NCBI GenBank assembly: GCA_043803015.1
Contig: JAZDKK010000026.1
Coordinates: 20,707 to 84,706, forward strand
From: Verrucomicrobiota bacterium
GTDB taxonomy: Bacteria; Verrucomicrobiota; Kiritimatiellia; CAIQIC01; JAGNIJ01
Direction of reading: 5' to 3'
DNA length: 64,000 nucleotides
How positions within the stretch are numbered: position 1 is the stretch's first letter; each line of letters starts with the position of its first letter. Below are positions 1-64,000 of this stretch, in pieces. A model generated the notes under the pieces. The model did not search any database. It was not told the origin of the DNA and worked only from the letters and a program-made list of their open reading frames with translations. A program made the translations under genes and the position numbers.

Positions 1-1
1 G

Positions 2-244
2 AGCCGCACGATCTTTGCGCCGTTCAAGCGGCTGCACACGCGGGAGGAGTACGACGGCACCGGCATCGGGCTGGCGATCTGCCGCCGGATCGTCGCGCGC
101 CACGGCGGCGCGATCGGCGTCGACTCGACGCCCGGAAAGGGCAGCACGTTCTGGCTGACGCTGCCCTGGCTGACGGACCCGCTTCTCGAACAGGCAGGCA
201 AGAAGGAAAAAGCGTCTGACACGAATAAGGGAGAGACCCCATGA
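2..244 (+). CDS. Sensor histidine kinase, C-terminal HATPase_c fragment (5' end lies outside the window)
   Basis: Frame from nt 2 reads [51 protein letters not shown] (F and G2 boxes of phytochrome/Cph1-type kinases). Its TGA at 242-244 overlaps the next ATG (ATGA). Not in the ORF track. Confidence 0.9.
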
Positions 245-690
245 GCCGAATCACGGTCGAGCCGATCCGCGTGCTGCTGGTGGAGGATGACGAGGCCGAC
301 ATCATCCTGACCCAACGCGCCCTCGAGAAGGCGAACATCTGGAACACGGTGGACGTCGTGCGGAACGGGCAGGAAGCCCTGGACTACCTGCGCAACGAGC
401 ACGCCTACACCGACCGGACGAAGTTCCCCCGCCCCGGCCTGGTGCTCCTGGACCTGAACCTTCCGGGCCTCGACGGACGCGAGGTGCTGGACATCATGTG
501 CAAGGACCCGAAGCTGAAGACCGTCCCCGTCGTCATCGTGAGCACGTCGGACTACGAGAAGGACGTGGAGTACGGCCGCGCCCGGGGCGTGCAGCACTAC
601 ATCATCAAGCCGCTGCAGATCGACAACATGATGGCCACGTTCACCACCCTCCCGAGCTTCCGCATCATTCTCGGTAATATCGCCTCGTAG
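241..690 (+). CDS. Single-domain response regulator, Rcp1-like
   Basis: VLLVEDD...VLLDLNLP (phosphoacceptor Asp)...VSTS...YIIKP; translationally coupled to the kinase. Confidence 0.9.
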
Positions 691-808
691 CCGCGCCGCG
701 GCGTGGCAGGGACAGCGCCGGCCGGGCAGGGCCTGCTCCTCTTTTCTCTTGATTCGCCGGCCGGTTTGGCCGTTTGCTAGGCGCCCGATCCCAACAAAGG
801 AACGCACC

Positions 809-2476
809 ATGAGAAGCGACCAGGTCAAAAAGGGCTACGAACGCGCGCCGCACCGGAGCCTCCTGCGGGCCACCGGGCTCAACTCCGAGGCCATCGCGAA
901 GCCGTTCATCGCCATCTGCAATTCCTACACGGATGTCATCCCCGGCCACGTCCACCTCCGGAAAGTGGCGGACCTCGTCAAGAAGGCCATCGTCAAGGCC
1001 GGCGGCACGCCGTTCGAGTTCGACACCATCGGCATCTGCGACGGCATCGCCATGGGCCACACGGGCATGAAGTACTCCCTGCCCAGCCGCGAGCTGATCG
1101 CCGACTGCGTGGAGACCATGGTCAACGCCCACCAGTTCGACGGCATGGTGTGCATCCCGAACTGCGACAAGATCGTGCCGGGCATGATCATGGGCGCCCT
1201 GCGCACCAACATCCCGACGATCTTCGTCAGCGGCGGCCCGATGAAGGCCGGCAAGATGCCGGACGGGCGCACGGTGGACCTGATCAGCGTGTTCGAAGGC
1301 GTCGGCGCCTACAAGGCCGGCAAGATGGACGAGAAAGCCCTGCTCGAGCTCGAGTGCTATGCCTGCCCCGGCGCCGGCTCCTGCTCCGGCATGTTCACCG
1401 CCAACTCGATGAACTGCCTCACCGAGGCCATCGGCCTTGCCCTGCCGGGCAACGGCACCGTCCTCGCCGAGGACCCCGAGCGCCGGAAGCTGTGGCGGAA
1501 GGCCGGCCAGCGCATCGTGGAGATGGTCCGGGAGGACCTGAAGCCCCGCGACATCGTCACCCGCGAGGCGCTCGACAACGGGTTCATCCTCGACATGGCC
1601 ATGGGCGGGAGCACGAATACCATCCTTCACGCCCTGGCCATCGCGCACGAGGCGGGGATCGAGTACGACCTCGAGCGCATCAACGGGATTTCGAGGAAAT
1701 GCCCGAACATCTGCAAGGTCTCCCCCAGCTCGCCGTACCACGTCGAGGACGTGGATCGCGCGGGCGGCATCAGCGCGATCCTGAAAGAGATCAGCAAGAT
1801 GTCCGGCCTGCTGAACACCTCGTGCAGGACGGTGACCGGCAAGACGCTGGGGAAGAACATCGCGCGCGCCCAGACCAGGGATGCCAACTGCATCCGGACC
1901 GTCGAGAATGCGTACAGTCCCGAGGGCGGGCTGTTCGTCCTGCGCGGCAACCTCGCGCCCGACGGCGCAGTCATCAAGACCGCCGGTGTGGACCCGAAGA
2001 TGCTGAAGCACGAAGGCCCCGCGGTGATCTTCGAGTCGCAGGAGGACGCGTGCGAAGGCATCCTCGCCGGCAAGGTCCAGCCCGGCCACGTGGTCGTCAT
2101 CCGCTACGAAGGCCCGAAGGGCGGGCCCGGCATGCAGGAGATGCTGGCGCCGACGAGCTACATCATGGGCCAGGGGCTCGGCGACAAGGTCGCGCTGATC
2201 ACCGACGGCCGGTTCAGCGGCGGCACCCGCGGCGCGTGCATCGGCCACGTCTCGCCGGAGGCGGCGGAAGGCGGAACCATCGGCCTGCTCCGGAACGGCG
2301 ACGTCATCTCCATCGACATCCCCGGCCGGAAGCTCGAGGTCAAGCTGCCGGCCGATGAGCTGGCGCGTCGCAAGCAGGCCTGGCGGCCGCCGGAGCCGCG
2401 GTTTAAGACCGGCTGGCTGGCCCGCTACACGCAATTCGCCACCAGCGCCAGCACCGGCGGCGTGATGAAGATGTGA
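809..2476 (+). CDS. ilvD: Dihydroxy-acid dehydratase
   Basis: [49 protein letters not shown] motifs. Start placed at ATG 809 after AAAGGAA. Confidence 0.97.
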
Positions 2477-2486
2477 TCGCGCCGGA

Positions 2487-2588
2487 TTTTTCCAGACCTT
2501 GGAAAAAAAGCGCTCCGGTTCTCCAAGGGTTGGACTTGTCCGCCGTGGCGGAAAATCCGCGCCCTGTTTTTCCAAGGATTGGAAAAAA
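2487..2588. repeat. Cluster of three TTCCAA-N3-TTGGAA-type palindromes
   Basis: TTCCAG-ACC-TTGGAA at 2490, CTCCAA-GGG-TTGGAC at 2521, TTCCAA-GGA-TTGGAA at 2570, with T- and A-tract flanks. Same family at 28020-28102 and 45522-45600. Confidence 0.85.
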
Positions 2589-2598
2589 CCCCGGGACG

Positions 2599-2964
2599 CT
2601 ATCCGCGGTTCGCGCGCCCCGAGCGCAGGCGAGTGTAGAGCCACGACACGAGGAACAGAAGGCCTCCCGACGAGAAGAGGAGGGAGAACCGCTCGCTGGG
2701 AAAATGTCCCCTCTGTGCGTAGTTCACGACGTAGAACAGCACAAGGCTCAGGGCCGTGATCAACCCACCGAGGCCTTCGCTGAACCAGCCGACGATCATC
2801 CCGATGCAGACCCCGACCGGGAAGAACAGGCTCAGCAACATCTCCCGGGCGGTCATGTGCGCGGGGTTGAAGCCCTCGCCGATCATGAACACCAGAATAA
2901 TGCCGACACCCAGGACGCTCAGCACCCTCGCGATCCAGCCGATGACATTCGTCTTCACGCGCAC
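2599..2964 (-). CDS. Small hypothetical membrane protein (about 4 TM segments)
   Basis: Four hydrophobic stretches; directly downstream of the amidohydrolase on the same strand. The 3' end is less certain. Confidence 0.65.
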   Translation of the reverse strand: MRVKTNVIGWIARVLSVLGVGIILVFMIGEGFNPAHMTAREMLLSLFFPVGVCIGMIVGWFSEGLGGLITALSLVLFYVVNYAQRGHFPSERFSLLFSSGGLLFLVSWLYTRLRSGRANRG

Positions 2965-2979
2965 CCCTCTTTCTTGCGG

Positions 2980-3780
2980 TCAGATCCCCAGCAGCCTCGC
3001 GGCGTTGTCGTGGAACACGGCGGAGAGCTCGGCGTCGGCCAGGCCGGTGTTCCGGACCAGCGCGATCTCCTTGTCCTGCTCGGCCCACGGCGAGTCGGTG
3101 CCGAAGAGGATCTTCTCGATCCCGTGCTTCCGCGCCATCCGGACGAAGCGGTTGGCCGGAAGGAAGGAGAGCGTGAAGGACGTGTCGAAGTAGAGGTCCT
3201 TGCCCACCAGGTACTTCTCGACGTCGTCCCACATCTCGAACCCGCCGAAGTGCGCGGCGACGACGGCGAGCTCGGGCACCCTTTCCAGCACGTGCACGAG
3301 CCGGTCGGGGTTGCCGTGGTACGGGGGCCCCAGCCCGATGTCCACGCCGGCGTGGAAAAACGCGATGAGGCCGGCCGCGGCCATCTGGCGGTACAGCGGG
3401 AACATGCGCTCCTCGTCGACGTAAAACGCCTGGTAGTCCGGATGGAACTTCACGCCCTTGAGGCCGGCCCTCTTCATCCGGCCGATCTCGGCCGCGTTGC
3501 CGTCGTAGTCCGGGAAGAGCGTGCCGAAGTTGATCAGCCCGGGTCGTTCGTTCAGCCGGATGGCGAAGGCGTTGATGCTCGCCACCTGCGAAGCCTTGGT
3601 CGAAACCGGCTGGGTCACGCTGAGGTCGATGCCGCAGCGGCGCATGGAAGCTTCAAGTCCGGCGGCGGTGCCGTCGAGGAACGCCGTCTCGCCCGACCGT
3701 CCCGCCAGTTGCTGAACCGCTCTAGCGGCGATCTCGTCGGGGAAAATGTGCGTATGGATGTCGATGATCCGGCGCTTCAT
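2980..3780 (-). CDS. Amidohydrolase family protein (Amidohydro_2)
   Basis: IIDIHTH, GLKGVKFHP, FHAG, VAAHFGG, KILFGTDSPW motifs. Confidence 0.9.
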   Translation of the reverse strand: MKRRIIDIHTHIFPDEIAARAVQQLAGRSGETAFLDGTAAGLEASMRRCGIDLSVTQPVSTKASQVASINAFAIRLNERPGLINFGTLFPDYDGNAAEIGRMKRAGLKGVKFHPDYQAFYVDEERMFPLYRQMAAAGLIAFFHAGVDIGLGPPYHGNPDRLVHVLERVPELAVVAAHFGGFEMWDDVEKYLVGKDLYFDTSFTLSFLPANRFVRMARKHGIEKILFGTDSPWAEQDKEIALVRNTGLADAELSAVFHDNAARLLGI

Positions 3781-3881
3781 GGCTGTAAGGGAATTCCCAC
3801 AGCGACCGGGCCCTTTATACTTGTGACGCGGCCGACTTACAAGATAGCGTTCTTCGGGGTACGATAAAACTCAGAGAGCCG

Positions 3882-4079
3882 ATGATGGATGCGCATGCCA
3901 AAGAGACCGCGGAGTCGGGCGAACTGATGTACGTGAAGTGCGCCTACTGCGGCAAGTGGATGGACGTGAAGCCCGGTCACCTGCACTGGGTCAGCCACGG
4001 CCTTTGCGAGGACTGCCTCAAGAAGGAACTCGAGAAGGCGCGCGCCATGATTCCTCCGGAACAGACCCCCGCTTCGTAG
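3882..4079 (+). CDS. Small putative zinc-binding protein (CxxC...SHGxCxxC)
   Basis: CAYC...SHGLCEDC; coding-like codon usage; divergent from the amidohydrolase. Confidence 0.7.
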   Translation: MMDAHAKETAESGELMYVKCAYCGKWMDVKPGHLHWVSHGLCEDCLKKELEKARAMIPPEQTPAS

Positions 4080-4084
4080 ACCCC

Positions 4085-4184
4085 CGCTCGCCTCGGCGTA
4101 GCCTCCGGCGAAGCCCGGGCGGCCGGTTCGCCTGCCCGCCCTCGCTCGCCAAGCGAGGGAGCAGGCGGGGAGAACCGGCCCTAC
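4085..4184. repeat. Composite REP-like element with nested mini-hairpins
   Basis: 36-bp unit CGCTCGCCTCGGCGTAGCCTCCGGCGAAGCCCGGGC at 4085-4120, then GGCCGGTTC...GAGAACCGGCC-CTAC with CCTGCCCGCC...GCAGGCGGG (4131-4169) in its loop. Confidence 0.75.
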
Positions 4185-4193
4185 CCTTAAGGC

Positions 4194-5123
4194 CTACGGC
4201 GCCGCGTACATCGCCACGTAGTCCGGCAGCCACGCCAGGTAGTTCAGGTACTGGCTCGGAAGGTTCGTGACAAAGGACTCCGTGGCCGTCACCTGGCGCA
4301 TGTTCGGGCCGAGCTCGACGACCCACCCGTCCTTGATCTTCAGCTGCGGAATCTCCTGTCCGTCCGCGTAGACCAGCTCGAAAACCATCGTCCGCGAGGC
4401 CTCGCCGAACTGGTAGAAACTGGATTTGAGTCCCGGCTCCGAGACCTTCAGGAACCGGTCGAACCGGCTGGCGCCCAGCGTCACCTGCAGGGCATCGTAC
4501 AGGTCCTGCTGGAGCGCCTTGCCGTCCTCGGCAAACGTGGGGATGTTCAGGATGGCCTTGTCCGGCCGCGGGTTGGTGACCGTGATGATGGCGGCCTCGA
4601 TGTCGGAGAGATACTTCCGCGCGTAGACCAGGACGTCGTTGATGTTCTGTTCCTCCTCGGGCGTGATCTTCAGGAGCTCGACGACGTCCGGGTGCAGGGC
4701 GAAATCCTCGGTGAGAGGGGTCAGCTGCACCTTCGACATGAAGTTCTCGGGCAGCGGGTACTTGCCGCGGAAGTTGGTCAGCATCCAGTTGAGCACGGCG
4801 ATCAGCCGCGCCTGGAGCGTCTGGTTCTCCTGCCGGAGCGCGCGGTTTTCCTCGGTCAGCATCGCCACCTTGCGCGACAACTCGTCGGCCGGGCCGGGCG
4901 CCGCCGCCGGGGCCCGGACAGGATTGGCGACGGAGGACCTGACCGCCGGAAGCGTCAGGGGCTTGCCCGCGGTGAAGGTGACGCCGGGCCGGACCGCGGG
5001 AAGAACGCGCTTCGGCAGGACCCCGCGATGCTGAAAGAGGCCGAAGGATTCCGCCATCAGCGCTCCGAAGAGAGCGAGCGTCACGACCACCGCAAAAGCC
5101 ACGTAGAAAGCTGACGATCTCAC
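4194..5123 (-). CDS. Hypothetical N-terminally membrane-anchored protein with a coiled coil
   Basis: GTG start, hydrophobic N-terminus, heptad segment DELSRKVAMLTEENRALRQENQTLQARL. No family recognised. Confidence 0.7.
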   Translation of the reverse strand: MRSSAFYVAFAVVVTLALFGALMAESFGLFQHRGVLPKRVLPAVRPGVTFTAGKPLTLPAVRSSVANPVRAPAAAPGPADELSRKVAMLTEENRALRQENQTLQARLIAVLNWMLTNFRGKYPLPENFMSKVQLTPLTEDFALHPDVVELLKITPEEEQNINDVLVYARKYLSDIEAAIITVTNPRPDKAILNIPTFAEDGKALQQDLYDALQVTLGASRFDRFLKVSEPGLKSSFYQFGEASRTMVFELVYADGQEIPQLKIKDGWVVELGPNMRQVTATESFVTNLPSQYLNYLAWLPDYVAMYAAP

Positions 5124-5182
5124 GTCGATTCAAACCCCGCGACGGTGCACCGCGACATTATCAGGCGGGTGCAAACCGCAAG

Positions 5183-7894
5183 TCAAGGCGTTAGGCGGCT
5201 CGCCAGCACCGCCGCGCCGCCGGCGGGAAGGGCGACGACCAGGTTTGTCCCGCGGCCCCCGAGCGCCGGGGCCGCCGACACGATGACGTCCCATTTCCCC
5301 TCGCCCGGAAGGGCCACGCTCACCGGCTGCTCCTCCCTCCCGAAGTTGACCGCGACGACCACCCAGGCCCTGGCCACGACCCGCTCGTACACCGCGATGC
5401 CGGGCTGGGGTTGGGGCTGGAACCGGACCCCGCCGGACTGCAGCGCGGGGTGGCCGGTCCTGAGGCGCGCCAGCGCCCTGAAGTTCTCGTGCAGCGCGCG
5501 GCCGGCCGGCTGGTCGAGGTCGGGCCAGTGCAGGGGATTTCTCCCGAGCACCTTGGGCGTGGCTTCGCCAAATTCCTCGCCGGCGTAGACCATCGCCACG
5601 CCGGGCGCCGTCAGGGCGACGGCGATGGCCGCGAGGTCCCTGCGGAGGGCCTCCTCCTCCCGGAAGCCCGCCCCCCGGAGCTCGCGGAGGAAACGCTCCT
5701 CGTCGTGGCTCTCGACGTAGGCCACGCGTTCCAGCGCGTTGCTGAAGCCCAGCGTCAGCGGGCTCATGATCCGCTCGAACTCGGCCCGGTCCAGCTTCGC
5801 GTTCCGGATCATGTCGCGCAGGCGCCAGCGGAAGTAGTCGTGCCAGCCGGAATCCATCTCGGTCCCCGCCTGCAGCTCCGGGTCCGCAGGCAGGTGCTCC
5901 GCGATCTGGTAGCTGTTGCTGTCCGCCTGCTTCGCGGCGTAGGCGAACCAGCTCGCGCCCCAGTCGTTGTAGCCTTTCCACCCGACCCAGCGCGTGGCGT
6001 CGTAGCGGAACCCGTCGACATGGTAGTCCTCGATCCAGAAGCGGAGCAGGTCGGCCGCGTAGCCCTTGAACGCGTCGGACGATTGTTCGAGGTCCGGGAA
6101 CCCCCAGTTCTCGCCGAGGAACAGGTGGAAGTAGGGACTGGCGTCGTAGTCCGGCCCGTAGAGCTGGAACAGCGGCGAGTTCCAGTCCATGTGGTTCAGC
6201 ACGAGGTCCACGATCACGGCCAGCCCGCGGCGGTGCGCCTCGTCCACGAGGCGCTTGAGCTCGTCCGGCGTTCCGTACGCGGATTCCGGCGCGTAGTGGA
6301 ACGCCGGGTTGTACCCCCAGCTCCAGCCGCCGGGGAACTCCGTGACGGGAAGCGGTTCGACCGCGGTGACCCCGAGGTCCCGGATGTAGTCGAGCCGCGC
6401 GATCACGCCGGTGAAGCCCTGGCCGGGAGCCAGGTCATCGATCGCGAACTCGTAGATCACGAGGTCCCGGAGCGGCGGCCGCCTGAACCCGGCATCGGTC
6501 CACGCGAACGGCGCGGCCCCCACCCTGAGGATGGCGAGCGCCTTCTCTGGGACGTGCGTCTCCTTCCCTTCTTCGTCTTTCCACTCCACGTCGCGCGCGC
6601 ACGGATCGGCGAGGAACTGGGTGCCGTCAAGGCAGTACTGATAGGTGTACGTCCCGGGTTCGAGGCGTCGCCGCAGCCACCACCCGCCCCCGGGCGACAG
6701 GCTCATCAGGTCGGCGAGCGGGTCCCACCCGTTGAAGTCGCCGACGACGGAGACGAAGTGCTTGGCGGGCGCGTAGAGAACGAAGGTGACGTCGCCCTGT
6801 TCGTCGGCCGCGGCGCCGGGACGGGCGCCGGGCGGCAGGGCCTCCTCCCGGTACGGAGGAACGCGCCAGAACTCCGCCTGCTTCATGGCCACGAGCCCAT
6901 CCGCGACGGCACGGGCGACCACGGCATGCCGCCCGTACTCGAGATTCGTCACGCTGACGGGCCACTCAAACGGACGCCCGCACAGCGAGACGAGCGGCTG
7001 GCCGTCCAGCCACAGGCTGACGGCCTCCGACCTGAAAACCTGTACGGTCACGGTCAGGCTGTCGCGGACGGCTTGCCCGTCGAACGGCGCGACAAAGCGC
7101 ACGACGGCGCCGGTCGCGCTGGATTCGTCGCCGATGCCCATGTTGTAGTTCCGGCCGAGGTCGGTGTCCCAGACCTTCCCCCAGTGCGCAGCCGCATGGA
7201 GCGTCTGGACCACCTGCTCGGCCCGGTGGAAGGGCCCGAGCACGATCGTCGAGTTGCCCAGCCGGTCGGGCGGCGGCAAGGACGAATCCACGGCCAGCCC
7301 GTCCTCCGACGGCACCGTGCCCGCCGGCCAGTAGTTCGATGACGGCCGGCTCCACAAGCCGTGCTCGGCGTTCACGCCCCAGCGCAACTGCCCGCCGGCG
7401 GCGCTTCGGTGAACCGTGACGGTCACGGCGTCGTTGAGCGTAGGCGCCGCGGGACTGAAACCGATCCGCGCCTGGGTGATCGGGACGTGGTAGTCGTTGC
7501 CGTTGGCCGTGTCCCACCGGCCGTCGGCCCACTGGATCGCGAAATCCACCGAGCGGACCGGCTGGCTCGTGCTGTTGAACGGACCCATCGTGACGCGGCA
7601 CACGCCCTGGCTGTCCGGCGCGGACAGCGGCGTGCGGGTGGCGACGCCGTCCTCCTTCGAGCCCGCCGGCCGATAGGACGGGGCCGCCGGCTCCCAGGAG
7701 TTGCCCCGCGCGTTGACGCCCCAGTGCAGCACCCCACCCTGCGCGCACCCTGCGATCTCGATCCGGATCACGTCCTCGAGCGTGGGCGACGCAGGTTGAT
7801 GACAAACCTCTATCGCCGCCGCGCGGGAGACCGCGAGGGCGAGCAGGAGCGACAGCCATGGAGCGTGCCTGCGCATGATGGATCGGGGTTCCAT
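5183..7894 (-). CDS. Secreted GH13 alpha-amylase-family glycoside hydrolase with duplicated N-terminal modules, an Ig-like domain and CBM48
   Basis: Signal peptide; catalytic regions DLVLNH, GFRYDAT, IAEHL, ESHDE; CBM48 segment TFVLYAPAKHFVSVVGDFNGW. Start at 7894 or 7876. Confidence 0.88.
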   Translation of the reverse strand: MEPRSIMRRHAPWLSLLLALAVSRAAAIEVCHQPASPTLEDVIRIEIAGCAQGGVLHWGVNARGNSWEPAAPSYRPAGSKEDGVATRTPLSAPDSQGVCRVTMGPFNSTSQPVRSVDFAIQWADGRWDTANGNDYHVPITQARIGFSPAAPTLNDAVTVTVHRSAAGGQLRWGVNAEHGLWSRPSSNYWPAGTVPSEDGLAVDSSLPPPDRLGNSTIVLGPFHRAEQVVQTLHAAAHWGKVWDTDLGRNYNMGIGDESSATGAVVRFVAPFDGQAVRDSLTVTVQVFRSEAVSLWLDGQPLVSLCGRPFEWPVSVTNLEYGRHAVVARAVADGLVAMKQAEFWRVPPYREEALPPGARPGAAADEQGDVTFVLYAPAKHFVSVVGDFNGWDPLADLMSLSPGGGWWLRRRLEPGTYTYQYCLDGTQFLADPCARDVEWKDEEGKETHVPEKALAILRVGAAPFAWTDAGFRRPPLRDLVIYEFAIDDLAPGQGFTGVIARLDYIRDLGVTAVEPLPVTEFPGGWSWGYNPAFHYAPESAYGTPDELKRLVDEAHRRGLAVIVDLVLNHMDWNSPLFQLYGPDYDASPYFHLFLGENWGFPDLEQSSDAFKGYAADLLRFWIEDYHVDGFRYDATRWVGWKGYNDWGASWFAYAAKQADSNSYQIAEHLPADPELQAGTEMDSGWHDYFRWRLRDMIRNAKLDRAEFERIMSPLTLGFSNALERVAYVESHDEERFLRELRGAGFREEEALRRDLAAIAVALTAPGVAMVYAGEEFGEATPKVLGRNPLHWPDLDQPAGRALHENFRALARLRTGHPALQSGGVRFQPQPQPGIAVYERVVARAWVVVAVNFGREEQPVSVALPGEGKWDVIVSAAPALGGRGTNLVVALPAGGAAVLASRLTP

Positions 7895-7913
7895 GGCCTC
7901 ACCGGTCAACGTT

Positions 7914-9023
7914 TCAGCGGGCGGCTATCCGCAGAACCACGGTCCGGTTGCGGGTACGGTTATCAGCGGTGTCATTCGGGTACGGCGACCACTTCGTCCC
8001 GTACGTGATCATCTTGAACGAGCTCTCCGGCATCCCCGTCTTCAACTGCAGGAAGCGCACGACGGCCAGCGCCCTGAAGAGGCCGAGGTCCTCGTTGTTC
8101 TTGTATTCTTTCTTCGTCCGGATCGGAACGTTGTCCGTGCATCCGATGACCGTGATGAAGAGATTCGTCCGGTGCGGCGCGAGCTGCTGGGCGAGCTTGA
8201 GCAGCACGTCCTCCCCCTCGCGGCTCAGCGTGTAGCCGCTGACGAACAGCCCTGACTCGAACATCACGACTTTCTCGCTCCCCTCCACCGTCACGCGCGC
8301 GCCGGGCGCCTCGAGCTTCACCGCCGGCGCGGCGGGGCGGATCACGGGCTTCACAACGGGCTTCTCGGGGGGCGGCCGGGCCGGGGCTATTTTCGGGGCC
8401 GCGGCCGGCTTCGGCGCGGCGACGGGACCCGGCGCGCGCGCCGGTGCCGCCACGGGTTTCGCCGCCGGAGGCTGCGCCTGGGCCACTGCCCGGGACGCTG
8501 CGGGCCCGCGCTTCACGCTGCCGCGATAGGCGGCCCGGATGACACCGATGGCAAGGACGCCCATCGCGATCACCCCGAACACGGCCGCGACGGTCAGCGC
8601 ATGCGAGCTGGGTCTCCGCAGCGCATGTTTCTTCGATCCGACATCGGTCAACGGGGACAAACCCGAATACAGGGCGCCTTCAAACCGCGGAGCCGGGCGC
8701 GCCGGAGGCTTCTCCGGCGGCGGCTCTTCCGGTGCCGGTTGTTCAGGCAACGGCTCCGACAGGGGCGTATCCGGCAAGGGCGCCCCGGGCAGCGGCAGGT
8801 CCGGCAGCGGCGGTTCGGGAGAATCCGGCCCGGGCACGGGCGGCGGGTCGCTCTCCAACGCGTCCTCGCCCGTCGCCGGCGGCTCCTCGCGCGAGGGGAC
8901 GGGCGGCACCGTTTCCTCCCCGTACTTCGCCTTGGCGAAGGCAAACAAATCGAGCCCGTGGTCCCCCTCGTCGGGCGGCCCGTTCCCGTCCTCGCGTCTC
9001 AGGTCATCGTAGAGCTTGCTCAT
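7914..9023 (-). CDS. OmpA/MotB-like peptidoglycan-binding membrane protein with Pro-rich linkers
   Basis: C-terminal VMFES...ITVIGCTDN...RALAV...YG...NDTADNRTRNRTV; one TM segment; start placed at MSKLYDDL. Confidence 0.8.
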   Translation of the reverse strand: MSKLYDDLRREDGNGPPDEGDHGLDLFAFAKAKYGEETVPPVPSREEPPATGEDALESDPPPVPGPDSPEPPLPDLPLPGAPLPDTPLSEPLPEQPAPEEPPPEKPPARPAPRFEGALYSGLSPLTDVGSKKHALRRPSSHALTVAAVFGVIAMGVLAIGVIRAAYRGSVKRGPAASRAVAQAQPPAAKPVAAPARAPGPVAAPKPAAAPKIAPARPPPEKPVVKPVIRPAAPAVKLEAPGARVTVEGSEKVVMFESGLFVSGYTLSREGEDVLLKLAQQLAPHRTNLFITVIGCTDNVPIRTKKEYKNNEDLGLFRALAVVRFLQLKTGMPESSFKMITYGTKWSPYPNDTADNRTRNRTVVLRIAAR

Positions 9024-9104
9024 GCGCCGCCTGCCGGTAGTGCCTGCCACCCCACTCTAGCCCAGGCGGGAGCGCGCGTCACGATTTTACGCACGGGGAC
9101 CCGC

Positions 9105-10310
9105 TCACTTCGCCTGCCGAAAGCGCTGCATCAGCGCCAGGATCTCCTGGCGGATCTCGAACAGGGTCCGCCCGTAGGCGGGCATCTGTTCCAACGCTGC
9201 GGCCTTCGCCGCACTCACCCGCTCTGCCGCGGCGATCGCCTGGTGGAGATGATTCAGCGCCCGCTTCAGGGCGGCCACCACGAAACCACCCTCGGGGGCC
9301 TCGTCGTACGCGAGATGATTCAGCGCCCCCGCCAGTTTCGCCGCCGTGGTCTGCGTCTCAAAGACCATCTCGTGCACATCCTTCTGCGCCGGGTCTTCCA
9401 TCAGCCCGCGGGCCTCCGCGTCCCGCCACAGGTCGAGCCCCAGCTCGTGCGCGCGCAGGGTCAGCGGATGCTCGACGTAGCCGTGCTCGTCCCGCACCCA
9501 GTCGACCCCCTCCTTCAACGGGTTGGGGACCATCTCCGGCGGCTCCTCCCCCGCCTCCGCGAGGTCGGCCGGTTCGGGCGCGGCCGCTTCTTCCTCCGCC
9601 AGCGCCTCCTCCAGCCACGACCAGCCCATCTCCCTCGCGATGATCCGCTCGCGGTCCGGGTCGTCGGCGTACTTCTCGAACAACTTGGAGAACTTGTCGG
9701 TCGTCGCATCGGACTCCCGCATGAACTTCTCCCACTGGAACTCATCCATGGGCTCGTAGTCCTCGAAGTCGAATTCGTCCGGGTCGTCATCCGCCGCGTC
9801 CACCTGCCCCGTCACGCCCGCGAGCCATTCCACCAGGGCCTTCCGGTTGGCCTCGCGCTGGGCTTGTTCCTCCGCCGCCGAGAGCGTCCACGCGCGCTCC
9901 AGGATCTGCACGGCGTACTTCGTGGTCTCGATCACGACCCGCCCGTTGGCGCCGCTGAACCATTCCACGTACAGGGCGTTCGCCAGGGGGTAGGTGTCCG
10001 CTCCCGCGCCGCCGCGGCCGGCCGCCAGTTTCTCCAGGTCGGCCTCCGGAATATCCCGCACCTTGCGCGCCGCGGTGATGTCGCCCACCTGCCCGTCCTG
10101 GACTGGCGCCAGATCCACCGCGTCGCCCGCCTCGGGTTTGGGGTTGGTGAAGGTGAAGTGCGTGCCGGCCAGGTCGCGCCGGCAGTTGCCGGCCAAGCGG
10201 AGTTCGACCGGGTGTTCACGGCCGAACAGCCACACAAGGCCGGTGACCCGCCCCCGCTCCCGGTTGTCGATGTCCCCCCGGACCACGCTGCTGTTGAGCC
10301 GCCAAGCCAT
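9105..10310 (-). CDS. Conserved-looking hypothetical protein (MAWR...RGDIDNRERGRVTG), acidic middle, helical C-terminus
   Basis: Long ORF with strong GC3 coding bias. The N-terminus resembles uncharacterised PVC-lineage proteins (recognition from memory only). Confidence 0.75.
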   Translation of the reverse strand: MAWRLNSSVVRGDIDNRERGRVTGLVWLFGREHPVELRLAGNCRRDLAGTHFTFTNPKPEAGDAVDLAPVQDGQVGDITAARKVRDIPEADLEKLAAGRGGAGADTYPLANALYVEWFSGANGRVVIETTKYAVQILERAWTLSAAEEQAQREANRKALVEWLAGVTGQVDAADDDPDEFDFEDYEPMDEFQWEKFMRESDATTDKFSKLFEKYADDPDRERIIAREMGWSWLEEALAEEEAAAPEPADLAEAGEEPPEMVPNPLKEGVDWVRDEHGYVEHPLTLRAHELGLDLWRDAEARGLMEDPAQKDVHEMVFETQTTAAKLAGALNHLAYDEAPEGGFVVAALKRALNHLHQAIAAAERVSAAKAAALEQMPAYGRTLFEIRQEILALMQRFRQAK

Positions 10311-10462
10311 GTTGACCACGCAGGCCGTATTCTGCCCCGCAGTCTAGCACCGCGATCCCCGCCATGAAAAGCCGACTTTGGCTCCGCCGCCGCGGCCCCT
10401 TGGCACGGGTTCTGCTTTTCCAGAAGGGCAGAAGGCGTGCGCCGGGGCGGCGGGAGGCAGCC

Positions 10463-10906
10463 ATGCTGTTCGACGATCTGACCGACAAGGAGAAAGCCCA
10501 GCTTGAGCGGATCGGCCGCGTCCGAAGCTTCGCCAGGGGCTCGGTGCTGCTGCGGGAGGGCGACAACGGCAACTCGCTCTTCGTCATCCGGACCGGCGTG
10601 GTCGAACTGCGGAAGCCGTTCGACAACGAGCAGTACAAGCAGCTCCGCGACCTCGTCCCCGGCGACTTCTTCGGAGAGCTGTCCTTCCTGACCGACGCCC
10701 CGCGCTCCGCCGAGGCCATCGCCCTCCGCGACGCGGAGGTCCTCGAGATCCGGCGCCGCGACTTCAACCGGCTGATCCGGCGGAACCCGGCGCTCGGCCT
10801 GAAGATCTACCGCGGCATGGCCGAGGAGCTGGCCCAGCGGCTGCGCAGGAACAACGAGGACCTCAAGAGCACCGTGCTCCGCGCGCTGGACGAGATGGTT
10901 TCGTAG
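10463..10906 (+). CDS. Stand-alone cyclic nucleotide-binding domain protein
   Basis: EGDNGNSLFVIRTG...GDFFGELSFL...PRSAEAIA; GGAGG RBS before ATG 10463; no HTH. Confidence 0.88.
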   Translation: MLFDDLTDKEKAQLERIGRVRSFARGSVLLREGDNGNSLFVIRTGVVELRKPFDNEQYKQLRDLVPGDFFGELSFLTDAPRSAEAIALRDAEVLEIRRRDFNRLIRRNPALGLKIYRGMAEELAQRLRRNNEDLKSTVLRALDEMVS

Positions 10907-10942
10907 GGGGGGGGCAGGGCGCGCCGGCGCGGACGCCCCGAA

Positions 10943-11914
10943 TCAGCTCAGATCACGACGGCGGAAGTTGTCCGGCGGCGGCAGTCTCTGGTCGTGCGCG
11001 CCGGCGCTCACGTTGCGGTTCAGGGTCCGCAGCAGCTGGCGATAACTCCGTTCCACCTGCGCGAGCTTGTGCTCCGCCTCTTCCAGCACCGACCGCGGCA
11101 CGGTGTCGCCGCCGCGGGACTGCTGCTGCACCTGTTGGGCCTTGGCCTGTTCCGTCTGGACCAGGGTGCGCGCCTGTTCGTAAAGCTTCTTCCACTTGTC
11201 CACTTCCTGCCGCAGCAGGGCGAGCTCCTTCGGGTCCACCGGCTTGGGCCCGTTCGCCGCCGGCTTCTTGGCCTCGGCCGGCGCCGGAGGCTTCTGGGCG
11301 GCGGCCATCTTCAGCCCGTGGATCTCGTCCAACAGCTCTTTCTCCCTCTTGCCCGCGCGCGACTGCTCGTCCATGTACAGCCCTTCCCACTTCTCCGCCT
11401 TGTGCCGGTAGTCGTCGCGCTGCGCGGTGACCGTTTTCAGCTCGCGCTGGACCTGGGCGTCCCCGCCCGGTGAAGACGGCGGCGCCTCCCGCTCGCCCTG
11501 CGCTTTCGGCTCCGGGCCTTTCTTCTCGGCCTGCTGAAGACGGGCGACGAGCGCCTCCACGTGCGATTGCAGTTTCGTGTTCTGCGCCAGGACAGCGGTC
11601 AACAGGGCCTCGCTCACGACCGAGGCCTCCTTCGACACCTTGTGCACGACCCGGGCGCGCCGGGACACCGAGCCGTCTTCCACCAGCTCCTTCAGGGCGA
11701 AGAGGTTCAAAGGGCCGTACAGGGTGCCGTCGCGCAGCTCGACTTTCCAATCCATGGCCAGGTCGGCCAGGTTCGGGGCCGGGGACCAGCTTTTCTGATC
11801 CTGCGAGAGCTGGTCCTGCGGGGCCACGCGTCCGTCCCTCGCCCAGTCCTGCAGCGTGGGCAGATCTACCGGGCCGTAGATCTCTCCGTTCTGCTTCTTC
11901 AGGTACCAGGCCAT
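10943..11914 (-). CDS. Tandem GYF_2 (DUF4339)-like domains plus coiled coil
   Basis: Two W-x6-G-x-x-YGP-x-x-L repeats (WYLKKQNGEIYGPVDL; WKVELRDGTLYGPLNL) followed by long heptad regions. Confidence 0.7.
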   Translation of the reverse strand: MAWYLKKQNGEIYGPVDLPTLQDWARDGRVAPQDQLSQDQKSWSPAPNLADLAMDWKVELRDGTLYGPLNLFALKELVEDGSVSRRARVVHKVSKEASVVSEALLTAVLAQNTKLQSHVEALVARLQQAEKKGPEPKAQGEREAPPSSPGGDAQVQRELKTVTAQRDDYRHKAEKWEGLYMDEQSRAGKREKELLDEIHGLKMAAAQKPPAPAEAKKPAANGPKPVDPKELALLRQEVDKWKKLYEQARTLVQTEQAKAQQVQQQSRGGDTVPRSVLEEAEHKLAQVERSYRQLLRTLNRNVSAGAHDQRLPPPDNFRRRDLS

Positions 11915-12152
11915 GACGACACTTCCGCCCCCTTATCCGGTCAACAGTATACCCCAGAAACCGCCGTGCGGAAGGGCAGTCTTGTGAAGAAGGCCGTGGA
12001 GGTGCAAGCACATTTTTTTGCGAAAGAGGCCAAACCTCGGAGAACAAGCCGCGCACGCCGCCCTTCGTTCGGATTTGTCCAGGCCCGCCCCGAGCGGAAA
12101 ACGATGTGCAAAGCGCAGCATCGGTGCTAACTTCTCGTCCCGGGAGGGCGAA

Positions 12153-13640
12153 GTGTCCGCCGCCAGGAAAAAGCCGGATCTCGACAGGCCCCTCAGCATC
12201 GTCATTGTCGGGGCCTCGGGGGACCTCGCCCGGAAGAAGCTCATCCCGGCGCTGTTCGCCCTTTACAGCCAGGACCTGCTTCCGGCGTCGTTCCATCTCT
12301 TCGGCTTTGCCCGGACGCCCATGACCGACCAGGCGTTTCGCGAGAAGGCCGTCGAGTTCCTGACCTGCCGGTATGTCCCGAAGGTCAAGTGCGCGGAGCG
12401 GATGGACGAGTTCCTGTCCCGGTGCCACTTCGTGCCCGGCCAGTACACGTCGGCCGACTCGTTCCTCGACCTGTACCAGGCCATGAAACCCGTCGAGGGC
12501 GCGCGCGACGTCAACCGGCTGTACTACCTGGCCATCCCGCCTTCGATCTTCATCGACTCGATCCGCTCCCTGGGCCAGGCCGGCCTCGTGCATTGCGACG
12601 CCGGCCCGGGCTGGTCCCGCGTGGTCATGGAGAAGCCGTTCGGCCGCGACCGGGAGTCCTCGGACGTCATGGCGAAGGAGCTGGCCGGCGTGTTCCGGGA
12701 GCGGGAGATCTACCGGATCGATCACTACCTGGGCAAGGAGGTCATCCAGAACCTCATGGTGCTGCGCTTCGCCAACCCAGTGTTCGACCCGCTCTGGACC
12801 CGCGAGCACGTCGAGAGCGTCCAGATCTGCTGGAAGGAGGACATCGGCATCGGCAACCGCGGCGGGTACTTCGACGAGTTCGGCATCATCCGGGACGTCA
12901 TGCAGAACCACCTGCTCCAGATCCTCTCCCTGGTGGCCATGGAGGAGCCCGCGAGCCTCGATCCGCAGGCCGTGCGGGACGAGAAGGTGCGGGTCCTCCG
13001 GAGCATCCCGCCGCTGGCGCTGGAGAACCTGGTGATCGGGCAGTACCGCGGCGCCGAGCGCGGGAAGGTCCGGGCCGTGTCGTACACGCAGGAAGAAGGC
13101 GTCCGCCCGGACTCGCTCACGCCGACCTATGCCGCCGCCGCCCTGCACATCCGCAACCCGCGCTGGGAGGGCGTCCCGTTCTTCCTGCATGCCGGCAAGG
13201 GCCTGGACGCGCGCGGGAACGACATCCGGATCCGGTTCCGGCCGAAGGCCCGGAACCTTTTTGCCGAGGTCCTGCCCAGCCTTCCCGCCAACCAGCTCGT
13301 CATCCGGGTCCAGCCGGACGAAGCTATCTACCTGCGAATCGTGAACAAGGTGCCCGGCCTCAAGCTCTCGCTGGAGGAGACCTCGCTCAACCTGAAATAC
13401 CAGGCCGCGTTCGAGGAGATCATCCCCGATGCGTACGAATGCCTGATCCTGGATGCGATCCTGGGGGACAAGAGCCTGTTCATCCGCGACGACGAGCTGG
13501 CCGCCGCCTGGGATATCTTCACGCCCGTGCTTCATGAGACCGAGACGAAACGGCTGCCGCCCGAGCCGTACGAGTTCGGCGGCCAGGGGCCCCGGCAGGC
13601 CCGCCAGCTGGCCGCCCGCTACGGAATGGAGTGCCCATGA
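12153..13640 (+). CDS. zwf: Glucose-6-phosphate 1-dehydrogenase
   Basis: GASGDLA, EKPFG, RIDHYLGKE, RDVMQNHLLQ, YECLILD. GTG start after GGGAGG. Confidence 0.96.
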   Translation: MSAARKKPDLDRPLSIVIVGASGDLARKKLIPALFALYSQDLLPASFHLFGFARTPMTDQAFREKAVEFLTCRYVPKVKCAERMDEFLSRCHFVPGQYTSADSFLDLYQAMKPVEGARDVNRLYYLAIPPSIFIDSIRSLGQAGLVHCDAGPGWSRVVMEKPFGRDRESSDVMAKELAGVFREREIYRIDHYLGKEVIQNLMVLRFANPVFDPLWTREHVESVQICWKEDIGIGNRGGYFDEFGIIRDVMQNHLLQILSLVAMEEPASLDPQAVRDEKVRVLRSIPPLALENLVIGQYRGAERGKVRAVSYTQEEGVRPDSLTPTYAAAALHIRNPRWEGVPFFLHAGKGLDARGNDIRIRFRPKARNLFAEVLPSLPANQLVIRVQPDEAIYLRIVNKVPGLKLSLEETSLNLKYQAAFEEIIPDAYECLILDAILGDKSLFIRDDELAAAWDIFTPVLHETETKRLPPEPYEFGGQGPRQARQLAARYGMECP

Positions 13641-14299
13641 AAGTCCGCCGATTCGCAAGCTACGAGGAAATGACCGAGCATGTTGTCAAGCTGCTCACGA
13701 TTCACCTGGAGCGGAAAACGCCGGCTCCGCGGGGCATCATGCTGGCCGGCGGCCTGACCCCCCTGCCGGCGTACCGCAAGCTCGCCACGCTGCGGGTCCG
13801 CGCCGCGTCCTCGGCCCACATCCTCTTCAGCGATGAGCGCATGGTGCCGGCCAACTCGCCGGAGAACAACTACGCGAATGCGCGGGACATGATCAGAGCG
13901 TGCGGCATCCCCGAGCAGCGCGTCATCCGCGTGCACACGGAGTGCGCGCTCCCGGTCGCCGCCGACCGCTACGACCGCGACCTCACCAGCTTCTTCGCCA
14001 AGGGCGGAACCGTGGGCGTGGGGCTGCTCGGGCTCGGCGCCGACGGTCATACCGCGTCGATCCTCACGCCGGAAGACGCGGCGGAGAAGAGCCGTTTCGT
14101 CATCGCCGTCCCGCAGAAGCCCGGCCCGGACCGCGTGACGGTGACCCGGGATTTTCTCTTGCGGGTGGACACGCTCGTCATCCTCGTGTCGGGACCGGAC
14201 AAGGCGCCCATCGTGAAGCAGTTCCAGGAGAACCCCGGGTCCCTGCCCGCCGGCCAGGCGCTGGCAGGCGCGCGCGACATCGCGCTGTGGATCAGTTGA
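13637..14299 (+). CDS. pgl: 6-phosphogluconolactonase
   Basis: LAGGLTP, DERMVP...NNY, LLGLGADGHTAS, RVT; ATGA overlap with zwf. Confidence 0.88.
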   Translation: MKVRRFASYEEMTEHVVKLLTIHLERKTPAPRGIMLAGGLTPLPAYRKLATLRVRAASSAHILFSDERMVPANSPENNYANARDMIRACGIPEQRVIRVHTECALPVAADRYDRDLTSFFAKGGTVGVGLLGLGADGHTASILTPEDAAEKSRFVIAVPQKPGPDRVTVTRDFLLRVDTLVILVSGPDKAPIVKQFQENPGSLPAGQALAGARDIALWIS

Positions 14300-14319
14300 T
14301 TCGGAGGCGCCGGTCGGCG

Positions 14320-14961
14320 CTACGGCTGGGCCGGCAAAGACTGGCGGTTCTTCATCCGCTCCTGCCGGCTCTTGATGCGCTCGGCCGGCGTCATGACCTT
14401 ACCGCCGTTCCCCGATTTCGAACTCTTGTTGGTCACGCTCAGCTCGAAATCGTCGAAGATGAAGAAGTCGGTTTCCTTGTCCGGCGGTTTCTTCATGTGC
14501 ACGATGCCGCGTACGAGGAGGGTGTCCGTGCCTTTCGGAGGCTCCACGTCGCGGATCTCGACGCGCGTGAACGGCTGGTCGGAGTTCACCGGGTCCGACT
14601 GCTTGACCTCCAGCACTTTCTTGTCTCCGAGGAACTGGAATTCCAAGCTCCCCTCCGCCTGTCCCACCTGGAGCGACCTGATCCAGACCGACCCGGAGTA
14701 GAGCTCGCGGTGCTTGGCCGGTACCGCCTGCGAGACGCCGCGCCACTCTTCCTTGTCGCCTTCGTACACGTCATTCACGATCCCTGCCGCCCCGCTGTGC
14801 GTGTCGTTGCTGTCCTTGCTCGCGCGCCAGCCGGTACCGAAGGTTTCCCACCCTGTCATGCCCTCCTCGAAGCTGACGTTCGTCAGTATCTGGCCCAGCG
14901 CATCGGAACCCACAACAAGCCCCACAGCACAAACCACTGCCATAACCCACCGAGATCGCAT
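14320..14961 (-). CDS. Secreted protein with a galactose-binding-like (CBM4/9-type) domain
   Basis: Signal peptide then LTNVSFEEG..GW and a terminal FIFDDFEL, typical of the beta-sandwich. Confidence 0.65.
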   Translation of the reverse strand: MRSRWVMAVVCAVGLVVGSDALGQILTNVSFEEGMTGWETFGTGWRASKDSNDTHSGAAGIVNDVYEGDKEEWRGVSQAVPAKHRELYSGSVWIRSLQVGQAEGSLEFQFLGDKKVLEVKQSDPVNSDQPFTRVEIRDVEPPKGTDTLLVRGIVHMKKPPDKETDFFIFDDFELSVTNKSSKSGNGGKVMTPAERIKSRQERMKNRQSLPAQP

Positions 14962-14990
14962 GCCCCACCCTCCTTAATGTAAGGTCTGCG

Positions 14991-15018
14991 ATGTTAACCA
15001 TTTCTTAGTCAGTGTCAA
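14991..15018 (-). promoter_or_regulatory. sigma70-like promoter for 14320..14961
   Basis: TTGACA-N16-TAACAT on the minus strand, upstream of an AAGGAGG RBS. Confidence 0.55.
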
Positions 15019-15064
15019 CAGCCGGGTCAATGGATCAGTAGACGGCGCGTCGGCCCGCCGCGCC

Positions 15065-15997
15065 CTACCGGCGCCGGAGGTTGCCTTTGAACGGCTCGGG
15101 GTCCGAGAAGTCGGGCAGGAACTCGATGTCGTGCGCCAGGTTCTGGATGTAGACGTGCTGGAATTCGAGTTCGATGACCAGGTCGTACACCCGGCGGTGC
15201 TCGTCCGCGGAAATCCGGCGCGCGAGCTGCCCGCGCTCGAAGCAGAGCGGCATGGGGTGGAACTGGCTCATCACCGACAGGGGCAGAAGCTTCCCGAACT
15301 CCTTCCTGAGCAGGCGAAGCACGGCCAGGGTGTTCTCCACGTGGCCCGGCAGAATGAGGTGCCGCACCAGCACCCCGCGTTGGGCAGGATGAGCCCCGCT
15401 GGGGTCCCACGGCTCAAGGAAGCCCTTGAGCTCCAGCATCTTACGCAGGGACTCCAGGGCGATCTCGGGGTAGCGTTCGTCACCCATGCAGGCGCCGGCC
15501 AGGGCGGGCTGGGCGAACTTGAAGTCGGGCATGAAGAGGTCCATGAACTCGGCGTACTTCTCCACCATGTCCGGCCGCTGGTAGCCCGAGCTGTTGAAGA
15601 CCGTGGGGATGGAGATCCCCTCCCGGCGCAGCTCCGCGCAGAGGTGCTCGATGTGCGGCCAGAAATGGTCCGGCGTCACGAAGTTCAAGTTGTGCACGCC
15701 CGCCTTGATCAGCCGCCGCGCGGCGGCCACGAGCTGCTCCGGCGTGACCGGCTCGCCCAGGTTCTCGATCGAGATCTGGACGTTCTGGCAGAAGAAACAC
15801 CGGCTCGAACAGCCCGTGAAGAAGATCGCCCCCGAGCCCCGAGTGCCGGTGAACGACGGCTCCTCGCCGAAGTGCGGGCCCGCGGACGAGATGCGGCACA
15901 CCGCGGTCTCGCGGCAGATGCCCCGCTTCCCCTCCACGCGGTTGACGCCGCAGTCCCGGGGACACAGGCGGCACTCGCGGTAGAGATCCATATTCAT
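15065..15997 (-). CDS. Radical SAM protein, PflX-like (pyruvate formate-lyase activating enzyme family)
   Basis: CRLCPRDCGVNR, HFGEEP...GSGAIFFTGCSSRCFFCQN, VLVRHLILPG. Confidence 0.88.
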   Translation of the reverse strand: MNMDLYRECRLCPRDCGVNRVEGKRGICRETAVCRISSAGPHFGEEPSFTGTRGSGAIFFTGCSSRCFFCQNVQISIENLGEPVTPEQLVAAARRLIKAGVHNLNFVTPDHFWPHIEHLCAELRREGISIPTVFNSSGYQRPDMVEKYAEFMDLFMPDFKFAQPALAGACMGDERYPEIALESLRKMLELKGFLEPWDPSGAHPAQRGVLVRHLILPGHVENTLAVLRLLRKEFGKLLPLSVMSQFHPMPLCFERGQLARRISADEHRRVYDLVIELEFQHVYIQNLAHDIEFLPDFSDPEPFKGNLRRR

Positions 15998-16020
15998 TAG
16001 AACGATCCGTCTCTTCTCCT

Positions 16021-16062
16021 GTAGCCGGCGGCGTTGACGCCGGCCTCGGCGCGGCCGGCTAC
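16021..16062. repeat. GTAG-type REP doublet
   Basis: GTAGCCGGCGGCGTTGACGCCGGC...GCCGGCTAC; related to 30216-30270. Confidence 0.65.
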
Positions 16063-16071
16063 AGGAGATCC

Positions 16072-17445
16072 CTAATCCGGTTTCGGCAGCTCCGGCCCGC
16101 TGTCCTTGAGCGGCACGGCGAACGTCGGCCGGCCGAACCCGATCCGCCGGTTGAGCTCCGCGAGCAGGTGCCGCACGACCACGCGGGTCTGCACCGCACC
16201 CGGTTCCTGGATGTTGCGGAAGAAGACCAGGCCGGGGATCCGCAGCAGGCCGGTCATGATGAACAGCAGCTGGTAGTTGATCACCGTGAGGCCCATGAAC
16301 TGCCAGCGGAAGTCCACGAGCAGGCTGGCGATCCACCCGCTCAGGGTCGACGCCAGGAAACTGGTGATCCCGTTCAGCGCGGACAGCACGGCGACGTAAA
16401 TCGTACGCTGGCTGGAGGGCAGGACCTCGATGACCAGGTTGAAGCTGGCCAGACCGAAGCCGGCCCAGAACAGCCCGCTGAACACCGCGTTGACATAGAT
16501 CGGCCAGCGCAAGTCCCACGGGCAGAACGCGTAGTAGAAGGGCAGCTGGATGATGCCCAGCGCGTTGATGATGAGCACCGGCTTGTGGCCGAAGCGGTCC
16601 ACCATCCGCCCCCACACGCGCTGGAACAGGATGGTCGTGACCGCGGAGATCACCCCGAGGAGCGCGATGCCCTTGAAGTTCCACCGCATGTGTTTGATCA
16701 GGTGCGCGTTAAAGAACGGCGACGCGAGGCTCACCGCGAACAGCCAGTACAGGTAGGAGATGATGATCCTCCGGTACCTCGCGTCCCGCATGGGCTGGAC
16801 GACGTACTTCAGCAGCGCCGGCACAGGCTCCGGTCGGGAGTCCGGGTCCGGCTGCCGCAGGATCAGGCGGAGCGCCATCAGCCCGGCCGCCACGGCAATG
16901 AGCTGCAGCGTCAGGTACCCTCCGTAGTAGAGGCCGTGCTGGTTGAAGGCGTCGATCGTGAAGCCGGCGGCCAGGCTGGCCACAATGCTGACGGCGCCGT
17001 TGATGCGGTTCCGCGTCGCGAAGTACCGGCCGCGGATGGTCGAGGGGACCAGGGCCGACATCCACGTCACCCAGCCCGCGACGGCCAGGTGCATGGCGAT
17101 GCTCGACAGCAGGTACAGGACCATGAAGAGGAGCACCATGTGGCTCTTCAAGGCGAACGGAATCAGGGCGATGGGAAACCAGAGCGTCCTCGACGCAACG
17201 GAGAACCAGGCGACGATGGGCTTGCGGAGCCCCGTCTTTTCGACCAGCCAGGCCCCGGGGATCTGGAACACCTGGGCCAGGACAGGGATGGCCGTGAGCA
17301 GGGCGAGCTGGAAATCGTTCGCTCCGAGGAGCAGGGCGAAGCCGGTAAAGAAGGCCCCGGACGTCAGAACGAAATGGACCGACGCCCAGGATCCCTCGGT
17401 CGTCGAGATCCGGAGTGCATTCCGCGTTATGGATGCCTTGCGCAT
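16072..17445 (-). CDS. MFS transporter
   Basis: About 12 TM segments; RGRYFATRN and WGRMVDRFGHKPVL (MFS motif A). Start placed at MRKAS. Confidence 0.88.
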   Translation of the reverse strand: MRKASITRNALRISTTEGSWASVHFVLTSGAFFTGFALLLGANDFQLALLTAIPVLAQVFQIPGAWLVEKTGLRKPIVAWFSVASRTLWFPIALIPFALKSHMVLLFMVLYLLSSIAMHLAVAGWVTWMSALVPSTIRGRYFATRNRINGAVSIVASLAAGFTIDAFNQHGLYYGGYLTLQLIAVAAGLMALRLILRQPDPDSRPEPVPALLKYVVQPMRDARYRRIIISYLYWLFAVSLASPFFNAHLIKHMRWNFKGIALLGVISAVTTILFQRVWGRMVDRFGHKPVLIINALGIIQLPFYYAFCPWDLRWPIYVNAVFSGLFWAGFGLASFNLVIEVLPSSQRTIYVAVLSALNGITSFLASTLSGWIASLLVDFRWQFMGLTVINYQLLFIMTGLLRIPGLVFFRNIQEPGAVQTRVVVRHLLAELNRRIGFGRPTFAVPLKDSGPELPKPD

Positions 17446-17748
17446 GGCAGAGTCAGGATAGTAGATGCAATCGGGCAAAAAGTGAAATGCGGGCCGCGAC
17501 CGGAAAAAAGCGCCCCGCCGGTTTTTTTGGATTTCCATGGGGACATGGTCATGGTATGGTTCGGCTCCGAGGGAGCTTGAGGCAGTACCCCGGGGCCGTG
17601 TCGTACCGGTTTCTGCCGCGCGCAGAGACCGTCCATGAGAAGCTGGAGGCAGCGAAGCGTGACAATTTGGCGCGCCGGCTGGTACGATTATTGCGCTAGG
17701 TAGCGTCGGACATGTCTGTTCGGGCAAGGAAAATCAGGGGAAAACGGG

Positions 17749-18912
17749 ATGCCTGACGAAAAAGAGTTCTCTTCGACGATGCGGATCGACATTCCGCCGG
17801 AGGAGCTGGCCACCGCGGCGCAGAAGACCAAGAAGGTGGACACCGGCAAGATCCGGCTTCGCCCGCCGACGCAGAGACTGCGGCGTTCAGCCGCGCTGGA
17901 AACCCCCGACGTCAAGTACGACCAACTTCTTCAGAGCATCTACGACGCGGCGCTGATCACCGACATGCAGGGCAACATTGTCGACAGCAACGTCCGCGCA
18001 GTCGAGTTTCTCAGGTACTCGCGTCGTGAGTTCCAGGATCTGAATGTTCTGCAGATTGTCAGCGGCGCGGATACCTCCCTTCTCGAAGTCCTTTGTCAAA
18101 ATCTTCAAAACGAGAAATTTGCGCTCATCCAAGCTTACTGCAAACGCAAGGATGGATCTTTCTTCCCGACCGAGATCGCGGTCAACATGCTCAAGATCGA
18201 AGAGCCGCGGTTCTGCTTGATGATCCGCGATATCACGGTGCGCCGAAAAGCCGAAGAGATGCTGAGGACCGAGCACAACGCGATTCAGAACTCCGGCAAC
18301 GGCATCGCCATCGCGGACGCGAGGGCGAAACTGGAATACGTGAACCCCGCCCTCCTCAAGCTGTGGGGCGTCGAGGCGCAGGAGGAAGTGCTCGGAACGG
18401 ACCTCCGGGCCCTCATGGCCGATGCGGCCGCGGCAGAACGATTGGTGACGGCCGTGCTGAACGACCACCAGGCGTGGAGCGGCGAGCTCGTCGGCAAGAG
18501 GAAGGACGGCACCACGTTCGACGTCCAGGTGTCGGCCGCCTGCAACCGCGACAGCGACGGCGATGTCGTCGGCATGGTCCTGTCGCTCGTGGACATCACC
18601 GACCGCAAGCGGGCCGAAGAGGCCCTTCGCCAATCCGACCGCCAGAACGTCATGCTGGCCAGCGTGGGCGCGGCCTGTCATCACCTCGGCCAGCCGGCGA
18701 CGGTGATCCTGGCAAACCTCGAGATCATCCGCAGGATGACGACCGACGTCGACAAGGCCGAGTTGAAGGACATCCTTCGCCTCACCAACGAGGCGGCCGA
18801 GTCGCTGGCCGAGGTCCTGCACAAGCTGAACGCGATCAACGAGTACAGGACCGTGCAGTACCTGGATCACCGGGACGCGAGGTCCCCCGACAACATCATC
18901 CTCGACATCTGA
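17749..18912 (+). CDS. PAS-PAS protein with a C-terminal HisKA-like helix pair and no HATPase domain
   Basis: Two PAS/PAC units (RKDGSFFPTEI; RKDGTTFDVQV), then H-box-like CHHLGQPATVI; ends about 75 aa later. Confidence 0.82.
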   Translation: MPDEKEFSSTMRIDIPPEELATAAQKTKKVDTGKIRLRPPTQRLRRSAALETPDVKYDQLLQSIYDAALITDMQGNIVDSNVRAVEFLRYSRREFQDLNVLQIVSGADTSLLEVLCQNLQNEKFALIQAYCKRKDGSFFPTEIAVNMLKIEEPRFCLMIRDITVRRKAEEMLRTEHNAIQNSGNGIAIADARAKLEYVNPALLKLWGVEAQEEVLGTDLRALMADAAAAERLVTAVLNDHQAWSGELVGKRKDGTTFDVQVSAACNRDSDGDVVGMVLSLVDITDRKRAEEALRQSDRQNVMLASVGAACHHLGQPATVILANLEIIRRMTTDVDKAELKDILRLTNEAAESLAEVLHKLNAINEYRTVQYLDHRDARSPDNIILDI

Positions 18913-18973
18913 CCGCGCGCGGAGGTCAGAGCCCCGGCTTGCGCACACCAGGCGGTTCGCCTACGCTGTCACC

Positions 18974-19180
18974 GTGACCAAGGCCTACCTGTTCCTCCGC
19001 GTCGCGGGTTACGTGGCCAGCCTGCTGGGTGTGGTGCTCTTCACGCTCGGACGGCAGGGCGGCGACCCGAAGTCGCCTCTCATGCTGTGGGGATTGGCCC
19101 TGCTGGCCGCGGGTTTCCTGTCCTTCTTCGTGACCTACGTCCTGTGGATGCTGAACCGCCTGATGGGCCGCCGCCGGTAG
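18974..19180 (+). CDS. Small two-TM membrane protein
   Basis: Two hydrophobic helices and a basic tail; TTGCGC-N17-TACGCT-N6-GTG lies upstream. Confidence 0.65.
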   Translation: MTKAYLFLRVAGYVASLLGVVLFTLGRQGGDPKSPLMLWGLALLAAGFLSFFVTYVLWMLNRLMGRRR

Positions 19181-19202
19181 CTGCGGCCACGAGAAACAGG
19201 CA

Positions 19203-19231
19203 TTGACAGCCCCCGGGCCCTCGGCTATCTT
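19203..19231 (+). promoter_or_regulatory. sigma70 promoter of rplM-rpsI
   Basis: TTGACA-N17-TATCTT. Confidence 0.75.
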
Positions 19232-19264
19232 CTGCCCCTCTATTTTGGGGAAGAGGTGTTGCGA

Positions 19265-19693
19265 ATGAAGACCACGCTGATGAAGGAAGAGGACGTGTTG
19301 CGGACGTGGTACGTCGTGGACGCGGCGGATACGCCCGTCGGACGGCTGGCCGTGAAGGTGGCCAACGTCCTGCGGGGCAAGACGAAGCCCACGTTCACGC
19401 CGCACGTGGACACGGGAGATTTCGTCGTCGTCGTGAACGCCAGCAAGGTGAAGCTGACGGGCGCGAAGGAGGAGAAGAAGATGTACGAGCGCTTCTCCGG
19501 CTATCCGGGCGGGCTGAAGCTTACGCCGGCGAACAAGGTCCGCGCCAAGAATCCGGGGTACCTCATTACCCATGCCGTCAGGGACATGCTGCCGAAGAAC
19601 AAGCTGAGCCGGCAGATCTTCACCCGTCTCAAGGTCTACGCGGGCGCGGAGCATCCGCATGCGGCGCAGAAACCTGAGCCGTTCAAAATCTAA
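19265..19693 (+). CDS. rplM: 50S ribosomal protein L13
   Basis: WYVVDA...GRLA...LRGKTKPTFTPHVDTGDFVVVVNA...MLPKN. Confidence 0.98.
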   Translation: MKTTLMKEEDVLRTWYVVDAADTPVGRLAVKVANVLRGKTKPTFTPHVDTGDFVVVVNASKVKLTGAKEEKKMYERFSGYPGGLKLTPANKVRAKNPGYLITHAVRDMLPKNKLSRQIFTRLKVYAGAEHPHAAQKPEPFKI

Positions 19694-19711
19694 CAACCGG
19701 GGGATCAGGCC

Positions 19712-20110
19712 GTGGCACAAAAAGTGGTAGAGTACTCGGCAACCGGCCGGCGCAAGACGGCCGTGGCCCGCATCCGGCTCGCGCACGGGGTGGGCAAGAT
19801 GCTGGTCAACGGGCGGGAGTTCAAGAACTTCTTTCCGCTGGAGTCCGTGCGGAACTACATCCAGCAGCCGCTCGTCATGACCGATTCCATCAAGCGGTTC
19901 GACATCATCGCCACCGTGGCCGGCGGCGGAACCACCGGGCAGGCCGGCGCCATGCGGCACGGCATCTCCCGGGCCCTCACGCTCGCCGATTCCTCCCTGA
20001 GGGACAAGCTGAAGAGCAGCGGCTGCCTGACGCGCGATCCGCGCATGAAGGAGCGCAAGAAGTACGGCCGCCCCGGGGCCCGCAAGAGATTCCAGTTCTC
20101 GAAGCGATAG
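19712..20110 (+). CDS. rpsI: 30S ribosomal protein S9
   Basis: TGRRKTAVAR...GGGTTGQAGA...ERKKYG...QFSKR. Confidence 0.98.
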   Translation: MAQKVVEYSATGRRKTAVARIRLAHGVGKMLVNGREFKNFFPLESVRNYIQQPLVMTDSIKRFDIIATVAGGGTTGQAGAMRHGISRALTLADSSLRDKLKSSGCLTRDPRMKERKKYGRPGARKRFQFSKR

Positions 20111-20130
20111 TCGGTTTCCAAGTTTGAGTC

Positions 20131-20165
20131 GGCCCCGGACGCCCCGCGTTCGGGGCCGTTTGTTT
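20131..20165 (+). terminator. Probable intrinsic terminator after rpsI
   Basis: GGCCCCG...CGGGGCC stem followed by GTTTGTTTT. Confidence 0.55.
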
Positions 20166-20228
20166 TGGCCCCCGCCCGCGCGAAATCTTCTGGCGCGCCG
20201 CACGGAAAAGGACTAAGAGCATGGGCCG

Positions 20229-20311
20229 ACCCACCCCGGCTTCGCCACCCCTCCGCAGGAGGGGAGGATCAGAACGGGGTCCCCTCCCCGGAGGGGACGG
20301 GAGGGGTGGGT
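20229..20311. repeat. Composite palindromic intergenic element
   Basis: Outer ACCCACCCC...GGGGTGGGT enclosing two CCCCTCC-n-GGAGGGG hairpins (20248-20264, 20281-20296). Confidence 0.65.
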
Positions 20312-20337
20312 ACACCAATATGAGGTGCTTGGAAGTT

Positions 20338-21543
20338 ATGAACAAACCGAAGTTGAAGATCATAGAGGACCTCGTTCTGCCGAAGGGCTTCCAGGCCGCC
20401 GGCATCCCGGCCGGTCTGAAAAAGAGCGGACGAAAGGACCTCGCCCTCCTCGTGTCCGGCGTCCCGGCCGTCATGGCAGGCACGTTTACGACGAACCAGG
20501 TCAAGGCCGCGCCGGTCAAGCTCTGCCGGCAGCGGGTTGCCGCCGGGCGCGGCGGGCGGGCGATCGTCGTCAACAGCGGCACCGCCAACGCCTGCACCGG
20601 CGCCCGGGGCCTGCGGGACGCGGAGCGGATGGCCGCGATCGTCGCCGGGCAGATCGGGGTCGACGCGCGGACCGTGTTCGTGTGCTCGACGGGCCGGATC
20701 GGCACGTTCCTGCCGATGGACCTCATCGAGCCGGGCATCCGGAAGGCGGCCGCACGGCTGGCGAAGGCCGGCGGGCCGGGCGCGGCCGACGCCATCATGA
20801 CCACCGACACGCGGCCGAAGAAGTGCACGGTGCGGCTCGCGGTGGACGGCAAGACCGTGACCGTGTCGGCCATGGCCAAGGGCGCCGGCATGATCGAGCC
20901 GAAGATGGCCACGATGCTGGCGTTCCTCCTGACGGACGCGGCGGTCGAGCGGAAGGCCCTGCAGGCCTGTCTCTCGGCGGCCGTGGAGGCGAGCTTCAAC
21001 CGGATCACCGTGGACGGGGACCGGAGCACGAACGACACCGTGCTCTTCATGGCGAACGGCCTGGCGGGCAACCGGCCGCTCAAGCCGGGACACCCGGCCT
21101 GGGCCGCGTTCGGCGACGCCGTAAACGCAGTGACGCTGAACCTCGCGCTGAAGATCGTCCGGGACGGCGAGGGCGCCTCCAAGATGGTCACGGTCCGCGT
21201 GCGGGGCGCGCGGACGGCGGCCGACGCCGACACGGCAGCGCGCGCCGTCGCCAACTCGCTGCTGGTGAAGACCTCGTGGGCGGGCGACTACCCGAACTGG
21301 GGCCGGATCATGGACGCGCTGGGCTACTCGGACGCGAAGGTGGACGAGCGGCGCGTCGAGATCCGCTACGACGGTCTGCCGGCGGCGAAGAGGGGGCTGG
21401 CGGCGGGAACGCCCGTCGCGAAGCTGAGCCGGGTGCAGCAGCAGAAGGAATTCGCCCTGGACATCGACCTGCATCTCGGCCGGGGCGAGGCGGTGGTCTA
21501 CACGTGCGACTGCACGGAGGCGTACGTTCGGATCAACATGTGA
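20338..21543 (+). CDS. argJ: Bifunctional glutamate N-acetyltransferase/amino-acid acetyltransferase
   Basis: AGTFTTN, NSGTANACTG, MTTDT, AKGAGMIEPKMATML, DGDRSTNDT, DGEG, NWGRI. The upstream ORF extension is repeat-derived. Confidence 0.96.
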   Translation: MNKPKLKIIEDLVLPKGFQAAGIPAGLKKSGRKDLALLVSGVPAVMAGTFTTNQVKAAPVKLCRQRVAAGRGGRAIVVNSGTANACTGARGLRDAERMAAIVAGQIGVDARTVFVCSTGRIGTFLPMDLIEPGIRKAAARLAKAGGPGAADAIMTTDTRPKKCTVRLAVDGKTVTVSAMAKGAGMIEPKMATMLAFLLTDAAVERKALQACLSAAVEASFNRITVDGDRSTNDTVLFMANGLAGNRPLKPGHPAWAAFGDAVNAVTLNLALKIVRDGEGASKMVTVRVRGARTAADADTAARAVANSLLVKTSWAGDYPNWGRIMDALGYSDAKVDERRVEIRYDGLPAAKRGLAAGTPVAKLSRVQQQKEFALDIDLHLGRGEAVVYTCDCTEAYVRINM

Positions 21544-21594
21544 TTGATTTCCAGCAGGTGGAGTCGTACTCGTAATCGTTCAAGAGAGCAGCGC

Positions 21595-22467
21595 ATGCAG
21601 AAGGTGATCGAAAAAGCTGAAGTGCTGATCGAGGCGCTTCCGTATATCCAGCGCTTCCGGGGCGATGCCGTCGTCGTCAAGTTCGGCGGCAGCGCCATGG
21701 AGGACAAGCTGAACGTGCAGACGGTCCTGAAGGACGTCGCCTTCATGGAGTGCGTCGGCCTGCGGCCCGTCCTGGTGCACGGCGGCGGCAAGGCGATTTC
21801 CCAGCGGATGAAGGACGCCGGCCTGCGGCCGGTCTTCGTGAAGGGCCTGCGGGTGACCGACGAGGATTCGATCAAGATCGTCCAGCAGGTGCTGAACGAG
21901 GAGGTCAACCCCGAGGTCGTCCAGACGCTGGAGGATTTCGGCTGCAAGGCCCGGGGCATCCACGGCGAACACATCTTCACGGTGGTCAAGCACACGGAGA
22001 AGGACGAGCAGACCGGCGAGGAGCTGGACTGGGGCTACGTGGGCGAGGTGGTCGCGGTGGACCTCGAGCCGGTCCGGGCCTACCTCCAGGCCGGCATCAC
22101 GCCCGTCATCACGCCGCTCGGGACGGACAAGGACCGGCGGCTGTACAACGTGAACGCCGACGAGGCGGCCGCCGCCGTGGCGCGGGAGCTGAAGGCCCGG
22201 AAGCTGGTGTTCCTGTCCGACGTCCCCGGCCTCCTGGAGAACCGGGAGGACCCGACGTCGATCCTGTCGACCCTCAAGCTGAGCGAGGTGGAGGACCTGA
22301 TCGGGCGCGGCGTCATCGACGGCGGAATGCTCCCGAAGGTGAACGGGGCCATCGGGGCGCTGAAGGCCGGCGTCAAGAAGACGCACATCATCGACGCCCG
22401 CATGCCGCACTCGCTGCTGCTGGAGCTGTTTACAGACAAAGGTGTGGGGACAGAAATAGTCCAATGA
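21595..22467 (+). CDS. argB: Acetylglutamate kinase
   Basis: EALPYIQRF, VVKFGGSAM, VHGGGK, GLRVTD, NVNAD, GGMLPKV. Confidence 0.97.
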   Translation: MQKVIEKAEVLIEALPYIQRFRGDAVVVKFGGSAMEDKLNVQTVLKDVAFMECVGLRPVLVHGGGKAISQRMKDAGLRPVFVKGLRVTDEDSIKIVQQVLNEEVNPEVVQTLEDFGCKARGIHGEHIFTVVKHTEKDEQTGEELDWGYVGEVVAVDLEPVRAYLQAGITPVITPLGTDKDRRLYNVNADEAAAAVARELKARKLVFLSDVPGLLENREDPTSILSTLKLSEVEDLIGRGVIDGGMLPKVNGAIGALKAGVKKTHIIDARMPHSLLLELFTDKGVGTEIVQ

Positions 22468-22513
22468 GTTGCGGCGCCGGGGTTCCCGGCGCTGCGGAGG
22501 AAGGGTTGAGTCC

Positions 22514-23725
22514 ATGTCGCTTTCTGAAGATATCGTTGCGCTGCACAAACAGTACGTCATGCCCACCTACGCGCCGGGGCTGGTCCTGGTCCGGGGCAAG
22601 GGCACGAAGGTGTGGGACGCCGACGGGAAGGAGTATCTCGACTTCCTGGCCGGCATCGCCGTGCTCGCCGTCGGCCACTGCCACCCGAAGGTGGTCAAGG
22701 CCATCAAGCAGCAGGCCGCCAAGCTGATGCACGTGTCGAACCTGTACTACAACGAGAACCAGCCGCGGCTGGCCGAGAAGCTCTCGAAGTTGTCCCTCCA
22801 GGGGAAATGCTTCTTCTGCAATTCCGGCGCCGAGGCCAACGAAGGCCTGTTCAAGCTCGCGCGGTTCTGGGGCCACGCCCAGGGCAAGTACGAGATCGTC
22901 TCGATGACGAACTCGTTTCACGGCCGGACGCTGGCGACGCTCGCGGCGACGGGCCAGACGAAGTACCAGAAGGGCTTCGAGCCGATGCCCATGGGCTTCG
23001 CCTACGCCGACTTCAACAACCTGGATTCGGTCCGGGCCACGGTGAACGGGAAAACCGCTGCCATCCTCGTCGAGGCGGTGCAGGGCGAGGGCGGCATCGT
23101 CCCGGCGTCGCCGGAATTCATGAAGGGCCTGCGGGCGCTCTGCGACGAGAAGGGCATGCTCATGCTCTGCGACGAGGTCCAGTGCGGGCTCGGGCGGACG
23201 GGCCACTGGTTCGGTTTCCAGGCGCACGGCGTTCAGCCGGACGCGTTCTCGCTGGCCAAGGGCCTGGCCAACGGCTTCCCGATCGGCGCCATGGTGGTCG
23301 CGCCGAAGCTGGCGGATCTGCTCCAGCCCGGCAACCACGCCAGCACGTTCGGCGGCAATCCGCTGGCCTGCGCCGCGGCGCTTGCGACCCTCGACGTCAT
23401 CGAGCAGGAAGGCCTGCTCGAGAACGCCGCGAAGATGGGCGAGATGCTCAAGGGCCGGCTGAAGAAACTGGCCAGGAAGTATCCGTTCATCAAGGACGTC
23501 CGGGGCCTCGGGCTCATGGTGGGGCTGGTCTGCGACCGGCCCGCCAAGCCGCTGGAAGCCATCCTCCGGGACAAGGGGCTGATCTCGATTGCCACGCACG
23601 AGGTGGTCATCCGGTTTCTGCCGCCGCTGAACGTGAAGCCGTCGCAGATCCGGCAGGCCGTGAAGATCGTGGACGAAGCCTGCGCCCAGTGGCAGGCCCA
23701 GCCGGCACAGCCGCCCCAGGCCTGA
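22514..23725 (+). CDS. argD: Acetylornithine aminotransferase
   Basis: YLDFLAGIAV, NSGAEANE, SFHGRT, DEVQCG, SLAKGLANG, STFGGNP; arg operon context. Confidence 0.93.
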   Translation: MSLSEDIVALHKQYVMPTYAPGLVLVRGKGTKVWDADGKEYLDFLAGIAVLAVGHCHPKVVKAIKQQAAKLMHVSNLYYNENQPRLAEKLSKLSLQGKCFFCNSGAEANEGLFKLARFWGHAQGKYEIVSMTNSFHGRTLATLAATGQTKYQKGFEPMPMGFAYADFNNLDSVRATVNGKTAAILVEAVQGEGGIVPASPEFMKGLRALCDEKGMLMLCDEVQCGLGRTGHWFGFQAHGVQPDAFSLAKGLANGFPIGAMVVAPKLADLLQPGNHASTFGGNPLACAAALATLDVIEQEGLLENAAKMGEMLKGRLKKLARKYPFIKDVRGLGLMVGLVCDRPAKPLEAILRDKGLISIATHEVVIRFLPPLNVKPSQIRQAVKIVDEACAQWQAQPAQPPQA

Positions 23726-23872
23726 AAACCGCGCCTCGACAGCGAAAAATCCCGCAAAAAACGCCCTAAGCGACTCCCCCCTCATTTGCCGTATTGACAT
23801 GGCGGTCCGATTGTTGTTCTGTATGCAGCCCTGACTGTTGCGGGGTCGGATGTTGCGATGCGGGGTTCAGGA

Positions 23873-24859
23873 ATGTTTCCCTCCCTAACAAGGCCCACGG
23901 TGGCCGTGCTTTTTCTGGCGCTTGCCGGGTGTTTCACCGGGCGCGGCGGACGCGACAGCGCTGTCATCAAGCCGATCCTGGCTCCGGCAGGCGCCGCTGA
24001 AGGCCACGTCGAAATCCGCCGGCTGGGCGACCTGGCCAATCGCGCGATCACCGAGAGCAGCGGGATCGCGTTCAGCCGTCGCTCCAGGAACCTGCTTTGG
24101 ACCGAGAATGATTCCGGCGATGCGCCGCGCCTTTATGCCTTCGATGGCAAGGGCCGAAACGTGGCGACCGTCGAGGTCCGAGGCGCGAGCGCCTACGACT
24201 GGGAAGACATGAGTGCGGCGTCCCTTCGCGGGACGCCCTACCTCGTCATCGCGGACGTGGGGGACAACGACCGCATCCGCCCTTCTTGCTCGATCTACCT
24301 CCTCGAAGAGCCCGCCCTCCCCTTCTCGAGCCAGGCCCAGACCGCAACCTCGACGGTCTCCCGCGTCATCAACTTCACCTACGACGACGGCCCGCAGAAC
24401 TGCGAGGCCGTCGGCATCGACCCGGAGTCGGAGACCATCTACCTCGTCAGCAAGCACCGCATCTCCGACACCAAGGTGTACACGCTCGCCATCCCATTCG
24501 ACGGCCAGACGAACGCGGTCGTGGCGCGAACCGTGGCCACGCTGCCCGACGTTCACGAGGTCACCGGTTTCGATATCTCCGCGGACAATGACCGCGCGGT
24601 TGTGCTGACCTACGACGACGCGTTTGAGTATACCCGCCGGAGCGGCGAGAGCTGGGCGACCGCCTTCGAGGGCACCCCGCGCCGCCTCCCCATGCCCTGG
24701 CGCGCACAGGGCGAAGCCATCTGCTACGGCCCCGATGGCCGCGCCCTGTATCTGACCAGCGAGAACGCCCCCTCCCCCCTGTGGGAGGTCCGCGTCGTGA
24801 ACGGCCCGCGCGCAACACAGGTCGCGACCAACGGCGGGTCGACGACCGGCAGCCTGTAG
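23873..24859 (+). CDS. Lipoprotein, predicted beta-propeller of unknown function
   Basis: Lipobox LAGC; motifs ESSG, NDSG, DWEDM, DVGDN, DGPQNCEA, QGEAI. Confidence 0.75.
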   Translation: MFPSLTRPTVAVLFLALAGCFTGRGGRDSAVIKPILAPAGAAEGHVEIRRLGDLANRAITESSGIAFSRRSRNLLWTENDSGDAPRLYAFDGKGRNVATVEVRGASAYDWEDMSAASLRGTPYLVIADVGDNDRIRPSCSIYLLEEPALPFSSQAQTATSTVSRVINFTYDDGPQNCEAVGIDPESETIYLVSKHRISDTKVYTLAIPFDGQTNAVVARTVATLPDVHEVTGFDISADNDRAVVLTYDDAFEYTRRSGESWATAFEGTPRRLPMPWRAQGEAICYGPDGRALYLTSENAPSPLWEVRVVNGPRATQVATNGGSTTGSL

Positions 24860-24921
24860 CCGCGGCCGGCTTGTCCGCCGACTCGTCCGCCGAAGCCTTG
24901 GCGAAGGCGGACGATCGCGGC
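24856..24921. repeat. REP-like hairpin carrying a nested GTCCGCCGAAGCCTTGGCGAAGGCGGAC mini-element
   Basis: GTAG (overlaps the stop codon)-CCGCG...CGCGGC stem; insert at 24870-24912. Confidence 0.65.
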
Positions 24922-25003
24922 ACACCCCAAAAAGCGTGGACTCCACCTGCCGGACGCGGTAAGTTTCCTACCCCCTGAAACAAGGGCAAACAGGAGCTCT
25001 GGC

Positions 25004-26184
<1,181 letters not shown>

Positions 26185-26191
<7 letters not shown>

Positions 26192-26655
26192 TTTACGCGA
26201 ATTCGCGCGAATTCAGGGAGGAAACCGCCTTGGCTAAACTCCTGGAGAAGGACCTCGTCTACCGCATTGTCGGCTGTGCCATGAAGGTCCACACGGAAGT
26301 CCGCTACGGACTGCGGGAGAAGACCTACGAACGTGCGCTGTGCGTCGAGTTCCGCCACCAGGGGATTTCGTTCAATCAGCAATGCGTTTATCCCGTTCTC
26401 TATCGGGACGAGAGGATCGACGAGTATATCCCTGACCTCGAAGTAGAGGGCCGGGTGCTGATTGATGCCAAGACGATCGAGAACATCACGGATATCGAGC
26501 GCGGCCAGATGATGAACTACCTCCGCATCTCCGGCCGCAAGGTCGGCCTCATCATCAACTTCAAACACCCGTCCTTGCAGTGGGAACGCGTCGTGCTGGA
26601 TTCGGCCCGCTGACTTTCTTCTCTTCAATTCGCGCACATTAGCGTAAATTAGCGG
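26185..26655. mobile_element. Putative IR-bounded single-gene cassette (GxxExxY)
   Basis: Left CCGCTAATTTACGCGAATTCGCGCGAATT (26185-26213) against the reverse complement of 26627-26655, CCGCTAATTTACGCTAATGTGCGCGAATT (26/29). Mobility is inferred. Confidence 0.6.
26230..26613 (+). CDS. GxxExxY protein (PD-(D/E)xK-like), flanked by 29-bp inverted repeats
   Basis: YGLREKTYE, DLEVE...IDAK, QMMNYL...GLIINF; TTG start after GGAGG; lower GC than its neighbours. Confidence 0.9.
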   Translation: MAKLLEKDLVYRIVGCAMKVHTEVRYGLREKTYERALCVEFRHQGISFNQQCVYPVLYRDERIDEYIPDLEVEGRVLIDAKTIENITDIERGQMMNYLRISGRKVGLIINFKHPSLQWERVVLDSAR

Positions 26656-26672
26656 TGCCTTAGCGGTGGCCT

Positions 26673-27926
26673 ATGGAAGCCTTCACTTACAAGAACGGCC
26701 AGCTGCACGCGGAGGGCGTCGGGGTCGCTGAACTCGCCGCCCGCCACGGCACCCCTCTGTTCATCTACAGCCGCACGCACCTCGAGGAGCAGTACCGCGC
26801 CCTGGCCGCCGCGATGAAGGCGGTCGAGCCGCTCCTCTGCTTCTCCGTGAAGGTCAATACCAACGCGGCGGTGATCAGGACGTTCGCCGACCTCGGGGCC
26901 GGCGCCGACGTGGTTTCCGGCGGCGAGCTGTTCCGCGCGCGCCGGGCCGGCGTGCCCGCGGACCGGATCGTCTTCGCCGGCGTGGGCAAAACCGTCGAGG
27001 AGATCGAGTACGCCCTGAAAGAGGGCATCCTGTTTTTCACCGTCGAGTCCGAGGCCGAGCTGGAGCGGATCGCCGAATGCGCGGTGCGCCTGCGCCAGAC
27101 GGCGCGCGTGGCCCTGCGGGTCAACCCGGACGTGGACCCGAAGACCCACCGCTACATCAGCACGGGAAAGAAGGAGAACAAGTTCGGACTGGACCTCGTG
27201 CGGGCCGAGCGCGCGTACGAGCAGGCCTCGCGGCTCTCGAACCTCGAGATCGTCGGCCTGCACATGCACATCGGCTCGCAGATCCTTTCGCCGGAGCCGT
27301 ACGCGGAATCGCTGGAGAAGGTCGCCGGCCTGTGCCAGCAGCTCAAGCGGCGGTTCCCGTCGTTCAAGTACATCGACTTCGGCGGCGGACTGGGCATCCA
27401 GTACAAATACGAAGAGCGTCCGCTGGACCCGCGCCGTTTCGCGGACGTGGTCGTGCCGCACCTGCAGGAGTTCGGCCTCTCCGTGGTCATGGAGCCGGGC
27501 CGCTTCCTCGCCGGCAACGCCGGCATCCTCGTGGCGCGCGTGCAGTACGTCAAAGAGAACTCCGTCAAACGGTTTGTCATCGTGGACGCCGCGATGAACG
27601 ACCTGATCCGCCCGCCGCTCTACCAGGCGCACCACGAGATCGTGCCGGTCCGGGAGACGTCCGGGACCGTCCTCGGCGACGTGGTGGGCCCGGTGTGCGA
27701 GTCCGCCGATTTTCTCGCCGTCGACCGCGAGCTCCCGCGCGTGCAGGCGGGCGACCTCCTGGCCGTTCGCGGCGCGGGCGCGTACGCGTTCGCGATGGCC
27801 TCGAACTACAACAGCCGCGGCCGCGCGGCCGAGGTCATGGTCTGGGGCGCGAAGAGCGCGCTGATCCGCGAGCGCGAGACCCGCGAAGACCTCGTCCGCG
27901 GCGAGAAGACGCCCAAGTGGAAGTAA
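26673..27926 (+). CDS. lysA: Diaminopimelate decarboxylase
   Basis: FSVKVNTN, DVVSGGE, LRVNP, KFG, HMHIGSQ, DFGGG, EPGR, GPVCESAD, GAYAFAMASNYN. Confidence 0.97.
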   Translation: MEAFTYKNGQLHAEGVGVAELAARHGTPLFIYSRTHLEEQYRALAAAMKAVEPLLCFSVKVNTNAAVIRTFADLGAGADVVSGGELFRARRAGVPADRIVFAGVGKTVEEIEYALKEGILFFTVESEAELERIAECAVRLRQTARVALRVNPDVDPKTHRYISTGKKENKFGLDLVRAERAYEQASRLSNLEIVGLHMHIGSQILSPEPYAESLEKVAGLCQQLKRRFPSFKYIDFGGGLGIQYKYEERPLDPRRFADVVVPHLQEFGLSVVMEPGRFLAGNAGILVARVQYVKENSVKRFVIVDAAMNDLIRPPLYQAHHEIVPVRETSGTVLGDVVGPVCESADFLAVDRELPRVQAGDLLAVRGAGAYAFAMASNYNSRGRAAEVMVWGAKSALIRERETREDLVRGEKTPKWK

Positions 27927-28019
27927 CTCGCGCCGGCGCGACGCGCGTTTTTCCAATCCGCCTGCCTGCCAGCCCCGCGGCCCGGGGGCAGGCTGGCCCC
28001 GCACGCTGTGCGTGGGGCG

Positions 28020-28102
28020 GGCAGGTCCTTGGAGAAATGGCTCGTATCTTTTTCCAATCCTTGAAAAAATGGCTCCTAGATTTTCCAATGTCTGGAAAAA
28101 AA
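28020..28102. repeat. TTCCAA-N3-TTGGAA-type palindromes, 31-bp phased
   Basis: Half-site TTGGAG at 28029; TTCCAA-TCC-TTGAAA at 28052; TTCCAA-TGT-CTGGAA at 28083. Confidence 0.85.
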
Positions 28103-28116
28103 GGCCGAGGTGCCAC

Positions 28117-28983
28117 ATGTTCGAAGGTGCTTATACAGCGATAGTTACGCCGTTCAACAAGGACGGCAGCGTGGATTTCGCTAAACTCCGCGACCTGATC
28201 GAATTCCAGGTCAAGAACGGGATCGACGGCATCGTGCCGGTCGGAACGACCGGCGAGTCGCCGACGCTCGACTACGAGGAGCACGAGAAAGTCGTCGAGG
28301 TTTCGGTCCAGGCGACGCGGAGAAGGATGAAAGTCATCGCCGGCACGGGCGCCAATTCGACCCGCGAGGCGCTGGAGCTGACCCGGCACGCGATCGGGGC
28401 CGGGGCGGACGCGACCCTCCAGGTCACCCCGTACTACAACAAGCCGAACCAGGCCGGCCTGATCAAGCACTTCACGGCCGTGGCGGACCTCGGTCTGCCG
28501 ACGGTGCTCTACAACATCCCCGGCCGGACCGGCCGCGAGATCGATGTGGCCACGGTGGTCGAGCTGTCGAAGCACCCGAAGATCGTCGCGCTCAAAGAGG
28601 CGGGCGGGAGCGTGGACCGCGTGAGCCAGATCGTAACCCGCTGCAAGATCGAGGTGTTGTCCGGCGACGACTCGCTCACCCTGCCGATGATGGCGGTGGG
28701 CGCGCTCGGCGTCATCAGCGTGGTTTCCAACATCGCGCCCAAAGCGGTCGCGGACCTGGTGCACGCCGCCCCGAAAGGCGACTGGAAGCAGGCGCAGGCG
28801 CTGCACCAGAAATACTACCGGCTGTTTACGGACCTCTTCATCGACACCAACCCCATCCCGGTCAAGGCGGCGATGGCGATGATGGGCCTGTGCGAAGAGG
28901 TGTATCGTCTGCCGCTCTGCGAGATGGCGGCGAAAGGCAGAGAGACGGTGAGAGAAACACTCAAGGCGCTTGGGCTGATTTGA
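28117..28983 (+). CDS. dapA: 4-hydroxy-tetrahydrodipicolinate synthase
   Basis: TAIVTPF, GTTGES, AGTGANST, LYNIPGRT, LKEA, NPIPVK. Confidence 0.97.
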   Translation: MFEGAYTAIVTPFNKDGSVDFAKLRDLIEFQVKNGIDGIVPVGTTGESPTLDYEEHEKVVEVSVQATRRRMKVIAGTGANSTREALELTRHAIGAGADATLQVTPYYNKPNQAGLIKHFTAVADLGLPTVLYNIPGRTGREIDVATVVELSKHPKIVALKEAGGSVDRVSQIVTRCKIEVLSGDDSLTLPMMAVGALGVISVVSNIAPKAVADLVHAAPKGDWKQAQALHQKYYRLFTDLFIDTNPIPVKAAMAMMGLCEEVYRLPLCEMAAKGRETVRETLKALGLI

Positions 28984-29409
28984 TTGCCGATTGCCGATGT
29001 CCGATTGCCGAATGAAGAGATGAACAAGAACGACCTGAAGGAGCGAACCAAGAGCTTCGGACTTCGTTGCGTCAATCTGACGAATGCCCTGCCGAAGACT
29101 GCGGCCGGCCACGTGCTGGGCAACCAGCTGCTCAGGGCCGGGACCTCCGTCGGGGCCAACTACCGATCGGCCTGCAGAAGCAGGTCAACGGCAGAGTTCA
29201 TCGCGAAGATCGGCGTGGTGGAAGAAGAGGCAGATGAATGCTGCTACTGGCTGGAGATAGTCCGCGACGCCAAGCTGATGAAAGCGGCCCTTCTTCAATC
29301 TTTGTTGCAGGAAGCGGATGAGCTGACTGCTATAATGGCAGCGTCTCGTAAATCGGCGGCAAGGAATCGTCGTCGCTGATTCGGAAATCGGCATTCGGAA
29401 ATCGACAAT
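28983..29409. mobile_element. Putative cassette: four-helix-bundle gene between inverted heptamer arrays
   Basis: (ATTGCCG)n at 28983-29013 against the reverse complement of 29379-29409 (25/31); spans exactly dapA stop to dapB ATG. Mobility is inferred. Confidence 0.6.
29020..29379 (+). CDS. Four-helix-bundle protein (bAvd/23S-IVP-like)
   Basis: DLKERTKSF, QLLRAGTSVGANYR, S.AEFIAK, EEADECCYWLE, EADEL.AI; lower GC. Confidence 0.92.
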   Translation: MNKNDLKERTKSFGLRCVNLTNALPKTAAGHVLGNQLLRAGTSVGANYRSACRSRSTAEFIAKIGVVEEEADECCYWLEIVRDAKLMKAALLQSLLQEADELTAIMAASRKSAARNRRR

Positions 29410-30219
29410 ATGAAAAAAGTGGTGGTCATAGGTGCCGCTGGCCGGATGGGGCGAACCCTCGTTCATTGCCTGGAAGCGGAAACGGTGCCGGGCCTCGAGC
29501 TGGCGGCCGCCGTAGACATCTGGGACTGCCCGGAGCGCGGCCAGGATGCAGGGATCGTGGCGGGCTGCGGCGAGATGGGCGTGAAGATCTCGTCGGACCT
29601 CGCGGAGGTCGGCGCGGCGTGCGACGTCGTGATCGACTTCAGCGCGCACCAGGGGACCGCCGGCAACGCGCAGCGGGTGGCCGAGTGGCGCAAGCCGCTG
29701 GTCATCGGAACGACAGGGATGACCCCCGAGGAGAAAAAGGTCATCGGCGAGGCCGCGGCGACCATCGCGATCGTGATGTCGCCGAACATGAGCCTCGGCG
29801 TGAACCTCCTGTTCTCGCTGGTTGAGAAAGCGGCCGGCGCGCTGAAGGGCAAGGGCTACGACGTCGAAATCATCGAGCGGCACCATCGCCGCAAGAAGGA
29901 TTCGCCCAGCGGAACAGCGCTGGCGCTCGGCGAGGCGGCGGCCAGGGGGCTCGAGTGGAAGCTCGACCAGGTGGCGATCCACGGCCGGCACGGCCTGCAC
30001 GGCGAGCGGCCCGCCCAGCAGATCGGCTTTCACGCCGTCCGCGGCGGCGACATCGTGGGCGACCACACCGTGCTGTTTGCCGCCGAAGGCGAGTGCATCG
30101 AGCTCTCCCACCGGGCGACGAGCCGCGAGGCGTTCGCGCTCGGCGCGCTGCGCGCCGCGGCGTGGTCGATCGGCCGCGCCCCGGGCCTGTACACCATGCG
30201 GGACGTGCTCGGGTTGTAG
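29410..30219 (+). CDS. dapB: 4-hydroxy-tetrahydrodipicolinate reductase
   Basis: GAAGRMG, VIDFS, VIGTTG, SPNMSLGVN, IERHHRRKKDSPSGTA, RGGDIVGDH. Confidence 0.97.
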   Translation: MKKVVVIGAAGRMGRTLVHCLEAETVPGLELAAAVDIWDCPERGQDAGIVAGCGEMGVKISSDLAEVGAACDVVIDFSAHQGTAGNAQRVAEWRKPLVIGTTGMTPEEKKVIGEAAATIAIVMSPNMSLGVNLLFSLVEKAAGALKGKGYDVEIIERHHRRKKDSPSGTALALGEAAARGLEWKLDQVAIHGRHGLHGERPAQQIGFHAVRGGDIVGDHTVLFAAEGECIELSHRATSREAFALGALRAAAWSIGRAPGLYTMRDVLGL

Positions 30220-30270
30220 CCGCGGGCGTTGACCGCGGCGGAAAGAGCCGCCCTCGACGCGGGCGGCTAC
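30216..30270. repeat. GTAG-type REP doublet
   Basis: GTAGCCGCGGGCGTTGACCGCGGC ... GCCGCCCTCGACGCGGGCGGCTAC; the GTAG contains the dapB TAG. Confidence 0.7.
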
Positions 30271-30280
30271 AGGCGGCGCG

Positions 30281-30790
30281 ATGAAGACGGAAGCGGGCCT
30301 CAGTCTCGGATCCAATCTCGGCGACCGGCTCAAGAACCTGTCCGACGCCAGGCACCTGATCGCCACGCTCTCCGGCGTCCAGCTCGTGGCGCAGTCGCCC
30401 GTCTACGAAACGGAGCCGGTCGGCGTAAAGCCGGAGTACCGCGAGCTCAAGTTCCTGAACGCGGTGCTCATCGTGGAAAGCCCCTGGACGGCGCGCGAGT
30501 GGGCCCACGAGCTGCGGGCCATCGAGGCGGCCATGGGCCGCACGCGCGGGCTGGACCGCTACGCGCCGCGCACCATCGACATCGACATCATCTACCTCGA
30601 CCGCCTGCGGGTGGACGAGGCCGGGCTCGTGATCCCCCACCCCCGCTGGGCCGAGCGGCGTTTCGTCGCGCAGCCGCTGGCCGACGTGCGCCCGGACCTC
30701 CTTCTTCCCGGCGCGCCCGGCACCGTGGCGCAGGTTCTCGCGGGCCTGCCGCCCAGGGAGGGCGTGACGCTGTTTGCGAAGGAGTGGTAG
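30281..30790 (+). CDS. folK: 2-amino-4-hydroxy-6-hydroxymethyldihydropteridine diphosphokinase
   Basis: LSLGSNLGDR, SPVYETEP, FLNAV, PRTIDIDI, PHPR...RRFV. Confidence 0.96.
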   Translation: MKTEAGLSLGSNLGDRLKNLSDARHLIATLSGVQLVAQSPVYETEPVGVKPEYRELKFLNAVLIVESPWTAREWAHELRAIEAAMGRTRGLDRYAPRTIDIDIIYLDRLRVDEAGLVIPHPRWAERRFVAQPLADVRPDLLLPGAPGTVAQVLAGLPPREGVTLFAKEW

Positions 30791-30809
30791 GACGTGGTAG
30801 GCTAGCCGC

Positions 30810-31610
30810 ATGAACGAACGCGTCAAATGGACCGCGCCGCGGATCAAGGCTCTCAAGGGCAAAGGGAAGGTCGTTTCCCTGACCGCGTACGATTACTCCA
30901 CCGCCCGCATCGTGGATGAGGCGGGGTTTCACCTGGTCCTCGTGGGCGATTCATTGGGCATGACCATGCTCGGCTACGAGAACACCCTGCCCGTCACGAT
31001 GGAGGAAATGCTCCACCATACGGCGGCTGTGGCGCGCGGCACGAAGTACGCGCTGGTGGTGGCGGACATGCCCTTCCTCTCCTACCAGGTGTCCGTCGCG
31101 CAGGCCCTCGAGAACGCCGGCCGATTCCTCAAGATCGGGGCGGACGCGGTGAAGGTCGAGGGGGGTGCTTTCAGGGCGCCGACCGTCCGCGCGCTGGTCG
31201 AGAATGGTATCCCGGTACTGGGCCACGTCGGCCTCACGCCGCAGAGTCTCCAGGCCCTCGGAGGTTTCAAGGTTCAGGGCAAGAAGCCGCGGGAAGCCGA
31301 CCAGATCGTTGAAGATGCGAAGGCCATCGAAGCCGCCGGCGCATTTGCCATTGTGCTCGAGGCGGTCCCCGCCGCCCTCGCACCGGAGGTCACCGCCGCG
31401 GTCGGCGTGCCCACGATCGGCATTGGCGCCGGTCCCGGATGCGACGGCCAGATCCTCGTCGTCCACGACATCCTCGGGACGTACGGTGATTTCAGGCCGA
31501 AGTTCGCGAAGCGGTACGCCGAGCTCGGCGCCGAGATGAGGAAGTCTTTCGAACAGTACAAGAAGGAAGTCGAGGACGGAACGTTCCCCGGCCCGGAACA
31601 CTGTTACTAG
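30810..31610 (+). CDS. panB: 3-methyl-2-oxobutanoate hydroxymethyltransferase
   Basis: LTAYD, LVGDSLG, ADMPFLSY, VKVEGG, GHVGLTPQS, IGIGAG...DGQILV. Confidence 0.97.
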   Translation: MNERVKWTAPRIKALKGKGKVVSLTAYDYSTARIVDEAGFHLVLVGDSLGMTMLGYENTLPVTMEEMLHHTAAVARGTKYALVVADMPFLSYQVSVAQALENAGRFLKIGADAVKVEGGAFRAPTVRALVENGIPVLGHVGLTPQSLQALGGFKVQGKKPREADQIVEDAKAIEAAGAFAIVLEAVPAALAPEVTAAVGVPTIGIGAGPGCDGQILVVHDILGTYGDFRPKFAKRYAELGAEMRKSFEQYKKEVEDGTFPGPEHCY

Positions 31611-31627
31611 ATGCCGACCCCGCCCGG

Positions 31628-31660
31628 CTTGCCCGCCGAAGCCCAAAGGGCGAAGGCGGG
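31628..31660. repeat. CYTGCCCGCC-GAAGCC-n-GGCGAAGGCGGG mini-element
   Basis: Near-identical to 50121-50152, and both are flanked by GG | AGGTCGC. Confidence 0.7.
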
Positions 31661-31675
31661 AGGTCGCGGTCCACC

Positions 31676-32524
31676 ATGCGAACGATCCGCTCACCATCCG
31701 AAATGCACGAGACCTCGCTCTCCCTCCGGCGCGAGGGCAAGCGCATCGCCCTCGTCCCCACCATGGGCTATCTCCACGAGGGCCACCTTTCGCTCATGCG
31801 GATCGCCCGCCAGCATGCGGATGTGCTTGTCGTCAGCATCTTTGTGAACCCGGCGCAGTTCGGCCCGAACGAAGACCTGGCCAAGTACCCCCGCGACTTC
31901 GGGCGCGACGAGAAGCTCTGCCGGCAGGAGAAGGTGGACCTCGTGTTCTACCCGCAGGCCGCCGACATGTACCTGCCGGACCACAGCGTGTACGTCGTGG
32001 AGGAGAGCTTGTCCCGCGGCCTGTGCGGCGCCTCGCGCCCGGGCCACTTCCGCGGCGTGGCCACCGTGGTGGCCAAGCTGTTCAACCTCGTCCTGCCGGA
32101 CGTCGCCGCGTTCGGGGAAAAGGACGCCCAGCAGCTCCGCATCATCGAGCGCATGGTCCGCGACTTGAACATCCCGGTCCGGATCCTCCGCGGGCCCACG
32201 GTCCGGGAGCCCGACGGCCTGGCGATGAGCTCCCGCAATGCCTACTTGTCGCCGGACGAGCGCCGCCAGGCGCTGTGCCTGCGACGGGCTCTGGACCGGG
32301 CCGAGAAGCTCTACCGGGAAGGCCAGCGCGACCCGGAAGAGATCCTGTCGGCGATGCGCCGGATCGTGGAGGGGGAGGAGGCCGCCCGGGTGGACTACAT
32401 CGAGATCCTGGACGACGCCACGCTGGAGCCCGTCTCGGCCGTCCGCGGGCCGTGCCTCATCGCGCTGGCAGCATTCATCGGACGAACCCGCCTGATCGAC
32501 AACACCGTCGTCGGCGGCAGCTGA
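31676..32524 (+). CDS. panC: Pantoate--beta-alanine ligase
   Basis: VPTMGYLHEGH, SIFVNPAQF, YPRD, RPGHFRGV, FGEKDAQQ, GLAMSSRN, RLIDN. Confidence 0.97.
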   Translation: MRTIRSPSEMHETSLSLRREGKRIALVPTMGYLHEGHLSLMRIARQHADVLVVSIFVNPAQFGPNEDLAKYPRDFGRDEKLCRQEKVDLVFYPQAADMYLPDHSVYVVEESLSRGLCGASRPGHFRGVATVVAKLFNLVLPDVAAFGEKDAQQLRIIERMVRDLNIPVRILRGPTVREPDGLAMSSRNAYLSPDERRQALCLRRALDRAEKLYREGQRDPEEILSAMRRIVEGEEAARVDYIEILDDATLEPVSAVRGPCLIALAAFIGRTRLIDNTVVGGS

Positions 32525-32527
32525 GCC

Positions 32528-33529
32528 ATGAGAATCGAGACCTTCGCCAAGGCGCTGGCCGTACTGAATGCCCATCCGCCGCGCTTCGAGCCCCAGCCCG
32601 CACGGCGCGACGCCTTCCTCCGGATCGGCGACTTCCTCGAGAAATCCGTGCGCGCAGGCCAGCCGCACGACCTCAAGGCCAAGCCGGCCCGCGCGGCTTC
32701 CCCGCTGCCGAGTCCTGTCTGGCAGATCGTCGAGCAGCGGCTGGCCAAGGCCCTGCGCGAAATCGAAGACGCTGACCTGCCGACGGAGACGCTGCAGGCC
32801 TGGCAGATGTACAACGACGGCGTGATCATCAGGGCCGGGGACGTTGTCCTGGGCCTCGATGTCATCCCCATGCCGCGGTTCTTCGGCTGGCCGGAACCCG
32901 CGGGCCTGACCGAGAAGGTGGCGGGGCTGCTGGACCTGCTGCTGGTCACGCACGAGCACGAGGATCACTACGACCGGCAGCTCGTCGGCGCCTGCCTGCG
33001 GCTGGGCAAGCCCGTCTTCCTGCCGGAGCCGCTCGCGCGCGACTGGGGCACGGACCCCAATCTTTTCCGCGCGGGGCACGGCGGGGAGGTCGAGCTGGAT
33101 GATCTTCACATCCTGGCGAGACGCGGGGTGCACGTCTGGCGGGAGAGCGCCGACGACGTGCCGGTCGTGTACTACGAGGTCGCGTGCCAGAAGGGGTTCA
33201 GATTTCTGTTCGGCGGCGATGCGGACTACACGAAGGGCATGGAGAAAACGGCCGGGGCCGACCTCGACCTGTTCTTCCTGCCCTGGCGGAACCCCAGCGA
33301 GCTGTACGAGGACGGCCATCCCGCGCGGATCGGCACGACCCTGGACGCCGTGAACATCGCCATCGAGCGGCTGGCCCCCCGCGCCCTGCTCTACGAGCAC
33401 TGCGCCGAACTGAACCATGTGTATGACGGCTTCACGCCCTCCTTCGATATCGCGCTCGACCTCCAGCGGCGGCTTCCCGTACCGTCAGAATTGTTGTTCT
33501 GGGGAGAAACGGTTCGTCTGTCCAAGTAG
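32528..33529 (+). CDS. Metallo-beta-lactamase-fold protein (UlaG-like) with an N-terminal extension
   Basis: LLVTHEHEDHYD (HxHxDH) and FGGDAD. Confidence 0.72.
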   Translation: MRIETFAKALAVLNAHPPRFEPQPARRDAFLRIGDFLEKSVRAGQPHDLKAKPARAASPLPSPVWQIVEQRLAKALREIEDADLPTETLQAWQMYNDGVIIRAGDVVLGLDVIPMPRFFGWPEPAGLTEKVAGLLDLLLVTHEHEDHYDRQLVGACLRLGKPVFLPEPLARDWGTDPNLFRAGHGGEVELDDLHILARRGVHVWRESADDVPVVYYEVACQKGFRFLFGGDADYTKGMEKTAGADLDLFFLPWRNPSELYEDGHPARIGTTLDAVNIAIERLAPRALLYEHCAELNHVYDGFTPSFDIALDLQRRLPVPSELLFWGETVRLSK

Positions 33530-33565
33530 TGCTGTAGCGCCGGCGCTACAGAAGAGACTGATAGT

Positions 33566-34729
33566 ATGAAAACCAGCCTGCGCCATGGCATTGACGTGCT
33601 GATCGAGGACCATCCGGACTGGCTGGCCGGCCGGCGGGTGGGCCTGGTGGCGCATCCCGCCAGCGCGGGCGCGGCCGGCACGGCATCCGCCGAACTGCTC
33701 CGGCAGGTGAAAGACGCCACGCTGGTCTCCCTGTTCGGCCCCGAGCACGGCTTCGGCGGCCGCGGCGGCGCAGGCGAGGAGATCGCCAGCGGACGGCACC
33801 CGGAGTGGGGCCTTCCCATCCACTCGCTCTACGGCGAAACCCGCCGGCCCACGCCGGAGATGCTGAGCGATCTCGACGTCATCGTCTTCGACCTCCAGGA
33901 CCTCGGCGCCCGTCCGTACACGTACGTCTCCACTTTGCTGTACGTGCTTCAGGCGGCGGCGGAGCACCGGAAGTCCGTGATTGTGGCCGACCGGCCCGTC
34001 CCCCTGGCCCACGTGGTGGATGGGCCGATGCTGAACGCCGCGTTCCAGAGCTTCGTCGGCTGCGTTCGGACGCCCGTCGTGTACGGCATGACGCCGGGCG
34101 AGATGGCGGTGTGGCTGCAGCGGGACCTGGAGCTGTCGCTCGACCTGCGCGTGGCGAAAATGACCGGTTACCGGCGCGAGGCTGAGCGGCCGTCCGCGTG
34201 GCCGCCGTGGATCCCGCCGTCGCCGGCGATCCCGACCTGGGAGAGCGGGCTCTGCTTTCCCATCACGGTGTTCTTCGAGGCGCTGCCGGCGATCGACCAC
34301 GGGCGCGGCACCGAGACGCCGTTCGAACTGCTCGGCGCCCCGTGGCTGAAGAGCGACGAGTTCTGCAAGGCCGCCGCAGCCTATCCGCTTCCCGGCATCG
34401 AGTTCGCCTCTCGTGCGTACAAGGCCGGGACCGGCGTTTACAGGCGGCAGCGACTGGAGGGCCTCAGGATCCGCGTGACGGGACCCAAGGTGTTGCGGCC
34501 CGTCGCCACGGCGGTGACGATTCTCCATCTGCTCCAGGAGATCCACGGGGCCGCGTGGTTGTGGTCCCAGCCGGGAACACGACAGGATTTCTTCGACAGG
34601 CTGATGGGGACCGACACCGTGCGGCTGAACCTGCAGGACGGACTGCCGCCGCTGGAGATCGTCGCCGCCTGGGAGCGCGATCTCGCCGGCTTCCGCGAAT
34701 CCCGCCGTTCCTGCCTGATGTACTCCTGA
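33566..34729 (+). CDS. namZ: Exo-beta-N-acetylmuramidase NamZ family (DUF1343)
   Basis: VGLVAHPAS, LFGPEHG, SLYG..RRPT.EML, FDLQDLGAR.YTY, DRP.P, GMTPGE, PPSPAIP, GRGTETPFEL.GAPW. Confidence 0.9.
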   Translation: MKTSLRHGIDVLIEDHPDWLAGRRVGLVAHPASAGAAGTASAELLRQVKDATLVSLFGPEHGFGGRGGAGEEIASGRHPEWGLPIHSLYGETRRPTPEMLSDLDVIVFDLQDLGARPYTYVSTLLYVLQAAAEHRKSVIVADRPVPLAHVVDGPMLNAAFQSFVGCVRTPVVYGMTPGEMAVWLQRDLELSLDLRVAKMTGYRREAERPSAWPPWIPPSPAIPTWESGLCFPITVFFEALPAIDHGRGTETPFELLGAPWLKSDEFCKAAAAYPLPGIEFASRAYKAGTGVYRRQRLEGLRIRVTGPKVLRPVATAVTILHLLQEIHGAAWLWSQPGTRQDFFDRLMGTDTVRLNLQDGLPPLEIVAAWERDLAGFRESRRSCLMYS

Positions 34730-34779
34730 CTTGAATTCCAACGACTCCGGCGGATGTTGAAACAGGGAAGGGAGTCGTC

Positions 34780-34974
34780 ATGAAGTACAGCGCCGGCCTC
34801 CAGAGCGAAGGGGAGGAGTACTTGGCCGCGTGCGCCGAACTCGGCATCTCGGCCCATGGCTTGAGCCCCGCGAACGCCCTCGACGCCCTGCGGGCCGAGA
34901 TCCGGTACCGCGTGGAGCTCTGCCCGTGTTCGAGCGTCGACGACGACTACGTCGAGTTGATGGTTGCGGACTGA
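34780..34974 (+). CDS. Small HicB-N-terminal-like protein
   Basis: YLAACAELGISAHG.SP..AL..L..EI pattern; GGAG RBS. No HicA adjacent. Confidence 0.55.
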   Translation: MKYSAGLQSEGEEYLAACAELGISAHGLSPANALDALRAEIRYRVELCPCSSVDDDYVELMVAD

Positions 34975-34981
34975 TTTGCCA

Positions 34982-35172
34982 TAGCCCGGGTAAACCGGGC
35001 TCTACCCGCCTCCGTCCCGTAGAGCCCGCTTCATGCGGGCTACCCTAGCCCGGGTAAACCGGGCTCTACCTGTGTCCATCCCGTAGAGCCCGCTTCATGC
35101 GGGCTACCCTAGCCCGGGTAAACCGCGGGCTCTACCTGTGTCCATCCCGTAGAGCCCGCTTCATGCGGGCTA
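34982..35172. repeat. BIME-like array: three 64-bp units of inverted REP pairs
   Basis: Units start at 34982, 35046 and 35110: AGCCCGGGTAAACCGGGCT-CTAC / linker / GTAG-AGCCCGCTTCATGCGGGCT. Confidence 0.88.
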
Positions 35173-35239
35173 CGCTCACCGGAATCGGGTTGCAGGACCT
35201 CGCCGCACCCGCTAGCTTAGTCTCCTGCCTGCCGACCTT

Positions 35240-35332
35240 GGAGGGGTGGCTGAGTGGTTTAAGGCACTCGACTCGAAATCGAGAGAGCTGTGAAGAACGG
35301 CTCCGTGGGTTCAAATCCCACCCCCTCCGCCA
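35240..35332 (+). tRNA. tRNA-Ser(CGA)
   Basis: Acceptor GGAGGGG/CCCCTCC, G73, encoded CCA; anticodon stem CTCGA/TCGAG with loop CT-CGA-AA; long variable arm; GGTTCAAATCC T-loop. Confidence 0.97.
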
Positions 35333-35483
35333 CGCACCAGAGTTCCGCGGAGCGGAACACGGTGCGTGGCTGCCCCGAAGCGTGCCGCGAAGCCCTGAAG
35401 TTAAGCGAAGCGCATACTTCAGGGCGAAGCGGCTCTGCTTCGGGGCGCCAGGGCACACCCGTCCTGCGTTCTTGCTCAAAAGA

Positions 35484-35512
35484 TTGTCAAAACCGCGGCA
35501 TCCGGCTATGCT
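35484..35512 (+). promoter_or_regulatory. sigma70-like promoter
   Basis: TTGTCA-N17-TATGCT; supports the GTG start at 35539. Confidence 0.6.
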
Positions 35513-35538
35513 CACCCAAGTTTACTGAGAGGCACGGG

Positions 35539-36735
35539 GTGCGGCTCGTTCTTCACATATCCCTCGCGGCTGTTCTGGTCCTCGCCTTCGGATCCTTCTC
35601 CTATGGCCAGAATGTGCGGCTGGCCAACGGCGTGAGCATCAGGGGGGAAGTGCGCAACGTGACCGACGACGGTCTGGAGATCCAGACGCCCACGGGTCCG
35701 CGGACCTATTCGTGGGAGACCCTCTCGATCGCCACGCGCTACCAGTACCAGCCGGTCTTCCGGGCCAACTACGAGGCGATCCTGCAGGGCCTGCCGCCTT
35801 CCGCCAGGACCAACGCGCCGGACATCACCGAGGAGAAACCCCGGGAGGTCGCCGAGGCGCCCGTCGAGAAAACGTCCGCGCCGACGCAGGCCGTCGCCCA
35901 GGCCCAGTCGCTCAACGTCTTCGAGCAGCTCGAGTACGAGAACGTCGATCCGATCGCGATATCGAAGTTCCCCAACCTGCAGCTCCGCTCTCCCCCGCTG
36001 GCCGCCTACGTCGGCTTGCAGTACGGCCCGGGCAAGGATGATGTCGCCTACCTGGCCTTCGACACCAGGACCTCCGACGATCCGCGGGACGTGGTCTACG
36101 TCTTCAGCCCGGGCAGCCCGGAGTACGCGAGCACCGCGAAGATGGGCGGCACCAAGGTCAGCACGAAAGAGGGCCGCACAGCCACCCTCAAGAAGTTCAA
36201 CCTGTCATCGAAGTTCGGCCAAGCCGACGCGAGTTTCGACGTGGAATGCTCTTTCTCCACCGCCCAGGCCAACGTGTTGATGTTGACCATCGGCTGCGAG
36301 CTCTACAAGGGCAATACCAAGTCCCGATTCGTGCTCATGGGGCAGACCGCCGACCTGGTCCAGGGCGAGGGGGTCATCGTGGTCAAGGGCATCCTCGACC
36401 TGCCCGTCTTGTGGGTCAGCCTCGACATGACGACGGGTTCGCCGCGGTTGGTCGGCAACCTCAACATGTCCCACCTGAAGCTGCTCCCGAAGGAAGGCAT
36501 GGACAACCGGGTCACCGTGACCGTCACCGACGACAAGGGCGCCGTGGTTCAGCGCGAGTTGTTCAAGCTGGATGAATCGACGGCGGCCGAGAAGTACAGC
36601 CTCAGCTGCGACCTGAAGAAAACGGTTCCCGGCCAGTCCTACACGGTCCAGGCGTCCATCGATCTCGGTCCGTTCCTCGGACCCGTCTCGTTCGAAGAGA
36701 AGATCACCATCCCGAAGGCTCAGCCGGCGGCGTGA
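35539..36735 (+). CDS. Secreted hypothetical protein
   Basis: Signal peptide RLVLHISLAAVLVLAFGSFSYG, then a small beta-rich module (VRLANGVSIRG...YSWETLS). The ORF-track start at 35290 overlaps the tRNA and is rejected. Confidence 0.72.
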   Translation: MRLVLHISLAAVLVLAFGSFSYGQNVRLANGVSIRGEVRNVTDDGLEIQTPTGPRTYSWETLSIATRYQYQPVFRANYEAILQGLPPSARTNAPDITEEKPREVAEAPVEKTSAPTQAVAQAQSLNVFEQLEYENVDPIAISKFPNLQLRSPPLAAYVGLQYGPGKDDVAYLAFDTRTSDDPRDVVYVFSPGSPEYASTAKMGGTKVSTKEGRTATLKKFNLSSKFGQADASFDVECSFSTAQANVLMLTIGCELYKGNTKSRFVLMGQTADLVQGEGVIVVKGILDLPVLWVSLDMTTGSPRLVGNLNMSHLKLLPKEGMDNRVTVTVTDDKGAVVQRELFKLDESTAAEKYSLSCDLKKTVPGQSYTVQASIDLGPFLGPVSFEEKITIPKAQPAA

Positions 36736-36766
36736 CGTCTTCTGCGTAGTGCGTTGCGTGTCCTGG

Positions 36767-36851
36767 GTAGGGACGGCTCTCCGAGCCGTCCGCCCAGGCT
36801 CCGCCCGAGGCTACGCCGAGGTGAGCGGCGCGCTCGGAGAGCGCGCCCTAC
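36767..36851. repeat. GTAG REP doublet with the 36-bp unit between its arms
   Basis: GTAGGGACGGCTCTCCGAGCCGTCC - [36792-36827, reverse complement of the 36-bp unit] - GCGCGCTCGGAGAGCGCGCCCTAC. Confidence 0.75.
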
Positions 36852-37690
36852 CTCAGACCTTGTTGGGAATTGCCCCCGCTCGCTCTTCTCTGCCGCACCG
36901 CCTCGTAGAGCAGGATGGTCGTGGCGGTGGCCACGTTCAGCGAATCCGCCTGGCCCAGCATCGGGATCCGAACCTTCGCATCGGCGTTCTTCATCCACGG
37001 TTCGCTCAGGCCGTACTGCTCCGACCCGACGACGAACGCGCTGCCGCGCGCCAGGTCCGCGGCGGTGTACTCCGTCCCGGCATGCGGCGTGGCCGCGATG
37101 ATCTGGATGCCCCGCTCCCGGAGCCAAGCCAGGGCCTCGGCGGAGGACGCTTCGACGACCGGCACCGAGAAAAGCGTGCCGATGCTGGCGCGGACGACGT
37201 TGGGATTGCTGATGTCCGTGCACTGGTCGCAGACGATGACCGCGTCGGCACCGGCCGCATCCGCAGACCGGAGGATCGTCCCGAGGTTGCCGGGCTTCTC
37301 AATCGCCTCGGCGACCACGATCAGGGGGGCCGGCGACTTGATATCGAGGTCCGCCAGGGCGGTCCGCACCTGGGGGCCGACGGCCAGGAGCCCTTCCGGG
37401 CGGTCGCGGTACGCCATTTTCTGGAAGACGGCGTCCGTACACTCGAAGAGCTCCGCGCCGGCCGCCCCCGCCCGCTCGACGATCTCGGGCTCGTTCTTAC
37501 CAAGGTAGAGGGCAGGGCAAAAGAAGAGGGCGGCGGGTTTCCAGCGGTTGTCCAGCGCACGCTTCACCTCGCGGTACCCCTCCACCAGCAGCAGGCCCGC
37601 GTCGTCGCGGTGGGACCGCTTGTTCAGCTTGATGACCTCCTTGACCCGCGGGTTCTGGAGGCTGGTAATCGGCTGTGGTTTCGCGGGCAT
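36848..37690 (-). CDS. TrmH/SpoU-family RNA 2'-O-methyltransferase
   Basis: ITSLQNPRVK, LVEG.RE, EKPGNLGTILRSADAAG, VGSEQYGL, IPM.G.ADSLNVA. Confidence 0.93.
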   Translation of the reverse strand: MPAKPQPITSLQNPRVKEVIKLNKRSHRDDAGLLLVEGYREVKRALDNRWKPAALFFCPALYLGKNEPEIVERAGAAGAELFECTDAVFQKMAYRDRPEGLLAVGPQVRTALADLDIKSPAPLIVVAEAIEKPGNLGTILRSADAAGADAVIVCDQCTDISNPNVVRASIGTLFSVPVVEASSAEALAWLRERGIQIIAATPHAGTEYTAADLARGSAFVVGSEQYGLSEPWMKNADAKVRIPMLGQADSLNVATATTILLYEAVRQRRASGGNSQQGLR

Positions 37691-37807
37691 GGTGGGAGAA
37701 TCGCGGTGGAGCGGCGCTGGTGTCAAGCGTTGACACGGGCGGGCCGCTATCCGTCGAGGGATGAACCCTCTCCTGCAACCGTAGGAGCGGCTTCACGCCG
37801 CGACATC

Positions 37808-37835
37808 TTGACGCCGGGTCTGCTAGGGGTACACT
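37808..37835 (+). promoter_or_regulatory. sigma70-like promoter
   Basis: TTGACG-N16-TACACT, then GGAGG and ATG 37850. Confidence 0.6.
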
Positions 37836-37849
37836 GCCCTTCGGAGGCC

Positions 37850-38545
37850 ATGAAAAGCACCTATCCACTGCTGCTGGCGCTTGTCCTCGCGGCCACGGCG
37901 GCCCGGGCCGACGTGCCTGGCTTCGAGCGATACCAGGTCATCCTGGACCGGAAGCCGTTCGGCGAACCGCCGCCTCAGCCCGTGGTCCCCTCCACCATCG
38001 CGCCGGAGCAGTCGTTTGCCCGGAACATCCGCATGTCGGCGCTGTTGGAGTCCAACGACGGGGAGATACGCATCGGGCTGATCGATCTCCAGAGCAACCA
38101 GAACTTCTTCCTCGGCGTGGGCGACGTCGAGAACGGCGTCGAACTGGTCTCCGCCGACTACGAGAAAGAAGAAGCTGTGATCAAGAAGGGCGACGAGATG
38201 GCCCTGATCAAGCTGCAGTCCGGCGACATCCAGCCGCTGACCCCCGAGCAGCAGCGGGAGCAGATGAACCAGCCTCCGCCCTCGTCCTCGCGCCGGCCCT
38301 CCTATGCCGAGCGCCGGCTGGCCCGCCAGCAGCAGCGCCAGCAGACGCCGCCGGCGCCGCAAGCCCCACCGCCCCAGCCCAAGTACACGGGCGAGGAGCT
38401 GGAGAAGCACTTGCGGGATTACCAGATGGAAGTCATCCGGCAGGGACTCCCTCCCCTGCCCATTCCCCTCACACCCGAGATGGACCAGCAACTGGTGACC
38501 GAGGGCGTCCTGCCGCCGCTCCAGCCGGAACAGCCGGCGCCGTGA
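37850..38545 (+). CDS. Secreted/periplasmic hypothetical protein with a Pro/Gln-rich tail (loosely GspC-like)
   Basis: Signal peptide; Y..IL.R.PFG, then a beta-rich domain (IGLIDLQSNQNFFLGVGDVENGVELV). The GspC similarity is a guess. Confidence 0.7.
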   Translation: MKSTYPLLLALVLAATAARADVPGFERYQVILDRKPFGEPPPQPVVPSTIAPEQSFARNIRMSALLESNDGEIRIGLIDLQSNQNFFLGVGDVENGVELVSADYEKEEAVIKKGDEMALIKLQSGDIQPLTPEQQREQMNQPPPSSSRRPSYAERRLARQQQRQQTPPAPQAPPPQPKYTGEELEKHLRDYQMEVIRQGLPPLPIPLTPEMDQQLVTEGVLPPLQPEQPAP

Positions 38546-38571
38546 GGGGTTCGTGATTCCGGGCGATCACT

Positions 38572-39264
38572 CTACGGCTGCGTAATGCCGGCGCTTCCCG
38601 ACCGTCCCGCCGTATCGGACACGTTGACCGCGTTGCCGCCCGAGGAGACTCGCGTGTAGGTCACGGATGCCCCGCTCGAACTGCTGAGAGAACCGCTGCT
38701 GTTGGCCACGCTCCACGAGTAGCTGCCGCTTCCGCCCGTGACCGTGAACACCTGGGTCTGGCTGTTGGATGAGAGGTTGGCGGATCCGGGGCTGACGACC
38801 AGGCCGCCGGGGCCGGCGTTCGTGGGCACCGTGGCCACACCGTAGACCGTGGCATAGAGACCCGGCTCGATCCACGTCCCGCGCATCGTGGCGGAGCCCC
38901 CACCCACTTCGATCGTGCCCGAGATGGTCACCTCTTTGCCGGCCGAGCTTTGTCCCTCCAGGCTGTACGTGACCAGCGTGTCGGACTCGTTGCCGGCGGT
39001 GCCCCGGTACACCTTGTTGTAGTTGTCGATGGCCTCAAGCTGGTCGCCGGACTGGCGAAGCTCCAACTGGTCGATCGGCTTGCCGGAATTCGTGGAAATG
39101 ATGGTGCTGCCGGCCGTCGGGTGCCGGTACACCCCCGAGATCACGACGCCAATAGTCCTCGTAACGCTGTCGGTATTCTGGAGCTCACAGCCCAGGAAGA
39201 CGAGGGCGAGCAGGGCGAGGAAGCTGCAGGCGAGCACGACGGAGCCGATTCGACTGCTTTTCAT
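38572..39264 (-). CDS. Lipoprotein with a C-terminal Ig-like domain
   Basis: Lipobox FLGC; C-terminal LVVSPGSA...FTVTGGSGSYSWSV...VNVSD. Confidence 0.75.
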   Translation of the reverse strand: MKSSRIGSVVLACSFLALLALVFLGCELQNTDSVTRTIGVVISGVYRHPTAGSTIISTNSGKPIDQLELRQSGDQLEAIDNYNKVYRGTAGNESDTLVTYSLEGQSSAGKEVTISGTIEVGGGSATMRGTWIEPGLYATVYGVATVPTNAGPGGLVVSPGSANLSSNSQTQVFTVTGGSGSYSWSVANSSGSLSSSSGASVTYTRVSSGGNAVNVSDTAGRSGSAGITQP

Positions 39265-39383
39265 GCTGGTCCTTTCGGAAACACGATTCGGTCACTCTTT
39301 AGCGCGAACCCCCGGGACATGCAAGGTTGATTGTGGGGGGCCTGCGGAGCAGCCAGGCGCCGGCTGTGGGCCCGGCTGGCGGA

Positions 39384-39456
39384 ATCGTCCTCCTCGTCGT
39401 CCTCGTGCTCGTCCTCGATTGCGGCTTCCGAGGACGACGACGAGAACGAGGACGAT
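39384..39456. repeat. Inverted hexamer-array hairpin (TCGTCC)n...(GGACGA)n
   Basis: Left arm 39384-39417, right arm 39429-39456, imperfectly complementary. Confidence 0.7.
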
Positions 39457-39514
39457 CGGCTGACGGCGACGACTAGATCCTTGCCGGACCGCTGTGCCCT
39501 GTTAGACTTCCCCC

Positions 39515-40078
39515 ATGGCCCCCGCACCCGCGAACGGACTCCGTCCCCACCACATCCGCGACGTCCTGTTCACCGCCGACGACATCGCGCGACGTGTGGA
39601 CAAGCTGGTGCAGGAGATGGCTGCCTATTGCCGCGGCGAGAACTTCGCGATGATCGGAATCCTCCGCGGCAGCTTCATGTTCCTGGCCGACCTCGTGCGC
39701 GACCTGTACCACCACGACGTGCACCCGCGGATCGACTTCATGACGCTCGAAAGCTACGGCTCGGGCACCGTGTCGTCCGGTACCGTCCGGATCACAAAGG
39801 ATATCGGCCTCGATGTCCGCGGCGCGACGGTTCTTCTCGTGGACGACATCCTTGATACCGGCCGCACGCTGGCCTTTGCGTGCCAGCACCTGCGCGACCA
39901 GGGCGCGAAAACGGTGAAAACCTGCGCCCTGCTGGACAAACCCGCGCGGCGCGCGGCGCCGTTCCGGGCCGATTACGTGGGGTTTCCGGTCGAAGACCAC
40001 TTTGTGGTGGGTTACGGGCTGGACTACGACGCACGGTACCGCGAACTGCCGTACATCGCGAAGGTGACGTTTCTCTGA
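39515..40078 (+). CDS. hpt: Hypoxanthine phosphoribosyltransferase
   Basis: ILRGSFMFLADL, ESYG, VLLVDDILDTGRTL, LLDK, FVVGYGLD...YRELPYI. Confidence 0.96.
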   Translation: MAPAPANGLRPHHIRDVLFTADDIARRVDKLVQEMAAYCRGENFAMIGILRGSFMFLADLVRDLYHHDVHPRIDFMTLESYGSGTVSSGTVRITKDIGLDVRGATVLLVDDILDTGRTLAFACQHLRDQGAKTVKTCALLDKPARRAAPFRADYVGFPVEDHFVVGYGLDYDARYRELPYIAKVTFL

Positions 40079-40079
40079 T

Positions 40080-40161
40080 CAGTGTTCGGTGTTCAGTGTT
40101 CGGTGTTCGGTCTCGGAAGCAATGCTATCCACCGAATACTGAAAACCGAACACTGAACACT
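40080..40161. repeat. Inverted heptamer-array hairpin (RGTGTTC)4...(GAACACY)n, likely a bidirectional terminator
   Basis: CAGTGTTCGGTGTTCAGTGTTCGGTGTTCGG against CCGAATACTGAAAACCGAACACTGAACACT, between convergent stop codons. Confidence 0.8.
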
Positions 40162-40166
40162 TCTTC

Positions 40167-40901
40167 CTACTCGTCCACCAGGTCGATGAGGTCCCTGACC
40201 GAGTCATTCGACTCTTTCTGAGGCCTGGACTCGGGTTGGCGTTCCGGTTGCGGCTCCGGCTGCGGCTCTGCTTGGGCGGGTGCGCCTTCCTGAACCGGCA
40301 GAGGCGCCTCCTCGGCAGAACCCGGACGCTCGCCCCGGTCTCCGCGGTCATCCCGGTCGCCCCGGTCGCCGCGGTCGCGCCGGTCGCCGCGGTCGCCACG
40401 ACCGCCTCGGCGTCCGCGCCGTCTCGACGGACCACGGTCACCGCCACCGCCCTCTCCTCTCCCACCGCCGTTCTCCATCGCTCTCCGGAACGTGGCTGGC
40501 TTCATGACCCCGCCGCCGATCTCAAGGACCCTCTTCTCCACTTGCGGGTTCGAGGTGATCACGGTGACCTGCCGGCTCCGGACCTCGTGCTTGAGCAGGC
40601 TGACCAAGAGGTCCTGCAGGGCGGCCACCTTCTCCGCAAAGTAGACGGACACGGCCCCGTAGGTCTCTCCGTTGGCGACCTCGCGCAGGGGGCGTCCCTC
40701 GAAGACCGCCTGGATGCGGAGGTGCTCCTTCTCGGCGAACTGCGAGAGCTGCTGGAGAACGCTGATCTGGTCGCGCGGCCCCAGCCGGTCGTTCCTGCCG
40801 CTCAGCAACGGCGCCGCGTCCACGATGTAGAGGCGCTTGGATCGGCTGCCGCCGGGGCCGCCGCCTGAAAACAGCGCCTTGATTCTGTCGAAGAGGCTCA
40901 T
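40167..40901 (-). CDS. NYN/PIN (YacP)-like domain with an Arg/Gly/Asp low-complexity tail
   Basis: YIVDA...AVFEG...V.F...VITSN...G..M...F pattern, then RRRGRRGGRGDRGDRRDRGDRGDRDDRGDRG. Start placed at MSLFDRIK. Confidence 0.65.
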   Translation of the reverse strand: MSLFDRIKALFSGGGPGGSRSKRLYIVDAAPLLSGRNDRLGPRDQISVLQQLSQFAEKEHLRIQAVFEGRPLREVANGETYGAVSVYFAEKVAALQDLLVSLLKHEVRSRQVTVITSNPQVEKRVLEIGGGVMKPATFRRAMENGGGRGEGGGGDRGPSRRRGRRGGRGDRGDRRDRGDRGDRDDRGDRGERPGSAEEAPLPVQEGAPAQAEPQPEPQPERQPESRPQKESNDSVRDLIDLVDE

Positions 40902-41153
40902 GAATACTCCTGTTCCCTGGGCCACGCTGGCCCAAAACAAGCCCCGCACCTTACCTGAGGGGAGAGGCAACTGCAAGGGTGGAGTTACCGGCCCTTCTGG
41001 CGGCTCCGGGTGGATCGCGTTGCCCTCAACGCGATCGAGCGCGCCTTGGGGGCAGGGCGCGCCACCCCGGCCCGCGCGAGCGCGGGCCCTACACGGCGTT
41101 GGTTGACGGAGGCGCCTTGAATCGCTAAGGTCTGCACCTTTTACGGGCCAACC

Positions 41154-41897
41154 ATGTCCGAGCAGAGCCGCTATACAATTCATTGCCCGAAGTGCCGGCA
41201 CCCGCAGTCGGTGGAGCTGTACGAGTCCATCAACGTGCAGTCGGCCCCGGATCTCAAGGAGAAGCTGATGGCCAATCAGGTCAACCTGGTGGTCTGCGGG
41301 CAGTGCGGCCTCTCCTTCCGCGTGGACAAGTCGCTCCTCTACCACGACCCCGCCCGCCGGGTCATGATCTACCTGCTCCCGCTCGGCGAGGCGGCCTTCG
41401 AAGCGGGCGAGCAGGAGTTCTCCGACCTCCTGCGCCGCCTGAACGGGGTGTTGCCGGAAGGCGTCCAGGCGCCCGAGGTCTGCCTGGTTTTCAGCCGCGT
41501 CGAGCTCATCGAGCGCATCTTCCTCTTCGACGCCGGGCTCAACGAGCGCGTGATCGAGTACATCAAGTACATGATCTACACGCGGAACCTGGCCAAGGTC
41601 ACCCCGGCCGAGAAAGCCCTGCTGTTCGACGCCCAGGATTCCACGCCGGAGAACCTGCGCTTCGTCGTGCAGGATGTGAAGACCCGGAAACTGGAGGCGG
41701 TGCTGGACTACGAGCGGAAGGCCTACACGGCGTTGTGCGAGATGTTCGACCGCGACAGCCAGACCCCGACGCTCCTGGAGCTGTTCCCCGGCCCGCACGT
41801 CAGCGCGCGGGCGCTGCTTCTGCGGGAGGCGCGGACACCGCCGGCAGCGGGGAAACCGCCAGCGGGAGAGAAAAAGAAGCCGGCGGGTTCGTCGTAG
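41154..41897 (+). CDS. CpXC domain protein
   Basis: CPKC...INV...PDLKE......CGQCG......LLYHDP. Confidence 0.85.
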   Translation: MSEQSRYTIHCPKCRHPQSVELYESINVQSAPDLKEKLMANQVNLVVCGQCGLSFRVDKSLLYHDPARRVMIYLLPLGEAAFEAGEQEFSDLLRRLNGVLPEGVQAPEVCLVFSRVELIERIFLFDAGLNERVIEYIKYMIYTRNLAKVTPAEKALLFDAQDSTPENLRFVVQDVKTRKLEAVLDYERKAYTALCEMFDRDSQTPTLLELFPGPHVSARALLLREARTPPAAGKPPAGEKKKPAGSS

Positions 41898-42594
41898 CCG
41901 AAGGGGCCGGCGTTTCTTTCTTCTTCGGGTTCTTCTGGGCCCGCATTTCCTTGTCCACGAACAGCAGGGCGTTCTCGGCCAGGGGCGCCCAGCGGCTCGT
42001 GGCGTGCGCGGCTATGAACTCCTCGTAGACCGCCTTGGCCTCCTGGAACCGGCCCTGCTGCGCGTAGCAGCGCGCCTTCCCGAGGAAGGCCAGCGGCGCG
42101 AGGTAGTGATTCGTGTACGCGTTCGCAAACGCGTCGAAGGCCGCGATCGCGCCGTCCCACTGTTCCGTGGCTTCCAGGCACTGCGCCTTGCCCAGCTCGG
42201 CGGCCTGCCGCATCGGATGCGCCGGGTACTTCGAGATGAACTGGTCGTAGGTGAAACGGGCCACATCGTACTGGCCGGCATCGAAGTAGGCCGCGGCCAG
42301 CGTCATCTGGGCGACGGGAGCGGACGGCGCCGAGGGATACTGGCTGATGACCTGCTGGAGCTGCTCCGGGCTGCGGGCGTTGAGCAGCATCTGCGACGCG
42401 CGCATGGAGATGGACTGCCTGTAGTTCTTGTACGCGCCGATCCCGAGGACGAGCGCCACCGCGACGCCGACGCCGATGATGACCGACTGGCCGTGCTGCT
42501 TCAGCTGGGCGAGCAGCTTCTGGGTCTCCGTCTGTTCGGCCGGCTTGGTCTCCGCCGGTGTCGTCTGCCCCCGAAGTTCTGGTTCTTCCGCCAT
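41800..42594 (-). CDS. Membrane-anchored TPR protein (YfgM-like)
   Basis: One TM segment then repeated TPR helices (LAAAYF..G.YD.A...Y..F...YP.H). Confidence 0.8.
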   Translation of the reverse strand: MAEEPELRGQTTPAETKPAEQTETQKLLAQLKQHGQSVIIGVGVAVALVLGIGAYKNYRQSISMRASQMLLNARSPEQLQQVISQYPSAPSAPVAQMTLAAAYFDAGQYDVARFTYDQFISKYPAHPMRQAAELGKAQCLEATEQWDGAIAAFDAFANAYTNHYLAPLAFLGKARCYAQQGRFQEAKAVYEEFIAAHATSRWAPLAENALLFVDKEMRAQKNPKKKETPAPSATTNPPASFSLPLAVSPLPAVSAPPAEAAPAR

Positions 42595-42668
42595 GTGTTT
42601 CGCTGTCCTTTTCGCCGATCGGTTGCGTATTTATGGCGTTGCCGCGGGGGAAACGCAAGTCCTGCGTT

Positions 42669-42753
42669 GTAGGGGCGCTTGTGCTTGCCTCGGCGAAGCT
42701 CGGAGAGCGAAGCCGGGTCAAGCGCCCTGGGCGCTTCGCAGAAGCGCCCCTAC
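42669..42753. repeat. GTAG REP doublet with a nested GAAGC hairpin
   Basis: GTAGGGGCGCTT...AAGCGCCC...GGGCGCTT...AAGCGCCCCTAC; a variant of the 36-bp unit at about 42683-42717 sits in the first loop. Confidence 0.7.
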
Positions 42754-43304
42754 AACGACGGCGTCGCAGGGGTCCCGCCGGCGTCCTCCTTGACCGCCTG
42801 CTGGTAGATCTCGACCACGCGCGCGGCGGCCGATTCGGGGCTCAGGTGCGTCGTGTCGATCTGAAGCGGGATGGCCTCGTACAGGGGCTTGCGCGCTTCC
42901 AGCAATTCCAGAAGCTTGCGCGCCTTGTCGCCGCCTTCGAGCAGCGGGCGGTGGCTCTCGCTGCGCACGCGCTGGAGAATGGCGGTCGGGGAGGCCTTGA
43001 GGCAGATGACGACGCCGGTCCTGCCGAAGTCACGGATGTTGTCGGGGTTGAGCACCACGCCGCCGCCGGCGGTGATGACCAGGTTCTTCCTGGCGCTGAG
43101 TTCAACGACCAGTTGTCTTTCGAGTTCGCGGAAGCGGGTCTCGCCGTCGCGGGCGAAGATCTCCATGATCTTCCGGCCCGCCCGCCCCTCGATCATGGTG
43201 TCCATGTCGACCATCGAGCGTTCGAGCCGCAACGCCACGAGGCGCCCCGTCGCCGTCTTGCCCGTCCCCATGAAACCGACGAGCACGATGTTGGTCTTGT
43301 TCAC
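42750..43304 (-). CDS. aroK: Shikimate kinase
   Basis: VLVGFMGTGKT, D.D..IE, GE..FRELE, TAGGG, RPLL, R...Y. Confidence 0.95.
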   Translation of the reverse strand: MNKTNIVLVGFMGTGKTATGRLVALRLERSMVDMDTMIEGRAGRKIMEIFARDGETRFRELERQLVVELSARKNLVITAGGGVVLNPDNIRDFGRTGVVICLKASPTAILQRVRSESHRPLLEGGDKARKLLELLEARKPLYEAIPLQIDTTHLSPESAAARVVEIYQQAVKEDAGGTPATPSL

Positions 43305-43333
43305 CCACCCCCCCGTTCCCCGCCCCGCCCCAT

Positions 43334-43375
43334 CAAAAAAGGGGGTCTCCCTTTCGTAAAGGCGGAACCCCCTCC
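43334..43375 (-). terminator. Intrinsic terminator downstream of the csp gene
   Basis: Minus strand GGGGTTCC-GCCTTT...AAAGG-GAGACCCC followed by TTTTTT. Confidence 0.6.
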
Positions 43376-43408
43376 TGATTCACCACGGTGTTTCGATCGC
43401 GCGGACTG

Positions 43409-43630
43409 CTACTGAACCTGGGACTCCGTCAGGCGCACCACATCGCGCGCCCGGGCTCCCTTGGGATCCTGGAAAATCTCGAATTGTACCTTGTCGCCTT
43501 CGCTCAACGTCTTGAACCCGTCCGCGAGAATAGCGGAGTAGTGCACGAACACGTCCTGATTCATCCCGTCGGGCACGATAAAACCATACCCCTTCTTCTC
43601 GTTGAACCACTTGACGGTACCTTGGGCCAT
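43409..43630 (-). CDS. cspA: Cold-shock protein
   Basis: [15 protein letters not shown] (RNP1), VFVHYSAI (RNP2). Confidence 0.95.
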
Positions 43631-43737
43631 ACGGATAACCTCCCGTTACTGATTGGCTGTATTCTTGCGTCTGGCCAGTGAATTACAAGTGGAATATTTG
43701 AATTTTCTGTACTTTTTGTAACCCCCGCGGGACCCCG

Positions 43738-44565
43738 TCAGAGGACCCCCCCGGACGCCCAGCCGACATACGCATCCCACCACCCCTTGCCCCAGAGAAT
43801 CCAGATGACCGCGGCGACCGCCAGGTAGGGCCCATAGGGCACCCGGCTCTGCCACTGTTTCCTCCGCGCCAGCACCAAGGCCCCGCTCAGAGCCGACCCC
43901 AGCACGGAGGAAAGCATGACGGTGAACAATACCGCCCGCCATCCCAGCAGGGCCCCGAGACCCCCCAGCAGCTTCACGTCGCCCATGCCCATGGCGTCCT
44001 TCTTGAAGACCCATTTCCCCACTATCGCCACCGCCCAGAGCAGGCCGGCACCCGCCGCCGCGCCGATCAGCGCCGCCACGAGACCGCCAAGCCACGTCGA
44101 CTCACCATGGAGCGAGGGCACCAGCGGGCTCAGCACGAGACCCGCCACGATTCCGCCCAGCGTCACGCGGTCCGGGATGATCATGTACTCAAGGTCCACG
44201 AAGGTGCCGAGCGCCAGGCCCGAGACCACCATCCAGTAGATCGGCGTCCTCGCGTCCACGCCGTACTGGATCCAGACGAGAAGAAACAGGACGCCCACCA
44301 GCCCCTCCACGAGGAAGTACCGGATCGAGATCGTCCCGCCGCAGTGCCGGCACCGGGCCCGGAGCAACACGTAGCTCAAAAGCGGGATGTTGTCGTACCA
44401 CGCGATCATCTTCCCGCAGTGCGGACAATGCGACCGCGGCGCCACCACCGACTCCTCGCGCGGGATGCGGTAAATGCATACGTTGAGGAAACTTCCGACG
44501 CAGCAGCCGAGGACGAAGACCACGAAGCTGAAGTAGCCGTAGAGGAAAGGGAAGACGTCCATCAT
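43738..44565 (-). CDS. pilD: Prepilin peptidase/N-methyltransferase
   Basis: GSFLNVCIYRIP, SHCPHC...NIP..SY..LR.RCRHC, DLE..IIPD, MGMGDVKL, PYGPYL. Confidence 0.95.
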   Translation of the reverse strand: MMDVFPFLYGYFSFVVFVLGCCVGSFLNVCIYRIPREESVVAPRSHCPHCGKMIAWYDNIPLLSYVLLRARCRHCGGTISIRYFLVEGLVGVLFLLVWIQYGVDARTPIYWMVVSGLALGTFVDLEYMIIPDRVTLGGIVAGLVLSPLVPSLHGESTWLGGLVAALIGAAAGAGLLWAVAIVGKWVFKKDAMGMGDVKLLGGLGALLGWRAVLFTVMLSSVLGSALSGALVLARRKQWQSRVPYGPYLAVAAVIWILWGKGWWDAYVGWASGGVL

Positions 44566-45419
44566 TTGCCGTACACCGCCTTCTCCAGCGCCTTGCGCAT
44601 GACCTCCGACGGCGGTTTGGCCCCGGTCCAGATCTCGAAGGCCCTGACGCCCTGGTAGAGGAGCATCCCGAGCCCGTTGGCGGTCCGTGCGCCGACGGCC
44701 TTCGCGGACTTCATCAGGGGGGTCTCCGGGTGCAGGTACACCAGGTCAAACACGAGCTGGCCGCGGCGGAACGCCGCGGAACCGATCGGCGGGGCGTCGT
44801 CCTGCTTCATGCCCAGCGGCGTGGCCTGCACCACGAGGTCCGCCGCGCGCGCGCCGCGCTCCCAGTCGTCCGAAACCTCGGCCATGCTCACCTCGGTGAA
44901 GAACTGCGTGTCGATCTCCATCAGCACCTTCCTCGCCCTCACCCTGTCCGTGTCCGCCAGCATGATCGACCGCGCGCCCGAGCCGGCGCAGGTCACGGCC
45001 ACCGCGCGCCCCGCCCCGCCCACGCCGCAGACGAAGACCGACTTGCCGGCCACCGGCTCGCCGAAGGCCTCCTCGACCGCGCGCAGGAAGCCGTCGCCGT
45101 CCGTGTTGTAGCCGATCATCCCGTCCGGCGTGAACTTGACGGTGTTCACCGCGCCGAGCAGCTGCGCGGACTCGTCGAGCCGCGTCATGAGCTTGCACGC
45201 GGTTTCCTTCAGCGGCACCGTGATGTTCGCGCCGCCAAATCCCATCGCCCTCATGCCGGCCAGGACCTCGGGCAGGCGCTCCGGGGGAACATCGAAGGCC
45301 ACGTAGACCGCATCCATTTCGAGGGCCTCGAACGCCGCATTGTGCATGACGGGCGACAGCGTATGCCCGACCGGGTGGCCGAGGATCGCGAAGGTCTTGG
45401 TGTGTCCGCCGATTTTCAT
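44562..45419 (-). CDS. aroE: Shikimate dehydrogenase
   Basis: PVGHTLSP.MHN, GANITVPLK, GAVNT, GYNTDG.GF, GVGGAG, ATPLG, DLVY, NGLGML.YQ. Confidence 0.95.
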   Translation of the reverse strand: MKIGGHTKTFAILGHPVGHTLSPVMHNAAFEALEMDAVYVAFDVPPERLPEVLAGMRAMGFGGANITVPLKETACKLMTRLDESAQLLGAVNTVKFTPDGMIGYNTDGDGFLRAVEEAFGEPVAGKSVFVCGVGGAGRAVAVTCAGSGARSIMLADTDRVRARKVLMEIDTQFFTEVSMAEVSDDWERGARAADLVVQATPLGMKQDDAPPIGSAAFRRGQLVFDLVYLHPETPLMKSAKAVGARTANGLGMLLYQGVRAFEIWTGAKPPSEVMRKALEKAVYGK

Positions 45420-45426
45420 GTTTTCG

Positions 45427-45522
45427 ATCCCACGGGCTTGCCCCGTGGAGGGTCAGGCCGCTTGACGGCGACCCCGTCGCTGGTCCTCCAACCTAAGCAT
45501 CCACGGGACAAGCCCGTGGGAT
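45427..45522. repeat. Inverted pair of 23-bp palindromic REP-like units
   Basis: ATCCCACGGGCTTGCCCCGTGGA (45427-45449) and TCCACGGGACAAGCCCGTGGGAT (45500-45522); 22/23 complementary. Confidence 0.8.
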
Positions 45523-45600
45523 TCCGATGCTTGGAAAGTCTCAGCTAGATTTTTCCAATCCTTGGAACATTAAGCCAGAACATTTCCAATGTTTGGAGAA
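45522..45600. repeat. Three TTCCAA-N3-TTGGAA palindromes at 31-bp spacing
   Basis: Starts at 45522 (TTCCGA-TGC-TTGGAA), 45553 (TTCCAA-TCC-TTGGAA) and 45584 (TTCCAA-TGT-TTGGAG). Confidence 0.88.
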
Positions 45601-45697
45601 ACCGGTGCGGCCAGCCGGGTCACCTCCTTTTCTGCGTGACTGCCGGCTCCCGCCGCCAGATACTTCCCCCGTACCAACCACAACCAGGGAGGCCACC

Positions 45698-47614
45698 ATG
45701 CGCCAAGGGATTCTTGCCGTCCTTCTCGCCATCTCGTTCGCCTGCAGCGCCTTCGGGCAGGGTGACCTGACCCCGCCGGGGGCCCCCGCGCCGATGATGA
45801 AGACGCTCCAGCAGGTCGAGCCGCGGACGCCGATCACGAACCTGCCGTACACGATCAGCTGGCCCGGCTCGTACTACCTGACCACGAACCTTTGGGGCAT
45901 CGGCGGCTCTCACGGGATCGACATCGAGAGCGACAACGTCACGATCGACCTGAACGGCTTTGAGCTGGCCGGCATGCCCAGCAGCCTGAGCGGCATCTAC
46001 AACCCAGGCAACCGCAACTTGGCCGTGCGCAATGGCACAGTGCAGGGTTGGGGGCAAAGCGGCATCGACTTCTCCAGCGCGGTGAACTGCGAGGTCCGGG
46101 ACGTGCGCGCCTCGGCCAACGGCTACGTCGGGATATGGCTGGGCAAGGGCTCGCGCATCGCCGGCTGCTCGGCGGGCTACAACGTCTACGGGCTCGCCGT
46201 CAGAGACGGCTCAGCGATCGAGAACAGCGAGGCCGGTTGGAACACGTGGGGGATCTACAGCGAGAACGGCTGCCGGATCGGCGGATGCGTGGCCAACGAG
46301 AACCACTCGGCCGGCATCAGCGTGTGGGGCAAGAGCGTGATCAGCGAGTGCACGGTCTTCGCCAACGGCACCAATGGCATCGAGGGCGGTCTCGGCACGA
46401 TCATCGCCAAGTGCGCTGTGGGGTTCAACCGGGGCGACGGCATCGTGGTCGTGGGCGACTGCCAGGTGCGGGACAACGACTGCCAGGGCAACGGCAAGGA
46501 CGACAGCGACGGCGCGAACATCCATGCCACGGGCGACGGCAACCGGATCGAGGGCAACCACGCGGAAGGCGCCGACCGCGGGCTGGACGTGGACGGCACG
46601 GGCAACTACGTGGCCGACAACACGGTCCGCGGCAACACGGACAACTACGACTTCGTCGCCGGCAACCAGCTGAACCTCCTGCTGGGCGAGGTGCCGGAAA
46701 CGCTGGACTGGCCGTGCTCGGTGAAGTTCGCGGGGACGCTGATCTGTCCCACCGCGTACACCAACGGGATTACCGTGAACGCCGACGATGTCACCATTGA
46801 CATGGCTGGGCATACGCTGGTCGGCCCGGGCGGGACCGACGGGTGCGGCATCTATCAGTCAAGCAACCGCTGCAACTTGCGAGTCGTCAATGGGATGGTG
46901 ACTCATTGGCAGGGGTACCTGGGTCCTGGCATGGCTGGGATCTGGGCTGCGGGGGTGAACAGCCAGTTGGAGAACGTGCAGGCGGCCACGAACTACTACG
47001 GCATAAGGGCCGGAAAGGGAAGCGTTCTCTCCGCCTGCAGCGCCGCGAACAACCTCAACTACGGCATTATCGTAACTGAGGGCGGCACCCTGTCCGGCTG
47101 CGCGGCGTCCGACAACGGCGCGGCCGGTATCCTCACAGGTCAGGGCTCCACCCTGTCCGACTGCGTGGCCTACCGCAACCGCACCCGCGGCATCAGCACG
47201 GGCAGGGCGTGCGGCGTGTCCCGCTGCAACGCCTCGTACAACACGGGGGAGGGCATCAACGCTGACACCAGCTCCCGGGTGTCCGATTGCGTGGCGAACA
47301 ACAACTCCAGCGATGGCATCGAGGTCTCCGGTTCGTGCCACGTGGAAGGCAATTCCTGCCAATGGAACGGCGAGGGCGGCGAGGGCGCCGGGATCCACGC
47401 GACCGGCTCCGGGAACCGGATCGATGGCAACCAACTTCGCCTGAACGATGTCGGATTGGCGGCGGACTCGTCGTACAACCTCGTGGTTCACAACACGGTC
47501 GGGGGAAACACCACCAACTTCGCCATCGCCGCGAACAACGCCACGGGCATTGTCATCTCGGTCACCGGCGGCGGAACGGTCTCCGGCGATCCGTGGGCGA
47601 ATATCGAGTTCTAG
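45698..47614 (+). CDS. Secreted right-handed parallel beta-helix repeat protein with two tandem modules
   Basis: Signal peptide; QGDLTPPGAP..TL..VEPRTPI; each module opens with ..VTID[LM].G..L.G; many N...GI repeats; ends PWANIEF. Confidence 0.85.
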   Translation: MRQGILAVLLAISFACSAFGQGDLTPPGAPAPMMKTLQQVEPRTPITNLPYTISWPGSYYLTTNLWGIGGSHGIDIESDNVTIDLNGFELAGMPSSLSGIYNPGNRNLAVRNGTVQGWGQSGIDFSSAVNCEVRDVRASANGYVGIWLGKGSRIAGCSAGYNVYGLAVRDGSAIENSEAGWNTWGIYSENGCRIGGCVANENHSAGISVWGKSVISECTVFANGTNGIEGGLGTIIAKCAVGFNRGDGIVVVGDCQVRDNDCQGNGKDDSDGANIHATGDGNRIEGNHAEGADRGLDVDGTGNYVADNTVRGNTDNYDFVAGNQLNLLLGEVPETLDWPCSVKFAGTLICPTAYTNGITVNADDVTIDMAGHTLVGPGGTDGCGIYQSSNRCNLRVVNGMVTHWQGYLGPGMAGIWAAGVNSQLENVQAATNYYGIRAGKGSVLSACSAANNLNYGIIVTEGGTLSGCAASDNGAAGILTGQGSTLSDCVAYRNRTRGISTGRACGVSRCNASYNTGEGINADTSSRVSDCVANNNSSDGIEVSGSCHVEGNSCQWNGEGGEGAGIHATGSGNRIDGNQLRLNDVGLAADSSYNLVVHNTVGGNTTNFAIAANNATGIVISVTGGGTVSGDPWANIEF

Positions 47615-47622
47615 GAGAAACC

Positions 47623-48492
47623 ATGAGGACCCGTCTGCTCGTCCTGCTGGCCATAGCCCTCGCCGTTTCGGCGCGGGCGGAGTCGACGATCAACGCGGCC
47701 AACAAGTACGCTTACGGCGCGAACGTGGGGTGGATCAACGCCCGCGCCGACATCACCAATGGCGCGGTGATCGGCGAGTACGCCTGCGCCGGCTACCTGT
47801 ACGGCGCCAACATCGGCTGGATCCATCTCGGCAACGGCACGCCTACCAACGGCATCCGCTACGGCAACGAGTCCGGGGACGACTGGGGCGTCAACCACGA
47901 CGGCTTGGGCCAGCTGTCCGGCTGCGCCTACGGGGCGAACGTGGGCTGGATCGTTTTCGAGCAGACCTACGGCCAGCCCAAGGTGAGCCTTCTCACGGGC
48001 ATCCTGAGCGGCTCGGCCTACGGCGCCAACATCGGGTGGATCAGCCTCAGCAACGCGCAGGCGTTCGTGGAAACGGACGCCCTGCGCGACACCGATTCGG
48101 ACGGCGACGGCATTCCGGATCCCTACGAGTACAGGCACACGAACGACTTGGATGTGCTGACCGCCACGGGCGACTTCGATCACGACGGCGTGCCGGACGT
48201 GGACGAGGCCACAGCCGACACCGGCGCGATGTCGTCCAACGACAACCTCCGCGTGACCCAGCTCAACGAGCTGGGCGGCGGCACGACCTCACGCGTGTCC
48301 TGGCTCAGCCGCGAGACGCGGCTCTACTACGTGGAGACGGCCTCCGGAATGTCCAACAGCAGCTCGTGGGCGGACAGCGGCCTCGGCGTGCAGGCGCCCG
48401 ACGCCGGCGACACCACCACGCGCGAGTTTCCAGACACCGCCTCGACGTCCCAGTTCTACCGCGTGAAGGCGGTTAAACCGCCCGCGCTGTAG
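47623..48492 (+). CDS. Secreted protein with four YGAN[IV]GWI repeats and a C-terminal DxDxDG/FYRV module
   Basis: Signal peptide; AYGANVGWI, LYGANIGWI, AYGANVGWI, AYGANIGWI; AGGAG RBS. Confidence 0.82.
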   Translation: MRTRLLVLLAIALAVSARAESTINAANKYAYGANVGWINARADITNGAVIGEYACAGYLYGANIGWIHLGNGTPTNGIRYGNESGDDWGVNHDGLGQLSGCAYGANVGWIVFEQTYGQPKVSLLTGILSGSAYGANIGWISLSNAQAFVETDALRDTDSDGDGIPDPYEYRHTNDLDVLTATGDFDHDGVPDVDEATADTGAMSSNDNLRVTQLNELGGGTTSRVSWLSRETRLYYVETASGMSNSSSWADSGLGVQAPDAGDTTTREFPDTASTSQFYRVKAVKPPAL

Positions 48493-48504
48493 CTTCGACG
48501 TAGC

Positions 48505-50070
48505 TCAAGGCTGCCGGCGCGCGCCCTTTTTCCCCGCCGACTTCATGAACAGGTAGCTGTTCAGGGCGTTCAGGTACGCCTTGGCGCTGGCCTCGACGAT
48601 GTCGGTGCTGGCGGCCTTGGCCGCCACGCGGTCACGGCCGAACGCCACCTGCACACTGACCTCTCCTACCGCATCCTCGCCGCGCGTTACGGCTTGGATC
48701 GAATAGTCGAGGAGATCTCCCGGCGTGCCGGTGATGCGGTCGATGGTCTTGAGGGTCGCGTCCACGGGGCCGTCGCCGCACGCGGAATCTTGCTTCACCT
48801 GGTCGCCTTTCTTCAGCCGGACCGTCGCCGTGGGCACCGTGCTTGTGCCGGTCGCAACGTGCAGGTAGTCCAGCGCGTAGACCTGCGGGACCTCGGCGAT
48901 CCCCTCGCGCATGATCGCGATCAGGTCGTCGTCGTAGATCACCTTCTTCTTGTCGGCCAGGACCTTGAACCGGTTGTAGACGTCTTCCTTCTGCTCTTCC
49001 GTCAGTTCAAAGCCCATCTTGGCCAGATGGGTGACCAACGCGTGGCGCCCGGAATGCTTGCCTAGGACCAGCTCCGACCCGGAGATGCCGACGTCCTCCG
49101 GCCGCATGATCTCGTACGTGCGGCGCTCCTTCAGGATGCCGTCCTGGTGGATGCCGGCCTCGTGCGCGAAGGCGTTCGCGCCCACGATGGCCTTGTTCCG
49201 CTGGACCACCATGCCGGTCAGCTGGCTGACCAGCCGGCTCGCGCGGTACAGTTCCTTCGTGTTCACGTTCGTCCAGACGTGGTTGAACGCGTCGCCCCGC
49301 ACTTTCATGCCCATGACCACCTCTTCCAGCGAGCAGTTGCCCGCGCGCTCGCCCAGGCCGTTGATCGTGCACTCCACTCCGCGCGCGCCGTTGCGGACCG
49401 CCGCCAGCGAATTGGCCACGGCCAGCCCCAGGTCGTTGTGGCAGTGGACGTGAATGATCGCGTGCTTGATGTTCGGCACGTGCTCAACCAGGTAGGCGAT
49501 CAGCCGGCCGAACTCGATCGGCACGGCGTAGCCCACCGTGTCGGGGATGTTCACGGTCGCGGCGCCGGCATCAATCACGGCCTCGACCACCTCGGCCAGG
49601 AAATCCGGCTCCGTGCGCGAGGCGTCCTCCGGGCTGAACTGCACGTCCCGGCAGAATTTCCTCGCGTACTTCACGGCCCAGACGGCCTGCTTGACGATCT
49701 CGTGCTTGGCCTTCTTCAGCTTGAACTGCCGGTGGATGGCGGACGTGGCCAGGAAGACGTGGATCCGGCTCCGCTTCCCGGCGGGGGCGACGGCCTCCCC
49801 GGCGCGTTCGATGTCCTTGGCGATGCACCGCGCCAGCCCCGCGATCCGCGGCCCCTTGACCTGCGTCGCGACGGCCTTCACGGCCTCGAAATCGCCGGGC
49901 GAGGCAATGGGGAAACCGGCCTCGATGATGTCCACGTTCAGCCGCGCGAGCTGTCGGGCGACCTCCATTTTCTCGTTCAGGCCCATGCTGGCGCCCGGAC
50001 ACTGCTCGCCGTCGCGCAGTGTCGTGTCGAAGATGATGACCCTGTTCTGCTCGCTTCTCTTTGCGCTCAT
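48505..50070 (-). CDS. leuA: 2-isopropylmalate synthase
   Basis: [66 protein letters not shown] regulatory domain. Confidence 0.96.
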
Positions 50071-50085
50071 GATTTTACCTTCTGT

Positions 50086-50165
50086 GTAGCGGCGGTCTCC
50101 GACCGCCGATCGGCGACCGGCCTGCCCGCCGAAGCCGCCGGGCGAAGGCGGGAGGTCGCCGCTAC
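50086..50165. repeat. GTAG REP doublet with a 32-bp mini-element in the second loop
   Basis: GTAGCGGCGGTCTCCGACCGCCG ... GGCGACCGG [50121-50152] AGGTCGCCGCTAC. Confidence 0.78.
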
Positions 50166-50206
50166 ATCCCTTTTGATATATCCTCTCATTGCCTGTTCAA
50201 ACCAAC

Positions 50207-50234
50207 AAAAAACCCACCGCGGGTTGCGGTGGGT
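50207..50234 (-). terminator. Attenuator terminator (3:4 hairpin) upstream of leuA
   Basis: Minus strand ACCCACCGC-AACCC-GCGGTGGGT-TTTTT. Confidence 0.85.
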
Positions 50235-50259
50235 CCGTACGAAAGCCCCTCGGGCCAAA

Positions 50260-50379
50260 TCAGATGCAACACCTCGCGCCCACCGCCGCGCGGGTGTTGC
50301 CGCTAAGCAAGAGCTCCAGCGTCCACAGGCTCTGATGCTCTGTGCCAACTCCCCGGGCGATGGTCGTCGCAGGTTTCAC
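50260..50379 (-). CDS. Putative leu leader peptide, 39 aa (MKPATTIARGVGTEHQSLWTLELLLSGNTRAAVGARCCI)
   Basis: GTG at 50379, TGA at 50262-50260; five Leu codons within eight codons, immediately 5' of the 1:2 hairpin. Confidence 0.72.
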   Translation of the reverse strand: MKPATTIARGVGTEHQSLWTLELLLSGNTRAAVGARCCI

Positions 50380-50389
50380 GCTGGTAAAG

Positions 50390-50418
50390 AGTATAGGGCA
50401 GCTGCCGCGCGACGTCAA
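50390..50418 (-). promoter_or_regulatory. sigma70 promoter of the leu leader
   Basis: TTGACG-N17-TATACT on the minus strand. Confidence 0.82.
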
Positions 50419-50526
50419 TAGCCCGCCGCCGGGTGCCCCAGCTGCGCCGACGACATGAACACACCTCGCAAGGTGTGTTCATATGGCCGTAGGGGGCTCG
50501 CGCGTACGTGTCTGCACGAAGTCGCT

Positions 50527-51285
50527 TCACCCGTAGCCCGTGCCGGACGACGGCTCGGGCACGAGCCCGCCGAAGCCGCCCGCGCTGTTCCGCCTCAGGC
50601 CCGCCAGAACGAGCGCGCGGTAGAACATCGTGCGGAACCACCACGGACGGCGCACCGTCAACTCCTGCGGCGGCCCGGACGACGCCGTGTCCTTCATCAG
50701 CACGCGGATACCGGCGTCCTGCCACCGGCGGAGGACGTGCGACAGGTCGTCGCCCGGCGAGGAAACAAGGTACTGCACCAGCATCGCCGTGCGCACGCCC
50801 TGCGACAGCAGGAAATTCGCCGAGGGGAAATCCTGCGGCAGGACGACCCAGCGGTTGTCGAAGTGCCGCGGCAAGGGCTTGGCGCCCCCGGCGAGGCGGT
50901 CCGCGTCCAGGAGGAACGCCGGCGGGGCGTCCGCCTCCAGGCGCATCCCGCGAAGCTCGATGGAAAGGCCGATGAGGGCATTCATGATCCCTTCCACATG
51001 CACGAGTTCATCCATGCCCGGGCAGGTGTTGTACAGGGGAACCGGGGCGTAGCCGCGCGCCGCGAGCGCCACGCCGTACCGGACGGAGTCGGCGCCCGGC
51101 AGGTTGACGACGAGGGCAGTCTTCTCCTGCGGCGGAGGCGCCCAGCTCGTGTCGAGGCCCCGCCAGTCGGGCATGGCGCCCGCCTCCCACACGGGCCTCA
51201 GCTTGGCGAACAGGACCGGCTTGGCCCATCGGGACCAGGTCGGGCTGACCGAACTCCACATCGCATACAGCTCTTCACCGATCAT
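50527..51285 (-). CDS. Uncharacterised protein with a C-terminal GLRRNSAGGFGG motif
   Basis: AAGGAG RBS; 21 bp from the ligase stop; conserved-looking motifs W..WAKPVLF, NLPG, PVPLYN, PPAFLLD, FDNR, DFPSA. Confidence 0.8.
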   Translation of the reverse strand: MIGEELYAMWSSVSPTWSRWAKPVLFAKLRPVWEAGAMPDWRGLDTSWAPPPQEKTALVVNLPGADSVRYGVALAARGYAPVPLYNTCPGMDELVHVEGIMNALIGLSIELRGMRLEADAPPAFLLDADRLAGGAKPLPRHFDNRWVVLPQDFPSANFLLSQGVRTAMLVQYLVSSPGDDLSHVLRRWQDAGIRVLMKDTASSGPPQELTVRRPWWFRTMFYRALVLAGLRRNSAGGFGGLVPEPSSGTGYG

Positions 51286-51306
51286 CGGACTGCTCTCCTT
51301 TCCCGA

Positions 51307-52536
51307 TCACGGCGACTTCCGGCGCACCAGCACGGCGGCATCCCGGGCCTGGCCGTCGATCAGCGGGCGCTGCGCGAACCGCCCGTAGGCGCCGGCCGCC
51401 TTCCCGTCCACGGTGTACACGCCGACGCACGCGTAGCAGGCGCCGTCCGCCGTCGGCAGCGGGACCGCCTCGAAACGCCGCTGGGCAACCCAGTGCCGCG
51501 GGCGGAGGCGGACGCTGCGCACGATGCGGCGCCATTCCTTCTGCTCGGTCACGCCCTTCATGCCGATGTCCTCCCCCACCCGCCCGAAAGCCGGCTTGAG
51601 AACCCATTCGCCGTCGGTGTCCCATCGGACCTCCCGCGGGTCCAGGGTTTCCGGCAGAAGGCGGCGCCACGTGTTCACCGGCGTGCGCAGGCTGTCCCAG
51701 ACGAGAGGAAAACGCTTGGACTGGGTCAGTAGGGCGGCGCCGGGATTGCAGAGGCAGACCTGCGTGCGCGCGAAGAAGTGCGACCACCCCGCCGCGCGAG
51801 GCAGGTTCGGCAGCCACTCGCCCGGGAAGAACCGTACCAAGGCGCTCACCGGGTCCGGGCTGAATGGCGCAGTCACCCGCGCCGTGCCGTCGTCCCACCG
51901 GAGGTGGTCTGGGGCCAGCAAGCAGGTCCGGCGTCCGCGCGCCTCCAAGTGCCCGGCGAGGTACTCCATGACCTGGCGGTCATCCGTATACGCCGTGGCG
52001 TGCACCAGGCCCACGAGCCCGCCGTCAGGCGTCCCCCCGGCCAGGGCATCGGCCAGTGCCCCCGCAGGGTCGCCGCAAGGAGCACAGCCCGGGTAGTGCT
52101 CGGCCACCATGCGCGTGAACCCAGACGCCTCGATGTACCCGCCGGGCACGTCCGTGTTGGCCTCGGAGATGCACCATCCCGCCGGGGTGAGGTGGAAATC
52201 GAACCGGATGACCCGCGCGAGGGCGGGCGGCGCGTGGCCGTTGCCCGCGCCGTCCAGCGCCCGGCGGATGGCCCATGGAATCCCCAGCCGGCGCTGCAGG
52301 TCCGGTCTTCCAATGAGCTCCCGTTCCGCGGCGGCGGCTTCGTCTGCCAGCTGCGACGCCAGCGAGCTGAGGGTGAGCCACGTGGGCTCGTCCAGGACGA
52401 TCGGCGCATCGTGCAGGATCGAGACGTCGCCGACCTGCGGGTCCCACTTGCAGCAATCGAAGATCGTCCGCCGCCGGATGGCGGCGAAGGTGTCGGGCGC
52501 CAGCGGAGGCGCCATATTCCACGGCGTTTCGCTCAC
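51307..52536 (-). CDS. Glutathionylspermidine synthase-like ATP-grasp ligase
   Basis: RFDFH, ISEANTDVPGG (R-x-D and E-x-N metal ligands of GspS), QSKR, WVLKPAFGRVGEDI, WVAQRRF, VGVYTV. The GTG start overlaps the upstream TGA. Confidence 0.85.
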   Translation of the reverse strand: MSETPWNMAPPLAPDTFAAIRRRTIFDCCKWDPQVGDVSILHDAPIVLDEPTWLTLSSLASQLADEAAAAERELIGRPDLQRRLGIPWAIRRALDGAGNGHAPPALARVIRFDFHLTPAGWCISEANTDVPGGYIEASGFTRMVAEHYPGCAPCGDPAGALADALAGGTPDGGLVGLVHATAYTDDRQVMEYLAGHLEARGRRTCLLAPDHLRWDDGTARVTAPFSPDPVSALVRFFPGEWLPNLPRAAGWSHFFARTQVCLCNPGAALLTQSKRFPLVWDSLRTPVNTWRRLLPETLDPREVRWDTDGEWVLKPAFGRVGEDIGMKGVTEQKEWRRIVRSVRLRPRHWVAQRRFEAVPLPTADGACYACVGVYTVDGKAAGAYGRFAQRPLIDGQARDAAVLVRRKSP

Positions 52537-53330
52537 CAGGCCCCCAGGGAGTGGACATAGACGGCCGCGGCGACGAAATACGCCACCGCCAAAGGCGTCC
52601 CGTACACGTGCGCGGCGCGCGTGGGCGCCTCGGGCGTCGGCTTCAGCACCCGCTCCACGCCGACGGCGACCGCCGCCAGCACGAGCAGCGGCCGGGCCAC
52701 GCGGAGGAAGTCCGACACGGTGACGTCCACGGAGACCCAGTCGCCCGCCACCGCACGGCCGAGCACGAGCCCGGCGGCGATGAGGTACCCGGCCAGGCGG
52801 ATTCCGGCGGCCTCGTCGCGGTCCACGGTGACCGCCTCCGACACGTGCGAGAACAGTTCCAGCAGCCACCACAGCGCGAACAGCCCGGCCGACGCGAGCG
52901 CCGCGCAGAAGACGACCACCCACCAACCGGGGCCGTTGCCGATGTTCCCCCCGGCGAAGGAGAGGGTCAGGCCCGCGAGCGCGCCGCCGAGGGCGTGGCT
53001 CGCGGCCAGGTTGCCCCGTTCCGCCACGTCGTCGCGGCCGCTGATCCCGAACACCGGGAACAGCAGGGCGCTCAGTCCGACCCAGGCCATGCCCATGACG
53101 AGGTAGAAAAGGATGTACACCGGGCTCGTGCGCACATCGGAGGACGCGTAGTTCATGAGCACCAGCAGGAGGAGCCCGACGCAGATCAGCGGCGTGTAGT
53201 AGAGGGAAAAACGTTGCGGGTGGCCGGAGGCAAGCCGCGTGACGGTGGCCGCCCGCCAGTACCACGATATCCACAACATCAAGGCCAGGACACCGCTGAC
53301 CACGAGGGCCATCACCTCGTCTTCCGACAT
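52533..53330 (-). CDS. DUF350-like polytopic membrane protein (duplicated)
   Basis: About 8 TM segments; two DUF350-type motifs DDVAERGNLAASHALGG and EAVTVDRDEAAGIRLAG; strong RBS. Confidence 0.7.
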   Translation of the reverse strand: MSEDEVMALVVSGVLALMLWISWYWRAATVTRLASGHPQRFSLYYTPLICVGLLLLVLMNYASSDVRTSPVYILFYLVMGMAWVGLSALLFPVFGISGRDDVAERGNLAASHALGGALAGLTLSFAGGNIGNGPGWWVVVFCAALASAGLFALWWLLELFSHVSEAVTVDRDEAAGIRLAGYLIAAGLVLGRAVAGDWVSVDVTVSDFLRVARPLLVLAAVAVGVERVLKPTPEAPTRAAHVYGTPLAVAYFVAAAVYVHSLGAW

Positions 53331-53461
53331 GGTTTTCCTCCCCCCCTTTTCAGGGCTCGGTCGTGCGCTGTTCGGCAGGATAGCGTCCGCCCGCCGCCGC
53401 TTCAAAGACAAACGGCGCGCGCAGATTGCCCGCCGCCCCAATTGCCGCTAGACTTCCGGCG

Positions 53462-55357
53462 ATGAACCCCAGGCGACCCTCGAAAGCCTTCGTGCTGGCG
53501 GCCGGACTCGGCACGCGCATGCTGCCGCTGAGCCGCGACCTGCCGAAGCCGCTTATGCCGCTCTGGGGCAAACCCGTCCTCCAGCACACGCTCGAGCTCC
53601 TTCGCCGCTGGGGCGTGAAGGACGTGGTCATCAATCTGCATCACCTGCCGGGCGAGATCCTGGAATTCGTCCGGCACAACCCGGTGCCCGGACTGCGGAT
53701 CAGCCTCTCGCACGAGCCGGACATCCTCGGCACCGGCGGCGCGCTCCGCCGGGCGGCCTGGTTCCTCGGCGACGCCCCCTTCTGGCTGATCAACGCCGAC
53801 ATCGCCCTCGACCTGAAGCCGGATGCCCTCGTGAAGAAGTTTGCCGGCGGCAGGTACCTAGCCGCCGTCTGGCTCGATGAAATGCGGGGCCCGCGCACGG
53901 TGGAGATGAAGCGCGGCTGCGTGACCTCGTTCGAGAGCCGGCGCCCGGGCCGCGCCGGAACATACACCTTCTGCGGACTTCACCTGCTTTCCCCCAGAAT
54001 CCTCGATTTCCTTCCGGCCGAAGGCTTCGCAGGGATCATCCCGGCCTACGAACTCGCGATGAAACGGGGCGAGCGCATCGCCGGCGTGTGCGTGCCCGGC
54101 TCGTTCTGGGCCGACCTGGGAACGCCCGAGCAGTACCTCGAGGCGCATCGCAGAAAAGGGGAGCGCGCATGGATCGGATCGAACGTGACGATCGAACGCG
54201 GGGCCCGGGTGGTCGATTCGGTGATCTGGGATGGCGCGCACCTTGCGGCGCGCGCCCGGGTGCGGCACGCCATTGTCGGCCGGGACACACGGGTTGAAGG
54301 TTTGGAGGACTACATCGCCATGCGCGCAGACCGCGCCTTGGACGCGCAGGAAGCCGCAGCGCTGGAGACGTGCGGCTGGCCGATGGAGCATCTGACCGCC
54401 TGTCCGCTCGGCGCCCGCGGGTCCGCGCGCACGTTCACGCGGATCAGGCGGGGACTCCGAAGCATCATCCTGATGCGCTACAGCCTCGAACGCGCGGAAA
54501 ACGGGCTGTACTGCGCGCACGCGCGTTTCCTTGACCGGCTGGGCCTGCGCGTTCCGAAGGTGTTGCTGGACCGACCGGTGGACCGGCTCGCCCTCCTGGA
54601 AGACCTCGGCGCGACGTCGCTCGAGGACGAGGTCCGCCGGCGGCCGGTTCAGCAGGTCCGACAGCTCTACCGCCGCGTGCTGGACCAGGTGCTGCTCCTC
54701 CACGGCGCCGGCGCCCGGGCCGCGCGCCGCTCGCCTCGGCGTAGCCCCGGGCGAAGCCTGGGCAGCAAGCTTCCCCTCATGCCGCCGTTCAGCGCCGATC
54801 TCTACCGGTGGGAGCGCGACTTCTTCGCGCGTCAATTCCTGGAGCTTCATCTTCATCGGCCGGCCGGCGAAATCCGCGGTATCCGGCGCGACCTGGCGTG
54901 TGTTGCGGCGCGTCTTCTCCGGGCGCGACCCGTCCTGATTCACCGCGACCTGCAGTCCAGCAACATCCTGCTGCCGGGCGGCCGGCCCGCCTTCGTGGAC
55001 TTCCAGGGGATGCGCATGGGCGCGGCCGCGTACGACCTGGCTTCGCTGCTCTGCGACCCGTACGCCGGCCTCGCCCCGCACCTGCAGGAGGAGCTCCTGG
55101 AGTACTACGCCGCGCGCGCGGATGACGGCGCCGCCGCACGCCGCCTCTTCTGGTGGGCGGCCATCGAACGGCTCGCGCAGGCCCTCGGCGCGTACGCGCG
55201 GCTGAGCCGGTTGCCCGGCATGCAGTCGTTCCGCCGTCACATGCCGACCGCCCTCGCGACCCTCCGGCGAGCCCTCGGCCGCGTGCCCGGACTGCCTTGT
55301 CTGCGCCGCTGGGCGGACGCTCTGGCCGCGCCGGGGAACGCCATTGACACCCCATGA
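53462..55357 (+). CDS. Fusion of a MurU-like nucleotidyltransferase and an AmgK-like anomeric sugar kinase
   Basis: N-terminal AFVLAAGLGTRMLPLS..LPKPL, VINLHH, EPDILGTGG, INAD, W.DLGTPE.Y. C-terminal GS.R.F.RI, LLEDLG, IHRDLQSSNIL, VDFQG...G...YDLASLL.D. Confidence 0.85.
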   Translation: MNPRRPSKAFVLAAGLGTRMLPLSRDLPKPLMPLWGKPVLQHTLELLRRWGVKDVVINLHHLPGEILEFVRHNPVPGLRISLSHEPDILGTGGALRRAAWFLGDAPFWLINADIALDLKPDALVKKFAGGRYLAAVWLDEMRGPRTVEMKRGCVTSFESRRPGRAGTYTFCGLHLLSPRILDFLPAEGFAGIIPAYELAMKRGERIAGVCVPGSFWADLGTPEQYLEAHRRKGERAWIGSNVTIERGARVVDSVIWDGAHLAARARVRHAIVGRDTRVEGLEDYIAMRADRALDAQEAAALETCGWPMEHLTACPLGARGSARTFTRIRRGLRSIILMRYSLERAENGLYCAHARFLDRLGLRVPKVLLDRPVDRLALLEDLGATSLEDEVRRRPVQQVRQLYRRVLDQVLLLHGAGARAARRSPRRSPGRSLGSKLPLMPPFSADLYRWERDFFARQFLELHLHRPAGEIRGIRRDLACVAARLLRARPVLIHRDLQSSNILLPGGRPAFVDFQGMRMGAAAYDLASLLCDPYAGLAPHLQEELLEYYAARADDGAAARRLFWWAAIERLAQALGAYARLSRLPGMQSFRRHMPTALATLRRALGRVPGLPCLRRWADALAAPGNAIDTP

Positions 55358-56127
55358 AAAGCATGCGACCTTGGGCCAACATGACAATCAAAGGCTTTCG
55401 CGGAACGCCGCTCCTGCGTCTTGCCGCCCTCGCGCTCATCGCGACCCTGACGGGCTGCGTCAAAGTCGAACAAACCCTCACGCTGAACAACGACGGCTCT
55501 GGCGTCATCGATATCACCTACGGCATGTCGGAGGAGGCCGTCACCGGCATGGCGGAGACGGCCAAGAGCATGATGGAGGAAACGAACAGCAGCGACAGCG
55601 CCACGATGCCGTTCGACTTCAGCGACGAGGATATCCGGAAGGACTTCAAGGACTACGAAGCCAGCGGCGTCGTGCTGGAGTCGGTCAGCAGCGAGGTCCG
55701 CGAAGGCTGGAAGTACCGGCACCTGGTCATCCGGTTCCGGGACCTCGGGGGCCTGGCGCAGACCGGGTTTATCGCGGACCGGGATTTCTCCCTCTCGAAA
55801 GATGCCGCGGGCAACTACGTGCTGGTCCAGGCCACGGCCGGCAACGGGAACGTCTCGGATCAGCTTTCCGCGCTGGGCGGCGCCGAGATGGAAGAGGTGA
55901 TGAACACCGTGATGCAGGGTTTCAAGGCCGTCCTCCGGGTCAAGACCCCGGGGAAGATCCTCGAGACCAACGCCCCTGAGAAATCCGACCGGTCGGCGAC
56001 CTGGACGTTCGACCTGGAGAAGGACCCGGACGCGCTGGAGAAGGTCCAGCAGGCGTCGATGCGAATCGTTTTCGAAGGCAAAGGCCTGAAGATCCCCGAA
56101 TTCAAGAGCGCGAGCGCAAATCACTGA
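55354..56127 (+). CDS. Lipoprotein (LppM/DUF3153-like)
   Basis: Lipobox LTGC-VKVEQTLTLNNDGSG; V..PGKI.ETNA......TW; start at 55354 or 55381. Confidence 0.75.
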   Translation: MKSMRPWANMTIKGFRGTPLLRLAALALIATLTGCVKVEQTLTLNNDGSGVIDITYGMSEEAVTGMAETAKSMMEETNSSDSATMPFDFSDEDIRKDFKDYEASGVVLESVSSEVREGWKYRHLVIRFRDLGGLAQTGFIADRDFSLSKDAAGNYVLVQATAGNGNVSDQLSALGGAEMEEVMNTVMQGFKAVLRVKTPGKILETNAPEKSDRSATWTFDLEKDPDALEKVQQASMRIVFEGKGLKIPEFKSASANH

Positions 56128-56167
56128 ATGCCGGCCGTCGTCCGGCCTGCGGAGACTTGGTCGAGAC

Positions 56168-57235
56168 GTGGCTTTGTCCAGGACAGCGCAGAAGTACCAG
56201 CGGGAGCTGAAGTCGCTCGCCGACAGCCTGCCTTTCAAGAGGGTCGAGCTCCCAGAGTTCCGGCACGCCTCGTACCTGCCCAACCAGGTCCGCCAGAAGC
56301 GGACGTACTGTACTCCCGATCACAGCATGCAGGCGATCGGCCGCTTCCTCATTTAGCGCGGCACGGTGGAGCTGCTGTCGCCCGAGAACACCCTCAACCT
56401 GTTCCGCGAGATGCACTCGTGCGCCTTCCGGATCCGCCAGCTGTCGCGCAAGCGGCTCAAGTCCGCCCGGGAGTGGCACCGGGCCGTCGTCAACGGGCGC
56501 AGCCTGATTTCCGAGATCGAAGCCGCGGAGGAGGAGCTGTTCATCGCCAACCGCCGGCTCGTGGTGAGCTGCATCAAGCCCTACTTCTGGATCGGCCAGG
56601 TTTGGCTCGCCGACTTCCTCCAGGAAGGGTCCAAGGCCCTGTCCAACGCCATCCGCAAGTTCGATTTCACGCGCGGCACGCCCTTCTACGTCTACGCGCA
56701 GAAGGCCGTGCAGAACCGCCTCCGCAACTTCTTCCGGGACCACGTCCGCTCCGGCAGCATCGGGATACGCCCGTCCCGCGACATGGTCGCCATCAAGGAG
56801 ATCATCGACGCGTGGTCAAAGGAGCACGACAAGGAGCCGGACACGGCCATCCTGGCCAAGCTGACGGGCCTCCCGGAGGCGCGCATCGAGAAGATCCGGC
56901 CGTTCATCCAGCAGTGGGAGAACATCCCGGCCCCGCTGGTCTCGCTCGACGCCATGTTCGGCGAGAACGGCACCAATCTCTACGACCTGGTGGAGGACGT
57001 CGACGCGGAAGAGGCTTCGCGGGCTGCCCAGCGCTCCGAGATATGGTCGGCGATCGACCGCCTGCCGCCGCGCGCCAAGTTCATCATGCGCCTGCGCTTC
57101 ATCGAGGGCCGGACGCTGGAAGAAACCGGGAAGATCCTCGCCCTGACGCGCGCCCGCATCAAGCAGATCCAGGACGACTCGCTCCGCAAGCTGAGGCAGA
57201 TGCTCCAGCGCGGCGTCAAGAACCCGAGAATGTGA
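56168..57235 (+). pseudogene. Divergent sigma70-family RNA polymerase sigma factor interrupted by an in-frame TAG (56354-56356); may still be expressed from GTG 56366
   Basis: Region 2 ANRRLVVS...DFLQEG..AL..AI.KFD..RG..F..YA; region 4 TLEE.G..L.LTRARIKQI. ORFs 56168..56356 and 56366..57235 are in the same frame. Confidence 0.7.
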
Positions 57236-57281
57236 CCGGTGATCGGTTCCCCCGACGACCGCCGCTCCGGTCACCGGTCAC
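57232..57281. terminator. Heptamer-based hairpin between convergent genes
   Basis: GTGACCGGTGATCGG against CCGGTCACCGGTCAC (14/15); overlaps the sigma TGA. Confidence 0.7.
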
Positions 57282-57290
57282 GGGCCGTTA

Positions 57291-59072
57291 TCAGCGCGCC
57301 TTCTTGAACTCGATGCTGGAGATGTCGAAACCCCCAACCGTGAAGCGGGCTTCCAGCACGTGCTGGCCGGCCGTCAGGTTGAACCCCTTGACGGTGGTGG
57401 CGCGGAAGTTGTCCCATCCGCCCGTTTTCGGAACCGAGATGACCGACGTCAGCGGCGCGCCGTCCCAGTACAACTGGAGTCGGCCGGTCGAGTTCGGGCT
57501 GGCCGTGCGAATGTAGATGTCGTACTTGGCGGCCTGCGACACGTTGACCGTGAACTTCAGCCGCTCGTTGCTGTCGACCCAGCTGACCTTGAAGCCGCCG
57601 GCTTCTGAGGTCGTGTTGACGTCCACGCCGTCGTTCCGATACTTCCAGCCGCTGTTGTACGGCGCGCCGTAGAGACCGTCCGGGTTCTTGTAGCGAGTAT
57701 CGGAGTACGCAAGGCCCTGGTTCCCCACGTCGTAGTTCACGCAGTTGATCTTGCAGGGGAGGGTGTGCGTCACGAACGCGTACGGCTGCGTGTTGAACTG
57801 GGGCGACAGCAGGGCGTCGAACCAGCCGGGGTCGAACGCGCACTTGGCCGTCAGTACGTTCGTCGCGCACTCCATCAGGCCCTTGTTTGCCCGGGTGGCG
57901 TTGATCGGCAAATCCCGGAAGTTATCGATCACATACTGGTAGTCGGGGGTGACGTAGGCAGAGAACGCGGAGGCGATGTTGTCTACCTTCTTGTACCCCC
58001 ACATGCACCATCCGATGTTGTTGGCTTCCAGGAGCTGGGCGAACTCGTACAGCCAGGGGTTCGAGTTCTCGCCGCTCTCCGTGACGCACAGCGGCACATT
58101 GTGCTGGATCGCCACGTCGAGGAACGGCTGGATCGTGGCCTGGGTGGTGGGCGTCCAGTACCGGTGGAAGCAGAGCACCATGTTTGAATCCCACGGCGGC
58201 ACCAGGCCCTCCAGGGAGCCGCCGAAGAGGTCTCCCCCAACCATGATGATGTGGTTCGCATCCACCTCGCGGATGGCGTCGGTGATCTGGATCAGGGCCG
58301 CGCGAAGATCTTCCACGCCGGCGTCGGCGGGAAGCCACGCCTCGTTCATCAGCTCGTACCCGAGGATGGCGGGCTCGTCCTTGTAGCGGTTGGCGATCTC
58401 GCGCCAGATGTCCGCGGTCCGCTGCTTGTTGAACTCCGGCGTGCGGCCCGTGGTCGCGTAGTAGTCGGCGTTCGATTGCCAGAGGCAGGGCACGCCGGTC
58501 TCCAGCCAGTTGGTGATGGCGTCGCTCCAGTACCAGTAGGTCCACTCCGGATCGGCGGGCCCGTCGTGCGACTGCCCGCCGGGGCAGGCGTGCATGTCCA
58601 GGATCACAGCCAGGTCGTTCGCCGCGCACCACTGGACGACCTTGTCCATGAAGGCGAAGCCTTCGGAGCTGTATTGGCCCGGGGTGTCTTGCGGGCTGAC
58701 CAGCCGGTAGTTGAAGGAGAAGCGGATCGTGTTGAAGCCTTCCGCGCTGAAGTCGGCCACGTCGGCCTGCGTCACGAAGTTGGACTGGAAGGTGTTCCAG
58801 AACTTGGCGGCGTTGGTTACGCCCACGATCTCTCGGATGCGCGTCTTGATGCTCGACTCCGAGCCGAGGTGGCGGCTGTGCACCGCGTTCAGGCGCAAGG
58901 CATACGCCTCCGTGTTCTGCCAGTGGCTGAGGTCGTTGCCCCTGATCTGGAAGGGCTGGCCGTCAGGCCCCAGGATGTTCCGCCCGGAACAGCTATAGTA
59001 AGGGCCCTGCGCGAAGGCGCTCAGGGCACAAAGACACAACGCAAGAACCGCAAGGACAGGATACTTTCTCAT
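57291..59072 (-). CDS. Secreted GH5 glycoside hydrolase with a C-terminal CBM6-like module
   Basis: Signal peptide; FNTIRFSFNY, ILDMHACPGGQ, GYELMNEA (acid/base), FHRYW, TESGEN (nucleophile); CBM6 LKFTVNV....Y...IR.AS...TGGWDNF. Confidence 0.9.
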   Translation of the reverse strand: MRKYPVLAVLALCLCALSAFAQGPYYSCSGRNILGPDGQPFQIRGNDLSHWQNTEAYALRLNAVHSRHLGSESSIKTRIREIVGVTNAAKFWNTFQSNFVTQADVADFSAEGFNTIRFSFNYRLVSPQDTPGQYSSEGFAFMDKVVQWCAANDLAVILDMHACPGGQSHDGPADPEWTYWYWSDAITNWLETGVPCLWQSNADYYATTGRTPEFNKQRTADIWREIANRYKDEPAILGYELMNEAWLPADAGVEDLRAALIQITDAIREVDANHIIMVGGDLFGGSLEGLVPPWDSNMVLCFHRYWTPTTQATIQPFLDVAIQHNVPLCVTESGENSNPWLYEFAQLLEANNIGWCMWGYKKVDNIASAFSAYVTPDYQYVIDNFRDLPINATRANKGLMECATNVLTAKCAFDPGWFDALLSPQFNTQPYAFVTHTLPCKINCVNYDVGNQGLAYSDTRYKNPDGLYGAPYNSGWKYRNDGVDVNTTSEAGGFKVSWVDSNERLKFTVNVSQAAKYDIYIRTASPNSTGRLQLYWDGAPLTSVISVPKTGGWDNFRATTVKGFNLTAGQHVLEARFTVGGFDISSIEFKKAR

Positions 59073-59202
59073 GACAACCTCCGATACGTCTGAACTTCTC
59101 TGAACTTCTAGGATCTACTCATGAACAAAACCGGGAACGTTCCCAGCATTGGTACGCCTATCACGGGACCGGTCCCGTGTAAAGCAGAATCTGAAGAAAA
59201 GA

Positions 59203-59814
59203 TTAGGCGGGCCAATCCGCGGGCCCGCGGGCCAGCATCTCGCCCCATGCCGCCGCGGCTTTCCGCAGGGCGCGGCCGCGGTGCGAAATGGCGTTCTTGG
59301 CCCCCGGCTCCATCTCGGCAAAGGTCACGGTGTGACCCTCCGGGAGAAACACCGGGTCGTAGCCGAACCCGCGACGGCCCCTCTCCTCCTGGCCGATCCG
59401 CCCCTCGCACCGGCCCTCGACCGTGCACGCTTTTCCGTCCGGGCTCGAGAGCGCAATGACGCAGCGGAAGCGTGCCCGCCGGTCCCCCACCCCGTCGAGT
59501 TCGCCCAGCAGCTTCCGGTTGTTCGCAGGGTAGCTCACCGGCTCGCCGGCGTACCGGGCCGAAAGGACGCCGGGCCGGCCACCCAGGGCGTCCACCTCCA
59601 GACCGGAGTCGTCGGCCAGCGACCATAGACCGGTCGCCCGCGCCAGCGTAACCGCCTTCTTGACGGCGTTCGCCTCGAACGTCGGCCCGTCTTCTTCCAC
59701 GTCGGGGATGTCCGGGAAGTCCAGCGCGCTCACGATCTCCAGGCCGGGCACCTGGAAGATCTCGCGGATTTCCGCCAGCTTGTGCCGGTTACGCGTGGCG
59801 ATGACGATCTTCAT
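59203..59814 (-). CDS. rdgB: dITP/XTP pyrophosphatase (RdgB/HAM1)
   Basis: IATRNRHKLAE, TFEANA..KA, LADDSGLEVDAL.G.PGV.SARY, GFGYDPVF, KN.ISHRG.A. Confidence 0.96.
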   Translation of the reverse strand: MKIVIATRNRHKLAEIREIFQVPGLEIVSALDFPDIPDVEEDGPTFEANAVKKAVTLARATGLWSLADDSGLEVDALGGRPGVLSARYAGEPVSYPANNRKLLGELDGVGDRRARFRCVIALSSPDGKACTVEGRCEGRIGQEERGRRGFGYDPVFLPEGHTVTFAEMEPGAKNAISHRGRALRKAAAAWGEMLARGPADWPA

Positions 59815-59898
59815 GCGCCTACGAGGATAACCGCGAACGGACGGGAATCAACCCTTCGATGGACTGGGGGCTGGCGCGAAGGCGCGGAGGGGGCCGCC

Positions 59899-62800
59899 TT
59901 ACTCCAGCTGGATCCTGTAGAAGAGCGGGCCCTCGCCGGAGGCTGGGTTCGTGTAGGCGTTCTCGTCCGGCGTGGCAGCCTGGTTGGTGGCGATCGGGGT
60001 GAAATCGGGGTCCACCAGACGGGACGCACGAACGACCCTGTAGGACTTGTTCGTAACGCTGCTCCACCGAATGATCACCTCGTCCGGCCGCGGTTCGCAG
60101 GACACGATTCGGAGCAGGGAGGACGTGTTCGTGGGATTCGTGCCCGCGAGACGTTCGTGCGAGTCGATGAAGTGGTCTGCGTCGGCGTCGCCGTACGGGG
60201 AGAAGCACGCCAGCGAAGCACAGTAGCTGAGTTCCCAGGAATCCGGCAGGCCATCGGCATCGGCATCGCCGATCAGGTCCTGGATCTCCTCCTGGGTCAG
60301 GGCCACGCGGTAGATCCGGACCTCGTCCATGACGCCGTCGAACGGCTCCGCGGCGCCGGGCGGGTTGGCTCCGATCCACGCCTGCACGCTGTCGTTGCTG
60401 CTGAGCCCGCCGCTCTTCGCCGTGCTGCCCGCGAGCGCTCCGTCCTGGTAGAGCATCATCGCGCTGCCGTCGTACACGGCGGCGATGTGAATCCAGTTGC
60501 CGTTCGTCAGATTCTTGCCCGTGTCGGCGATGAGCGTCGTGGTCGTCCCGCCGGTCTTAAGGCGGAACCTGAGGCGGTCCGTGTCGTCGTACGAGCTCAG
60601 CATCCAGTAGTGATCCTGCTCCGCCGTGCCCGTGGCCTTCGAGACGAACCGAATGTCTCCGTTGAGCGAATCCGCCTTGATCCATGCCGTGATGGTCATG
60701 CACGTGCCCGGGATGTCCAGGGTGCCCGCCGTAACGCGGTCGTCCGTGCCGTCGAAGTCCAGGCCGCCTCCGATCCGCGCGGCGGTCCAGGCCGCGCCGA
60801 CTACGGTGCCGGTATGCCCGTGGCCCGAGGAGTCGTCCGCGACGCTTCCCGCCCCTTCGTCAAACGCCCAGTAGGCGACCAGGGTCGAGCCGGGCTCGAC
60901 GACGTTCAGCGTGACGCTCACCGCCTGCGTGGCGTTCAGGACACCGGGGTTCGTGGCCGTGACCGTGATGGTCCCGCCGTAGGAGCCCGCCGGCAGGTCC
61001 GACGAGTGGAAGCTCACGGTGATCGTGTCGCTCTCGCCCGCGACCGACCCGCCCACCGGGCTGACAGACATCCAGCCGGCATTGGTCGTGATAACGTACT
61101 GTATCGTGCCCGTTCCGGCGTTGGAGACCCCGAGACTCCGGGCGGGCGCGTCGTTCGAAACGGCGCCGGTCGTCGACAGGGCCACCGGATCGACCGCCAG
61201 CTGGGGCGGGCCCGGCGGCGCAGCAAAGAGATCCACCGCGTCGTTGCGCCAAATGTGCAGGTACTGGTACGCGTCGTAGGCGATGCTCACGATGTCCAGG
61301 TCGCCGTCGCTGTCGAGGTCCGCCAGCCGTGAGCCCAGGTGGCTCTCGCGGCCCAAGCTGACCTGGTGCCCCGCCCATCCCGCCGCGTTCGTCTGGTTCT
61401 CCCACACGATCACCTTCAGGTCACCGCGATGCTCGCCGGTGACCACGTCGAGGTCCCCGTCGTTGTCCACGTCGCCCACGTCCTTGCTGTTCGTGCTCCC
61501 CTGCGTCGCGATCGTGCGCCGGGTCCAGTTCCCGTTCGTGGCCACGGCCGGCCGCTCGAACCAGTAGGTTTCCGCGCCGCTGGAAATGCCGTTCTCGACG
61601 CTGACGATTACGTCGAGTCGGTTGTCGTTGTTCAGATCGCCCACGTTGATCCGGTCGCACCACTCGCCCGATGTGTCCCCGAGTGCGTGCCGCAGCCAGT
61701 TGCTGGAGCCGTCGCCGGGGTTCTCCCACCAGGCCACCTGGTCGCCGCTCCCGCCGTACGCGGCCACCACGTCGTCGTCGCCGTCGCTGTCGATGTCCCC
61801 GGCCGCGAGGCCGTCCTCAGCGACGGCGTCCGCCGTGATTTGCACCTTGGGCCAGCTGCCGGCGGCGGGATTGGTGGGGACGCGGAAATAGAAGAGGCCT
61901 GCGGTCGCCCCCCCAACGGTGCCGGCCGCGTAAACGATTTCAGCCAGGCCGCCTGTCACGACCTGCGCCGTCCGGTAGCCCTGGCTGTTCTGGTGCTCTG
62001 TCGTCGGCAGGGTCCCGATGAGGGTGGACGACCACGAGTCGGCGAGGGCGGACGCGGGCTTGAGCCAGTACACGTTGGGGAGGTCCTGCGCGATGACATC
62101 AGGCCGCCCGTTCGTGTCGACGTCCAGCACGAGGTTCGCATCGAGCGTCGAACTGCCGGGAAGCGTGATCCGCGTCCACGCGTCCGTCATGACGCCGCCG
62201 GGGTTGATGTAGAAGTAGCGGCCGGAGGCGATGTCCAGGTAGCCGTCGCCGTTGACGTCGCCGAACGCCAGGCCGAAGTCCACGTTCCCGCGGCTGGAGT
62301 CAGCCTGGACATACGTCCAGTTGTCCAGCGCCAGCAGGCCGTCCTCGACCGTCACCTGCACCGCTGCGGAGGTGGCGATGGCGCCGGAATTGTCTGTGGC
62401 CCGGGCCATCAGCTCGACGACGCCCGTGGCCGTGGTCCCCCAGCCAACGAAATAGGGAGCCAGCGAGTCCTCGCCCAGCTTGTTCGTGCCGCTGTAGAAC
62501 TCGACCTCGGCGACCGAGCCGTTGCCATCAAAGGCGTGGGCCGACAGCCTGACCGTCGCCCCCAGGTGGAACACCGCGTTGGGGGCCGGCCTGCGGAGGG
62601 CCACCGCCGGCGGGACATTCGTGGCGGAAACGGTGGTATTGCTCCAGACCGTGGCGGGCGGCGGCTGGCCGATCCAGCCGCTGCCGAAGAGGTCCATGTC
62701 GTGGTCGTTCCCGATGTCGCCGACCCGCAGGTTGTGCGCGCCCGGCGAACCGGACACGACCTGCTCGGAGAACGTCGGCGTCGCCCCGCCCTGGTTCAGC

Positions 62801-63759
62801 CAGAGAACGACCTCCCCTCCGCCCGGAGCGATGTTCTCGAGACCCAGCGCCAGGTCCACCAGCCCGTCGTTGTTGAAATCGGCCGCGCTGAGCTTGTGGC
62901 TTCCCGAGCTGTTGTCGATGACGTGCTTGGTCCACGCGCCGCTGAGGACGTTCGTCGGCGCCTCGTACCAGGCGAACTCGCCGCCGGTGTGCAGGGGGCA
63001 CATGACCACGTCCGGCCGCCCGTCTGCGTTGAGGTCTGCGACCAGCGTGGCGATCTCGCTGCCGGACACCGATCCGATCGTTCGCGTCCTGATCGTCCCG
63101 TTCAGCGGATCGGCCGGCATTTCGTACCACCGCCCGGCCGCCGCGAGATCAAGGTCGCCGTCTCCGTCCACATCGCCCAGCCCCAGCCCTTCGCCCGAGG
63201 TCAGACCGACCTCTGTTCCGACATCTCTCGACACCCAGTTGGTCGGCGTGCTCTGCATCCACAGCATGAAGGCGCCGCCGCGGGTCACGACATCCGGCGC
63301 GCCATCGTTGTTCACATCGCCGACGTCGACGTCGTGGGCGTAGTAGCCGACGGTGTCGATCGCGTGGCGCGTCCAGGAGGTGACGCCGGTGGGATTGGAC
63401 GCGGGCCGCGGGTTCTCGAACCACGCCAGGTCGCCGCCGCTGCCGCCGTCCGGCACAATGATGTCCGCATCGCCGTCGCCGTCCACATCACCCGCCTGCA
63501 TGTCGGTGGTGAATTCGACCCGGGCCTCGGCCACGCGGTACTTGGTCCACCCCGGGTAGCGGTACCAGTACATATCGACGGACGTGTCACCGCCCACGAC
63601 CACGTCGAGGAACCCGTCCCCGTCGAAATCCGCGATGGCCTTCACGTCCCCGCTCATCGCGGCGTCGATCACGGCCGCGGTGAACGGCACGGCCTCAGCC
63701 GCCGTGCCGACGGCGAGGGCGAGCAGACTGACCAGCAACAGGTGCTGCCGCGCGATCAT
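59899..63759 (-). CDS. Large secreted protein: two FG-GAP/VCBS propellers, Ig (Big-7-like), BACON-like and LamG domains, C-terminal DxDxDG/FYR module
   Basis: Signal peptide; 7+7 xDxxxDGxxDxx repeats; N.PP.VAL..P Ig; LVAYWAFDEGAG...WIHIAAVYDG...MDEVRIY..AL (LamG). Confidence 0.88.
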   Translation of the reverse strand: MIARQHLLLVSLLALAVGTAAEAVPFTAAVIDAAMSGDVKAIADFDGDGFLDVVVGGDTSVDMYWYRYPGWTKYRVAEARVEFTTDMQAGDVDGDGDADIIVPDGGSGGDLAWFENPRPASNPTGVTSWTRHAIDTVGYYAHDVDVGDVNNDGAPDVVTRGGAFMLWMQSTPTNWVSRDVGTEVGLTSGEGLGLGDVDGDGDLDLAAAGRWYEMPADPLNGTIRTRTIGSVSGSEIATLVADLNADGRPDVVMCPLHTGGEFAWYEAPTNVLSGAWTKHVIDNSSGSHKLSAADFNNDGLVDLALGLENIAPGGGEVVLWLNQGGATPTFSEQVVSGSPGAHNLRVGDIGNDHDMDLFGSGWIGQPPPATVWSNTTVSATNVPPAVALRRPAPNAVFHLGATVRLSAHAFDGNGSVAEVEFYSGTNKLGEDSLAPYFVGWGTTATGVVELMARATDNSGAIATSAAVQVTVEDGLLALDNWTYVQADSSRGNVDFGLAFGDVNGDGYLDIASGRYFYINPGGVMTDAWTRITLPGSSTLDANLVLDVDTNGRPDVIAQDLPNVYWLKPASALADSWSSTLIGTLPTTEHQNSQGYRTAQVVTGGLAEIVYAAGTVGGATAGLFYFRVPTNPAAGSWPKVQITADAVAEDGLAAGDIDSDGDDDVVAAYGGSGDQVAWWENPGDGSSNWLRHALGDTSGEWCDRINVGDLNNDNRLDVIVSVENGISSGAETYWFERPAVATNGNWTRRTIATQGSTNSKDVGDVDNDGDLDVVTGEHRGDLKVIVWENQTNAAGWAGHQVSLGRESHLGSRLADLDSDGDLDIVSIAYDAYQYLHIWRNDAVDLFAAPPGPPQLAVDPVALSTTGAVSNDAPARSLGVSNAGTGTIQYVITTNAGWMSVSPVGGSVAGESDTITVSFHSSDLPAGSYGGTITVTATNPGVLNATQAVSVTLNVVEPGSTLVAYWAFDEGAGSVADDSSGHGHTGTVVGAAWTAARIGGGLDFDGTDDRVTAGTLDIPGTCMTITAWIKADSLNGDIRFVSKATGTAEQDHYWMLSSYDDTDRLRFRLKTGGTTTTLIADTGKNLTNGNWIHIAAVYDGSAMMLYQDGALAGSTAKSGGLSSNDSVQAWIGANPPGAAEPFDGVMDEVRIYRVALTQEEIQDLIGDADADGLPDSWELSYCASLACFSPYGDADADHFIDSHERLAGTNPTNTSSLLRIVSCEPRPDEVIIRWSSVTNKSYRVVRASRLVDPDFTPIATNQAATPDENAYTNPASGEGPLFYRIQLE

Positions 63760-63849
63760 GGCACTACTAGGGATAGCTGTTGGCACCGAAGGTGTTAACG
63801 GCGGGGCGTGTTTTTTCCTGGCGCATGCGGGGGAGCCGGCACTTCCCCC

Positions 63850-63878
63850 TTGCCCGGGATGCGGCCGGCGGGTATCTT
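63850..63878 (+). promoter_or_regulatory. sigma70-like promoter of tRNA-Leu
   Basis: TTGCCC-N17-TATCTT. Confidence 0.55.
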
Positions 63879-63901
63879 ACCTCGTGTTCCCGCCGTCCCG
63901 T

Positions 63902-63985
63902 GCTCGGGTGGTGGAATGGCAGACACGCATGTTTGAGGGGCATGTGCCGAAAGGCGTGGGGGTTCGACTCCCCCCCCGAGCACCA
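63902..63985 (+). tRNA. tRNA-Leu(GAG)
   Basis: Acceptor GCTCGGG/CCCGAGC, A73, CCA; anticodon loop TT-GAG-GG; GGTTCGACTCC T-loop; variable arm. Confidence 0.96.
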
Positions 63986-64000
63986 TCCTTCGCTCCTCGC

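What the first reader, a model, noticed from the sequence alone, without database searches (positions are those of the whole stretch)
50527..53330. Coupled DUF350 / GspS-like ATP-grasp ligase / unknown GGFGG-tailed protein operon: candidate peptide- or protein-modification system
Seen: three co-oriented genes with GTGA overlap and a 21-bp gap, separated from leuA by a separate leu-leader promoter. The ligase keeps the GspS R-x-D and E-x-N metal ligands and the ATP-grasp KP..GR.G loop but has no CHAP amidase domain. The third protein ends in LRRNSAGGFGG...SSGTGYG. Established: in E. coli, GspS-like YgiC/YjfC occur with DUF350 (YjfL) and DUF1190 lipoproteins (YgiB/YjfM) that carry RGGFG Gly/Ser tails, and their substrates are unresolved. 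Inference: here a cytoplasmic 252-aa protein with no lipobox replaces the lipoprotein yet keeps an R..GGFG tail. That would make this a distinct variant in which the tail is the ligase substrate or activator and the membrane protein senses or exports.
Basis: partly seen in the sequence, partly recalled or inferred. Interest (0 to 1): 0.8.

Follow-up and report, generated by a model that had tools for sequence, protein, structure and literature searches.

The report
Ligase cassette with glycine-tailed partner protein
Three tightly packed genes encode a membrane protein, an ATP-driven amide-bond ligase related to the E. coli peptide-spermidine ligases, and an unnamed cytoplasmic protein; that protein's invariant, glycine-ended tail is a testable candidate for what this class of ligase acts on.

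Summary
On the minus strand lie three genes:
- memA (52533-53330), an 8-TM DUF350 protein.
- ligB (51307-52536), a GSP_synth ATP-grasp ligase with a GTG start inside a GTGA overlap.
- tailC (50527-51285), a 252-aa protein with no Pfam or NCBIfam family, 21 bp downstream.

The trio is a self-contained module. The order memA-ligB-tailC is kept in every one of 80 loci from about 10 phyla that has enough upstream DNA, apart from one short contig. No fourth gene is conserved. In 301 genomes of the window's phylum, full-length ligB-clade hits occur only in the four genomes with an intact tailC.

tailC has a confident alpha/beta core with no PDB fold match. Its disordered tail, LRRNSAGGFG-x-[VI][VI]-P-x-PSS..., has GGFG 98-100% conserved. 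The last residue is Gly/Ser/Ala in all 259 motif-bearing members, Gly in 89%.

ligB is closest in fold to E. coli YgiC/YjfC (TM 0.75) and keeps the R-x-D and E-x-N catalytic residues. YgiB and YjfM, encoded beside those ligases, carry similar RGG[FY]G...GG tails on an unrelated domain.

That the tail is the ligase's carboxylate substrate remains inference. A read-through fusion model did not dock it confidently. I rate this a new variant of a known but unexplained theme.

The parts
52533..53330 (-). memA: 265-aa, about 8-TM DUF350 (YjfL-family) membrane protein
   Evidence: ORF and RBS. Pfam DUF350 scores 25.1 bits for the window protein, and 30/30 family members hit it, best E=5.8e-14. Weak hhalign match to E. 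coli YjfL over the N-x-AA...G and E-x-I...AAG motifs. Hydrophobic segments. Conserved motifs RDDVxERxN, GGNIGDGPGWW and GRAVAGDW.
51307..52536 (-). ligB: 409-aa ATP-grasp amide ligase of the GSP_synth superfamily, closest to YgiC/YjfC, with no amidase domain
   Evidence: GTG start in a GTGA overlap. PF03738 E=1e-14. Profile hit to YgiC 7uk8 at E=1e-7 over the full length, and to GspS at E=1e-4. Foldseek best hits are YgiC 7uka/7uk8 (TM 0.75-0.76, E about 1e-17) and YjfC 7uk6 (TM 0.73). Invariant R111, D113, E125, N127, K314.
50527..51285 (-). tailC: 252-aa cytoplasmic alpha/beta protein of an unnamed family
   Evidence: No Pfam, NCBIfam or PADLOC hit. More than 2335 relatives and 1204 clusters at 50% identity. 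AF2 model pLDDT 80, pTM 0.83. No PDB fold match: best E=0.038, TM below 0.3. No PDB sequence match. Conserved in 262-263 of 263 members: R130, D143, N144, R145, D152, S155, D180.
50530..50598 (-). Disordered C-terminal tail of tailC (residues 230-252): LRRNSAGGFG-G-LV-P-E-PSSGTGYG
   Evidence: pLDDT below 50 in the monomer model. G236, G237, F238, G239 and P243 are 98-100% conserved in 263 members. The C-terminal residue is G in 231, S in 17 and A in 11 of 259. It is the only GG[FY]G...G-COOH tail among 17,283 ORFs of the genome.
50453..50484 (-). 14-bp perfect hairpin about 45 nt after the tailC stop; probable end of the transcription unit, though it lacks a U-tract
   Evidence: RNA fold of 50430-50530 gives -44.2 kcal/mol, z=-2.6.

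Best explanation
memA-ligB-tailC is a self-contained, horizontally spread three-gene module.

- ligB is an ATP-grasp amide ligase of the YgiC/YjfC (peptide-polyamine ligase) type. Such an enzyme activates a carboxylate as an acyl phosphate and joins it to an amine.
- tailC is its dedicated cytoplasmic partner. Its flexible tail (LRRNSAGGFG anchor, about 13 Ser/Gly/Pro-rich residues, then a small last residue, usually Gly) is presented to ligB. The terminal carboxylate is amidated with a polyamine or similar amine, as the glycine carboxylate of glutathione is in the GspS reaction.
- memA, the 8-TM DUF350 protein, ties the pair to the membrane as a docking site, or as the element whose state is read or changed.

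Shown: gene structure, families, fold, catalytic residues, strict synteny and co-occurrence, tail conservation, and the parallel tails in E. coli.

Inferred: that the tail is the substrate, the identity of the amine, and the role of memA.
For: 1. Synteny. The same order and strand are kept in all loci with enough upstream DNA among 80 from Verrucomicrobia, Planctomycetes, Acidobacteria, Gemmatimonadetes, Nostoc, Elusimicrobium, Anaerolineae, Haliangiales and Sumerlaeia. No fourth conserved gene was found.
2. Co-occurrence. In 301 genomes of the window's phylum, tailC occurs in 6. Full-length ligB-clade hits (E<=1e-70) occur in exactly the 4 genomes with an intact adjacent tailC. One further genome has only a tailC pseudogene and no close ligB.
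3. Tail. The GGFG motif is as conserved as the core's invariant residues, and the last residue is always G, S or A. The tail is unique in the genome.
4. Ligase. ligB is nearest in fold to YgiC and YjfC and keeps the metal and phosphate ligands. YgiC and YjfC are annotated, and reported, as peptide-spermidine ligases whose physiological substrate is unknown (PMC11762307, citing Pederick et al. 2023).
5. The tail travels with the ligase, not with a fold. E. coli YgiB and YjfM (DUF1190) carry RGG[FY]G...GG tails. In locus L091, from the same phylum, a canonical GSP_synth ligase with a DUF350 gene is flanked by two unassigned ORFs ending ..RGGFGSAGKSSGGSSGS and ..GRGGFGKFPGLGRADEHGGGGG.
6. The genome encodes spermidine-synthase-like domains, so a polyamine is plausible.
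Against: - No modification has been observed.
- In the AF2 model of the ligB-tailC read-through fusion, only F238-P245 rose slightly above pLDDT 50, with a two-residue beta bridge. The last 7 residues stayed at about 39.
- The distance from GGFG to the C-terminus varies from 8 to 21 residues. More than half of the tails also contain Asp or Glu, so the terminal carboxylate is not the only one available.
- The strongest conservation is in the internal GGFG, not at the very end. That fits a docking motif as well as a substrate.
- The tailC core has an enzyme-like set of invariant polar residues, which a mere substrate would not need.
- The E. coli tail-bearing proteins have signal or lipobox-like N-termini, so there the tail may not meet a cytoplasmic ligase.
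Confidence: 0.45

Rival explanations
1. The tail is a docking or regulatory peptide, binding ligB or the cytoplasmic face of memA, and not a substrate. ligB ligates a small peptide or metabolite to a polyamine. The globular domain of tailC is itself an enzyme, for example a hydrolase that reverses or processes the conjugate and so fills the place of the missing GspS amidase domain.
For: - The tailC core has residues conserved in 262-263 of 263 members (R130, D143, N144, R145, D152, S155, D180) and a near-invariant H183 (245 of 263). Mean column identity is 56% across phyla. Both are typical of an active site.
- The most conserved part of the tail is internal (GGFG-x-[VI][VI]-P). In the fusion model only that part gains any order.
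- YgiC and YjfC act on short peptides in vitro, as cited in PMC11762307.
Against: - There is no fold or sequence match to any hydrolase or other enzyme.
- There is no conserved Cys.
- A pure docking motif does not explain why the last residue is always G, S or A while the residues before it vary.
- It also does not explain why unrelated proteins next to related ligases end the same way.
Confidence: 0.3
2. ligB is an ordinary glutathionylspermidine synthetase, or another small-molecule thiol/polyamine ligase. The two neighbours are only loosely related to its function.
For: The Pfam family is GSP_synth, and the fold also resembles GspS and glutathione synthetases.
Against: - ligB is only about 16% identical to GspS, and the profile match to GspS covers only half the domain.
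- The segment aligned with GspS D334-S335-A336-S337-C338 reads D-V-P-G-G. I recall this segment as part of the glutathione site, but did not check that here.
- The nearest solved relatives, YgiC and YjfC, lack Gsp synthetase activity (Sui et al. 2012, cited in PMC11762307 and PMC12506659).
- Strict three-gene synteny and translational coupling argue against loose association.
Confidence: 0.04
3. tailC is a carrier or tag protein. Its C-terminal glycine, once activated by ligB, is joined to a lysine of another protein (for example memA) or to an amine-bearing lipid, rather than to a free polyamine.
For: - A flexible Gly-ended tail on a folded, highly conserved domain recalls ubiquitin-like proteins, Pup and the LysW/ArgW carrier proteins. 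The last of these are served by ATP-grasp ligases (my own knowledge, not tested here).
- The tail is almost free of Lys, in 7 of 233 tails.
- The module always includes a membrane protein.
Against: There is no evidence of any conjugate. tailC is much larger than known tags. No deconjugating enzyme is linked. Relatives of ligB use free spermidine.
Confidence: 0.12

Closest known systems
E. coli yjfL-yjfM-yjfC (end of yjfIJKLMC) and ygiB-ygiC
   Same: - A DUF350 membrane protein, a GSP_synth-family ATP-grasp ligase without an amidase domain, and a partner protein with an R-GG[FY]G tail that is Ser/Gly-rich and ends in Gly.
- ligB's best structural matches are YgiC and YjfC.
- The physiological substrate is unknown in both systems.
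   Different: - The partner is not DUF1190: no Pfam hit for the whole protein or for the tail alone. It has no lipobox or signal peptide and a different, larger alpha/beta core.
- The gene order is DUF350-ligase-partner, against DUF350-partner-ligase in E. coli.
- The DUF350 protein is double-sized (265 aa, about 8 TM, against 133 aa).
- ligB is only about 16% identical to YgiC.
- No PspA, DUF2491 or K+ channel genes are linked.
PspA-linked polyamine/ATP-grasp operons described by Ravi et al. 2024 (PMC11237479)
   Same: That paper describes operons that combine a GspS-related ATP-grasp peptide ligase, a YjfL-family DUF350 protein and DUF1190, as well as 8-TM DUF350 forms.
   Different: None of the variants described there contains the tailC family, and this module has no PspA or CesT dyad. 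The three-gene form is not mentioned in any paper my searches reached.
E. coli GspS (bifunctional glutathionylspermidine synthetase/amidase)
   Same: The ATP-grasp synthetase fold and the R316/D318/E330/N332 equivalents.
   Different: There is no CHAP amidase domain, and the GspS segment D-S-A-S-C is replaced by D-V-P-G-G. Only the N-terminal half of the profile aligns by sequence.

Membership tests
GSP_synth superfamily / YgiC-YjfC-type ATP-grasp amide ligases (ligB) | Pfam PF03738 match above the gathering score | tested here: met
   55 bits against a cut-off of 29.3, E=1e-14, covering residues 55-394. It is the only such gene in the genome.
GSP_synth superfamily / YgiC-YjfC-type ATP-grasp amide ligases (ligB) | Fold like the solved members | tested here: met
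   Foldseek finds YgiC 7uka/7uk8 at TM 0.75-0.76 and E about 1e-17, YjfC 7uk6 at TM 0.73, and then GspS 2io7.
GSP_synth superfamily / YgiC-YjfC-type ATP-grasp amide ligases (ligB) | Catalytic R-x-D and E-x-N (GspS R316, D318, E330, N332) and the K-P...G-R-x-G nucleotide loop | tested here: met
   R111, D113, E125, N127 and K314 are invariant in 35 sequences and align with these positions.
GSP_synth superfamily / YgiC-YjfC-type ATP-grasp amide ligases (ligB) | Peptide-polyamine ligase activity | not testable with these tools
   This needs an enzyme assay.
Bifunctional GspS (glutathionylspermidine synthetase/amidase) | N-terminal CHAP amidase domain | tested here: not met
   ligB is 409 aa and has only the synthetase domain. 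The NCBIfam equivalog PRK10507 scores 19 bits against a cut-off of 882.
DUF350 / YjfL family (memA) | Pfam PF03994 match | tested here: met
   The window protein scores 25.1 bits, just under the cut-off of 26. All 30 aligned family members hit DUF350, best E=5.8e-14. hhalign to YjfL gives E=5.5e-4.
DUF1190 / YgiB-YjfM family (tailC) | Pfam PF06693 match | tested here: not met
   There is no hit at E<=1 for the protein or at E<=10 for the tail alone. YgiB and YjfM score E=2.9e-55 and E=2.9e-17 in the same run.
DUF1190 / YgiB-YjfM family (tailC) | N-terminal signal peptide or lipobox | tested here: not met
   None of 263 members has a lipobox pattern in the first 45 residues. The window protein's highest 19-residue hydropathy is 1.16.
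DUF1190 / YgiB-YjfM family (tailC) | C-terminal R..GG[FY]G tail that is Ser/Gly-rich and ends in Gly | tested here: met
   This feature is shared although the family is not.

The most novel reading that the evidence does not exclude
The module may be a bacterial protein C-terminal conjugation system. A GspS-like ATP-grasp enzyme would activate the terminal glycine of a dedicated 250-aa partner as an acyl phosphate and attach an amine to it. In the simplest form this caps the tail with a polyamine. In the boldest form it tethers tailC to a lysine or an amine lipid at the DUF350 membrane protein, or tailC carries a substrate that its own conserved pocket then works on, as LysW does. By extension, the GGFG...G tails next to YgiC and YjfC would be the long-sought substrates of those enzymes.
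Probability: 0.15. Interest if true: 0.9.

Novelty: new variant of a known kind. Interest (0 to 1): 0.62.

Why it matters
E. coli YgiC and YjfC were shown to ligate spermidine to peptides, but their natural substrate and the purpose of the DUF350/DUF1190 gene sets remain unknown.

This module is a stripped-down, fully cytoplasmic-plus-membrane version with only three genes. Its partner protein is soluble and has no signal peptide, and one end of it is near-invariant. That turns a vague question into a one-week experiment: co-express the genes and weigh the protein.

A positive result would define a new kind of protein C-terminal modification. It would also give a function to a family of more than 1200 clusters at 50% identity, found in at least ten phyla.

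Tried and rejected
- phmmer of ligB against PDB sequences found nothing. Only the family profile reached YgiC and GspS.
- Foldseek of the tailC model against PDB gave no match better than E=0.038 or TM 0.30. The weak top hits (RutB, USP, biuret hydrolase) are not meaningful. A profile search of tailC against PDB sequences gave only chance hits.
- Pfam scans of 30 tailC members gave nothing. The tail alone does not hit DUF1190. PADLOC gave no defence-system match.
- As a stand-in for a complex prediction, I used the fact that ligB and tailC are in the same frame. Reading TGA as Gly (table 25) gives a 669-aa fusion. I built a block alignment for it: 7 paired read-through rows, 32 ligase-only rows and 35 partner-only rows. 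It took three rounds to remove MAFFT misplacements. The model was good overall (pLDDT 85.9, pTM 0.74), but the tail end stayed below 50. The tool returns no coordinates, so contacts could not be inspected.
- A search for a fourth conserved gene found only antisense ORF artefacts and lineage-specific neighbours.
- Most weak ligB-like hits in the phylum sampled (10 of 12 loci inspected) are circularly permuted ATP-grasp/alpha-E type genes with no tail-bearing neighbour, and are irrelevant here.
- Rfam found nothing significant in the region. No sigma-70-like promoter was found upstream of memA.
- Literature searches found no description of this three-gene form. The Pederick et al. 2023 paper is not held.
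Full report
**Anatomy**

The minus strand between 50527 and 53330 carries three co-oriented genes.

- memA (52533..53330, 265 aa) starts at an ATG preceded by a strong purine run.
- ligB (51307..52536, 409 aa) starts at a GTG that overlaps the memA stop as GTGA. Homologues align from residues 1-5, so this start is preferred to the ATG at codon 8.
- tailC (50527..51285, 252 aa) starts 21 bp after the ligB stop, behind GGAAAGGAG.

About 45 nt after the tailC stop there is a 14-bp perfect hairpin at 50453-50484. After that come a promoter-like site and a terminator-like hairpin with a T-run, which belong to the leuA leader.

The flanking genes are unrelated. They are leuA, two beta-helix/secreted proteins, an NTP-transferase/kinase fusion, an LppM-like lipoprotein and a sigma-70-family factor.

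G+C in the cassette is 0.70-0.74, against 0.61-0.69 in most of the surrounding sequence.

**Families**

*ligB*
- It matches Pfam GSP_synth above the gathering score.
- It is too divergent for a single-sequence hit in the PDB.
- A profile of 35 homologues reaches E. coli YgiC over its full length (E=1e-7) and GspS over half of the domain.
- The modelled ligase is structurally nearest to YgiC (TM 0.75-0.76) and YjfC (TM 0.73), ahead of GspS and the glutathione synthetases.
- R111, D113, E125 and N127 are invariant and align with GspS R316, D318, E330 and N332. The K-P...G-R-x-G loop is kept.
- There is no amidase domain.

*memA*
- The window protein falls 0.9 bits short of the DUF350 threshold.
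- All 30 family members scanned hit DUF350, best E=5.8e-14.
- It has about eight hydrophobic segments. This matches the 8-TM form of the YjfL family described in PMC11237479.

*tailC*
- It has no match in Pfam, NCBIfam, PADLOC or PDB sequences.
- Its AF2 model is confident (pLDDT 80, pTM 0.83). It shows an alternating beta-alpha core and a disordered tail from residue 230.
- Foldseek finds no PDB relative.

**Is the trio a unit?**

Yes, on several counts.

- Family size. tailC has more than 2335 relatives in the large protein collection and 1204 clusters at 50% identity. It has relatives in 379 species genomes.
- Synteny. In the 80 best loci, memA and ligB homologues lie directly upstream on the same strand wherever the contig reaches far enough. 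These loci come from Verrucomicrobia, Planctomycetes, Acidobacteria, Gemmatimonadetes, Nostoc, Elusimicrobium, Anaerolineae, Haliangiales and Sumerlaeia.
- The one exception is L042, a 3.5-kb contig. A VapBC-like pair on the other strand sits upstream, and the contig then ends.
- No further gene is conserved next to the three.
- Phylum sample. In 301 genomes of the window's own phylum, tailC is present in only 6, and in none of the window's own family. Full-length ligB-clade hits occur in exactly the four genomes that have an intact tailC, always adjacent.
- One further genome, G231, has only a tailC remnant, with an internal TAG and a frame change, and no close ligB. Another, G289, has weak, partial and roughly adjacent matches to both.

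The distribution is therefore patchy across at least ten phyla. Together with the raised G+C, this points to horizontal spread of a self-sufficient module.

**The tail**

- Across 263 members, G236, G237, F238, G239 and P243 are 98-100% conserved. That is as conserved as the core's invariant R130, D143, N144, R145, D152, S155 and D180.
- The consensus is L-R-R-N-S-A-G-G-F-G-[AGS]-[VI]-[VI]-P-x-P-S-S, followed by a Gly/Ser-rich end.
- The stretch after GGFG is 8-21 residues long, with a mode of 13.
- The last residue is Gly in 231, Ser in 17 and Ala in 11 of 259 members. The residue before it varies, and is F, G or Y in about 63% of members.
- Lys is almost absent from the tail, while Asp and Glu are not.
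- In the window's genome, no other ORF of 60 residues or more ends in GG[FY]G...G.

**Comparison with E. coli**

I read the E. coli loci directly.

- YgiB ends ..[29 protein letters not shown].
- YjfM ends ..SRGGYGRSSSARGHWGG.
- Both are DUF1190 proteins encoded next to YgiC and YjfC. RefSeq now names those two enzymes peptide-spermidine ligases. A 2025 review states that their physiological substrate is unknown (PMC11762307).

tailC is not DUF1190 and has no lipobox, yet it carries the same kind of tail.

A third context turned up in the same phylum, in locus L091. There a canonical GSP_synth ligase (E=3.5e-149) with a DUF350 gene is flanked by two unassigned ORFs. They end ..RGGFGSAGKSSGGSSGS and ..GRGGFGKFPGLGRADEHGGGGG. 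A similar arrangement occurs in L088.

So the tail follows the ligase across unrelated protein bodies. This is the strongest argument that the ligase and the tail interact.

**Mechanism**

The best-supported reading is that ligB binds the tail and amidates its terminal carboxylate with a polyamine-type amine. The model for this is GspS, which amidates the glycine carboxylate of glutathione (established chemistry of the family, recalled rather than tested). The in-vitro activity of YgiC and YjfC points the same way.

The genome has spermidine-synthase-like domains.

I tried to test docking. ligB and tailC are in the same frame, so reading TGA as Gly gives a natural-sequence fusion. I modelled it with a cleaned block alignment.

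- The model was good overall (pLDDT 85.9, pTM 0.74).
- The tail gained little. F238-P245 rose just over pLDDT 50 with a short beta bridge, and the last seven residues stayed near 39.
- No coordinates are returned, so this test is inconclusive rather than negative.

The main rival reading is that the tail is only a docking element and that tailC, with its enzyme-like invariant residues, is a catalytic partner. The role of memA is not addressed by any result.

**Earlier notes of this scan**

Earlier notes describe the same cassette in other genomes and reach the same reading. I treated them as leads.

**Verdict**

This is a new variant of the known but unexplained DUF350 / tail protein / YgiC-type ligase theme. 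It involves an unnamed and apparently undescribed protein family. Its value lies in offering the cleanest available test of what these ligases act on.

Noticed in passing
L091:3679-8776 (genome G291, same phylum as the window): A canonical GSP_synth ligase (E=3.5e-149) lies next to a DUF350 gene. It is flanked by two ORFs without a Pfam family that end ..RGGFGSAGKSSGGSSGS and ..GRGGFGKFPGLGRADEHGGGGG. An alpha/beta-hydrolase gene lies upstream. L088 shows a similar DUF350 / RGGFG-tail / ligase arrangement. ORF starts were not refined.
   Followed up: partly
Own genome, contig C72 (outside the window), minus strand, ORF ending at about residue 2943 of that frame: A 265-aa ORF ends in a very glycine-rich tail, ..GGSSGGGWSGGGGGGGGGGGFGGGSSGGGGASRGW. 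It is the only other tail in the genome that resembles the motif, although it ends in W.
   Followed up: no
L042:83-839: In the one locus where tailC lacks an adjacent ligase, a VapBC-like pair sits directly upstream on the opposite strand (a PIN-like 143-aa ORF plus a 111-aa ORF), and the contig then ends. This tailC also has a roughly 45-residue insertion.
   Followed up: partly
Genome G231, contig C100:93740-94428: A tailC remnant with an internal TAG and a frame change, in a 100%-complete genome that has no close ligB homologue. This looks like decay of the partner after loss of the ligase.
   Followed up: partly
window 51286-51309: ligB and tailC are in the same reading frame, separated only by TGA plus seven sense codons (SGKESSP). 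Read-through of the stop would give a 669-aa fusion. The same in-frame, single-stop arrangement occurs in 6 of about 70 other loci, so it is not a conserved feature.
   Followed up: yes
window 53426-55357 (+): A divergently transcribed 643-aa fusion of an NTP_transferase domain and an APH-type kinase domain. It resembles a fused MurNAc/GlcNAc-recycling AmgK-MurU-type enzyme. It is followed by an LppM-like lipoprotein gene whose start overlaps its end.
   Followed up: partly
window 50206-50418 (-): The leuA leader: a TTGACG-17-TATACT promoter-like site and a terminator-like hairpin with a T-run at 50236-50210. The only Rfam match is a sub-threshold Hrs13 hit (23 bits against a cut-off of 52). 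It is the subject of a separate finding of this scan.
   Followed up: partly

Follow-up and report, generated by a model that had tools for sequence, protein, structure and literature searches.

The gene for a predicted fusion sugar kinase in this Kiritimatiellia genome contains, in frame, a precise 33-nt copy of a dispersed module whose usual place in the same genome is the spacer of GTAGGG-hairpin (REP/BIME-like) doublets. Such a copy, combined with mobilisation of the module as single-stranded DNA, is the explanation that best accommodates our results, and we consider its probability to lie slightly above even. Judged from sequence comparisons, the kinase case is one of a dispersed spacer module acting as a source of in-frame protein loops, with an outcome resembling that of the Rickettsia palindromic elements (RPE).

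Within the window (the whole stretch of 64,000 nt analysed here), the segment maps to an open reading frame at 53426-55357 (forward strand) that encodes a fusion of a MurU-like nucleotidyltransferase, a left-handed beta-helix and an AmgK-like (APH-fold) sugar kinase. The protein comprises 643 residues when read from a TTG codon and 631 residues in the database model, which begins at the ATG at 53462. The preliminary description of this DNA had noted that a 36-mer at 54728-54763 (forward strand) is 33/36 identical to two intergenic copies, and comparison confirmed exactly three mismatches to each of them (4085-4120, forward strand; 36792-36827, reverse strand), with no chance match to the 36-mer in 100 dinucleotide shuffles. 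With respect to the reverse-strand copy (36792-36833), the similarity extends over 42 nt (54722-54763) at 93%. The reading of the open reading frame and the alignments also bear out the placement originally described, in frame in the kinase domain and ahead of the HRD motif, with the 36-mer translated as RSPRRSPGRSLG between ...LLHGAGARAAR and SKLPLMPPF.

Multiple sequence alignments reveal an 11-residue (33-nt) gap at this position in all 17 orthologues of relatives and all 119 database homologues (136 sequences in total). The foreign segment that had been proposed is therefore real, as is the gap predicted for orthologues, and both are one codon shorter than the 36 bp, 12 codons and 12 residues first put forward; the initial CGC (Arg) is native and belongs to a conserved AARR, outside the insert. 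An equally long loop in orthologues, named at the outset as the observation that would count against an insertion, was not encountered: between the H of LLLHG and the F of MPPF, the distance amounts to 19 residues for 115 database homologues, 17-18 for the other four and 30 here only. The inserted unit thus occupies 54730-54762 (forward strand; 11 codons, SPRRSPGRSLG); GC is present at both ends, which leaves the edges uncertain by 1 nt in each direction. A gene without the insert would have GCGCGCCGC followed by AGCAAG at this junction. Immediately to its left, the native Ala-Arg-Arg codons GCGCGCCG (54722-54729, forward strand) recur without change to the left of the unit in three of the four intergenic copies of the genome, and could represent either a target motif or microhomology. 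Derivation of the unit from the kinase gene itself is rejected, since the segment is absent from all homologues and the unit is widespread. The kinase copy and each of the other copies in the assembly differ at three positions; the linker of the kinase copy (54747-54749) is CCG, a variant found in no other copy among those listed, instead of the TCC of most copies. These two linker substitutions, which replace Leu-Arg by Pro-Gly, suggest that the copy is not brand new; for dating the insertion, no relative above 62% identity was found among 5.8 billion proteins or in the genome collection.

The host protein presents Pfam matches to NTP_transferase (residues 20-243; 2.1e-20) and APH (residues 327-572; 3.1e-16), its homologues are named N-acetylmuramate 1-kinase by JGI, and Foldseek aligned it with MurU (4Y7U; TM 0.87-0.89) and with 3CSV (TM 0.79). 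Sequence and model together assign to it the APH/kinase fold, HRD loop and MurU partner expected of an AmgK-type anomeric sugar kinase. The codons of the HRD catalytic loop (54941-54949, forward strand) are intact some 60 residues downstream of the insert, and the residues they encode, H494, R495 and D496, are invariant across 119 sequences and kept in the host kinase. The AlphaFold model of the 631-residue protein has a mean pLDDT of 95.2 and falls below 50 only at residues 428-434, within the insert, and its secondary structure comprises a helix (396-423), a coil that includes the insert region (424-444) and a second helix (445-463). Mapping onto the structure, as initially suggested, hence places the insert in the only segment of pLDDT below 50, a predicted disordered coil between two helices. 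Because the insert is confined to this coil and every invariant catalytic residue is intact, the fusion enzyme is probably still functional.

The module conforms to the consensus CTCGCCTC-GGCGNAGCC-YNN-GGCGNAGCC-YGG-G, which can be searched as CTCGCCTCGGCGNAGCCYNNGGCGNAGCCYGG. Each unit contains two exact GCGNAGC heptamers, both extended to GGCGNAGCC; in the kinase copy they are found at 54738-54746 (GGC-GTA-GCC, containing GCGTAGC) and 54750-54758 (GGC-GAA-GCC, containing GCGAAGC), both on the forward strand. Natural variation is concentrated at the two loop-middle N positions, which may be T, A, G or C, at the linker and at Y30. The length is the same in 149/150 copies, and the same span, within 1-2 nt, recurs in the insertions in AmgK, at locus L037, in pyrF and in hisF. 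Five of the six reading frames of the unit are open, and all six if the first loop N is not T.

Whatever the N, GCGNAGC folds into a DNA hairpin of extraordinary stability, with a Tm of 70-76 C (Hirao and co-workers, reviewed in PMC13037366); that review treats such mini-hairpins in the context of phage and plasmid replication origins and of applications, and not as dispersed repeats or gene insertions. Two heptamers per unit and a free N in natural copies agree with this any-N rule, and would predict, from sequence, two folded mini-hairpins. The folding energy of unit DNA computed with ViennaRNA is no better than that of shuffles (z of -0.44 to +0.08). The parameters used by this program presumably may not credit GNA loops.

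The ends of the unit (CTCGCC... and ...CCTGGG) are not inverted repeats, and the delimited insertions in the kinase, L037, pyrF and hisF have no more than a GC dinucleotide in common between their two ends, so that the terminal inverted repeats and target-site duplication characteristic of MITEs are both lacking; target rules and the absence of duplication derive from these four cases, because no high-identity pair of filled and empty sites is available. At gathering thresholds, Rfam matched only one tRNA in the whole window, and the unit is therefore no known RNA family.

Outside genes, the module is a component of larger structures. The genome carries about 40 full doublets (GGTAGGG plus hairpin), and the filled form (87 nt) equals the common empty form (54 nt, with a CGCG spacer) plus 33 nt. 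This equality, the fixed length and the shared boundaries establish the unit as a discrete module. The doublet at 36766-36852 (reverse strand; 87 nt; fold z = -1.9) consists of a GGTAGGG-hairpin, the unit (36792-36827) and a hairpin-CCCTACC, and inverted REP pairs carrying the unit are also present on contigs C51 and C65. A composite intergenic element (GTAG...CCCTACC) at 4076-4186 (forward strand; fold z = -3.1) begins at the stop codon of the upstream gene and comprises the unit (4085-4120) followed by a nested hairpin. The kinase copy corresponds to the spacer alone: GTAGGG hairpins are absent from the insert and its flanks, and it has neither the GTAG foot nor the doublet arrangement of GTAG REPs, REPINs and BIMEs. 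What was inserted is thus the non-palindromic spacer module of palindromic doublets, not a palindromic element. Accordingly, of the initial proposal that a palindromic DNA element had added a peptide loop, the repeat-family origin, the preserved frame and the loop itself stand, and the palindrome does not (z of about 0, no GTAGGG hairpin).

Scanning for further copies identified 13 loci in 11 species-representative genome bins, whose labels span several phyla, with the caveat that these are the labels of bins, which can be contaminated. The unit is also present in at least 120 metagenome stretches, and similar insertions occur in independent JGI, ENA and NCBI assemblies. About a third of metagenomic copies (22/64) are flanked on each side by at least 60 codons of open frame, and the coding hosts confirmed by homology include PyrF, IspH, LeuRS, NuoN and an ECF sigma factor. 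In-frame placement in conserved enzymes is approximately half as frequent as for a random position. In this genome, hisF carries a second, older copy, at a site (CGGCCCGGC) resembling the sequence beside the unit in doublets and with a patchy distribution among orthologues (7/24), and no full doublet, of about 40 in all, lies in same-frame coding context. In the relative G008, a complete 126-nt doublet with the unit (+39 nt) is inserted in frame in a spermidine-synthase-like membrane protein and is missing from 120/120 homologues of that protein.

Perfect stems of at least 6 bp enclose 34% of copies, compared to 2.7% of controls. Insertion at palindrome centres, true of many copies, does not hold as a general rule, as the flanks of the kinase site form a best stem of 2 bp. 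An apparent palindrome at pyrF was dropped because it is within chance, with stems of at least 5 bp at about 7% of random control positions. Searches with blastn against plasmids and phages returned no match and a scan of IMG/VR yielded one contig only, and the unit is consequently not regarded as typically phage- or plasmid-borne. We found no description of the unit in the literature: general searches led to RPE and REP papers only, and its 12-mers gave only chance primer matches in full texts.

To account for these observations, we favour unit-precise mobilisation as folded single-stranded DNA. The module would be an ultra-short mobile element that is non-autonomous: a hairpin-specific enzyme acting in trans, most likely a Y1 (HUH) transposase of the IS200/IS605 or RAYT type, would recognise its folded single strand through the two GCGNAGC mini-hairpins and paste it. 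Such transposases act on single-stranded DNA hairpin substrates, produce no target duplication and use as target the sequence flanking the left end of the donor (PMC2817692, PMC3116915, PMC6006769). Comparable "peel-and-paste" chemistry would leave no target duplication and would reuse the left-flank sequence of the donor as target, in this instance GCGCGCCG. As 33 is a multiple of three and five of the six frames are open, insertions in tolerant loops would survive selection. Hairpin motifs are present in the unit, no duplication is visible, and the genome contains six Y1_Tnp matches; in contrast to the substrates of these systems, the unit has neither a GTAG foot nor a pair of sub-terminal hairpins at separate ends. 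One Y1 gene, on contig C48, is followed 17 nt past its stop codon by a degenerate unit, which makes its product a weak lead as the cognate enzyme. The relative with most copies (G226, with 10) has no close homologue of this gene, and the homologues in the genomes G394 and G397 are flanked by other hairpins, without the unit; in other genomes, Y1 genes show no consistent link to the unit. Neither was any neighbouring gene common to 19 unit loci. A DUF559 partner is rejected: the only DUF559 gene of the genome (contig C62) has BoxC-like purine-rich repeats, and no unit, at its flanks. The absence of a linked enzyme, the lack of a left-flank motif conserved across genomes (GCGCGCCG recurs next to the unit within this genome), the kinase site without a stem and the unremarkable ViennaRNA fold all weigh against enzyme-mediated insertion.

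The serious rival is microhomology-primed template switching, or short-patch ectopic conversion, which needs no dedicated enzyme and which we consider less likely. A nascent strand ending in GCGCGCCG would anneal at the foot of a REP doublet, copy the spacer, stop at the second hairpin and return. This scheme explains why the 8-nt left junction (9 nt with the ambiguous C) is the same as in three of the four intergenic copies, when the 8-mer occurs in the genome at 2.4e-4 per position, and why the copy ends where the second REP hairpin of those donors starts; the doublet-like hisF site and its patchy occupancy are likewise what a homology hot spot would produce. However, only about 2 nt (GC) of homology would be available for the return switch, and template switching leaves unexplained the equal unit boundaries in genomes with quite different flanks, the unrelated flanks at L037, LeuRS, IspH and NuoN, and the spread over bins of several labelled phyla.

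Insertion of a whole REP doublet with its unit, followed by loss of both hairpin arms to leave an in-frame 33-nt remnant, is far less probable. The in-frame doublet of G008 offers a conceivable starting point and the direct repeat GCGCGCCG(C) could have removed the left arm, but two precise deletions would have been needed, exactly restoring the native AARR and SKL flanks, and bare 33-nt insertions of equal span recur elsewhere. Mis-assembly at a repeat is barely credible even for a 66%-complete metagenome bin in 84 contigs, given that the kinase copy is three positions away from every other assembly copy, with a CCG linker absent among the copies listed, that the insert keeps the frame exactly and lies on a contig of 100.9 kb, and that like insertions appear in independent assemblies.

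RPE are palindromes of roughly 100-150 bp. Most known cases of selfish repeats within protein-coding genes come from Rickettsia and a few other groups, and are long palindromes. RPE are described as repeat DNA lying in frame in genes for functional proteins, read through as an extra, probably surface-exposed peptide, and present both within and between genes (Ogata et al. 2000, cited in PMC3733652 and PMC10969869). The unit is likewise inserted in frame, read through and found within and between genes, and in the kinase it adds, on sequence and model evidence, 11 codons absent from 136 homologues while leaving the catalytic residues intact. RPE, however, are long palindromes confined to Rickettsia and relatives, whereas the unit is 33 nt with two GNA-loop mini-hairpins and no significant palindrome, and its bins carry the labels of several phyla. 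By the description of RPE length and palindromy, the unit would lie outside the RPE families. The RPE analogy drawn in the preliminary description therefore holds for outcome, given the identity of the spacer module and the in-frame recurrence of read-through units in many conserved genes, and not for family membership.

Closer in host range are the GTAG REPs of PVC-group bacteria, whose intragenic copies are most numerous in Opitutus terrae (Di Nocera et al. 2013, PMC3733652); GTAG-tagged hairpins or dimers, some wholly within ORFs, there encode 7-30 residues. The whole doublet in the G008 membrane protein is of the same kind. In contrast to those GTAG hairpins, the kinase insert has none and is a spacer module between two REPs, the REP-encoded peptides listed for O. 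terrae (e.g. VGPALAAG) are unrelated, and the peptides of the unit do not occur in the supplement of PMC3733652. The doublets described here, with a short (CGCG, 54 nt) or a long motif of about 33 nt (87 nt) as spacer, also recall the S and L arrangement of BIMEs (summarised in PMC2817692); the difference is that the long-spacer motif is found here also alone, in unrelated hairpin loops and in coding regions. E. coli BIMEs are reportedly inverted PU pairs with short or long extra-PU motifs between them, as described by Gilson and Bachellier. In E. coli the L motif corresponds to an IHF site; we know of no report of it inside genes or in other phyla.

Taken together, these data point to a fixed-length 33-base module as agent of in-frame insertion, one that varies little among uncultured bacteria with labels from several phyla. 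In genome annotation, such units account for odd low-complexity inserts (SPRRS..., LASAKPPAQPG, RLGEASGAAW, PGFAGGYAEAS) within proteins that are conserved elsewhere along their length. More tentatively, and with confidence somewhat short of even, we propose that the unit may be among the smallest mobile DNAs yet observed, made up solely of two GCGNAGC mini-hairpins and their short arms, carried in single-stranded form by a hairpin-specific enzyme and exchanged between phyla. Frame-neutral through its length (3 x 11) and its scarcity of stop codons, it would act as a general writer of 11-residue loops in essential enzymes such as AmgK, HisF, PyrF, IspH, LeuRS and NuoN. Its two well-characterised mini-hairpins provide a testable substrate for finding the enzyme that moves REP-like sequences. 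If truly mobile, the unit would push the lower size limit of mobile DNA further down and would constitute a natural source of small protein loop insertions.

The open reading frame that contains the repeat (53426-55357, forward strand) encodes an NTP_transferase domain (residues 20-243), a hexapeptide-repeat stretch and an APH kinase domain (residues 327-572). The first half of its AlphaFold model matches MurU (4Y7U; TM 0.87-0.89) and the second an AmgK-like structure (3CSV; TM 0.79), and several homologues carry the JGI name N-acetylmuramate 1-kinase. A MurU-like uridylyltransferase and an AmgK-like kinase form here a single polypeptide with a beta-helix linker between them, a fusion kept in 119/119 aligned database homologues and most relatives examined; in Pseudomonas, MurU and AmgK are encoded by separate genes. 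The named homologues assign the organism to Kiritimatiellia, and its assembly is a bin of 2.15 Mb, 66% complete and with 65.7% G+C.

The 36-mer at 54728-54763, which reads in frame as RSPRRSPGRSLG, has three mismatches, as originally reported, to each of its copies at 4085-4120 (forward strand) and 36792-36827 (reverse strand). Similarity to the second copy extends over 42 nt (54722-54763), and the 36-mer had no match in 100 dinucleotide-preserving shuffles. On sequence comparison, the kinase segment is an insertion, absent from 17/17 orthologues of relatives and from 119/119 database homologues. The preliminary description assigned it 12 residues; the gap is of 11, the first Arg codon being part of the conserved AARR, and deletion of 33 nt at offset -1, 0 or +1 gives AARR-SKLPLMPPF, matching the AARR-(A/S)RLPLMPPF of the orthologues. 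No homologue has an equally long loop: the H of LLLHG and the F of MPPF are 30 residues apart in this protein alone, against 19 in 115 of the 119 homologues and 17-18 in the other four. The predicted loop was borne out by the AlphaFold model (mean pLDDT 95.2), where the insert lies in a coil between helices 396-423 and 445-463 and includes the sole segment below 50 (residues 428-434). The family-invariant residues, including H494-R495-D496, are all retained. The collections searched held no relative above 62% identity, so the comparison gives no date for the insertion. The kinase copy is probably not brand new, since its CCG linker, in place of the usual TCC (Leu-Arg to Pro-Gly), was not seen in any other copy listed.

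The genome has four more close copies of this 33-nt unit, three of them within GGTAGGG-hairpin ... hairpin-CCCTACC doublets. The genome carries about 40 such REP/BIME-like doublets, the commonest being 54 nt long with a CGCG spacer, and those filled with the unit are 33 nt longer than empty ones. E. coli BIMEs have short and long inter-REP motifs, and the doublets resemble them in organisation. None of the roughly 40 full doublets lies in a same-frame coding context. Folding is significantly better than in shuffles for the doublets (z = -1.9 and -3.1) but not for the isolated unit (z about 0), and hence the kinase gene received a non-palindromic spacer module and not the palindromic element initially proposed. 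Three tandem GTAG-type hairpin repeats of 64-66 nt (GTAGAGCCCGCTTCATGCGGGCTAC...) also lie at 34979-35172, just upstream of a tRNA gene (35240-35329).

One genome of each prokaryotic species was scanned for the exact pattern, which gave 13 loci in 11 bins labelled, subject to bin contamination, as Patescibacteria, Gammaproteobacteria, Rhodospirillales, Lentisphaerae, Verrucomicrobiota and Kiritimatiellia, on contigs of 46% to 67% G+C with unrelated flanks. Within the phylum, only 5 of 401 genomes contain the unit, in up to 10 copies each. It was present in at least 120 metagenomic stretches and on one IMG/VR contig, and had no match in plasmid and phage collections. Its length is the same in 149/150 copies, and its consensus is CTCGCCTC-GGC GNA GCC-YNN-GGC GNA GCC-YGG-G. 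In copies with up to three mismatches allowed anywhere, variation falls mostly at positions 13 and 25, linker positions 19-20 and position 30; the two that vary freely coincide exactly with the middle bases of the GNA loops, a pattern that points to constraint on the unit as folded single-stranded DNA. GCGNAGC is the "mini-hairpin DNA" motif, formed only by GNA loops with any N and with a Tm of 70-76 C (PMC13037366); the heptamer is not over-represented in this genome.

Perfect inverted repeats of 6 bp or more flank 34% of unit copies, compared to 2.7% of control positions. These repeats are locus-specific in sequence and comprise REP apical loops, terminator-like stems and BoxC-like elements. 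In 22 of the 64 metagenomic copies whose flanks were long enough, the frame stays open for 60 codons or more to either side, compared to 61% of random positions on the same contigs. Coding copies use five of the six frames, and the frame in which T at the first loop N would give TAG is used only with A or G (5/5). By homology, the hosts include PyrF (GIR-T[RLGEASGAAW]AGAEK, an 11-residue excess over 3LDV), IspH, LeuRS, DUF2961, Zn-ADH, NuoN, a secretin, an ECF sigma factor (in the linker) and a GFO/IDH/MocA oxidoreductase. In a Lentisphaerae bin (JACPGM010000069), a bare, reverse-oriented unit gives the roughly 620-residue protein of locus L037 the extra residues PGSAGGYAEAS relative to the Kiritimatiellia orthologue. 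Besides this 11-residue insert, the protein has a second, repeat-like one (GCPWPSSGPSSSGSAGLRRAGGP), absent from its orthologue L035. In a relative's genome, G008 (contig C83), an 858-residue spermidine-synthase-like membrane protein (L021/L027:664-3240, reverse strand) contains a complete doublet in frame, unit included; these 126 nt and 39 nt more make up a 55-residue insert between transmembrane helices, missing from 120/120 homologues.

The hisF gene of the present genome, outside the window (C76:8395-9171), encodes AIDARRNP-ASPEATPG-LRWTV. Its DNA at the insert (CCGGCTTCGCCGGAGGCTACGCCGGGGC) is identical to the reverse unit over 22 consecutive nt. This is the genome's second in-frame copy of the unit core, and an older one. 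Of 24 orthologues from related genera, 7 have the site filled (+21 to +33 nt) and the rest have it empty. The copies have diverged, and filled sites are distributed patchily even inside single genera, which suggests either a hot spot for insertion or precise loss on several occasions.

We lean towards a mechanism in which the unit would be mobilised in trans, as folded single-stranded DNA, by an enzyme acting with unit precision. Consistent with this are the constant length, the agreement in span to within 1-2 nt among the four delimitable bare insertions (kinase, L037 protein, pyrF and hisF), the unrelated flanks, the spread over bins labelled as several phyla, the hairpin-shaped conservation, duplications no larger than a GC dinucleotide, and six Y1_Tnp matches in the genome, one with a degenerate unit 17 nt past its stop codon. 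However, no neighbouring gene is common to the loci and no Y1 partner is consistent; a DUF559 gene was rejected as partner because its flanking repeats differ from the unit, which also counts against an enzyme. An IS200/RAYT-like Y1 transposase gene (22010-22477) lies at C48:21850-22790 amid CCCGGGGC-GNN-GCCCCGGG hairpins whose loops are three bases long, GAA for example, the degenerate unit following its stop codon. Template switching, or homology-assisted copying, is a less likely but serious alternative: the kinase's native GCGCGCCG, an 8-mer with a frequency of 2.4e-4 per position, is identical to the left flank of three of the four intergenic copies, and the hisF site resembles sequence adjoining the unit, but IS200/IS605-type "peel and paste" would also yield a common left flank, which therefore does not separate the two readings. 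The kinase insertion is unlikely to be an assembly artefact: it departs from all other copies at three positions, is exactly in frame, and has parallels in independent assemblies.

The suggested analogy to Rickettsia palindromic elements (RPEs) holds for the outcome, in-frame repeat insertion, but not for membership. Intragenic GTAG REPs, found most often in Opitutus terrae by Di Nocera et al. (PMC3733652), are likewise similar in outcome. Lacking both a long palindrome and a GTAG hairpin, and encoding unrelated peptides, the unit belongs to neither group; full-text literature searches returned no description of it.

The unit and another module (CTTGTCCGCCATAGC...GCGACGGCGGAAG) are nested in each other in either order (C77:42634-42783 in this genome; loci L063, L079, L092, L113 and L129), and a module related to the latter (CTTGCCTCGGCGAAGC-TCGGAGA-GCGAAGCCGGGTC) lies at 42669-42753 of the window. 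Small hairpin modules thus seem to stack within each other's loops. In two metagenomic loci (L116 and L134) a BoxC-like hairpin of purine/pyrimidine runs (CCCTCACCCC..CCCTCTCCCA [unit] TGGGAGAGGG) has the unit in its loop, so that a small repeat family has here been invaded by another.
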